Source: Octopus vulgaris (taxonomy: Eukaryota). From it: a DNA stretch of 64,000 nucleotides. Shown here one piece after another: positions 1 to 64,000 of the stretch; position 1 is the first letter of the stretch; each line of letters starts with the position of its first letter. The translations under genes were made by a program, and so were the position numbers. The stretch spans positions 26,102,001-26,166,000 of the forward strand of contig OX597834.1 in NCBI GenBank assembly GCA_951406725.2. The letters run 5' to 3'. The notes under the pieces are model-generated. The model saw only the letters and a list, made by a program, of their open reading frames with translations, did not search any database and was not told the DNA's origin.

Positions 1-1345
1 AACCGCGATCCTATGACTGTGAGTCCACTGCCCTAACCACTGGGCCATTGCGCCTCCACATGTTATAACTTTCTAGAAATTCTTGGTTAGTCTGAGAAGG
101 CCAAGACACTGGGGTTTTTTTTTCTTACACCAAGGTAAGTAGCTGGCAGAATTGTTACCATGTCAGACAAAATGCTTAGTCATATTTCTTCTGGCTCTTA
201 ATGTTCTGAGTTCAAACTCCACTGAGGACCACTGTACGTTTCATCCTTCAAGGGGTTGAATAACTAGGTACCAGTTGAAAAACAAATATATGGCTGCTAC
301 CCAAGAATGTTAAGAATTACTTTGAATATTACATGGAGAGCTTATTTAACCAAAGAGCAGCTTTATCAAGATCTACCCAAAGTGACTAAGAAGATTTGAC
401 AGAAAAGAATGAGAATTGCTGATCATTGGCATCAGTCACCCTGAAGAACTTGTGTACCTCACTTGCCACAGGCCATTTGCTTCCTCAAGAACTGATAAAT
501 GCTCCCTAGAATTGCCAGGGTTCTCACAGGCTGGACCTATACTGAACAGAGACTGCCAAGTTAACAAACGAATCCAAGTTCAACTGGTTCAAATCTAATG
601 GCAAGATTTAAGACATTGTTCCCAGTGAGGAACTGAATAGCAGTTGTCTTTGAAATATTGGTGAGAAATGTGTGAGTAATGTCAAGTCAACAGGAGTTTA
701 CTTGGTTCAAGACCATAATCCTATGAGATCAATATGGATTATCCTTTTTTGTCTCATTCCAGTGACCATTTTCCATCTAACTAGATCCCAATATATAACA
801 ACAATCCCAAATACACTGCAAGTCATTTCTGCTCAAGGTTAAACAAAACAATTTCAGCAAAAGGGCCAGCAATTTGATGGGAGGAGTAGGTGTATAACAT
901 CAATCAGTTGAAGGAAGAATCAACAGTTCAGACGGTGGAATGGCAAATGTTGATGAATTAAGAAGGTGCAAGGAAGATTTTGATGGATGGTGTGCTTGCA
1001 TGAAATCATTGACATCTGGGAGGAGAGCCAAACTTACTAAAACTGAGCAGTTGAGTACTGTGATTGATGTTATACACCTACTTTTGAAAAAATTTGTGAT
1101 CTTATTTGTGGTTGTAAAATTTAAGACCATAAAATACTCTGTGTGTGTGTACCATTGTCTTGACCTATGATGTTTCTTAACATGCATAATCATCATGCAA
1201 AGGATGTTGTTTGTTTTCAATCTTCTGTGAAAACATGTCTGGTCATGTGGAGCTTATTACCTTGCCATGAAACAGGTGAGGGCTGATGACACGAAGGGCA
1301 TCCAATTGTCTAAAATCTGCCCCAACAAATTCCATCTGACCCATG

Positions 1346-1607
1346 TTAGTTAGTTAATTAGTTAGTTAGTTAATTTGGCTCAAAAGCAAATAGCAAGGCC
1401 ATGTAGGGGGACATGGAGTTAAGTACAGGGTGGTGTTCATGTAAAGAGTTCAGGCCACTTGAGGTCAAGGGAGGCTTTGAACAAAGCGGTTGTTGGCATC
1501 TTCACCATCTCGTCTGGCAGCTTGTTCCACGGATCCGCAACCCGGACGGAGAAAGCTCCTCTCCTTCGATTGAGATGAAATCGTCGCAGGTAGAGCTTTT
1601 CGGAATG
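1346..1607 (-). mobile_element. CR1-clade LINE 3' end with (TAAC)n tail
   Basis: Translation RRGAFSVRVADPWNKLPDEMV..FKASLD is typical of the CR1 ORF2 C-terminus; tetranucleotide tail. Confidence 0.8.
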
Positions 1608-2139
1608 TAAGCATAGAGAAGTGGATGTTAAAAATGCTGATGATATATTTAAAGATTTCAATTAAAATATTTATAATCTGTTTTAAGAATTGACTAATTT
1701 CATCAAATTTACGTATTGTTTATGAATTTTGGTTTTAAAACTTTTCAAATATCAATAATTAAAAAATCTTCTCAAAAGTTCTAAACTTATGGTGCCCACT
1801 TACTTGTAAAAGTAACATTTTAACACAAAAATATTAAAATGTTTTAGAGTTTGCTTATATATTCCATTGATCCTATTTCAATCTCATTTTGTTTTCCGAG
1901 ATCTTGAAATTAGCTGCTAATAAACTCCTGGAAATTAAAAATGAAATTTTGTAATAAAACCTACAGATTTTATTAATAAAACGTCTTGAAGACATGTGAA
2001 ACTATGAAACCAAAGATTTATTATCTTCCAATGAATAACATTTTCTGGCTATTTTATGTTAAAATAATAAAGTTTTAAAAAATCACAAGTATCTCATTTA
2101 AAGTGTGTTTTATTAATGAACCTATTTTCATTTCCTTTC

Positions 2140-2367
2140 TTAACCCTTTCGTTACCAACCCGGATGAAACCGGCTCTGGCTTTGAGTACAAATGTTTTGT
2201 TTTCATAAGTTTTGAATTAAAATCTTCCACCAAACCTTAGTCACAATTTATGTTCCTAACACTAGCTTAATGATAACTAAGTTATTTTACTAAATTCTTT
2301 GTTATATTTAAAGTAATTGAAAAAAACACAGAGCATCTCAAAATAAATACAGTAACGAAAGGGTTAA
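2140..2367. mobile_element. piggyBac-like MITE, family P1 (other copies 45612-45840, partial 60861-61075 and 54218-54266)
   Basis: TTAA|CCCTTTCGTTAC...GTAACGAAAGGG|TTAA. Confidence 0.85.
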
Positions 2368-3448
2368 ATATTTTATCATTTATTGGCCAGGGTGATATTT
2401 GTGTGTGTGTGTGTGTGTTTCAGTTTTTGAACATTTTCAGACCCTGAAGAATTTAGTAATTGGTAAAACTTTTCTAACTGCCTGCTGAAATGTTAAAACT
2501 GTATAGATGCAGGCATGGCTGTGTGGTAAGAAGGTTGCTTCCTAACCACATGGTTCTAGGTTCAGACCCACTGTGTGACACATTGGGCAAATGTCTTCTA
2601 TAGCCTCAGGCCAACCAAGGCCTTGTGAGTGGATTTGGTAGACAGAAGCTGAAAGAGGACCATCGTTATAGATAGATAGATAGTAAGAATTTACAAAAAA
2701 ACAAAAGATGAAGACAGTTGTGTAAATAACAAACAGATGTATTAGTTTAACGCTCTGGAAGTGAGAAAGTCTTTTTCGTTTCGAGCCTAGGCTCTTCGAC
2801 AGAAATAAACAGGGAGAGAAAATAAAAAAGGTTTAGTGGCTAGTGATCTAGCCATGCCTGTGCTTGTCCCCCACCATGGCTTGAGAACCTGTGGTGATGC
2901 ATTTATGCCCCATTACCACCACCTGCATAATTTAGCAGTTCAGCAGAAGAGCTTGATAGAATAAGTGTCAGGGTTAAAGAAAAATAAGTATTGTGGTCAA
3001 TTTATTTGACTGAAAATTCAAGGTGGGGCTCCAGCATGGCCACAGTCTAATGACTGAAGCAAATAAAAAAAAAAGCTCTCACTACCATGGACATTACAAC
3101 CTTCCTGAAACAATAAAGTAATTGGCAGACATATCACCCTGAATTATATCTCAGAATTCTGGTTATTGTAGGGGGAAATCAGGTTTTCTGTGATGAGTGT
3201 TTACACTATTTGCATCAAAGATATTCAATTCTGAAAATTAGTTGCACTGAAGTTTCTGGAAATACAAGGGGAAAAGTGTTTGAAGCAGTGATACATAACA
3301 TGGTCAAAGTGGACCACTCAGGATCCATAACAAAGGTTCAATTGTAGATGGCAAGTTTGATAAGTTCAAAGATGATTTTTTTTATTCATTTATATAATGT
3401 GGTGGAGGAAGGGTGTTGGGTTAAAAATAGGTGTAGATATGACTCTGG

Positions 3449-3830
3449 GGAGGCGCAATGGCCCAGTTGTTAGGGCAGCGGACTCACGGTCATAGGATCG
3501 CGGTTTCGATTCCCAGACCGGGCGTTGTGAGTGTTTATTGAGCGAAAACACCTAAAAGCTCAATGAGGCTCCGGCAGGGGATGGTGGTGTCCCTGCTGTA
3601 CTCTTTCACCACAACTTTCTCTCACTCTTACTTCCTGTTTCTGTTGTACCTGTATTTCAAGGGGCCGGCCTTGTCACTCTCTGTGTCACGCTGAATATCC
3701 CCGAGAACTACGTTAAGGGTGCACGTGTCTGTGGAGTGCTCAGCCACTTACACATTAATTTCACGAGCAGGCTGTTCCATTGATTCGGATCAACCGGAAC
3801 CCTCATTGTCGTAACCGACGGAGTGCTTCC
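3449..3830 (+). mobile_element. tRNA-derived SINE, family C (also 1-58 -, 42830-43213 +, 44735-45115 -)
   Basis: Near-identical dispersed copies; A-box TGGCCCAGTGG and B-box-like GGTTTCGATTCC. Confidence 0.85.
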
Positions 3831-4084
3831 TCTCTATATGACTCTGTGATTAAGAAGTTAGCTTGTGACATCTTGGCCAAGTGTCTTCTACCAACCTCTG
3901 TGAATAAATTTGATTGCTAAAAAGGCAGTCAACCACAGAAAATCTACCTCAATGAATTCCATTTGCCCATGCAAGCATGGAAAAGTGGATGCTGAAGTGA
4001 GAATGATGAACAATGAGGATTAGACAATCTAATCTCTTAGAAATATATTTACATCTCTTATTTACACAATGCATGATTTATTTT

Positions 4085-4465
4085 CTCTTTTTACTTGTTT
4101 CAGTCATTTGACTGTGGCCATGTTGGAGCACCGCTTTTAGTCGAGCAAATCGACCCCAGGACTTATTCTTTGTGAGCCTAGTACTTATTCTATTGGTTCC
4201 CTTTTGCCGAACTGCTAAGTTACGGGGACGTAGACACACCAGTATCGGTTGTCAAGCGATGTTGGGAGGACAAAAAGACACACAAACACACACATATATA
4301 TACGACAGGCTTCTTTCAGTTTCCATCTACCAAATCCACTCACAAGGCTTTGATCAGCCTGAGGCTATAGTAGAAGACACTTGCTCAAGGTGCCACGCAG
4401 TGGGACTGAACCCGGAACCATGTGGTTGGTTAGCAAGCTACTTACCACACAGCCACTCCTGCGCC
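4085..4465 (-). mobile_element. tRNA-derived SINE, family A
   Basis: GGCGCAGGAGTGGCTGTGTGGT head, GGTTCAGTCCC B-box-like motif, internal TA/TG microsatellite; about 20 copies in the window. Confidence 0.88.
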
Positions 4466-4701
4466 TCTTGATTTAAAACATTAAAAACACAGTGAAGTAG
4501 TTGGTGTTAGGAAGGGTATCCGGCTATAGAAACCATTCCGAAGCTGATATTGGGGGGACTGATGCAGCTCTGCGGCTTGTTGGATCCTGTCGACCCAGCC
4601 AACCCATGACAGCAATGAAAACAGATATTTAATGATGATGATAAAAACCATTCCAGGTGGTGTCCCAATGACTGAAACAGGTAAAAGAAATAGAAGCAAT
4701 A

Positions 4702-5072
4702 GGCGCAGGAGTGGCTGTGTGGTAAGTAGCTTGCTAACCAACCACATGGTTCCGGGTTCAGTCCCACTGCGGCCGACCAAAGCCTTGTGAGTGGATTTGG
4801 TAGACGGAAACTGAAAGAAGCCTGTCGTATATATGTATATATATATATACATGTATGTGTGTGTGTGTTTGTGTGTCTGTGTTTGTCCCCCTAGCATTGC
4901 TTGACAACCGATGCTGGTGTGTTTACGTCCCCGTCACTTAGCGGTTCGGCAAAAGAGACCGATAGAATAAGTACTGGGCTTACAAAGAATAAGTCCCGGG
5001 GTCGAGTTGCTCGATTAAAAAAGGCGGTGCTCCAGCATGGCCGCAGTCAAATGACTGAAACAAGTAAAAGAG
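4702..5072 (+). mobile_element. SINE family A, internal deletion
   Basis: Same consensus as 4085-4465, opposite strand. Confidence 0.88.
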
Positions 5073-5338
5073 AGAAAGAGAGAGAATAAAAGAATAAAAG
5101 AACGTCGTGCAAGGTACCCCCCCACACACACACACACCTGCAAACCCCCAACCCTACCACCGTATTTCCTACACCGCCACCACCATCAACACATTGGTTG
5201 GTGAAGGAAATAAATAATTTTTAAAAAAAGGTATGAGCAAGGGAGGTAAGTAGTGTTGTAGCAAATGTCAGTTTCAGTCTGTGACGTGTTGAGCAGGAGG
5301 AAACGTGTTTTGCTGTAATTAACGCAAAAAAAAAAAAA

Positions 5339-25608
<20,270 letters not shown>

Positions 25609-25626
25609 CATCAGTTATTTAACTGC

Positions 25627-25632
25627 AATAAA
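25627..25632 (+). promoter_or_regulatory. Candidate polyadenylation signal of ODR4
   Basis: AATAAA 18 nt after the stop, followed by GT/T-rich sequence near 25670. Confidence 0.55.
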
Positions 25633-25770
25633 ATTTATGTAATTTTATCAAAAAATGCTTTCAGTTCTTTCGTTGTTTGTTTGTTAATGGCTTTGTCAGA
25701 GGAAGAAAGGCAGTAGCAATGGCCCTTTTTTTTCCCCCCACAGGGCCTCAGTGACTGGTGGGAAGAAGAT

Positions 25771-26098
25771 ATAATAATAATGAAATTATTGTATACAGTG
25801 CTCAGGTGCACCACAACTTGTCAGAAAGTGCATATAAAGTACATGCAGTAATGTAGAAATGTCTGGAAAGCGAACAATGTATGAGTCAGATACATGCTTG
25901 TGTGTGTATGGAGGGGAGAAAATCAAGTGTAGTGTTGGCGAATCTCAGAAAGCATGGAAGTTTTGAAGGATGCAGTGCTCCGACAACTAACAACTGATGC
26001 CGGCAGTTTGTTCCATGCTTCAGCAACTCTCAGCGTGAAAAAATGTTTCCTGAAGTCATGGGAGCAGTGCTGTTTTCTGACTCTGGAAACCTGGTCCT
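25771..26098 (-). mobile_element. CR1-clade LINE 3' end with (TTA)n tail
   Basis: RKHFFTLRVAEAWNKLPASVV...SFKTSM; short tail remnants also at about 6030-6078. Confidence 0.8.
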
Positions 26099-26391
26099 TT
26101 TCTGAGCACTTGCAACCAAGCACGTTCTTCTAAAAGTACTAAGAGCCATGTGGTACCATTATTAAACCAAGCCAAAGGTGGTGAGCTAGCAGAATCGCTA
26201 GCACATTGGAATAAACGCTTAGTGGCATTTTGTCTGTCTTTACATTCTGGGTCCAAATGACTGAAATGGGTAAAACATACAAGATAAAAGGATCCCTTGA
26301 GAAGCTATGTTGTTGCTTGACCTGCTAGAAATAGCAGACAAACCCCCTTCAGCTTATTCCCCCATCACAATCTTAGAAAAGGATATATTGA

Positions 26392-26797
26392 GCGCAGGAG
26401 TGGCTGTGTGGTAAGTAGCTTGCTTACCAACCATATGGTTCCGGGTTCAGTCCCACTGCGTGGCACCTTGGGCAAGTGTCTTCTACTATAGCCTCGGGTC
26501 GACCAAAGCCTTGTGAGCGGATTTAGTAGACGGAAACTGGAAGAAGCCCGTCGTATATATGTATATGTGTGTGTGTGTGCGTGTATGTTTGTGTGTCTGT
26601 GTTTGTCCCCCCAGCATTGCTTGACAACCAATGCTGGTGTGTTTATGTCTCCGTCACTTAGCAGTTCGGCAAAAGAGACCGATAGAATAAGTACTGGGCT
26701 TACAAAGAATAAGTCCCGGGGTCGAGTTGCTCGATTAAAGGCGGTGCTCCAGCATGGCCGCAGTCAAATGACTGAAACAAGTAAAAAAAGAAAAAGA
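26392..26797 (+). mobile_element. SINE family A
   Basis: Full-length consensus copy. Confidence 0.88.
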
Positions 26798-27869
26798 GCA
26801 ATGTTGTTCTGGATTCCCTGCACATTAGTAAAAAACGGGATGGTCATGGCTGGAATACATTTGATCATATGTCTGCTTGATCAAGGCTGAGCCGAGGCTG
26901 AATAACAATGTGTTTATATTTACCCCAAATTACCCCTTTCATTTACTTTTGTATTTTCTTTGTCATCTGAATTAATTCTCACGTGTGGTAGCAGTCCTGG
27001 AAGTTACCTGTAATCTCTCTCTCTCTCTCTCTCTCTCGAAAAATTAATTACATATGCAAATACTGATTAGTTTGATGTTTAGATTTTATTTACATATTCA
27101 CAATAAAATAGAATGGAATAGTGTGAAAATATAATGCTGTCTTGTTAATTAGCACAAACAGTGCTAATTACTAAACATGGCAGAATTAATCTGTGGTCAA
27201 TCTACCCCTCCCCCTCTCCCTCCATCTGTCTCCACTTCCTGCCCCTCTCCCCATATCTGTCTGTCTCTTTCTTTTTCTTTCTCTCATGAAATTAATCTCA
27301 AAATTTAACCTTCAAAAATGTCTTTTGTGTGTCAAATTAATCTCAAAATTTAACCTTCAAAAATGTCTTTTGTTGTCTGAGAAGGAATTACCATTCAGTA
27401 GGAAGACAATTCAAATTTTAAAATAAATAAATCGTAGATCTCAAGGAAACTTGTGGGTGGTATGTGGCTGCAAAGTCCAGTCAATAAAATTCACAAATAT
27501 ATTCATTGTATATAAACTTATTCATTTCATGTCTGTGGATTCCATTAACCTACTAGAAGTTTGTGAACTCCAAAAGCTAGTGATCTTTTACTATTTATAC
27601 ATCAATTCACTCTTGCTGGCAGTTCCATACCAATTGTAATATTTCTGTTCATTTTACAAATGTTCGATGTTTTGAGATTTCTTGAAAAAAAAAAAAACAA
27701 TATCTAGATCAATGAGGTTTTTGGAGGACAAATGAGCCATTATTTCCCATAAATAATGAATCTTTACAATAATTCTAAATGCTTAGATCTGTTATTTGAT
27801 TTAGCAGCTGTAAAAAAATAAGAGATATTAAAGGAACTGCTGAGATTCATTAAATTACAACTTCAACCT

Positions 27870-28067
27870 TTTTACTCTTTTACTTGTTTCAGTCATTTAA
27901 CTGCGGCCATGCTGGAGCACCGCCTTTAGTCGAGCAAATCGACCCCGGGACTTATTCTTTGTAAGCCCAGTACTTATTCTATCGGTCTCTTTTGCCGAAC
28001 CGCTAAGTGACGGGGACGTAAACACACCAGCATCGGTTGTCAAGCAATGCTAGGGGGACAAACACAG

Positions 28068-28102
<35 letters not shown>

Positions 28103-28268
28103 CATATATACGACAGGCTTCTTTCAGATTCCGTCTACCAAATCCACTCACAAGGCATTGGTCGGCCCGGGGCTATAGCAGAAGACACTTGCCCAAGATG
28201 GCACGCAGTGGGACTGAACCCGGAACCATGTGGTCGGTTAGCAAGCTACTTACCACACAGCCACTCCT
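27870..28268 (-). mobile_element. SINE family A
   Basis: Full-length consensus copy. Confidence 0.88.
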
Positions 28269-29366
28269 GTTAATGAATGTTAGCACATCAGTATTGAAGT
28301 TTAGCACACTAGAGATTCGATAGAATGGTTTAGTGTAGGTTGCCAGCACCTGTACCAAAGCAAGTATTTTTGCATGTGAGGTGGAAGTGTGTGCTATTTT
28401 GTTTTTATTATTACTACTACTACATTTAAGGTGGCAAGTTGGCAGAGTCATCAGCATGTTGGACAAAATGCTTAGTGGTATTTCATCCATCTTTACGTTC
28501 CGAGTTCAAATTCTGCCAAGGTCAATTTGGCCTTTCATACTTTTGGGGTCAATTAAAATGAGTACCAGCCAAGTACTGGGGGTCAAACTTGCTTGCTTTG
28601 TGCTAAAATTTAAAATTAACATTTCTACTACATTTTTCTACTTTTAAAATTTGGCACTGCTTAGAATTTTGTGTCCTGCTCACACTACACCGCTGATTCA
28701 ATGATAATAACAATAATAAATTATTATTATTATTATTATTATTCCAGCTTTTTACATTCTGTATTAGGAAAGGCATCCAGCTTTAGAAACCATGCCAATG
28801 CAGACAGCAGAGGCTGATGCAGTTTTCTGACTTACCAGATCCTGTTAAACTGTCCAAGCTGGTGGTCAGTGTGGAAACTGGGGATAGATGAGTGGTTCGT
28901 AAGAACTGTACAAGTCATGTACAGGGATGCTGTCAGTAAGGTGAGGATCGGCAACAAGTATAGTGAAGAATTCTGGGTAGAAGTAGGGGTTCCCTAAGGA
29001 TCAGTCCTCAGCCCCCTCTTATTCAAGCTTATTTCCCCTGGGTATGTGAAATTTATCCCTTGTTTGAGAACCTCTGTTTTACAATGTGTTCTAATAATAA
29101 TACATTTTTGGGAGGAACTGAATCTCAAAGCAGATAAAGCTATAAGTGATAGTCTTTTATCTTCTACTTGTTTCAACCATTAGATGGTGGTCTTACTGGA
29201 ACACTGCCTTGAAGAATTTTTTAATACTATTACCACTAAGGCCAATTTTGGCTTTCATTCTTTTGGAGTTGGTAAAATAAGTACCAGTGACGTACTGAGG
29301 TTGATGTTATCAACTACTCCCCTCCCTAAGTTTCAAGCCTTGTGCCTCTAGCAGAAAAGATTATTA

Positions 29367-29524
29367 TTATTCAAATTCAACTGAATCTTCCAAGGAACTT
29401 TCATACATCGTTAAATGACCACTATTTTTCAATGCCACATATGCTTCTTCAGCTCTGTTCTTCAATACTTTGAGATTGTTGACTGTCAGTGACAATTCTT
29501 CAGAAGGCATCTCCAACAGCATAC
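29367..29524 (-). CDS. Triple-MLLE protein exon 4 (MLLEMPSEELSLTVNNLKVLKNRAEEAYVALK...EFE*)
   Basis: tttcag| acceptor; TAA at 29369-29367. Confidence 0.9.
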
Positions 29525-30611
29525 CTGAAATATAGAAAGACTAACAATAAGTAAACGTAACACTGTCATATTGCTGATTATTGAATCCCACTCCCTACAA
29601 AACTCAGGGCGAAACACTGCCAACCCACTTTCCACTGACATAAGTGCTGGTTGGTTGATTTCTCCAGTCACACTTTACATAATACATATTAATAGAGAGA
29701 GATACATCCTATTCTTATTCTAAAAACTACTTTCAGAGCATCCACCACCATTACTAATTTGGTCACCTAATTAGTAGAAACTATCTACTTCCTCAAGAGA
29801 GTCTCCTGGGCATTTGAGAGAGTTTAAGTCCCTCATGCTTTTAGCACTTCGTGTTCCTGTGAATCTGCCACACACAAAAGCAACCTTATCTGATAACCTA
29901 CCCACAATTCCACTGCATCTCTTATGTGTCCATAGCTTACACTTGGTGCAGCAAATGGAATCACGTCCCACTCCTTTTCTACATATTGAACAGGGCCATT
30001 TGCCAGCCAGAATGAGAGTCTTATCTCCTTTCTCACTAACAACTTTAGTCTTAACTAAGTTAACTTTAAGGCCCTTTGATTCCAGATTTTGCTTCCAAAC
30101 CCAGAACTTCTCCAATTCTGCTTCAGATTCTGCAATAAGGGCAAGATCATCAGCATACAGTAGTTCCCATGGGCATCCAGTTTTGAATTCAATGGTTATG
30201 GCCTAGAGAACTATGATGAATAAGAGAGGACTAAAAACTGATCCCTGGTGTACTTCAACTTGTACATTAAATTCATCACTGTATTCAAGGCCAACTCTCA
30301 TCTTATTGACAGCATCATGGTACATGGCTTGAACTGCTCCAACAAGCCACTCCTCCACTCCTAGCTTACTTAGAGACCATCAAATAAAATGAGGAACCCT
30401 GTTAGAAGCTTTCTCCAGGTCGATGAAAGCTAAGTACAATAGCTTACTTTTGGCAATTGTTCTCACTATGAAGATGGCATCTGTAGTACTTCTCCCAGGA
30501 ACAAAACCAAACTGCATTTCATCTAGTTTAATTATATCCCTAATTAGTTGAGATATAACTCTCTGTAATTTTCATGACCTGATCTAGCAGTTTGATACCT
30601 TTGTAGTTGTT

Positions 30612-30643
<32 letters not shown>

Positions 30644-33600
30644 CGTATGTATGTATAATGGCGGCTAGCTGGCAGAATCGTTAGCATGCCAGGCGAAAAG
30701 CTTAGCAGTATTTTGTCTGTCGCTACGCTCTGAGTTCAAATTCCGCCAAGGTCGACTTTACCTTTCATCCTTTCGGGGTCGATTAAATAAGTACCAGTTA
30801 CAGACTGGGGTCGATATAATCGACTTAATCCGTTTGTCTGTCCTTGTTTGTCCTCTCTGTGTTTAGCCCCTTGTGGGTAGCAAAGAAATAGGTATGTATG
30901 TATAATGTAACAAAACTATGTTTATATAGCAAGTTTCATGTCACTGTAATCATCAGGCAAGAATTGTTACACCTTGGTTTGATGGTATATTTATATTTGT
31001 TGGTATTGTATGTGATTAATATGACACTGTAATAGTGTGTGTGTTGACAAATAATTTTTGAATGTACAAAACTAATATTTAATAAAGACTATATATAACT
31101 ATCTGAACTGATACATACCAGTAATTTTTTCAGCTAATTTTGGAGAAAACCACATAGTGACTTGTGAGTAGATAGCATCTCCTTTGTCATCCAAACAATT
31201 TTCTTCTTTTATTTCTGTATCACAAGCAGAAGATGATATAAGACCAATTGACTGAAGGTAGGTCAGTCGAGCTTTACAGATGGCAGATTTTAAGAGATCT
31301 TCATTAATTAGAGATTGTCTTAGAAAATTCTTATCTCCTTCTAACAGCATTCCTAGAAAGACAAAAGCAATCTATGTAGGTATGTATATATGTGTGTGTG
31401 TGTGTGTGTTTATATATGTGTGTGAATATATGTATATATACATTACAGTGTGCAGGGTAGAACATATATCTCATTTATTTTGGTTAATTTTATTAACCTT
31501 TAAAAAATTTTAATTCCATCATCATCATCATTTAATGTCCATTTTCCACGCTGGCATGGATCGGATGGTTTGACCAGCGGTGGGAGGCTGCATCAATTCC
31601 AGTCTGATTTGGCCTGATTTCTATGGCTGGATGCCCTTTTTAATACAAACCACTTTACAGAATGTACTGGGTGCTTTTAATGTGCAACCAACCTGAGCAC
31701 TTACATGGTACTTCCATGAGTGCTTATTGCAGGGAGTAAAAGATTAGGAACCAATGTTTTAATTTATGTAATAAAGCACCTTGCATGTTATTCCTTTACT
31801 CTTTACTCTTTTACTTGTTTCAGTCATTTGACTGTGGCCATGCTGGAGCACCGCCTTTAGTCGAGCAAATCGACCCCAGGACTTATTCTTTGTAAGCCTA
31901 GTACTTATTCTATCGGTCTCTTGCCGAACCGCTAAGTTACGGTGACGTAAACACACCAGCATCGGTTGTCAAGCGATGTTGGGGGGACAAACACAGACGC
32001 ACAAACATATACACACACATATATATATATACATATATACGACGGGCTTCTTTCAGTTTCCGTCTACCAAATCCACTCACAAGGCTTTGGTCGGCCCGAG
32101 GCTATAGTGGAAGACACTTGCCCAAGGTGCCACGCAGTGGGACTGAACCCAGAACCATGTGGTTGGTAAACAAGCTACTTACCACACAGCCACTCCTACG
32201 TTATGAGGCAGTCTGAATAACTTTGGTGTATATTATAGTGCAGCCTATAGCTTTGATGTATAAACTAAAGCGGCCAACACATCTGATTTGTTTAACAAAG
32301 CACTTTACGGATTTGATGTTTGTTATCAAAATATTTGTACAAACCTGTTATTTTCGCACAATGTACAGGCTCAATTGTAGCTACTTTATCAAAGAGTTTC
32401 TCAGAATCTTCATCCGTCCATTCAACAGAGTTATCAATGGGTCTGAATATAGAAAAAGAATAAAATAACAAATTTGAAAAATAGCAACAATCTTACTTTT
32501 GGAAAGTGATGCCTTTGAAATATCCCCTACACCACCAACATATCAACTCTTTCTCCTGTTCTCTCTATCTCCCTCTTGCTCTCATCTCTCTCTATCTATC
32601 TATCTATTTGTCTGTCTGTCTGCCTACCTACCTACCTATCTGCCTGTCTATCTATCTATCTCTCTTTTACTTGTTTCAGTCATTTGACTGCGGCCATGCT
32701 GGAGCACCGCCTTTAATCGAGCAACTCGACCCCGGGACTTATTCTTTTGTAAGCCCAGTACTTATTCTATCGGTCTCTTTTGCCGAACCGCTAAGTAATG
32801 GGGACATAAACATACCAGCATCGGTTGTCAAGCAATGCTAGGGACACACACATGTATATATATATATATATATATATACATATATACGACATGCTTCTTT
32901 CAGTTTCCGTCTACCAAATCCACTCACAAGGCTTTGGTCGGCCCAAGGCTATAGTAGAAGACACTTGCCCAAGGTGCCACGCAGTGGGACTGAACCCAGA
33001 ACCATGTGGTTGGTAAACAAGTTACTTACCACACAGCCACTCCTTCTACTGGCAGAATTTGAACTCAGAACATGACATACCAGTATACTAATGGTTCTGC
33101 CAGCTTGCTGCCTTGCACTAAATTAATAATCCTTTCTACTATAGGGACAAGGCCTGAAATTTGGAGTGGGGAATAGTTGATTACAATGACCCCAGTGTTC
33201 AACTGGCACTTATTTTATCAACCCTGAAAGGGTGAAAGGCAAAGTCAACCCCAGCAGCATTTGAACTCAGAACATAAGGACAAACAAAACGCTGCTAAGT
33301 GTTTCTCCCAGTGTGCTAACGATTCTGCCAGCTTGCCACCTTACATTAGCTAAATAATAACAGTTATTTTATTAAATTTTTCATTGTTTTCAAAATTAAT
33401 TGAAACAAAGATAGCATATTTCAATGGAAGCCATCATCATCATGCATCCATACATACTTGAAAATATAGATTTGCTAGGATTTTCTAAGAACAAAAAAAA
33501 CAAAACATATCCTCCAAATCCAATCTATAAGCACAGGGATTCCAAACCAGAGTCCATATGGCCCTTGAGGGCTCATATAAGATTTTCTTATTAAAATTTA

Positions 33601-35029
33601 TGTGCAATAAACATATCCTCCAAATCCAATCTATAAGCACAGGGATTCCAAACCAGAGTCCATATGGCCCTTGAGGGCTCATATAAGATTTTCTTATTAA
33701 AATTTATGTGCAATAAATTGCTTTTACTTCTATAATACACAAACTAATTAAAAAAAATTTAATACAATTCCTAATATTTAATTACAAAAATACAGTAGGT
33801 TTGTTATTTTTATATATATATACAACAAATGGTTAAGGCGGTCCAGTTGAGAAAAATAGGAATCAAAGGGGTCGATAGGCAAAGAATGGTTGAGAACCAC
33901 TGTATTAGCAACACAGAAAAAAAATTGTAAGACAATCCAAAGACTCCACCTAAGATTCCTTAAATGAATAAATGCACACCCATCTGTTTGAGTGCCTCCA
34001 CAAAGACATACATAAAAAGTAATGAGCAAACACACGTACAGACTAGGTATTAAAGAGACAGACTCACATAGAACAAATATATTTCTTTATTGCCCACAAG
34101 GGGCTAAACATAGAGGAGACAAACAAAGGGATTAAGTCGATTACATCGACCCCAGTGCGTAACTGGTACTTTATTTATCGACCCCGAAAGGATGAAAGGC
34201 AAAGTCGACCTCGGCGGAATTTGAACTCAGAACGTAGCGACAGACGAAATACTTATTTCTTTATTACCCACAAGGGGCTAAACACAGAGGGGACAAACAA
34301 GGACAGACAAACGGATTAAGTCGATTACATCGAACCCAGTGCGCAACTAGTACTTAATTTATCGACCCCGAAAGGATGAAAGGCAAAGTCGACCTCGGCG
34401 TAATTTGAACTCAGAACGTAACGGCAGACGAAATACAGCTGCGCATTTCGCCCGGCGTGCTAACGTTTCTGCCAGCTCGCCATAGAACATAAATAGAAGT
34501 GAACACACCCACTTCTATGCACACCACTAACTGAACTACATACTTACAAATTCCAAGAACTGTCTTAAAAAAGTTTTGGAACTTAGTTAACCGGCCGACT
34601 TGAACTCCATAAAGAACTTAAACAAATCTCAAAGAAAACACACACACACTCACACATATATCGTAAGTAGTTCATATATCCGAAAAAGAAGCACACTCTA
34701 AGGCATTAGAACAAAAAAATTTTTTTAAAGAAGTTGTTAAGTTATGGCCAGTCATAGCGTGACCATTGGTTTCGCACCTATAAGGCACTTAAAAGTATAG
34801 GCGAGTCGTCAGGATCAAAACAAGATGGAATGAACAGGCTTTAATCAAAAATCAGAGCAATTGTTTCTGTTTATTGATAACAGCTGTTAGTTGCTGAATT
34901 TTCCCTATCATACTATTATAGAAATATCATATATATATATATATATATATGATCCAGCGACAGCTGTATACCCGTAGGCCACCAGATGAGTGACTTTAAG
35001 AGCACTGCTGGCTAGATCAAGTCCAGTTT

Positions 35030-35081
<52 letters not shown>

Positions 35082-36446
35082 AGCAAAATAGCTAGTTGTA
35101 AAATCTCAAGAAGAGATCGAGTAGTAACTATATTAAACAGTAAAGCCAGTCGCCACATCGAAGTGACTGTTGAATGTTACTAGTTTAACCCCAGGCAGAT
35201 TTTCTGCCAGCTGGTTATCGGTGCAACACTCTGCACCCTTTATATACAATATATTGTTAGCAGGAGAGACGAACCCTTACTACCCTCTAGCAGATAACAG
35301 GATCGCGATACTGAATCCATTTCAGGCTATTTGGCTCGTCCTTAGTCGCGGGCAACATAAAATATGGTCCGGCCAATACTTGCTTTAACAAGAAAAAAGA
35401 AAGGATGAAAAGCAAAGTCGACTACAAACTAATTTAAATTAATTATTTCTAACATAGGCATATGTTAACAATTTACACGGCCACCAGTACTTAAACTGAA
35501 AGTTGACTCTGATGAAATTTGAACTCAGAATATAACGAACCATAACAAATCTGTCACCCTTAAACTAAAGGAGTAAGGAATCCCTAACAGCTAATAATTA
35601 TAGAATAAACAACACTAATAAAGGTTTCTCATTTAGGCGCAAGGTCAGCAATTTTGAAAGAATGTGGCTAGTTGATTCTATCGATCCTAATATTGGTTTT
35701 ATTGACACTCCGATATGATAAATGGTTGACTTGACTTCCACAGAATTTGAACTCGGAACGGAATAAACCCATCGCCCCTAAACTAGTAAAAAAAAAAACA
35801 CTAATAATAATTCTTTCTGATTTAGGCACAAGGCCTGAAATTTTGCGCAAAGAGGGTAATCGATTGCAACCATCTCAGTGCTTAAATGGAACTTGTATCA
35901 TCAACCCCAAAAGGATGGAAAACAAATTTTGATAGAAAGCTAGCAGTTTTAGTTTGGGGGAAGGGGGGATTGATCCCAGTACTCTAACAGTATTTCATTT
36001 ACGGGCCCCGAAAGGATGACATGCTAAGTCGACTTCGACATGGTTTGAACGCAAAACGTAAATTTGGAAAAAATAAAAAAGAAAGAAACCAACAACAACT
36101 AATAATAATAACGATACCATAAACAACTACTGATTGTTATAATATTAATGTTTCAACAAGATTAAGAGTAAAATACTAACTGTGGTGATGTGATTTGACT
36201 GTGAGAAGGTTGATCTGTATAAAGGGTTCGTAGCACCTGCGATATCCGCATCTGTAATTTCGGTCCATTTTGCAACATCGCTAAAACCTCTTTTTCTCCA
36301 CATTCCAACAGAATTCCGGTGATTTTAGAAACCAGACTATAAGTCAACTGAGGGAACCTTGTCGTGATCTGCGAATGCAGATGGTTACCCAAACTTTCCA
36401 GTGTTGTCATTAATAGTTGTTGTTTTGGCGTTTTCTCCTCGCCCAT
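29367..36446 (-). CDS. Stand-alone triple MLLE (PABC) domain protein, 4 coding exons, 251 aa
   Basis: Join complement(36446-36181, 32442-32345, 31352-31119, 29524-29367) = 756 nt. GT-AG introns, phases 2,1,1, open frame. Contains three repeats with KITGILLE, KITGMLLE and KITGMLLE, each with MLLE-like flanking helices. In-frame TGA just upstream of the ATG. Confidence 0.9.
29770..30612 (-). mobile_element. RTE-clade LINE ORF2 fragment, in intron 3 of the triple-MLLE gene
   Basis: RT motifs (QFGFVPGRST, AFIDLEKA, HQGSV.SPL, ELLYADDLAL) and Cys-rich WPCSICRKGVG..C.KC..W.HKRCSG; frameshifted. Confidence 0.9.
31119..31352 (-). CDS. Triple-MLLE protein exon 3 (MLLEGDK...KLAEKIT)
   Basis: ttctag| acceptor, G|gtatgt donor; symmetric phase 1-1, 234 nt. 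Confidence 0.92.
31797..32200 (-). mobile_element. SINE family A
   Basis: Full-length consensus copy. Confidence 0.88.
32345..32442 (-). CDS. Triple-MLLE protein exon 2 (PIDNSVEWTDEDSEKLFDKVATIEPVHCAKIT)
   Basis: ttcag| acceptor after a T-rich tract; G|gtttgt donor; ends within KITG. Confidence 0.88.
32662..33043 (-). mobile_element. SINE family A
   Basis: Full-length consensus copy. Confidence 0.88.
33503..33717. repeat. Exact tandem duplication, about 106 bp x2
   Basis: AAACATATCCTCC...TGTGCAATAAA twice. Confidence 0.9.
34078..34481 (-). mobile_element. SINE family B, tandem dimer
   Basis: One head plus two bodies. Confidence 0.85.
36181..36446 (-). CDS. Triple-MLLE protein exon 1 (MLLE repeat 1: LGNHLHSQI...SKITGILLECGEKEVLAML..)
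   Basis: ATG at 36446; donor CA|gttagt. Confidence 0.88.
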
Positions 36447-36872
36447 TCTGTCACAGCTGTAACATCATACACATACATTCGCGGAATAAATCTTAAAGCC
36501 GATGATATAACTTCCGGAAAGAAATTATTAATTTTTAAAAACAGATATCAAAGTTTTTTCTACTAATAATTTTTTCGGAAACTAACGACAACTAAAAAAT
36601 TATATAGTACGATAAAATATTATATACAGTAAGCGGTGGCGATGTAAACTGCCTCGTTTCATTCGTTCCTCAAAATTTTGTATGATTTCATTTATAGTTT
36701 CGTTTTCTCAAAAATTCGTTTCGGCGTTTCTGTAGAACCAATTCGTGTTTTCGCATTGTCTATTAAGTTGGTACCCGTTTTGCTGCTAGATTCATGAGAA
36801 CAAAGTTATTCAATATTTTTGAGATTAATAGATGTTTAAACGAAAATTACATGTTTATACATAGAGAATTAA

Positions 36873-37658
36873 GGCATAGTTTCGGTTGTAGTAGCACAGA
36901 TTTCCGTCGATTTCCGTAAAAAACTTTTATTTTTTTACATAAGTAATGAGAGCGAAAGAGACTAAGAGGAAGCGATTTTACGACGAGAAGGTTTCACTTT
37001 GAAGTCGGCCTGTGTGTGTTTGATGGGGTGTGGGAGACAGACAGTATGTTGTGTAAGTGAAGTGCTTCTGTTAGTGTGTGCGAAGAGACAGACATACATA
37101 TACACATACACCGAGTACATACATACATACATACACACACACACATACATAGATACATACACACACACACATACATACACACACACATACTTACACACAC
37201 ACACACATACATAGATACATACACACACACACATACATGCAGACATACATATACACATACACCGAGTAAAAAATTACGATGAATCGGCCATACATACATA
37301 CATACACACACACATACTTACACACACACACACATACATAGATACATGCATACATACATATACACATACATGCATACATACATATACACATACACCGAGT
37401 AAAAAATCAGTTATCTCTCTCTTTCACACATTACTCTCTCTGTCTCTTCACACACACTAACAGAAGCACTTCACTTACACAACATACTGTCTGTCTCCCA
37501 CAACCCATCAAACACACACAGGCCGATTTCAAAGTGAAACCTTCTCGTCATAAAATCGCTTCCTCTTAGTCTCTTTCGCTCTCATTACTTATGTAAAAAA
37601 ATAAAAGTTTTTTACGGAAATCGACGGAAATCTGCGCTACGACATGCGAAACTTCGCC
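36873..37658. mobile_element. Foldback element with TIRs over 200 bp, Merlin-like
   Basis: GG...CC termini, 8-bp TSD AGAATTAA at 36865-36872 and 37659-37666, CA-rich spacer. Confidence 0.85.
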
Positions 37659-38056
37659 AGAATTAAAAATGTGTTTCGACTGAATACACACACAAACTTG
37701 TAAAGCTGTTAATTCTCTATCGTATCATTTGTATCTTCGGCTAAACTTCGATAAAACCTAAGATCACGTATCTTCAATTATTTGAGTACGAACGCAATGT
37801 GCTATGAATAAATATAGTAGTGTAACTTAAACTATTTAGTCTAATTGTGAAATTAGGCGCCAAGAAGACATTTCGACCGCTTAGGATTAGATGTAACCGA
37901 CTGGTTTTATTTTAATTTCAAGTTTTACTTAGGTCAAGACAGTAGTTAACAAAAAAAAATTAATTAAAAAATCTGGCCGTCAAATTGAATAGATCCATAG
38001 AGTTTAATAATTGTTGCTAATAATAATAATAATCGTATTAATAATAATAATAATAA

Positions 38057-38600
38057 GGCGAGCTGGCGGAATCGTTAGCACGCCGGGCGAAATGCTGAGC
38101 GGTATTTCGTCTGCCGCTACGTTCTGAGTTCAAATTCTGCCGAGGTCGACTTTGCCTTTCATCCTTTCGGGGTCGATAAATTAAGTACCAGTCACGCACT
38201 GGGGTTGATGTAATCGACTTAATACCTATGTCTGTCCTTGTTTGTCCCCTCTGTGTTTAGCTCCTTGTGGGTAATAAAGAAATAGGTATTTCGTCTGCCG
38301 CTACGTTCTGAGTTCAAATTCCGCGAGGTCGACTTTGCCTTTCATCCTTCCGGGGTCGATTAAATAAGTACCAGTTACGCACTGGTCGATAAAATCGACT
38401 TAACCCGTTTGTCTGTCCTTGTTTGTCCTCTCTGTGTTTAGCCCCTTGTGGGTAGTAAAGAAATAGGTATTTCATCCTTCTTTACGGCCTGAGTTCAAAT
38501 TCCGCCGATGTCGACTTAGTCTTTTATCCCCTTCGGGGCCGATAAAATAAGTAAGAATCGACTTATCTCCTCTTCGAAATTGCTGGCCTTGTGCCAAAAT
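38057..38600 (+). mobile_element. SINE family B, tandem trimer
   Basis: One head plus three bodies, the last one decayed. Confidence 0.82.
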
Positions 38601-40409
38601 TTGAAACCTATAATAATGATGATAATAAATTGATTATATACAGTACTCAAGTGTGCAACAACAAAATGTTATTACATTAATAAGTACTTAAAAAGTTTTT
38701 ATTGATAATAATTCTAGAAGACATTGCGACAGATCTGGCGCAACGAGGGCGCATTGTTACAAGAGGATTCACAAACCGACTAAATGATTGACTGATAAAA
38801 TGACTCGAACAATCGATTGGCTAGTTAACAGTTGATTTATAACAAGTATGGGTGTTTTTATTGGAGAAATGACCGTCTTAAGGTACAACAAAATCCTGAA
38901 GAATTTGTTGTCTTAATAGTTGTTATTGACGGTCAACTGGCAGTCAGGGCATTGGATAGATTGCTTCGCAGTAATTGTCCCGGCTCTCTGAGCTCAGAAT
39001 TCAAATCCCTCCGCGGTCAGCTTTGCCTTTCATTCTTTGGAGATTGATAAATAATGTACCCGTCCTGTCGTGGGGTCGATTCTTCCCTCTCTACCACACA
39101 AACACCTAATCACAGACACACACACTCTCTCTCTCTCTCTCTCCCTTGAAAGAAATCGGAGAGGGATGAATTCTGCCAGATCTAAAATATTCAAAAGACA
39201 AGAATTGAAGACTCAAAGTAAGGCAAAACAATTGTCGCACAGTGGCTGGTTAGTCGAGTTTTAGCGGTAGCAGCAGCACTGCTATTATCATTGGGACCCT
39301 TATCCACAAACGACGGAGGGCGCTTCTATGTGGCAACTAGAAATAGCAGTCAAATCCCTCAGTCAATCATTTAGTCGATTTGTGAGTCCTCTTTAAACCA
39401 TGCGCACTCGTTGCTCCAGATCTGTCGCAATGTCTTCTAGAATTACTATTAATAAAAATATCTTAAAAATGGAAGTGTTGCTCTGGATAATGTATTTCCT
39501 TTTTTTTTTCAAAACTAAAAGAAAAAAATTATTAAAAATATATCATAAAGAAGATGGGTAAAAGGTCATTTGTCGTGCGACAGACATGATGGTCATAATT
39601 GGAAACCTCTGATTATAGATCTACTCAGTTATGATCGACAAAGAATTATGAGAACAATCTCATTGACTATGGTACCATCCAGTAGCCTTATAGGCCCTTG
39701 GGCAAATTAATGCACTGGGCTCTATAATATTTGTCGCTATCTCGCACAGCATACATAAATTGGAATTGGGTCCTAGACCTACGGGGCCGAGGGCAACTGC
39801 CCAGTGTGCCCAAGTTCCAGCTGTTACCCACCAAGTTCCAGCTATGTTACCAAGATCTAGTTTTACAAAAATTGTTTTCCCACCGAAAATAGGAACCAGG
39901 GCGAAAAAATACATATATATATAAAAAGGGTTTACTTTGTTATCGCAAAATATTTAATGCATCTGCAACCAGTGCTAAACCTTTATAATTCCTCTGCAAT
40001 TTTTCAATGCCTTTATATATTACAAAGTATACGCGTTTATGTATTCGTGTGTGATTTGTTACCTGTATATCATTTCAGTTCTATATGTGTTACCGTTTAT
40101 TCACGTAATGACGCAAATATTAAATTGAAATAAAGGTTATGAAAGAAAAAATAACTTTTCAAGAATTTACAGAATTATTGATAAAAGTTTTGGCTTTAAT
40201 TTTAAAAAGTACATTTTTTTCTCCCTGTCTGTCTCTTTCAATGTAATATATTTACCGTTACCGAAGTTAGATGAGTATGAGACGACTAATAAATAAATAA
40301 ATGAATAATAGAGAAAGAATTCATAAGCAAAAATAACTTTGGCATCAATCCATTGCAACTTTTTGTTGCAAGCAGCAAGTCGCCGTTTCCCAAGAGTTGT
40401 TAAGTTGCT

Positions 40410-40421
40410 ATGGCAGACAAG
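40410..40421 (+). CDS. Probable first coding exon (MADK) of the ankyrin/SOCS-box gene
   Basis: ATG GCA GAC AAG|gtaatt, phase 0, compatible with the phase-0 acceptor at 47211; lies in non-repetitive sequence. Too short to verify from sequence alone. Confidence 0.5.
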
Positions 40422-40838
40422 GTAATTATAACACGACTATTTTAACTTTAAATATTTTTTCTATATATTAAATGATAATTCAGACAATATATTTAGTATC
40501 TACAGCACAAGTAATGCCAAAAATAAAATTTTAAAATGTTCGTGGCTCCATTGTACCGTATTTAATGACATTAGAAGTACTTTACCCAAAATTTACGTCT
40601 CTTTTATTGCATGGGGTTGGGACCGATATATGTTTCTATGAATTGTTTAATGATTTATTTATATAGCTTAGGAAATCAGTATCTTGGTTTATTTTCCTAT
40701 ATTATTATTTTTACAACATAATTCTTTTAATGTTTAGGAATATAGAATTGCGAAGAAATTCTTTAATTATATCAATGATTTATGATGGCCCAAACAGACA
40801 TACGCGTAAAAACACATGTGCGTGTGTGTGTATGTATG

Positions 40839-40871
<33 letters not shown>

Positions 40872-41813
40872 ACACATACATAAAAAGTTATTATTTGAGA
40901 CATTACTGACTCTAACCATGTGTATATAATGTGTAAGACGCGAATAATCGCTATGGATGAGACGTGAGGAAGGGATTATTTATAATAGACAGAAGTATTG
41001 GATTAAAAGAAGCTGATATGCTGTGGAATGATAAATGGACGAAGTTAGAGGTCAGAAAAGCGAGGCCAAGTGCAGTGTTGAGACTTCAAGATTGTAAACA
41101 TTTCCGCATCTGTCTTTACTGACAACGTTCCTGACGGGAGGGTTTTGCCTTTTTTTTTAATGCGGGAGTATTGTTGCAAGGGAGTAATATACACACAACT
41201 CTCTATATAATTGTAGATAACTTGATACGTTAAGTTGACAGAACTTGATCTTAGAGTAACCTGTCAGGATGGCCATCTTTCTTGTGCATTTAATGTTTAT
41301 GTAACTTATTTTAAAAAATGTACTTTAAGAATTCTAAAACTCTTTGGAACAGCTTAGTCAAAGAATTGACAATCGAGGGAGAATATGTAGTGGGAAGACT
41401 TTCTGTGGGCCTGCTCTTCAAACATCTCGGGTTACACATTGCTGCTGTCAACCCAGTCCCTATTAGAGGAATATTTGACTATAAATCTAGTATTTATGGC
41501 TTAAGCAGTGAAATAAAATTTAAGCATTGAGAAAAAAGGGTGTCTAACGTCTCAGAAAATTTCGAGAAAACAAGTATTTATTACACTGTAATCTTTACGT
41601 GTTTTTGGAAACTTTCGTTTTACTTTTGTGTGCCTTGTGAGTCTTCCATGTAGGCGAACGACGGAGAACTCTTTTACTACTAAATATAGTACCGTATAGT
41701 TAGGCTAAAAGCATCCACCTGTGGCATAGTATCTAGGTGGTTGTTCGACCAGCTAGTAATAGTCGCCAAATCTCCCCTGTCTTAGAAGTGGGTGGTACTG
41801 TACTAGGTATCGA

Positions 41814-42524
41814 GGTAATTTTTTTAGAGTAACACCCGCACGATTTTCACTAAGAAAAAAAAAAAACTCAGATTTTTTGCGTGGAATCAATTACCCCGAC
41901 CTCCTAATATGCTGCAAATTCCTTATTTTGGTTCTGGAAATGAGGGTAAAGGGGGGATCCCCCGGTCCTGGATTCATTGGAAATTTTTTTTTTTTCGTTG
42001 AATGAATTTCTGTGACATCTTACTATGCTACAGAACCCTTTTTGGGGTCCAAAAAACGGAGTGCGGTGAGGTGGAAGCCTCGGAAATTTCACTCACTCCT
42101 ACCCCCATTGATCTTTTCACCAGCACGATTTTCACTATGGAAAAAAAAAAAATTCTAATGAATCCGGGACAGATTTCCCTAACCCCAACCCTAAAACCCT
42201 AAACCTGAAAAGGTCAATGGGGTGGGTGAAATTTCCGAGGCTTCCACCTCACCCCACTCTGGTTTTTCAGATCCCAAAAAGGGTTTTGTAGCATATAGGA
42301 TGTCACAGGAATTCATTCAACGGAAAAGAAAAAAAAAATTCCAATGAATCCAGGACCTGGGGAGGTCCCTTCTTGCCCCCCACCCCCTTTTTTTCCGAAC
42401 CAAAATAAGGGATTTGCAGTATATTAGGAGGTCAGGGTAACTGATTCCACGCAAAAAATCTGAGTTTTTTTTTTTCCTTTCTTTCTTAATGAAAATCATG
42501 CAGGTGTTACTCTGAAATATTACT
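41814..42524. mobile_element. Foldback element with TIRs of about 300 bp, Merlin-like
   Basis: GGTAATT..AGAGTAACACC / GGTGTTACTCT..ATTACT; 8-bp TSD GGTATCGA at 41806-41813 and 42525-42532; central CCCTAA-like repeats. Confidence 0.85.
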
Positions 42525-42829
42525 GGTATCGAGGGATCCTCTACACCCATGGTTCTCTACTATTTTTTACCTATGGACTCCTCTGATTCCTATTTTACTC
42601 TGCCGGACCCCTATAACCACTTGATATTTTAAAAATCCGATATATTTAACTATAAATTAAATATTATTAGGAATTGTATAAAAAAAATTGTTGAATTATT
42701 TTGGGTATTGTAAAAGTATAACCAATTTATTGCGCATGCATTTTAACAACAAAATCTCACACGGACACCCAAGGATAATATGCACTCCAGTTGAGAACCA
42801 CTGCACAACATGGTTACTAGATCTGCTTG

Positions 42830-43213
42830 AGGAGGCGCAATGGCCCAGTGGTTAGGGCAGCGGACTTGCAGTCATAGGATCGCGGTTTCGATTCCCAGAC
42901 CGGGCGTTGTGAGTGTTTATTGAGCGAAAACACCTAAAGCTCCACGAGGCTCCGGCAGGGGATGGTGGTGATCCCTGCTGTACTCTTTCGCCACAACTTT
43001 CTCTCACTCTTACTTCCTGTTTCTGTTGTACCTGTATTTCAAAGGGCCGGCCTTGTCACTCTCTGTGTCACGCTGAATATCCCCGAGAACTACGTTAAGG
43101 GTACCACATGTCTGTGGAGTGCTCAGCCACTTACACGTTAATTTCACGAGCAGGCTGTTCCATTGATTCGGATCAACCGGAACCCTCGTTGTCGTAACCG
43201 ACGGAGTGCTTCC
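42830..43213 (+). mobile_element. SINE family C
   Basis: Near-identical to 3449-3830. Confidence 0.88.
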
Positions 43214-43429
43214 ATCCAGATCTGCTTGAAATAACATCCAAAACATACACACACACACACAGAGTCTTAAGCAGTGACTGTGCCAGTGGTTATGCTATGA
43301 GTGATTGTCATTCTAGCTTCTCAAAGACCACAATTTCTTTCTGCTAATTTAGCTGAACTGTCTTAACTCTTCAACATAATTTATCACTCACGAGTCTCCT
43401 TAATTATATATCTTAATTCAGCATACATT

Positions 43430-44431
43430 GGCAGAATTCTGGTTTGGGCACTCTGTATAACCCCTCGTAACTTTTTTTATTTTTTTGAATTTTCACAAGA
43501 TGTCTTGCAAACAACTTGCACATGCAAGTGCTACCAGTTAAAAGCTCCGTATATCGGAAGCTAGCAAGTGTATGGGGTCATCAGGAGAGAATGCGCGCCA
43601 TTTCGGGGCCTACCTCTCGACGGCATCAATGCGCACCGGCCCCCCTCACTGATATGAGGCCCCGCTTGCTAGATCAGCTGGTTATGAAGAACTCAATATA
43701 CTTCTAGCCATCGCTCATCGTCTCTTTTTAACCAAATCCAGTGGCTAGCCTTCTCCACTGTAGATTGGATATCAGTCATGGTGGTATTGACTTTACGATG
43801 AGTTAGGCCTAACGATAACAACAGTCATCTCACGCTGTGTCCTACAAACCCTCTACATCCGACTTCGATAGGAAAATGTTCCACTTTCCAGCCTGCATCT
43901 TCCATGTAGAGGTGGCAGCAGCTGATTACGGTGCGGATCGCTGTCTCCTGCTTGGTCCACACTTTCCTTTCTCTAGTCAGATATTCTCTTTTATTCTATA
44001 TATGGGAATTCATATGACTGTTCAAAAACCAAAGAATTTTTTTTAGTATGATTTAAGGTCTTTTTAGTTGTTATTTTTAGCACATCTCATGGCTACCTAC
44101 CTTCCTTGTTTCTTTGTCTCTCTAACATGTCTTGATGCTTTCCAAAATTTTTCTCCCCATAAACACCTTTAATAGTTTATTGCTGGGATTTAAACAAAAA
44201 ATTTGGTCTGTCCACATTTCAAACTATGATTTAAAAAAAAGAATTTGAAAAATTAAAAATTTTTTTTAATTCAAAAAATTGTTTTAAGTTTTAAAAAAAT
44301 CAAAAACTTTTTTTTGCATAGATATACGAATTCCTGTGTGTAGAACACAAATTTGCAAAAGTTTTCTGAAAATCCTGAAATATAAAAAAGTTACAAGGGA
44401 TTGTATGAAGTGTTTAAACCAGAATTCTGCC
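43430..44431. mobile_element. TIR element (GGCAGAATTCTGGTTT) containing a retroelement fragment
   Basis: Imperfect TIRs of about 70 bp; TSD CATACATT/CATACATC. Confidence 0.75.
43700..43970 (-). mobile_element. RLE-type (HERO-like) non-LTR retrotransposon C-terminal fragment
   Basis: Minus-strand translation GWKVEHFPIEVGCRGFVGHSV...VEKASHWIWLKRDDERW; related decayed piece at 45130-45290 (LKPNVILISKKTRQLILL..TVP). Confidence 0.7.
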
Positions 44432-44734
44432 CATACATCTACAGATGTTATGCCTGGACACATCAGTGTTGTACATTGAGTTCATTGAGTGTTTCAGATC
44501 TTTCAGAATGAACCCTCATCCAGGTGACCCAACCTAGTTCGATCAACCCTAGACCTGTGTAAAAGTAGTGTTCTACTCCGATATCCCTCACCAATCATCT
44601 CATTTCATCCAGGATCATATAGATTCTTTCTTCAGATCATTCCTATAATGTCCAGTGTTCCATAAGCATTACTTAGGGTACAACCTGCAAACTTTTGGCC
44701 ACCAGCCTCCAGTAGTAAACACCTTGTCCTCTGG

Positions 44735-45115
44735 ATGGAAGCGCTCCATCGGTTAAGACGATGAGGGTTCCGGTTGATCCGAATCAACGGAACAGCCTGC
44801 TCGTGAAATTAACGTGTAAGTGGCTGAGCACTCCACAGACACGTGCACCCTTAACGTAGTTCTCGGGGATATTCAGCGTGACACAGAGAGTGACAAGGCC
44901 GGCCCTTTGAAATACAGGTACAACAGAAACAGGAAGTAAGAGTGAGAGAAAGTTGTGGTGAAAGAGTACAGCAGGGATCACCACCATCCCTGCCGGTACC
45001 TCGTGGAGCTTTTAGGTGTTTTCACTCAATAAACACTCACAACACCCGGTCTGGGAATCGAAACTGCGATCCTATGACCGCGAGTCCGCTGCCCTAACCA
45101 CTGGGCCATTGCGCC
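44735..45115 (-). mobile_element. SINE family C
   Basis: Reverse complement of 42830-43213. Confidence 0.88.
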
Positions 45116-45611
45116 TTGTCCTCTACCCATTTTGGTAAAAAAAAAACCTCCATTAACTCCTAGTACTTGAACCCTTTCCTCTCTTGTGTCTTTTCCCTCC
45201 TCTCCTGTTGGAGGCACTGTTGACACCAATAGGATTAGCTGCCTTGTTTTCTTGGAAATCAAGATGACATTTGGTTTCAACAAGATCTAGGTACATTTTT
45301 TTCAACATCCACTTTTCAATGCTTGCATGGGTTGGACGAAGTTTATTGAGGCTTACTGTTTCCAAGCAAGGTAACTTTTCCCTTGGCCTGACATTTTTCC
45401 ACAGAACATTAGAACTAAATGATTCTGCTTATATGATGACGACACAAATTTACAACTATCACACTATGTTGAAAGGAGCCACTAACACACACACAGACAC
45501 TGGAACTCCGTTAGTTATGCTGACCAGGGTTCCAGCTGGTTCAATCAATCAAAGAGCCTGCACATGAAATTGATGTGCAAATAGCTGAGCACTCCACAGA
45601 TGCATGTACCC

Positions 45612-45840
45612 TTAACCCTTTCGTTACTGTATTTATTCTGATATGCTCTGTGTTTCCTTCAATTACTTTAAATATAACAAAGACTTAAGTAAAATAACTT
45701 AGTTATCATTCAACTAGTGTTAGGAACATAAATTGTGACTAAGATTTGGTGGAAGATTTTAATTCAAAACTTATGTAAACAAGACATTTGTACTACAGAA
45801 CCAGAGCCGGTTTCAACCACATTGGTAACGAAAGGTTTAA
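45612..45840. mobile_element. piggyBac-like MITE P1 nested in a decayed SINE
   Basis: Splits the host SINE sequence ACCCTTAA|YGTAGTTCTC with duplicated TTAA. Confidence 0.88.
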
Positions 45841-46066
45841 TGTAGTTCTCAGGGTGATTCAACATGACACTGAATGTGACAAGGCTGGCCCTTTGAATTT
45901 CAAGTACTCTTCATTTTTCTCAGCTAAGTTGGCTGGATCAAGGTGAAATATAGTGTTTTGTTCAAGGACATAACATGTTGCCAGGTATCAAACTCACAAC
46001 CCTTCAATCATGGAACCACACACTTTTACACTTACACACGCACATATGACAAACTTCCTTTTTTAG

Positions 46067-46506
46067 TTTCTTATTTCTTTATTGCCCACAAGGGGCTCAA
46101 CAATTCCTTTGTTGAGATTAAATAATATAAATTTGTCCTATTGTAAAAAGGGATTAAGTCAATTACATCGATTCTGGTGCGTAACTGGTACTTAATTTAT
46201 CGACCCTGAAAGGATGAAAGGCAAAGTTGACCTCGGCAGAATTTGAACTCAGAACGTAACAGCAGACGAAATACCTGTTTCTTTATTACCTACAAGGGGC
46301 TAAACATAGAGGGGACAGACAAGGACAGACAAACGGATTAAGTCAATTACATCGACCCCAGTGCATAATTGGTACTTAATTTATCAACCCCGAAAGGATG
46401 AAAGGCAAAGTCGACCTTGGTGGAATTTGAACTCAGAATGTAACGGCAGACGAAATACCGCTAAGCATTTCGCCCAGCGTGCTAACGTTTCTGCTAGCTC
46501 ACCACC
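46067..46506 (-). mobile_element. SINE family B, tandem dimer
   Basis: One head plus two bodies. Confidence 0.82.
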
Positions 46507-46660
46507 ATATAGTTTCTTTTTTAATTTCTGTCTACTAAATCCATTTACCAGTCTTTGGTCAGCTTGGACTATTGCTTAAAGTGCTGTGCACTGTAACTGA
46601 ACTTAAAACAATGTAGTTCAAAAGCAAACTTCTTAACTACACATTTATACCTATACTTAT

Positions 46661-47066
46661 ACTCTTTACTCTTTTACTTGTTTCAGTCATTTGACTGCGG
46701 CCATGCTGGAGCACTGCCTTTAGTCGAGCAAATCAACCCCGGGACTTATTCTTTGTAAGCCCAGTACTTATTCTATCGGTCTCTTTCGCCGAACCGCTAA
46801 GTGACGGGGACGTAAACACACCAGCATCGGTTGTCAAGCAATGCTAGGGGGACAAACACAGACACACAAACATATACACACACACTTATATATATATACA
46901 TATATACGACAGGCTTCTTTCAGTTTCCGTCTACCAAATCCACTCACAAGGCATTGGTTGGCCCGGGGCTATAGCAGAAGACACTTGCCCAAGATGCCAT
47001 GCAGTGGGACTGAACCCAGAACCATGTGGTTGGTTAGCAAGCTACTTACCACACAGCCACTCCTGT
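46661..47066 (-). mobile_element. SINE family A
   Basis: Full-length consensus copy. Confidence 0.88.
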
Positions 47067-47210
47067 GCTGATAATTTTAACTGTTTTGCCAGATCTAATT
47101 TTATTTGCATTAAAATCATAGCAGTTAATTCATAATTTTGATTTTGGCTTCTTTGTAAAATATTTTTTATTGTATTTCATAATATAGTTTTCTCTGTTTG
47201 GAACTTACAG

Positions 47211-48821
47211 GAGACTGGAAACACAACTAAAGACAAATCTGAAGAAAACAAAGAAAGACGGAAACGTGGAAAACTTTCTGCTGAAGAGGAAGAGTTGCAC
47301 AGAAGATCAGTGCAGAGGGTTTTAGCAGAAGCTATTACCCATGATGCACCTATAGCAGATGTAGAGATCATTATAAAATATGGTGGTGATGTCAATGGAA
47401 ATGTGAATCGCGGTCTGAAACCTATTCATTATGCCTCCTATGCTGACAATACAGATATTATTCGAATTTTGTTAAAACATGGAGCTGACATCAATGCTAG
47501 GGATGACGTTGGTTACACACCTCTTCATCTATGTGCACGAAAAGGTCACTTGAAGAGCATGAAATACTTGATAAAATGTGGGGCCAAAATCAACATCGAA
47601 GCTCATGAATATACTCCTAAACAATCTAAACCTATTTTGCCTGATGACCAAGAACAAAATGAAAACCAAGACCAAGGACAAAACCAAAGTGCATTAAATA
47701 CAACGAATGAGCAAAGTTCACCAGCTGTAACCAATGATGCGTCCGGTCCAACGCCACAGACAGTCCTAGAAGATTTAACAATTGAGCCAATAAATTTAGC
47801 GTTAGAAAACAACCATGTAGCTATAGTAAAACTCCTCTTGGAGAACGGTGCTAAAGCTAATCGCAGATATTTCATGGGTTTTGAAATAAATCTTGTGCCA
47901 CTTCAGAATATTGAATGCCTCGATCTCTTGCTTCAGTATGGTGCTGACCCAAACTCAATAAACCGATGTGGCGTCACCCCCTTAATGAAAGCAGCAAAAG
48001 AGAATGAAATCTTTGCTACTCGTCTGTTGTTGAGGTATGGTGCTGATGTCAATTTACAATGTCCTGAAAGATTTGAGCAGAAAACAGCTCTGCATTTTGC
48101 AATCGAGGCTGGAAACCGAACCATTGCCAGAACTTTATTGTTACATCATGCACAAACATCAAAATTTCCTAACTATAAATATAATGTTCTACATACTGCT
48201 GTCCTTACTGACCGAGAGGATTTAGTTGAACTAGTTCTTTTATTTCCCATCGATGTTGATGAGGTTACCGATGACAACTGTACGGCCCTGATGATGGCTT
48301 GTGCAGCAACAAATACGATGAACCAAAGAGAAATAATAAACCTATTGCTTCAAGCTGGCGCCAATCCAAACAGACATGCAGATATTATTAATTACATTGC
48401 TCCTTGTTTTTCACCAATTGTTGAATACCTTAGGAACCAAGACTCTATCAGTTATGATGTTATTCTCAATTTGATTCAACATGGTGCCATAGTTCACTTT
48501 GGTGGTTTTACAACAGTTGTGAGGAAGAGAAATCCTTTTGGAGTTTTGCATTATTTTGATAAAATTTCTAAGGATGAGAAACTTCTTAAACTTCTCATGG
48601 AGGCTTGTAGTCTTTTTGATCTCTATGCCATTGATCGTTGTAGAGAGTTCTCTAACGAAGAGAAAGAGTATTTTGAAGAATTAGGAAAGAAGCCACTCCC
48701 TTTGAAGAATTCAATCCGGTTTTTAATAAGGAATTTGTTAATGCCAAATCTATTACTAAAAATTAATAAGTTGCCATTACCTGAATTTCTAAAAAAGTAT
48801 CTTGCATTCGAAGCGATATAA
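47211..48821 (+). CDS. Ankyrin repeat and SOCS box protein (ASB-like), main coding exon; about 540 aa with MADK
   Basis: ttacag| acceptor, open frame ETGNTT... to TAA at 48821. Multiple ankyrin repeats (GLKPIHYAS, GYTPLHLCA, GVTPLMKAA, KTALHFAI, CTALMMAC). C-terminal SOCS box PLPLKNSIRFLIR...LPLPEFLKKYL. Confidence 0.93.
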   Translation, partial: ETGNTTKDKSEENKERRKRGKLSAEEEELHRRSVQRVLAEAITHDAPIADVEIIIKYGGDVNGNVNRGLKPIHYASYADNTDIIRILLKHGADINARDDVGYTPLHLCARKGHLKSMKYLIKCGAKINIEAHEYTPKQSKPILPDDQEQNENQDQGQNQSALNTTNEQSSPAVTNDASGPTPQTVLEDLTIEPINLALENNHVAIVKLLLENGAKANRRYFMGFEINLVPLQNIECLDLLLQYGADPNSINRCGVTPLMKAAKENEIFATRLLLRYGADVNLQCPERFEQKTALHFAIEAGNRTIARTLLLHHAQTSKFPNYKYNVLHTAVLTDREDLVELVLLFPIDVDEVTDDNCTALMMACAATNTMNQREIINLLLQAGANPNRHADIINYIAPCFSPIVEYLRNQDSISYDVILNLIQHGAIVHFGGFTTVVRKRNPFGVLHYFDKISKDEKLLKLLMEACSLFDLYAIDRCREFSNEEKEYFEELGKKPLPLKNSIRFLIRNLLMPNLLLKINKLPLPEFLKKYLAFEAI

Positions 48822-49103
48822 TTTATGAAATGGTAACTGAAGTAATTCCTGATACCTGTGTGTGTCTATAAATATTATATTGGTCACAAGTTGTTTTGGA
48901 AATCTCTCTTTGAGTATTCTTGCACAAAACACAAGAATTTATTTATTTTGGAAATGAAATGTAAAAATTACATTTTACTTAACTTGTTTATATATTTTTG
49001 CGTTCCATGAACAACTGAGGATGTAGATCTTACAAGATAACTTTTTTCCTGTTTATTGGAACCTGGAATCGTATAAATGTTTTTAATTTTCATTTTTCTG
49101 AGC

Positions 49104-49290
49104 CAAAACAATGCGTATCAATGCTTTGTACTTGTATTTTGGTATTTCAGGATTAGGATTCCTTCTTCAGGAAATCCTTGGAGATATGGTATTGTGAGCT
49201 GATCTTCAAAGATTTCCTGAAGAAGGGATCCTAAACCCAAAATATTGAAATATAAGGTAACAGTACAAACCATTGACTTGCATTGTTTTG
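49104..49290 (+). other. Long imperfect RNA hairpin in the probable 3' UTR of the ASB-like gene
   Basis: Inverted repeat with arms of about 85 nt; most inner-stem substitutions are G:U on the + strand; AATAAA downstream at 49392 and 49455. Confidence 0.7.
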
Positions 49291-50171
49291 ACATAAAGAA
49301 AAAATATATTAATTAAAAATATCTATATCAGGTAATGCTTCATACAAACTATACAACTCTGAAATTAAATATTTTGTTGGAGTTTTATGTAAATAAATTT
49401 CATTTTATTTATTTATTTTATTTATTTTTTTCTTGCAAAACTTATCAAATCTGCAATAAAAAAGATTTCTGTGAAAATTATTTAAAGATATTTTATTTCT
49501 CTCACACTGAAAAAACATTGATCAAAAAATTTCTTTTCCCATAATGTTTCGAGATTTTATTTTCAAATATTTATTGTATTTATTTTATATTATTTATTAT
49601 AGGTTTAGGCATAGCAATGCAGTTAAGAAACTTGCTTTGTAATGACTTGATTTTGGGTTCAGTCCCTTCACATGGCACCCTGAGCAAGTGTCATCTACCA
49701 TAGCCCCAGGTTAACCAATGCCTTGTGAGTGGAATTGGAAACTGTGTGGAAGCCCATTGTATACATACATATATGTGTGTGTTTTTATGTCTATATTTGC
49801 CCTCCCCACCGTTTGACAGCTAGTGTTGGTTTGTTTATATCCCCATAACTTAACAGTTTGATAAAAGTAGGTAGTGAGGTTTATTTGTTCAACCAAACCC
49901 TTGAAGATAGTGCCCCAGCTGAGGCCACAGGCCAATGACTGAAACAAATAAGAGAGAAGATATTTAATAATAATAATAATGATGCCAATGGTGATGATGA
50001 TAATAATAACCCTTTCTACTATAGGAACAAGGCCTGAAATTTTGAGGGAGAGGGCTATTCAATTACATCAGATCAGCTCTGAAAAAATGAAAAGCAAATT
50101 GACCTTGGCAGAAATTGAACTCTGAACATAAAGGTGGATGAAATGCCCCTAAGCGTTTGGTCTGGTGTGCT

Positions 50172-50723
<552 letters not shown>

Positions 50724-51916
50724 TCATCTTTTCTACTGTAGGCACAAGGCCTGAAATTCTGGAGGAGGGGAATATTCATCTACATTGACCCCAGTGTTTA
50801 ATTTGTACTTATTTTACAACCCTGAAAGAATGAAAGGCTAAGTTAACCTCAGCAGAATTTAAACAACAACAACAACAACAATAATAATAATAATAATCCT
50901 TTCTACACAAGGCCTGAAATTTGGGGGGATGGGGACTAGTTGATTACATCGACCCCAGTGTTTCACTGGTACTTAATTTATTGACCCTGAAAATAATAAT
51001 AATAATAATAACAATGATGATGATGATGCTCTACTATTGCTGTTGTTGTTGTTATTGTCATCACAATGTCTTACATTCTCAGTCTGGCATCACTTGGTTC
51101 TAACCTACCAAACTATTTTAGTTTCCATAGAGTAGAGCTGGGTGTATATGAATAATTACATGCTAAAGAATGTCTAACTGATGTAGATATTATACTAAGA
51201 ATCCCCAATGTCTAATATGAAATAAAAACAATAAAATCTCATGTGGAGATTAAACTATGAACGGTGTTGATAATATATGAAATGATTTATGTAAATTCAT
51301 AAAATATATATTCTTAAAGCTAACCACATAACTTTAACACCCAAAATTTACCAATTTCACTTCTAATTCCAACAGATTTTTATCTCATTTGTGTGTGTGT
51401 GTATTTGTATCATCAGTTGTGTATCATAAGTTATGTATGGGTATATGATAATTTGTGTGTGTGTGTTGTCATAATTTTGGTAGATTCTGATTTTATCTTC
51501 TTGAATCAAACACAAACAACCTCTACTTTCTTTATCATCTAATTTGTGTTACATTTACAGCAGGGGTTCTCAAATGGGTATAAATCTAACCGATTTATCT
51601 AGTTTTACCTGGTGCCAGGATATTTGTATTGTTGCAATAACCATTTTAGCCATTTTGAAATGTGGCGCGAATTGGCAATACGACGTAATGTCTTTGCCGA
51701 AGAATTATCATTTTTGTTTTTTCCCATTGGTTAATATAACTGCTCATATAAAGATTCTAAAAGTTTCGTAAAGAATATTTGTCATGGATTTCGGTTCTTT
51801 TTAGTCAAGTTGAGCAGTTATAAAAACCATGGATTTTAGAAGAAATTTCTGTGTTTGTTGGATGTCACTGAACTCCACGACACTCACTCTTTTGAGACAT
51901 TGGTAATTTTCATGCC

Positions 51917-52260
51917 ATCATCATCATCATCATCGTTTAACGTCCGCTTTCCATGCTAGCATGGGTTGGACGATTTAACTGGGGTCTGGGAAGCTCGAAG
52001 GCTGCACCAGGCCAGTCAGATCTGGCAGTGTTTCTACAGCTGGATGCCCTTCCTAACGCCAACCACTCCGAGAGTGTAGTGGGTGATTTTATGTGCCACT
52101 GACACAGGTGCCAGACGAGGCTGGCGAACGGCCACGCTCGGATGGTGTTTTTTACGTGCCACCGGCACGGAGGCCAGTCAATGCGGTACTGGCTACGGCC
52201 ACGTTCGGATGGTTTTCGTATGTGCCACCGGCACTGGTACCACAAAACTACAAATTCCAT
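51917..52260 (-). mobile_element. RTE-type 3' tail / RTE-related short element with (GAT)n tail
   Basis: GCGTTAGGAAGGGCATCCAGCTGTAGAAAC...CCCATGCTAGCATGGAAAGCGGACGTTAAACGATGATG; decayed relatives at about 1280, 4500, 31520. Confidence 0.65.
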
Positions 52261-53088
52261 TAATGTTCATCGAGTTTGCTTTTGATTTTGTCCATTTTGT
52301 CCATGTCTAGAGTTAATCACAAATCTATTTTGATTTGTTGGTTAATGTATTAGCTAGAATTGAGAAATTAGTTAATGAAATTATAGTCGTTCTTCTTCAC
52401 GACAAAGTTATCTTTCCTACTGTAAATAATATAAAATGTTATATTCATATAATAAAACTAATTAAAAGAAAATGTTTCTCTTCACGTTTGTTTTTTAACT
52501 GAGTATAAATAAGTATGCATTTCTGTAATCCTTAATTTATGTTTTCTTATAGCGGTTTAAAGGACACGAAGAAAATATTTAACATACATGTCATTAATAT
52601 TCATAGCGTTTCATGCGTATATGTCTATATGACGTTATACCTGTAGTTAGGGTTTTAGGTATAATGATACCGCTTTGGTATAAGTGACGTTGAATCATTA
52701 TATTCTCCCTTACTCAGAGAAAAGCCAAATAAAACAATATAACCTAAGAGAAAGCTTAAGGTAGTTAAACAAAAACTGCCATAGTATCTTAAGCTAGCCT
52801 TACAGTACCCTACAGTGTCTTCTCTGTCTCCCAGTTCAATTAATCTACACCCTTTCTCCCAGCCCTATGATGTCGGGTTCCCAAATGGGTATAAATCTAA
52901 CCGATTTTTCTAGTTTTACCTGGTGCCAGGATATTTGTAAATTCCGTCTGATTCATACAAACATGGAAAAGTAGTCATTGTAATGATGATGATGATAATG
53001 TATTCTGTATCTTGATATTTTATATTTTTGATCTTTCTTTTCAAGTCAATGAAAATAAAACTATTTTTTATTTTTTCCCCCACATATA

Positions 53089-53251
53089 GGCACAGGAGTG
53101 GTTGTGTGGTAAGTAGCTTGCTTACTAACCACATGGTTCCGGGTTCAGTCCCACTGCGTAGCACCTTGGGCAGGTGTCTTCTAGTATTGCTTCGGGCCGA
53201 CCAAAGATTGTGAGTGGATTTGGTAGACGGAACCTAAAAAAATCCGTTGTA

Positions 53252-53300
<49 letters not shown>

Positions 53301-53527
53301 ATGTGTGTATATGTTTGCGTGTTTGTATTTGTCCCCCCAACATTGCTTGACAGCCGATGTTGATGTGTTTATGTCCCCGTAACTTAGCAGTTCGGCATAA
53401 GAGACCAATAGAATAAGTACTAGGCTCGCAAAAAAATAAGTCCTGGGGTCAGTTTGCTCGACTAAAGATGGTGCTCCTGCATGGCCACAGTCAAATGACT
53501 GAAACAAGTAAAATAGAGTAAAAGAGT
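53089..53527 (+). mobile_element. SINE family A
   Basis: Full-length copy. Confidence 0.86.
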
Positions 53528-54267
53528 ATATAAATTCAAATTTCAGAAATGTGCTTGTCTAGCAAGTGCGACCATGTGTTGGAACTGAAACAGTTACAGC
53601 ATTGACAACACACATTAATCATTTACAAGTCCATAAAGACTGTTAACTTCACTTGAACATTTAGTATATGGTGACAAAAGTTTCGTTGCACCAACAGCAA
53701 TCTGGTCACTGATGTGATAGCAGCTGGTTTGAGGCAAGCCTTGTCAGTCAGTATATCTAGGTTCAGGCTTATAAATATAACTGGTTCATCTATATAGGTC
53801 AGTTGTTCTGGTTGGCATTGATTTATGACAGCTTCTATTGAGTTAAAATCCGATCAATTGAAATCTGAGAAGTAATTTTTTTTTCTGTCAATATTTCCCT
53901 GCTATCAGGGCAGCGAGCTGGCAGAATGGTTAGCACACTGGGTGAAATGCTTAGCAGTATTTCATCTGCCATTACATTCAGAGTTCAAATTCCACTGAGG
54001 TTGACTTTGCATTTCATCTTTTCAGGGTTGATTAAATAAGTACCAGTTATGCACTGGGGTCGATGTAATCGACTTAAACCCTTTGTCTGTTCTTGTTTGT
54101 CCCCTCTATGTTTAGCCCGCTGTGGGCAATAAAGAAAAAAATAGTTCTCTGCTATTAAACATTTTAGTACGAACCCACCTGAAACTATCTTTGGTTCTAT
54201 GATACAAATTTCCTGTTTTAACCCCTTTGTTACCCAATTTCTACCTTTGTTTCAATTGATTTTGAAA

Positions 54268-54664
54268 GGAATGGCTGTGTGGTAAGTAGCTTGCTTGCCA
54301 ACCACACGGTTCCGGGTTCAGTCCCACTGCTTGGCATCTTGGGCAAGTGTCTTCTGCTATAGCCCCGGGCTGACCAATGCCTTGTGAGTGGATTTGGTAG
54401 ACGGAAACTGAAAGAAGCCTGTCGTATATATGTATATATATATGTATGTGTGTGTGTGTGTTTGTGTGTCTGTATTTGTCCCCCTAGCATTGCTTGACAA
54501 CCGATGCTGGTGTGTTTATGTCCCCGTCACTTAGCGGTTCGGCAAAAGAGACTGATAGAATAAGTACTGGGCTTACAAAGAATAAGTCCCGGGATCGATT
54601 TGCTCGACTAAAGGCGGTGCTCCAGCATGGCCGCAGTCAAATGACTGAAACAAGTAAAAGAGTA
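54268..54664 (+). mobile_element. SINE family A
   Basis: Full-length copy. Confidence 0.88.
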
Positions 54665-56681
54665 AGATAATAAAATATGTCCTTATTAAAGCTGGTATGT
54701 GGAACATAACAAAAAAGATGATTACCCCTGTTATCTGTTTAGTTCCTAATCAACTATGATCAAGCAAATTTATAATTAAAGGTACTGCAGCCTGATTATC
54801 TCATTTTTCAGTGAATCTGAGATCATATCTTGTAACCATTTTATCCAGTGGTGTAGCTTGAGTTTGTGCCACCTGTGATAGTCCTTGAGTCTACTGTTCC
54901 CCTGCTTTATATATAGGCTTATACAGTAGACCCAAAAGTGCTGTCCCATAAAATCATTGACTGGGGTGGACTGCTCCTTCCCCAGTTATGCTACTGGTTT
55001 TGTCATTTTTGCAGATGTGGTTTTCGGAAGATTTGGGCACTACTTCTAGTGGGTTGAGCAACCACTTAGAGTTTTCTTCATAGACTTGTAAAGTAGGTGT
55101 TTGTTCTTTAGCCCCAAGTCAGCCTTGATTGAGCAGACTTATGAATAAAGAAATTCTGGTCATAACCATTCTGTCTTTTTTTTCTTTTTCTAGAACTACA
55201 TTACCCAATGTTTCTTGCTGTTTGTTTCAAGACACTAGAATGTGATATGAAAGGTCATATCAGATGTTATATTTTGGAAATTTCTATTCCCTAGTAGAGG
55301 GTGAAAACCCACTCAACTACATTGATGTTATATGCAGAGGCACACAGCATGGAACTGAGGACCTACCAAAACTAATGAAGGTCAGATTCTTGGTGCAGAG
55401 TGAAGAAACACATCTTACAAGCAACTACTTGGAGAAGCGAGATTAATGAGAAAAGAAGCAAATATGTCTGTGATATTTGCAGGACTTTCGAGGCTGGTGA
55501 AACTGATATAACTGATGGCTGTAATACCTGCAGGGCGGCGAGCTGGCAGAAACGTTAGCACGCCGGGCGAAATGCCTAACAGTATTTCATCTGCCGTTCC
55601 GTTCTGAGTTCAAATTCCGCCGAGGTCGACTTTGCCTTTCATCCTTTCGGGGTCGATAAATTAAGTACCAGTTACGCACTGGGGTCGATATAATCAACTT
55701 AATTCCCTTTGTATGTCCTTGTTTGTCCTCTCTGTGTTTAGCCCCTTGTGGGTAGTAAAGAAATATGTAATACCTGCAGTTCTATGACTGCAGTAAAAAT
55801 CTTGGGCGAGGAGTGAACTGAAGCGCAGGTGTGGCTGTGTGGTAAGAAGTTTGCTTCCCAACTACACGGTTTTGGGTTCAGTCCCACTGCATGACACCTT
55901 GAGCAAGCGTCTTCTACTATAGCCTTGAGCCAACCAAAGCCTTGTGAGTGTATCTGGTAGATGGAAACTGAAAGAAGCCCATTGTGTATACATGTGTGTG
56001 TGTGTGTGTGTGATTGTGTCTGTTTGCCACTCTGCCACTGCTTGGCAACTGGCGCTGGTGTATTTATATTCCCATAACTTTATAGTTTGGTGGATTTCTG
56101 GTTGGGGCGGATTTAAATTTTTATCTTTTTTCTTTGGTAGTTCGTATTAAAATTTTGAAAACGTGTTACTAGCATGTCAGGTTTCTGTTCAGATATTTTT
56201 TGTGTCTGCTATTCCATAATTCTATGCATGCACGAAACAGGAGTAGAGATAACATATTAATTTCACTTCTTGTCATAGGGTGGAGTTTATTTATTTATTT
56301 ATTTATTTTTAAAATTGAATTTTACAAAATTTCAGCATCATAATCTCCGTATTTCGCCCCCCAAAAAAAAAAAAAAAAAAATTCCATGTGAAAATTTAAG
56401 AAATTGGGGGTGGAGGTGGAATAAAAATTTGGAAATTCAGATTCTTTTGCAGATTCGGAATCTTCACGCTCGATATAGTAGGTTCCTGTAAGCCCACCAA
56501 AAAAGAACTCAAAGGGAATGCGGTTCATTGTCTTTATCCGCCGCCCCCCAAGTCCTAAATACACTGTCTGAAAAGAAAAACGTGATGGTTACAGCTGGAA
56601 CGCTTTTCATTATACACCACTTTGATTAATTGTCACTAGGGACCAAAACAACAAAAGCAATTACAAATAAGGACAAAAAAA

Positions 56682-57103
56682 GGCGATCTTTCGTCTCTAG
56701 TAGACCTTTCCGTCGATTTCCGTAAAAAATTTTTTTTTTTTTACATATGGGCTTGCGGGAACTTTTGAAGTAATATACATACATATACACATACACCGAG
56801 TAAAAAATTTCAGTTATCTTTCTTTCACACATTACTGTCTCTTCACACACACTAACAAAAGCACTTCACTTACACAACATACTGTCTGTCTCCCACACCC
56901 CATCAAACACACACACACACACACATGTATATCAATGCTTCACATGCACGGTAACTTCAAAAGAACTTCCCTCGTCATACAATCGCTTTCTCTTAGTCTC
57001 TTTCGCTCTCATTACTTCAAAAGTTCCCGCAAGCCCATATGTAAAAAAAAAAAATTTTTTTACGGAAATCGACGGAAAGGTCTACTAGAGACGAAAGATT
57101 GCC
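56682..57103. mobile_element. Merlin-like MITE related to 36873-37658
   Basis: TIRs of about 90 bp GGCGATCTTTCG/CGAAAGATTGCC; 8-bp TSD CAAAAAAA; shares TTTCCGTCGATTTCCGTAAAAAA and internal blocks with the 36.9 kb element. Confidence 0.85.
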
Positions 57104-57414
57104 CAAAAAAACACGAAAACACTACAATATTACAAGACTGTCCCGCTCTGTTTTCATAAAGCCGAGATGCCTTGCGATATGGTAATTTAGATTTAATTAT
57201 GCTCAAATTATCATTCCGAGTTCAACTTTCGGGGTTTATAAAATGAAATACCAGTTATATACTGAGGTGATCAATTTTATATTACAACAACGGTTCCAAA
57301 GATGAAAATGGTAATTCTCAAAAAAAAAGGGGGGGGAGTAAAGTCAAAGCATGAATGTCAGAGAGTTATATAGTAAGGGAGGTAACTGTTGCCAGTTGAG
57401 CGGGTGTAAAGAAA

Positions 57415-58242
57415 ATAAAGAGAGAGGAAATAGAAAGAGAGAATTAGAGTGACACAGAAAGAAATAGGGAGAAGGAGAATAAGAAATGAGAGAGCGAGAA
57501 AGAAAGAGAGAGTAAGAAATAGAGAGAAAAGTAAAGAGAAAGATAGAGTGAGAAAAGAAGGAAGGGGAATAAAGGGAGGTAATAGAGAAATAGAGGGAAA
57601 TAAAGAAAGATAGATAGAATGGGCGAAGGAAAGAGAGAGAGAGAGAGAGAAAGAAATAGGGAGAAGGAGAATAAGAAATGAGAGAGCGAAAAAGAAATAG
57701 AGAAAAGGGAGATAAATAGAGAGAAAAGTAAAGAGAAAGATAGAGTGAGAAACGAAGGAAGGGGAATAAAGAGAGGTAAATAGAGAAATAGAGGGAAATA
57801 AAGAAAGATAGATAGAATGGGCGAAGGAAAGAGAGAGAGAGAGAGAGAGACACAAAGAAATAGGGAGAAGGAGAATAAGAAATGAGAGAGCGAGAAAGAA
57901 ACAGAGAGAGTAAGAAATAGAGAAAAGGGAGATAAATAGAGAGATAATTAAAGAGGCAGATAGAGTGAGAAAAGAAGGAAGGGGAATAAAGGGAGGTAAA
58001 TAGAGAAATAGAGGGAAATAAAGAAAGATAGATAGAATGGGCGAAAGAAAGAGAGAGAGAAAGACAGAAAGAAATAGGGAGAAGGAGAATAAGAAATGAG
58101 AGAGCGAGAAAGAAATAGACACAAGGAGATAAATAGAGAGAAAAATAAAGAGAAAGATAGAGTGAGAAAAGAAAGAATGGGAATAAAGGGAGGTAAATAG
58201 AGAAATAGAGGGAAATAAAGAAAGATAGATAGAATGGGCGAT

Positions 58243-58277
<35 letters not shown>

Positions 58278-58280
58278 AAA
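57415..58280. repeat. Purine-rich (GA) minisatellite, unit about 190-210 bp, about 4 copies
   Basis: Recurring AGAAATAGGGAGAAGGAGAATAAGAAATGAG...AGAATGGGCGA. Confidence 0.92.
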
Positions 58281-58642
58281 GGTAGAGCGCACTTGACGAA
58301 AATGGAGCTTTGACTTATTTTATTAAAACTATATTTATGGCTCATTCACAAGTGAGCTTCTTCATCTCTCATCGAAGTATGCTTTGTGAATGATTTATTT
58401 CACCCATGTGGTGTAATTATTAAAACATTGATATTTGGTAAGTAACCAGTTTTTTTTATATTTTAAAGTAAAATTATTATTATTTTTTCTTTCAGTAAAA
58501 ATATAATCTTCTTGGAATAATCGATGTGAAGAAATAATAAGTGTCGAATTCCTTGAATTTTATTATTATTCTTTTTAAAATCTAAGAACTTCGACCTTTA
58601 TAGCGTAATCAATGAAGTGGAACAAAGATATATATAATAATA

Positions 58643-58644
<2 letters not shown>

Positions 58645-58696
<52 letters not shown>

Positions 58697-58710
58697 TATA
58701 GTATATATAT

Positions 58711-58755
<45 letters not shown>

Positions 58756-59270
58756 AATATACATCAATGTATAGTCTTTTCTCTCAACTAATATATATGT
58801 ATGTATATATATATATATATATATATATAATGTATAATATACATCTATGTATAGTCTTTTCTCTCAACTAATATATATGTATGTATATATATATATATAT
58901 ATATAATGTATAATATACATCTATGTATAGTCTTTTCTCTCAACTAATATATATGTATGTATATATATGTATATATATATAATGTATAATATACATCTAT
59001 GTATAGTCTTTTCTCTCAACTAATATGTATATATATATATATACACATGTATATAATGTATAATATACATCTATAGTCTTTTCTCTCAACTAATATGTAT
59101 GTATGTATATATATATATAATGTATAATATACATCTATGTATAGTCTTTTCTCTCAACTAATATATATGTATGTATATATATGTATATATACATATACAT
59201 ATATATATATACATCTATGTATAGTCTTTTCTCTCAACTAATATATATGTATGTATATATATATATATAC
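58645..59270. repeat. AT-rich minisatellite, unit about 60 bp, about 8 copies
   Basis: Recurring TATACATCTATGTATAGTCTTTTCTCTCAACTAATAT. Confidence 0.92.
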
Positions 59271-59854
59271 CTGTTATTTGAAGTATTTGAACTGATAACG
59301 TATTTTCAGATAATTTCTTTTAAGTTCTTATTACCTTTTAAAAGACTGCTGTTTGTAACAATACTTGTTTGCCCTCCTTTTTTGCGCGTGTGTATAAAAA
59401 TATATATTATATATATATATATATATATGTGTGTATGTATGTGTGTTTGTGTAAATATATAGCTATGCAACTAATATATATATATATATTATATAGTTAT
59501 TGTAAAAATTGCAAGTACAGCAAGACTAAAACTCCGAGTAGGGATGGCGTGGGTTATTATCTTTAAAAGAAATTCACATATATCCTAACACTTAGACTTA
59601 ATTCTCCTTTTTTTTCACTCACACACACGGTATTTGTGGTCAACTTGTTGAGAAAGATCATTTACTGACGATGTGACTTTTCTATATTTAAATAGTGAAA
59701 TATACTGATAATATTGATTGATTGAGTCCTCAGGTATCGCCCTTAATGGTTTATTCAACCAGGCGGAATTTTCGAATAGCTACCCCGTGCACACACATGT
59801 TTATATCTGTGTGTGTGTGTGTAGGTAAATGATAATAGAGAAGATTGTTGTAAA

Positions 59855-60237
59855 AATTATATACGTGTGTGTATGTGTGTATATATATATACATATAATA
59901 AAGAGGTGTTTGTATTATATGTATGTTTGAATATATATATATATATATATATATAGTAACAATTTAATAAATAAAACATATGCATACCTACATCTATGTG
60001 TATATATACATGCATATATGAGTACAGGACACCACAAATTATATACGTGTGTGTATGTGTGTATATATATAGATATACATATAATAAAGAGGTGTTTGTA
60101 TTATATGTATATTTGAATATATATATATAATGTATAGTAACAATTTAATAAATAAAACATATGCATACATACATATATGTACATACCTACATCTATATGT
60201 ATATACACATGCATATATGAGTACAGGACACCACAAA
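59855..60237. repeat. Tandem duplication, about 190 bp x2
   Basis: AAATTATATACGTGTG...GAGTACAGGACACCACAAAT twice. Confidence 0.85.
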
Positions 60238-60359
60238 TAAACGTAGAACACAACGAGAAACGAAAACATAAAATCAAACAAGGAAACGGACTTTTTTTAA
60301 CAACGAAAAAACAGATTACAAGACAAACAATACAAGGAATATAGGTACTTGTACCAGGA

Positions 60360-60402
<43 letters not shown>

Positions 60403-61619
60403 TATACATACACATGCGGGTCTTACACACACGCGCACACACGTGTGTATATGTTATTTTCCCCAGAATTTTCTATAGACGAAAACTGCTTGGAATTCTC
60501 GCATTACTTTTATTGCTCCCAGAATTTACCATTTATTACATTGGAATAGATGTCTTTTTTTTTTATCCTGTCTTCTCTTTGGGTCATCAAAAAAATTACA
60601 AGACATCCACAACAAAACCCCCCAGCTCTTTTGTTGAATTTAAATATATCCATGACGTAATTAGAATCCTCCCAATATAATACTAGTATCATCACTGTAT
60701 AGGCATTAACTGTGGTTGTGGTTGGTCATTAATTCAGCAGTGAATATTATTGAACATGTGCTTGTTGTTTCTCGCTGTACACCTTAGCAACTCACTCGTT
60801 GTTCCTAACCCACCACTAACAAACTCTGGCCGCTTAACAATTCTGGAATCTCTCTTGTTTTTAACCCTTTCATTACTGTATTTATTCTGAGATGCTCTGT
60901 GTTTCATTCAATTACTCTAAATATAACAAAGAATTTAGTAAAATAACTTAGTTTTTACTAAGCTAGTGTTAGGGAACATAAATTGTGACGAAGGTTTGGT
61001 GGAAGATTTTAATTCAAAACTTATGAAAACAAGACATTTGTACTCAGAGCTAGAGCCGGTTTTAGCCGGGTTGGTTCTGATTAAGGACTGATTTTGTTGT
61101 GGGTATATCTGCACAATTGTGCCCCACCACCCCCATCTGATCGACTTTGTTTCCTTATAACTTTCAGGAAATTGGATATTTTGAATAAAATTTTCTACAA
61201 TTAATTTTTTAGATTGTGTAGATTACTAATTATGTCGGAATTTAATGTGAAAGAAATTATTAGTAAGCGCGCGCACGCACACACACACACATACTGAAAT
61301 TTGAAATTTTGATAAAATGTAATGTGTGTCAGTATGTATGTGCGCTAACCAATTGTTTATTATTATTATTTCATATTAGATTCTGATATAATCGGAATCT
61401 ACGCAATCTGAAAGGAATCTGTAGAGAAGTTGAATAAGACAAATGTTTTTTTTCTACTACAAGTTATGAGGAAACAAAGTCGAATTGTGTGAATCGGAAA
61501 CTTCTCTATCCCAAAACTCGTGTAGGTTTACCGTGTTGCAAATAATATTATTTGTAACAATTGGGTACAAAAGAGCGGCAAAGTAGTTAGTCGACACCCT
61601 CGACCTTTGTATTTAACTC

Positions 61620-62003
61620 TCTTACTCTTTACTCTTTTACATGTTTCAGTCATTTGACTGCGACCATGCTGGAGCACCGCCTTTAGTCGAGCAACTCGAC
61701 CCCGGGACTTATTCTTTGTAAGCCCTGTACTTATTCTATCGGTCTCTTTTTGCCGAACCGCTAAGTGACGGGGACGTAAACACACCAGCATCGGTTGTCA
61801 AGCAATGCTAGGGGTACAAACACATACATATACATATATACGACAGGCTTCTTTCAGTTTCCATCTACCAAATCCACTCACAAGGCATTGGTCGGCCCGG
61901 GGCTATAGCAGAAGACACTTGCCCAAGGTGCCACGCAGTGGGACTGAACCCGGAACCATGTGGTTGGTTAGCAAGCTACTTACCACACAGCCACTCCTGC
62001 GCC
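61620..62003 (-). mobile_element. SINE family A
   Basis: Full-length copy. Confidence 0.88.
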
Positions 62004-62740
62004 TACTGGTACTTTATTTTATCGAAAAGATGGAAGTCAAGGTTGACCTCGGCGGGATTTTTAAACTCAAAACGGAAAGTCGGAACAAATATCGCACAAG
62101 GTATTTTTCCGACGCTAGAACGAGTCTGCCAGCTTGCAGCATCATTTATTTTTTGCTACATGCGCTATAATAATAATGATGATGATGATAACCTTTTCTT
62201 CTATACGCACAAGGCCTGGAACTTTTTGGGGAAGTGCAACTATTCGATTACATCGTTCCTGTATTCAACTTGGGTGAAAGTAAAGATATGTACACCCGGG
62301 TGTTTATAGTTATAGTTTTTGTTGCGCCGAAAACGGGTGGTGTACGTATTCTTTACCACCGCCCTCAACTTGTATGTATTTCATTGACCCTGAAAGGATG
62401 AAAGGCAAAGTCGACCTTGGCGGAACTTGGAACTCAGAACGTAAAGACAGACGAAATACCATTTTTTTTTTGCCAGTTAGCCTCCAATAATCATAATTTC
62501 AAGTTTTGGCATAAACCTAGCGAGTTCGGGGGAGGAGTAAATCGATTACATCGATTCCAGTGTTCGAATGGTACTTCGAAAGGAAGAAAGGCATAGTTGA
62601 CCTCAGGGCCATTTGAACTAGGAGCGTAAATACTGATGAAATACTAATAAACATTTTGTCCAACGTGCTAGTTATCCTGCCAGCTTGCCAACAACAATAA
62701 TAATGATACCTAAACTAATTAATACATGGTAATGCTTAAA

Positions 62741-63081
62741 CGCGTGGCTCAGTGGTTACAGCGTCGAGTTTTACGATCGTGAGGTTGTGAGCTCGAATCC
62801 CGGACCGGGCTGCGTGTTGTGTTCTTGAGCAAGACACTTTATTTCACGTTGCTCCAGTTCACTCAGCTGTAGAAATGAGTTGCGACGTCACAGGTGTCAA
62901 GCTGTATCGGCCCTTGCCTTTCCCTTGGACAACATCGGTGACGTGGAGAGGGGAGACCGGTATGCATGGGCGACTGCTGGTCTTCCATAAAAAAAAAAAA
63001 ACAACCTTGCCCAGACTTGTGCCTCAGAGGGTAACTCTCTAGGTGTAAACCCATGGTCAGTGTCTGACCGAAGGGGGTCAT
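62741..63081 (+). mobile_element. tRNA-derived SINE, family D
   Basis: GTGGCTCAGTGGTT A-box, GCTCGAATCC B-box; flanked by direct repeat TAATGCTTAAAC (TSD). Confidence 0.85.
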
Positions 63082-64000
63082 CTAATGCTTAAACGAAAGA
63101 AAAGATTTGGTGTCATTTTTAACCTTTTAAGAGGTCTCTTTTTAGGTTCTACTACCTAAATGTGTATCTCTGTAATTACGAGAGCAAACAATAAGAACAT
63201 TGAGAGGAATAAAAATACAAAGCAAATTAGTAAACTAAGACATGCACACCTAATCAGAAAGAAACTAGTGGCTGCACTCAAAAAAATTTTTGAGACGTTT
63301 CCAAAACGTTTCTTAGAGCGAGTGCTTTGGTCATAATCAAGTTAGGAATATATATTTTTCTTTTTCTTTTCAAATTGCAAATGAAGGTGGGAAATTCAAA
63401 ATTTGTTGATGTTTTTTAAAGTCTCACTCTCTGATGTTTTTAAACCCTCACTCTCTGATCATCTGGTTTAGTTGACGTACTGGTGTTCCAACAGTGACCT
63501 TGCTCATTTTTTCTATAGGGTTATGATAACGGCATTTTTCTAATGTATCTTGTTTTAGTCATTGGACCGCGGCTATGCTGGGGCACTATCTAGTTGAACA
63601 AATTGACTCCAGTACTTAAGTTTGGTGCTTATTCTGTTTGATCGTTTTGCTGAACTGCTAAGTTAATATATATAAACAAACCAAATATATATATATGCGT
63701 CATCTGGGACACATACATATGCGACAGGCTTCTTTCAGTTTCCATCTAGCAAATCCATGCACTAGGCTTTGGTCAGCTTAGGGTTACAGCAGAAAATACT
63801 TGCCCAAGGTGCCATGCAATGGAACTGATTTGGAAGCAAACTTCTTACCACACAGCCATGTCTGTGTCTAGCATTCTAAGAAAGTAGTGTTTTTTTGAAA
63901 GAGATTTGATTTGGCTGTTATTTCTAGCAAGTTAACCATTTTAAGGCTTACTCTACTCTTTTACTTGTTTCAGTCAGTTGACTGCGGCCATGCTGGAGCA

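Follow-up and report, generated by a model that had tools for sequence, protein, structure and literature searches.

The MLLE domain itself is well known. Our literature searches found it named in PABPC, UBR5 and the fungal protein Rrm4, and returned no description of an animal MLLE-only family. Rrm4 was called the first protein with several MLLE domains in 2022 (PMC9249222), and the human MLLE proteins are counted as two (PMC11572963; PMC12852828). There is precedent both for a hierarchy among MLLE domains and for changed specificity (PMC9249222; PMC11572963). In particular, peptide binding by Rrm4 MLLE3 needs the equivalent of Q560, as indicated by the Q733A mutant (PMC11572963), and Rrm4 MLLE1 and MLLE2 are described in PMC12852828 as having no known ligand. 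Here we describe a gene in the window, a 64,000-nucleotide stretch of Octopus vulgaris contig OX597834.1, which belongs to a conserved animal family made of MLLE domains only, with a function that we infer. Positions below are those of the window.

Results

The gene lies on the minus strand and comprises four coding exons, with GT donors and AG acceptors throughout and matching intron phases of 2, 1 and 1. Exon 1 (36181..36446, with the ATG at 36446) encodes aa 1-89 and wholly contains MLLE repeat 1 (aa 15-77, about 36404-36216; 34.5 bits against PF00658). Exon 2 (32345..32442) encodes aa 89-122, with the first half of repeat 2. Exon 3 (31119..31352; aa 122-200) holds the second half of repeat 2, a linker and the first half of repeat 3, and exon 4 (29367..29524; aa 200-251 plus the stop) holds the second half of repeat 3 and an acidic tail. 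Exons 2 and 3 each end at a phase-1 intron within the KITG/MLLE signature. The spliced coding sequence of 756 nt gives 251 aa and a stop, and its product is identical to annotated protein P0001 (Octopus vulgaris CAI9738399.1, O. sinensis XP_029649267.1). The junctions, the phases and the identical database protein confirm the intact four-exon, 251-aa reading frame proposed in an initial annotation. The gene is single-copy in the octopus genome.

Sequencing runs from several studies agree with this structure, although their RNA status (X1, X3, X7 and X13) is presumed. Runs X1, X7 and X13 (studies P1, P3 and P4) each yield a single contig that spans the four exons, which bears out the proposed junctions; run X3 covers the gene in pieces, so that full bridging is seen in three of the four runs. 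The contig joints lie 1 and 5 bases from the assigned exon boundaries, where the same letters fit on both sides. The 5' untranslated region (36447..36654, minus strand) is contiguous with exon 1, and its extent is the reach of the contigs, which end at 36553 (X1), 36563 (X7) and 36654 (X3); relatives' contigs reach beyond 36700. Upstream RRM exons, which the initial annotation had asked to be excluded, are opposed by an in-frame stop 8 codons 5' of the ATG, within transcribed sequence, and by contigs that start in the 5' region. The 3' untranslated region (28996..29366, minus strand, as far as contigs extend) enters a repeat-derived stretch with a duplicate copy at 23535-23993. Annotated isoforms P0002 and P0004 disrupt the MLLE repeats; an internal acceptor at 31214, in exon 3, accounts for the 205-aa isoform P0002, which lacks half of repeat 2.

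A Pfam scan of the 251-aa product finds PF00658 in three stretches (105.4 bits, E 1.6e-30; cut-off 27), as had been expected, and no RRM or HECT domain. The sole further family is PF23182, which is related to PF00658 and falls on repeat 2. The view of the product as three MLLE repeats without any other domain is upheld, including all three of the repeat motifs first read from the sequence, and the signature is present in three of three repeats. The protein is acidic (pI 4.9). AlphaFold2 gives three four-helix domains (aa 15-77, 99-157 and 174-233), with block pLDDT mostly 85-93, low-confidence linkers and a pTM of 0.32; the predicted arrangement is one of independent four-helix domains on flexible linkers. 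In a Foldseek search with this model, the best 14 ranks are all MLLE structures at probability 1.00, but with E values of 0.15 and above, and none of these reaches E 0.001.

The repeats also appear to be under constraint. All four substitutions that relatives' contigs show in exon 1 are synonymous, against a chance expectation of 23%, and identity to Argonauta is 51/62, 45/56 and 43/58 for the repeats and 8/21 and 5/21 for the linkers.

Homologs at E 1e-15 number 490 and are similar in length and build (120 of the 490 listed). In a Pfam scan of 55 of 105 homologs, 43 carry three to four MLLE stretches and 12 carry two, and RRM or HECT occurs in 0/55. Three to four stretches are likewise found in 17/23 of a second set of family candidates, and the other 6/23 have two stretches plus a decayed first repeat. 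Taxa were named for 20 representatives from the 120 of 490 matches listed. These RRM-free proteins with three to four MLLE domains come from cnidarians, molluscs, an annelid, a brachiopod, a nemertean, echinoderms, a hemichordate, amphioxus, lamprey and jawed fishes, and none of the 20 comes from tetrapods, insects or nematodes. Family proteins are strongly acidic (pI 4.05-5.5 in 42 species). Database names such as 'uncharacterized' or 'polyadenylate-binding-like' conceal the family, and databases contain many gene models with several MLLE domains. These comparisons establish orthologous proteins of three to four repeats across bilaterians, with the same build in cnidarians. MLLE-only genes are by this measure an old and widespread animal family. 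A well-characterised ortholog family, which would have refuted the initial annotation, did not come up in our literature searches. The gene is not a one-off, however, and the same genome holds further RRM-free multi-MLLE reading frames.

Trees were built on 62-64 columns, tree 1 omitting 10 chosen sequences (near-duplicates or unnamed) and most repeats of the C5 cluster discussed below, and tree 2 containing 23 family proteins and 22 broader control domains. In tree 2, invertebrate repeat 1 and chordate repeat 2 lie on one side of a branch in 19/19 rows (support 98/95), and position-wise repeat orthology across bilaterian phyla holds, as judged from these alignments, for this class. In octopus it is repeat 1 that clusters with repeat 2 of vertebrates, so the repeats are evidently not interchangeable. 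Repeat 2 of cephalopods clusters with repeat 3 of vertebrates (95/99, tree 1), a class with Ala at 606 in 37/37 repeats. In the free tree, whose search missed better trees, the repeat-2 class is split (4 changes), its unity not being rejected (p-AU 0.82), and members of the repeat-3 class are dispersed (10 changes). The alignments display repeat-specific signatures that molluscs and vertebrates have in common. Support for the family against the 22 broader controls is just 73/70 (tree 2); cnidarian proteins fall on the family side at 95/84 (tree 1) and 73/70 (tree 2), but their placement with the controls is not rejected (p-AU 0.65). Neither tree puts the octopus triple-MLLE repeats within the group of animal PABPC MLLE domains, or the family with UBR5.

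Pocket columns were scored in 134 repeats from 41 species, with the contact list given in the Fig. 2 legend of PMC2854688. Pocket residues are kept at G563 (85%), E564 (75%; D 13%), F/Y567 (95%), K580 (67%), T582 (99%), M584 (91%), L585 (93%), L586 (96%), E587 (96%) and A610 (93%), with Tyr at 567 in 60% of family repeats. The Q560 position, in contrast, is E/D in 83% of the 134 repeats versus 2 Glu in 46 controls; Gln is found in only 5/134 repeats, or fewer per class shown, which counts against PAM2-type binding. V613 and H617 are not kept. Among 35 polar-majority columns, the mean top-residue frequency is 0.68 for the 8 contact columns versus 0.28 for the 27 others (Mann-Whitney p 0.00015, an optimistic value because the columns are not independent and the species are related). 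The peptide-contact face is, from these frequencies, selectively conserved yet altered, although folding alone could account for the conservation of G563, T582, L585, L586 and A610.

The octopus repeats 1, 2 and 3 match octopus PABPC at 8, 10 and 10 of 17 scored positions, and UBR5 matches at 11. In repeat 2 the pocket Gly is replaced by Ser (G563S), as it is in Rrm4 MLLE1 (PMC9249222). Contact residues of the core are kept and those of the rim have changed, and by these residues the three repeats are not equivalent PAM2 sockets. The octopus genome contains 7 PF07145 (PAM2) matches, 6 of them over the cut-off and one with an eRF3-like double motif. We dropped two further ideas. Autoinhibition by an internal PAM2 finds no canonical PAM2 inside family proteins, in which short FxP strings occur in 7/42; loss of K606 does not mark a dead pocket, since K606A leaves PAM2 binding by PABPC1 unweakened (bioRxiv 10.64898/2026.01.10.698208).

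Discussion

We consider it somewhat probable (roughly 55%) that the octopus protein is an adaptor without an RNA-binding or catalytic part, which recognises PAM2-type motifs through unequal repeats arranged as beads on a string. Such a multi-socket protein would likely bind short PAM2-type motifs carried by proteins that regulate mRNA. Its pocket, set between helices 2 and 3, would still accept the aromatic residue found in FxP-type motifs, and the family-wide change of Q560 to E/D, together with loss of V613 and H617, would move specificity away from that of PABP, in parallel with the shift among Rrm4, UBR5 and PABPC1. A hierarchy like that of Rrm4 may apply, with octopus repeat 3 as the likely main site and the G563S repeat 2 as accessory. 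Without an RNA anchor the protein would work in trans as a link between different proteins that carry such motifs, and competition with PABP and UBR5 for these proteins may be a side effect. K580 is lost in most chordate repeat-3 domains (D 11/19, Y 3/19), and each of the octopus repeats differs from PABPC in its scored positions; both observations count against the adaptor.

The missing RNA-binding domain and the nearly invariant signature helix would also suit a competitive decoy, which would bind canonical PAM2 as PABP does and titrate eRF3, PAIP, TOB, PAN3 or GW182 off mRNA-bound PABP. Some departures from the PABP pocket are tolerated, such as K606A in PABPC1 (bioRxiv 10.64898/2026.01.10.698208). 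Avidity might moreover compensate for weaker single sites. We regard this decoy as unlikely, because interchangeable sponge units need no repeat-specific signatures, and such signatures have been maintained since the protostome/deuterostome split; the near-identical, PABP-derived C5 repeats are more sponge-like than the triple-MLLE gene. PABP is also abundant, so a decoy would require high expression. The unequal pockets favor an adaptor over a plain sponge. They could instead have been re-purposed for a ligand that does not belong to the PABP network, such as a variant motif of basic character or a partner on the ubiquitin-ligase side, as for the UBR5 MLLE. The acidic residue at the Q560 position (83%, versus 2 Glu in 46 controls), Tyr at 567 (60%), the strongly acidic proteins and a predicted model that lacks the first helix, as in the four-helix form of UBR5, all agree with such a change, and Rrm4 MLLE1 and MLLE2 are likewise without a known ligand (PMC12852828). 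However, the MLLE ligands in the literature surveyed are all PAM2 or PAM2-like motifs, the aromatic-anchor residues are the best-kept positions and the trees do not join the family to UBR5, and we give re-purposing little credence.

It seems very improbable that the gene is a non-functional duplicate or the 3' part of some longer gene of the PABP or UBR5 type. The automatic annotation reads polyadenylate-binding-like, isoforms P0002 and P0004 break repeats, and one relative's contig extends 318 bases beyond 36700. Yet the in-frame stop above the ATG lies inside transcribed sequence, PABPC, a second PABP and UBR5 are on other contigs, the four exon-1 substitutions are silent, and there are 490 homologs of the same build at E 1e-15 (120 of 490 listed). 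In particular, the stop and the four-exon contigs largely refute an origin as part of a gene with RRM or HECT exons.

Returning to the adaptor, a broader and rather doubtful proposal is that the family forms, in addition to PABP and UBR5, a third and ancient branch of animal MLLE proteins. It would be a hub free of RNA, with repeats already specialised by the time of the protostome/deuterostome split. In most aquatic lineages it would bring different PAM2-type regulators (of translation, deadenylation and silencing) together in complexes or granules, and the human lineage would have lost it. An MLLE-only gene conserved in eight phyla would bring a so far overlooked participant into the poly(A)-linked control of mRNA in fishes, molluscs and echinoderms. 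The pocket variants that occur in nature could serve to test the MLLE binding code and to look for ligands of accessory MLLE domains, and the protein, small and soluble by prediction, is experimentally accessible through pufferfish, sea urchins, Exaiptasia and octopus.

Comparison with known systems

The octopus poly-MLLE cluster at C5:130.386-130.419 Mb, for which we found no descriptive paper, is likewise RRM-free with several MLLE domains. It differs in having arisen by recent tandem amplification of the PABPC tail (its DNA is 75-82% identical to PABPC), with 4-20 near-identical repeats in unbroken frames, and it groups with PABPC (98/94, tree 1). By these features its origin is unrelated to that of the triple-MLLE gene.

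Rrm4 of Ustilago maydis (PDB 7PZE) resembles the octopus protein in its three C-terminal MLLE domains with unequal pockets, one of them a Ser-for-Gly repeat (PMC9249222; PMC11572963), and the octopus repeats vary in pocket residues in a conserved manner, which may parallel the main and accessory sites of Rrm4. However, Rrm4 is fungal and has three RRMs before its MLLE domains, and its seven-helix MLLE3 depends on Q733, the equivalent of Q560 (PMC11572963), which is mostly E/D in the animal MLLE-only family. We claim likeness here, not orthology.

The UBR5/HYD MLLE (PDB 1I2T, 3NTW) shares the four-helix form and Tyr at 567, with a target-normalised TM of 0.90-0.91 to the predicted model. UBR5 itself is a HECT protein of about 2800 aa with one inserted MLLE, whereas the octopus protein has 251 aa and no HECT, UBA or UBR box. 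The octopus UBR5-like MLLE, with exons on contig C3, has a phase-0 intron 5 codons before K580, a position unlike that of the introns in the triple-MLLE gene.

The MLLE of PABPC has the same fold and signature. We matched 14 MLLE structure entries by sequence and 25 by profile, and the top PABP chains superpose on the predicted model with an rmsd of 1.2-1.9 Å over about 59 columns. PABPC has four N-terminal RRMs and a proline-rich linker, both absent from the octopus triple-MLLE protein, and a single MLLE. The octopus protein has three, modeled without the first helix and not keeping Q560, V613 and H617. Octopus PABPC is intronless and lies on another contig, whereas the triple-MLLE gene is spliced.

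A whole, constrained gene with three MLLE domains

Four minus-strand exons (36446-36181, 32442-32345, 31352-31119 and 29524-29367), with GT-AG ends and matching phases in the window sequence, splice into the intact 251-aa ORF proposed by the initial annotation. The product is identical to P0001 (CAI9738399.1 / XP_029649267.1), a database protein of Octopus vulgaris and O. sinensis; a 249-aa O. bimaculoides protein shares its cluster, and the Argonauta ortholog has 290 aa. A Pfam scan of the spliced protein detects MLLE (PF00658) in three stretches, at 105.4 bits and E 1.6e-30, and identifies no domain of another type, RRM and HECT included, in agreement with the earlier reading. AlphaFold2 (39-sequence alignment) predicts three four-helix domains with low-confidence linkers (mean pLDDT 78.7), which, together with a pTM of 0.32, suggests that the domains have no fixed arrangement. 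The top hits of a fold search with this model were PABP and UBR5 MLLE structures (probability 1.00, E 0.15 or worse).

That this is a fragment or a dead copy is nearly excluded. In three of four runs, from three studies, a single contig bridges all four exons; the runs are presumed to be RNA, an uncertainty offset by the absence of introns from the contigs and by the gene being one locus in the octopus genome. Two runs from a relative use the same exon-1 donor, joined to exon 2 sequence. Upstream, the contigs continue unspliced past the ATG and contain an in-frame stop 8 codons above it, which bears out the claim of a stand-alone protein rather than the 3' part of an RRM or HECT gene. PABPC, a second PABP and UBR5 all lie on other octopus contigs. 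Exon-1 substitutions in the relatives' contigs are synonymous in 4/4 cases, a small sample, and identity between octopus and Argonauta is 74-82% in the repeats and 24-38% in the linkers. The gene is whole, spliced and constrained.

Tail to tail with it lie the plus-strand exons of an ODR4-like gene (11290-21945; Pfam PF14778), and a plus-strand frame of 559 aa with ankyrin repeats and a SOCS box (47142-48821) is a further neighbor. A 459-bp local duplication (28763-29221 and 23535-23993, 97% identical), which contains a retroelement-like fragment, overlaps the 3' UTR. The annotated isoform P0006 uses a donor within exon 4 (29408 region) and a last exon from near 27680; the different tail of the O. 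bimaculoides isoform P0004 has no match within the window.

Other MLLE and PABP loci in octopus

On contig C5 of the octopus genome (G000:C5:130386177-130419010, minus strand, L031-L036), five long frames of 426-1793 aa carry 54 MLLE matches with a 273-bp period. They derive from the PABPC tail, are annotated as polyadenylate-binding 4-like (P0189, and P0331 with 19 stretches) and are independent of the window gene. An unbroken plus-strand frame of 342 aa on C2 (78134238-78135266; L040:5238-6266) has one Pfam MLLE and two more, decayed PABPC-like repeats (identities 33%, 23% and 35%), lacks an RRM and has lost the signature; it is a third RRM-free MLLE-type ORF of this genome. Two intronless full-length PABP genes have frames of 643 and 661 aa (C23:9276758-9278689 and C10:102744832-102746817).

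An old animal family with unequal repeats

A search with P0001 returned 102 proteins of 138-440 aa, and a family profile matched 490 at E 1e-15 (120 listed). In a 50% library there were 92 matches at E 1e-30, including some unrelated multi-MLLE proteins; against PDB sequences, all 25 profile matches are PABP, UBR5 or Rrm4. Among 55 scanned homologs, 43 have 3-4 MLLE stretches and 12 have 2, and none has an RRM or HECT domain. Named members come from Cnidaria (candidate), Mollusca (cephalopods, bivalves, gastropods), Annelida, Brachiopoda, Nemertea, Echinodermata, Hemichordata and Chordata (amphioxus, lamprey, sharks and rays, chimaera, bichir, sturgeon, gar, teleosts, coelacanth, lungfish). 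There are three repeats in bilaterian invertebrates and four in amphioxus and the non-teleost jawed fishes; of these four, teleosts and Amia retain the first three. Tetrapods, insects and nematodes are absent from the named matches listed, which does not prove loss; PMC11572963 and PMC12852828 count two MLLE proteins in humans. The octopus gene belongs to an old animal family. In members P0308, P0296, P0294, P0307, P0280 and P0261, the repeat-1 signature is lost and repeats 2 and 3 are intact.

With octopus controls only, a tree separates all 85 family repeats from PABP, UBR5 and the C5 cluster (95/84), and groups invertebrate repeat 1 with vertebrate repeat 2 (99/80) and cephalopod repeat 2 with vertebrate repeat 3 (95/99). 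Against 22 broader controls, support for the family split falls to 73/70; the first pairing is kept (19/19 rows, 98/95), the second class lies in four parts and the third is scattered. A constraint that keeps the second class in one group is not rejected; its score exceeds that of the free tree by 28 log units, so the free search was imperfect. The family repeats are both old and unequal.

Phase-1 introns lie within the signature of octopus repeats 2 and 3. Octopus PABPC is intronless, and octopus UBR5 has its intron at another position. Database isoforms break at that signature point in octopus, scallop, lamprey, bichir, reedfish, gar and 4 further proteins (11/22 regex rows, the remainder being by-catch or variant motifs), which suggests, on the evidence of the protein sequences, an intron common to these members.

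The putative peptide-binding face and role

We scored the contact residues named in the Fig. 2 legend of PMC2854688 over 134 repeats from 41 species. The aromatic-anchor pocket is kept (G563 85%, E/D564 88%, F/Y567 95%, T582 99%, L586 96%), as are M584, L585, E587 and A610 (91-96%). In polar-majority columns, contact positions are 0.68 conserved vs 0.28 elsewhere, for related species and without regard to solvent exposure. The rim is unlike that of PABP: Q560 is E/D in 83%, V613 and K606 each stand at 22%, and H617 is not kept. Octopus repeat 1 carries N564 and H567 at pocket positions, repeat 2 has S563 at the pocket Gly position, and repeat 3 retains G563, D564, Y567, K580 and R606. Of 17 positions (16 contacts plus G583), repeats 1-3 share 8, 10 and 10 with PABPC, and UBR5 shares 11 with it. 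According to the respective papers, Rrm4 MLLE1, an accessory domain, has Ser at the Gly position (PMC9249222), Rrm4 Q733 is required for binding (PMC11572963), and K606A is tolerated in PABPC1 (bioRxiv 10.64898/2026.01.10.698208).

We favor, with a probability of about 0.55, a putative multi-socket adaptor whose unequal repeats would take PAM2-type motifs. The kept pocket argues that such motifs would still be bound, and a pocket re-purposed for something else seems unlikely to us. The repeats have kept their differences over a long time, which speaks for distinct partners or roles; that the protein is a plain decoy is improbable to much the same degree. For the adaptor, predicted flexible linkers and the lack of an RNA anchor would fit bridging in trans.

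Relation to known MLLE systems

Multi-MLLE gene models are not rare: 41 longer proteins include MLLE repeats fused to RRM, PHAX, MIF4G, F-box, kinase, LSM14 or RING domains. In P0205, P0249, P0253 and P0259, 3-4 MLLE domains are combined with a PHAX RNA-binding domain; no earlier instance of this architecture is known to us. The novelty lies in an MLLE-only group of orthologs that is conserved across animals. Some members are already tagged ‘PABC domain-containing’ in databases; no description of the family came up in the accessible literature, searched also with six member gene ids, and a brief mention may exist in subscription or older structure papers. Among known systems, the octopus protein would most resemble, in its working, the C-terminal platform of Rrm4 minus its RRMs.
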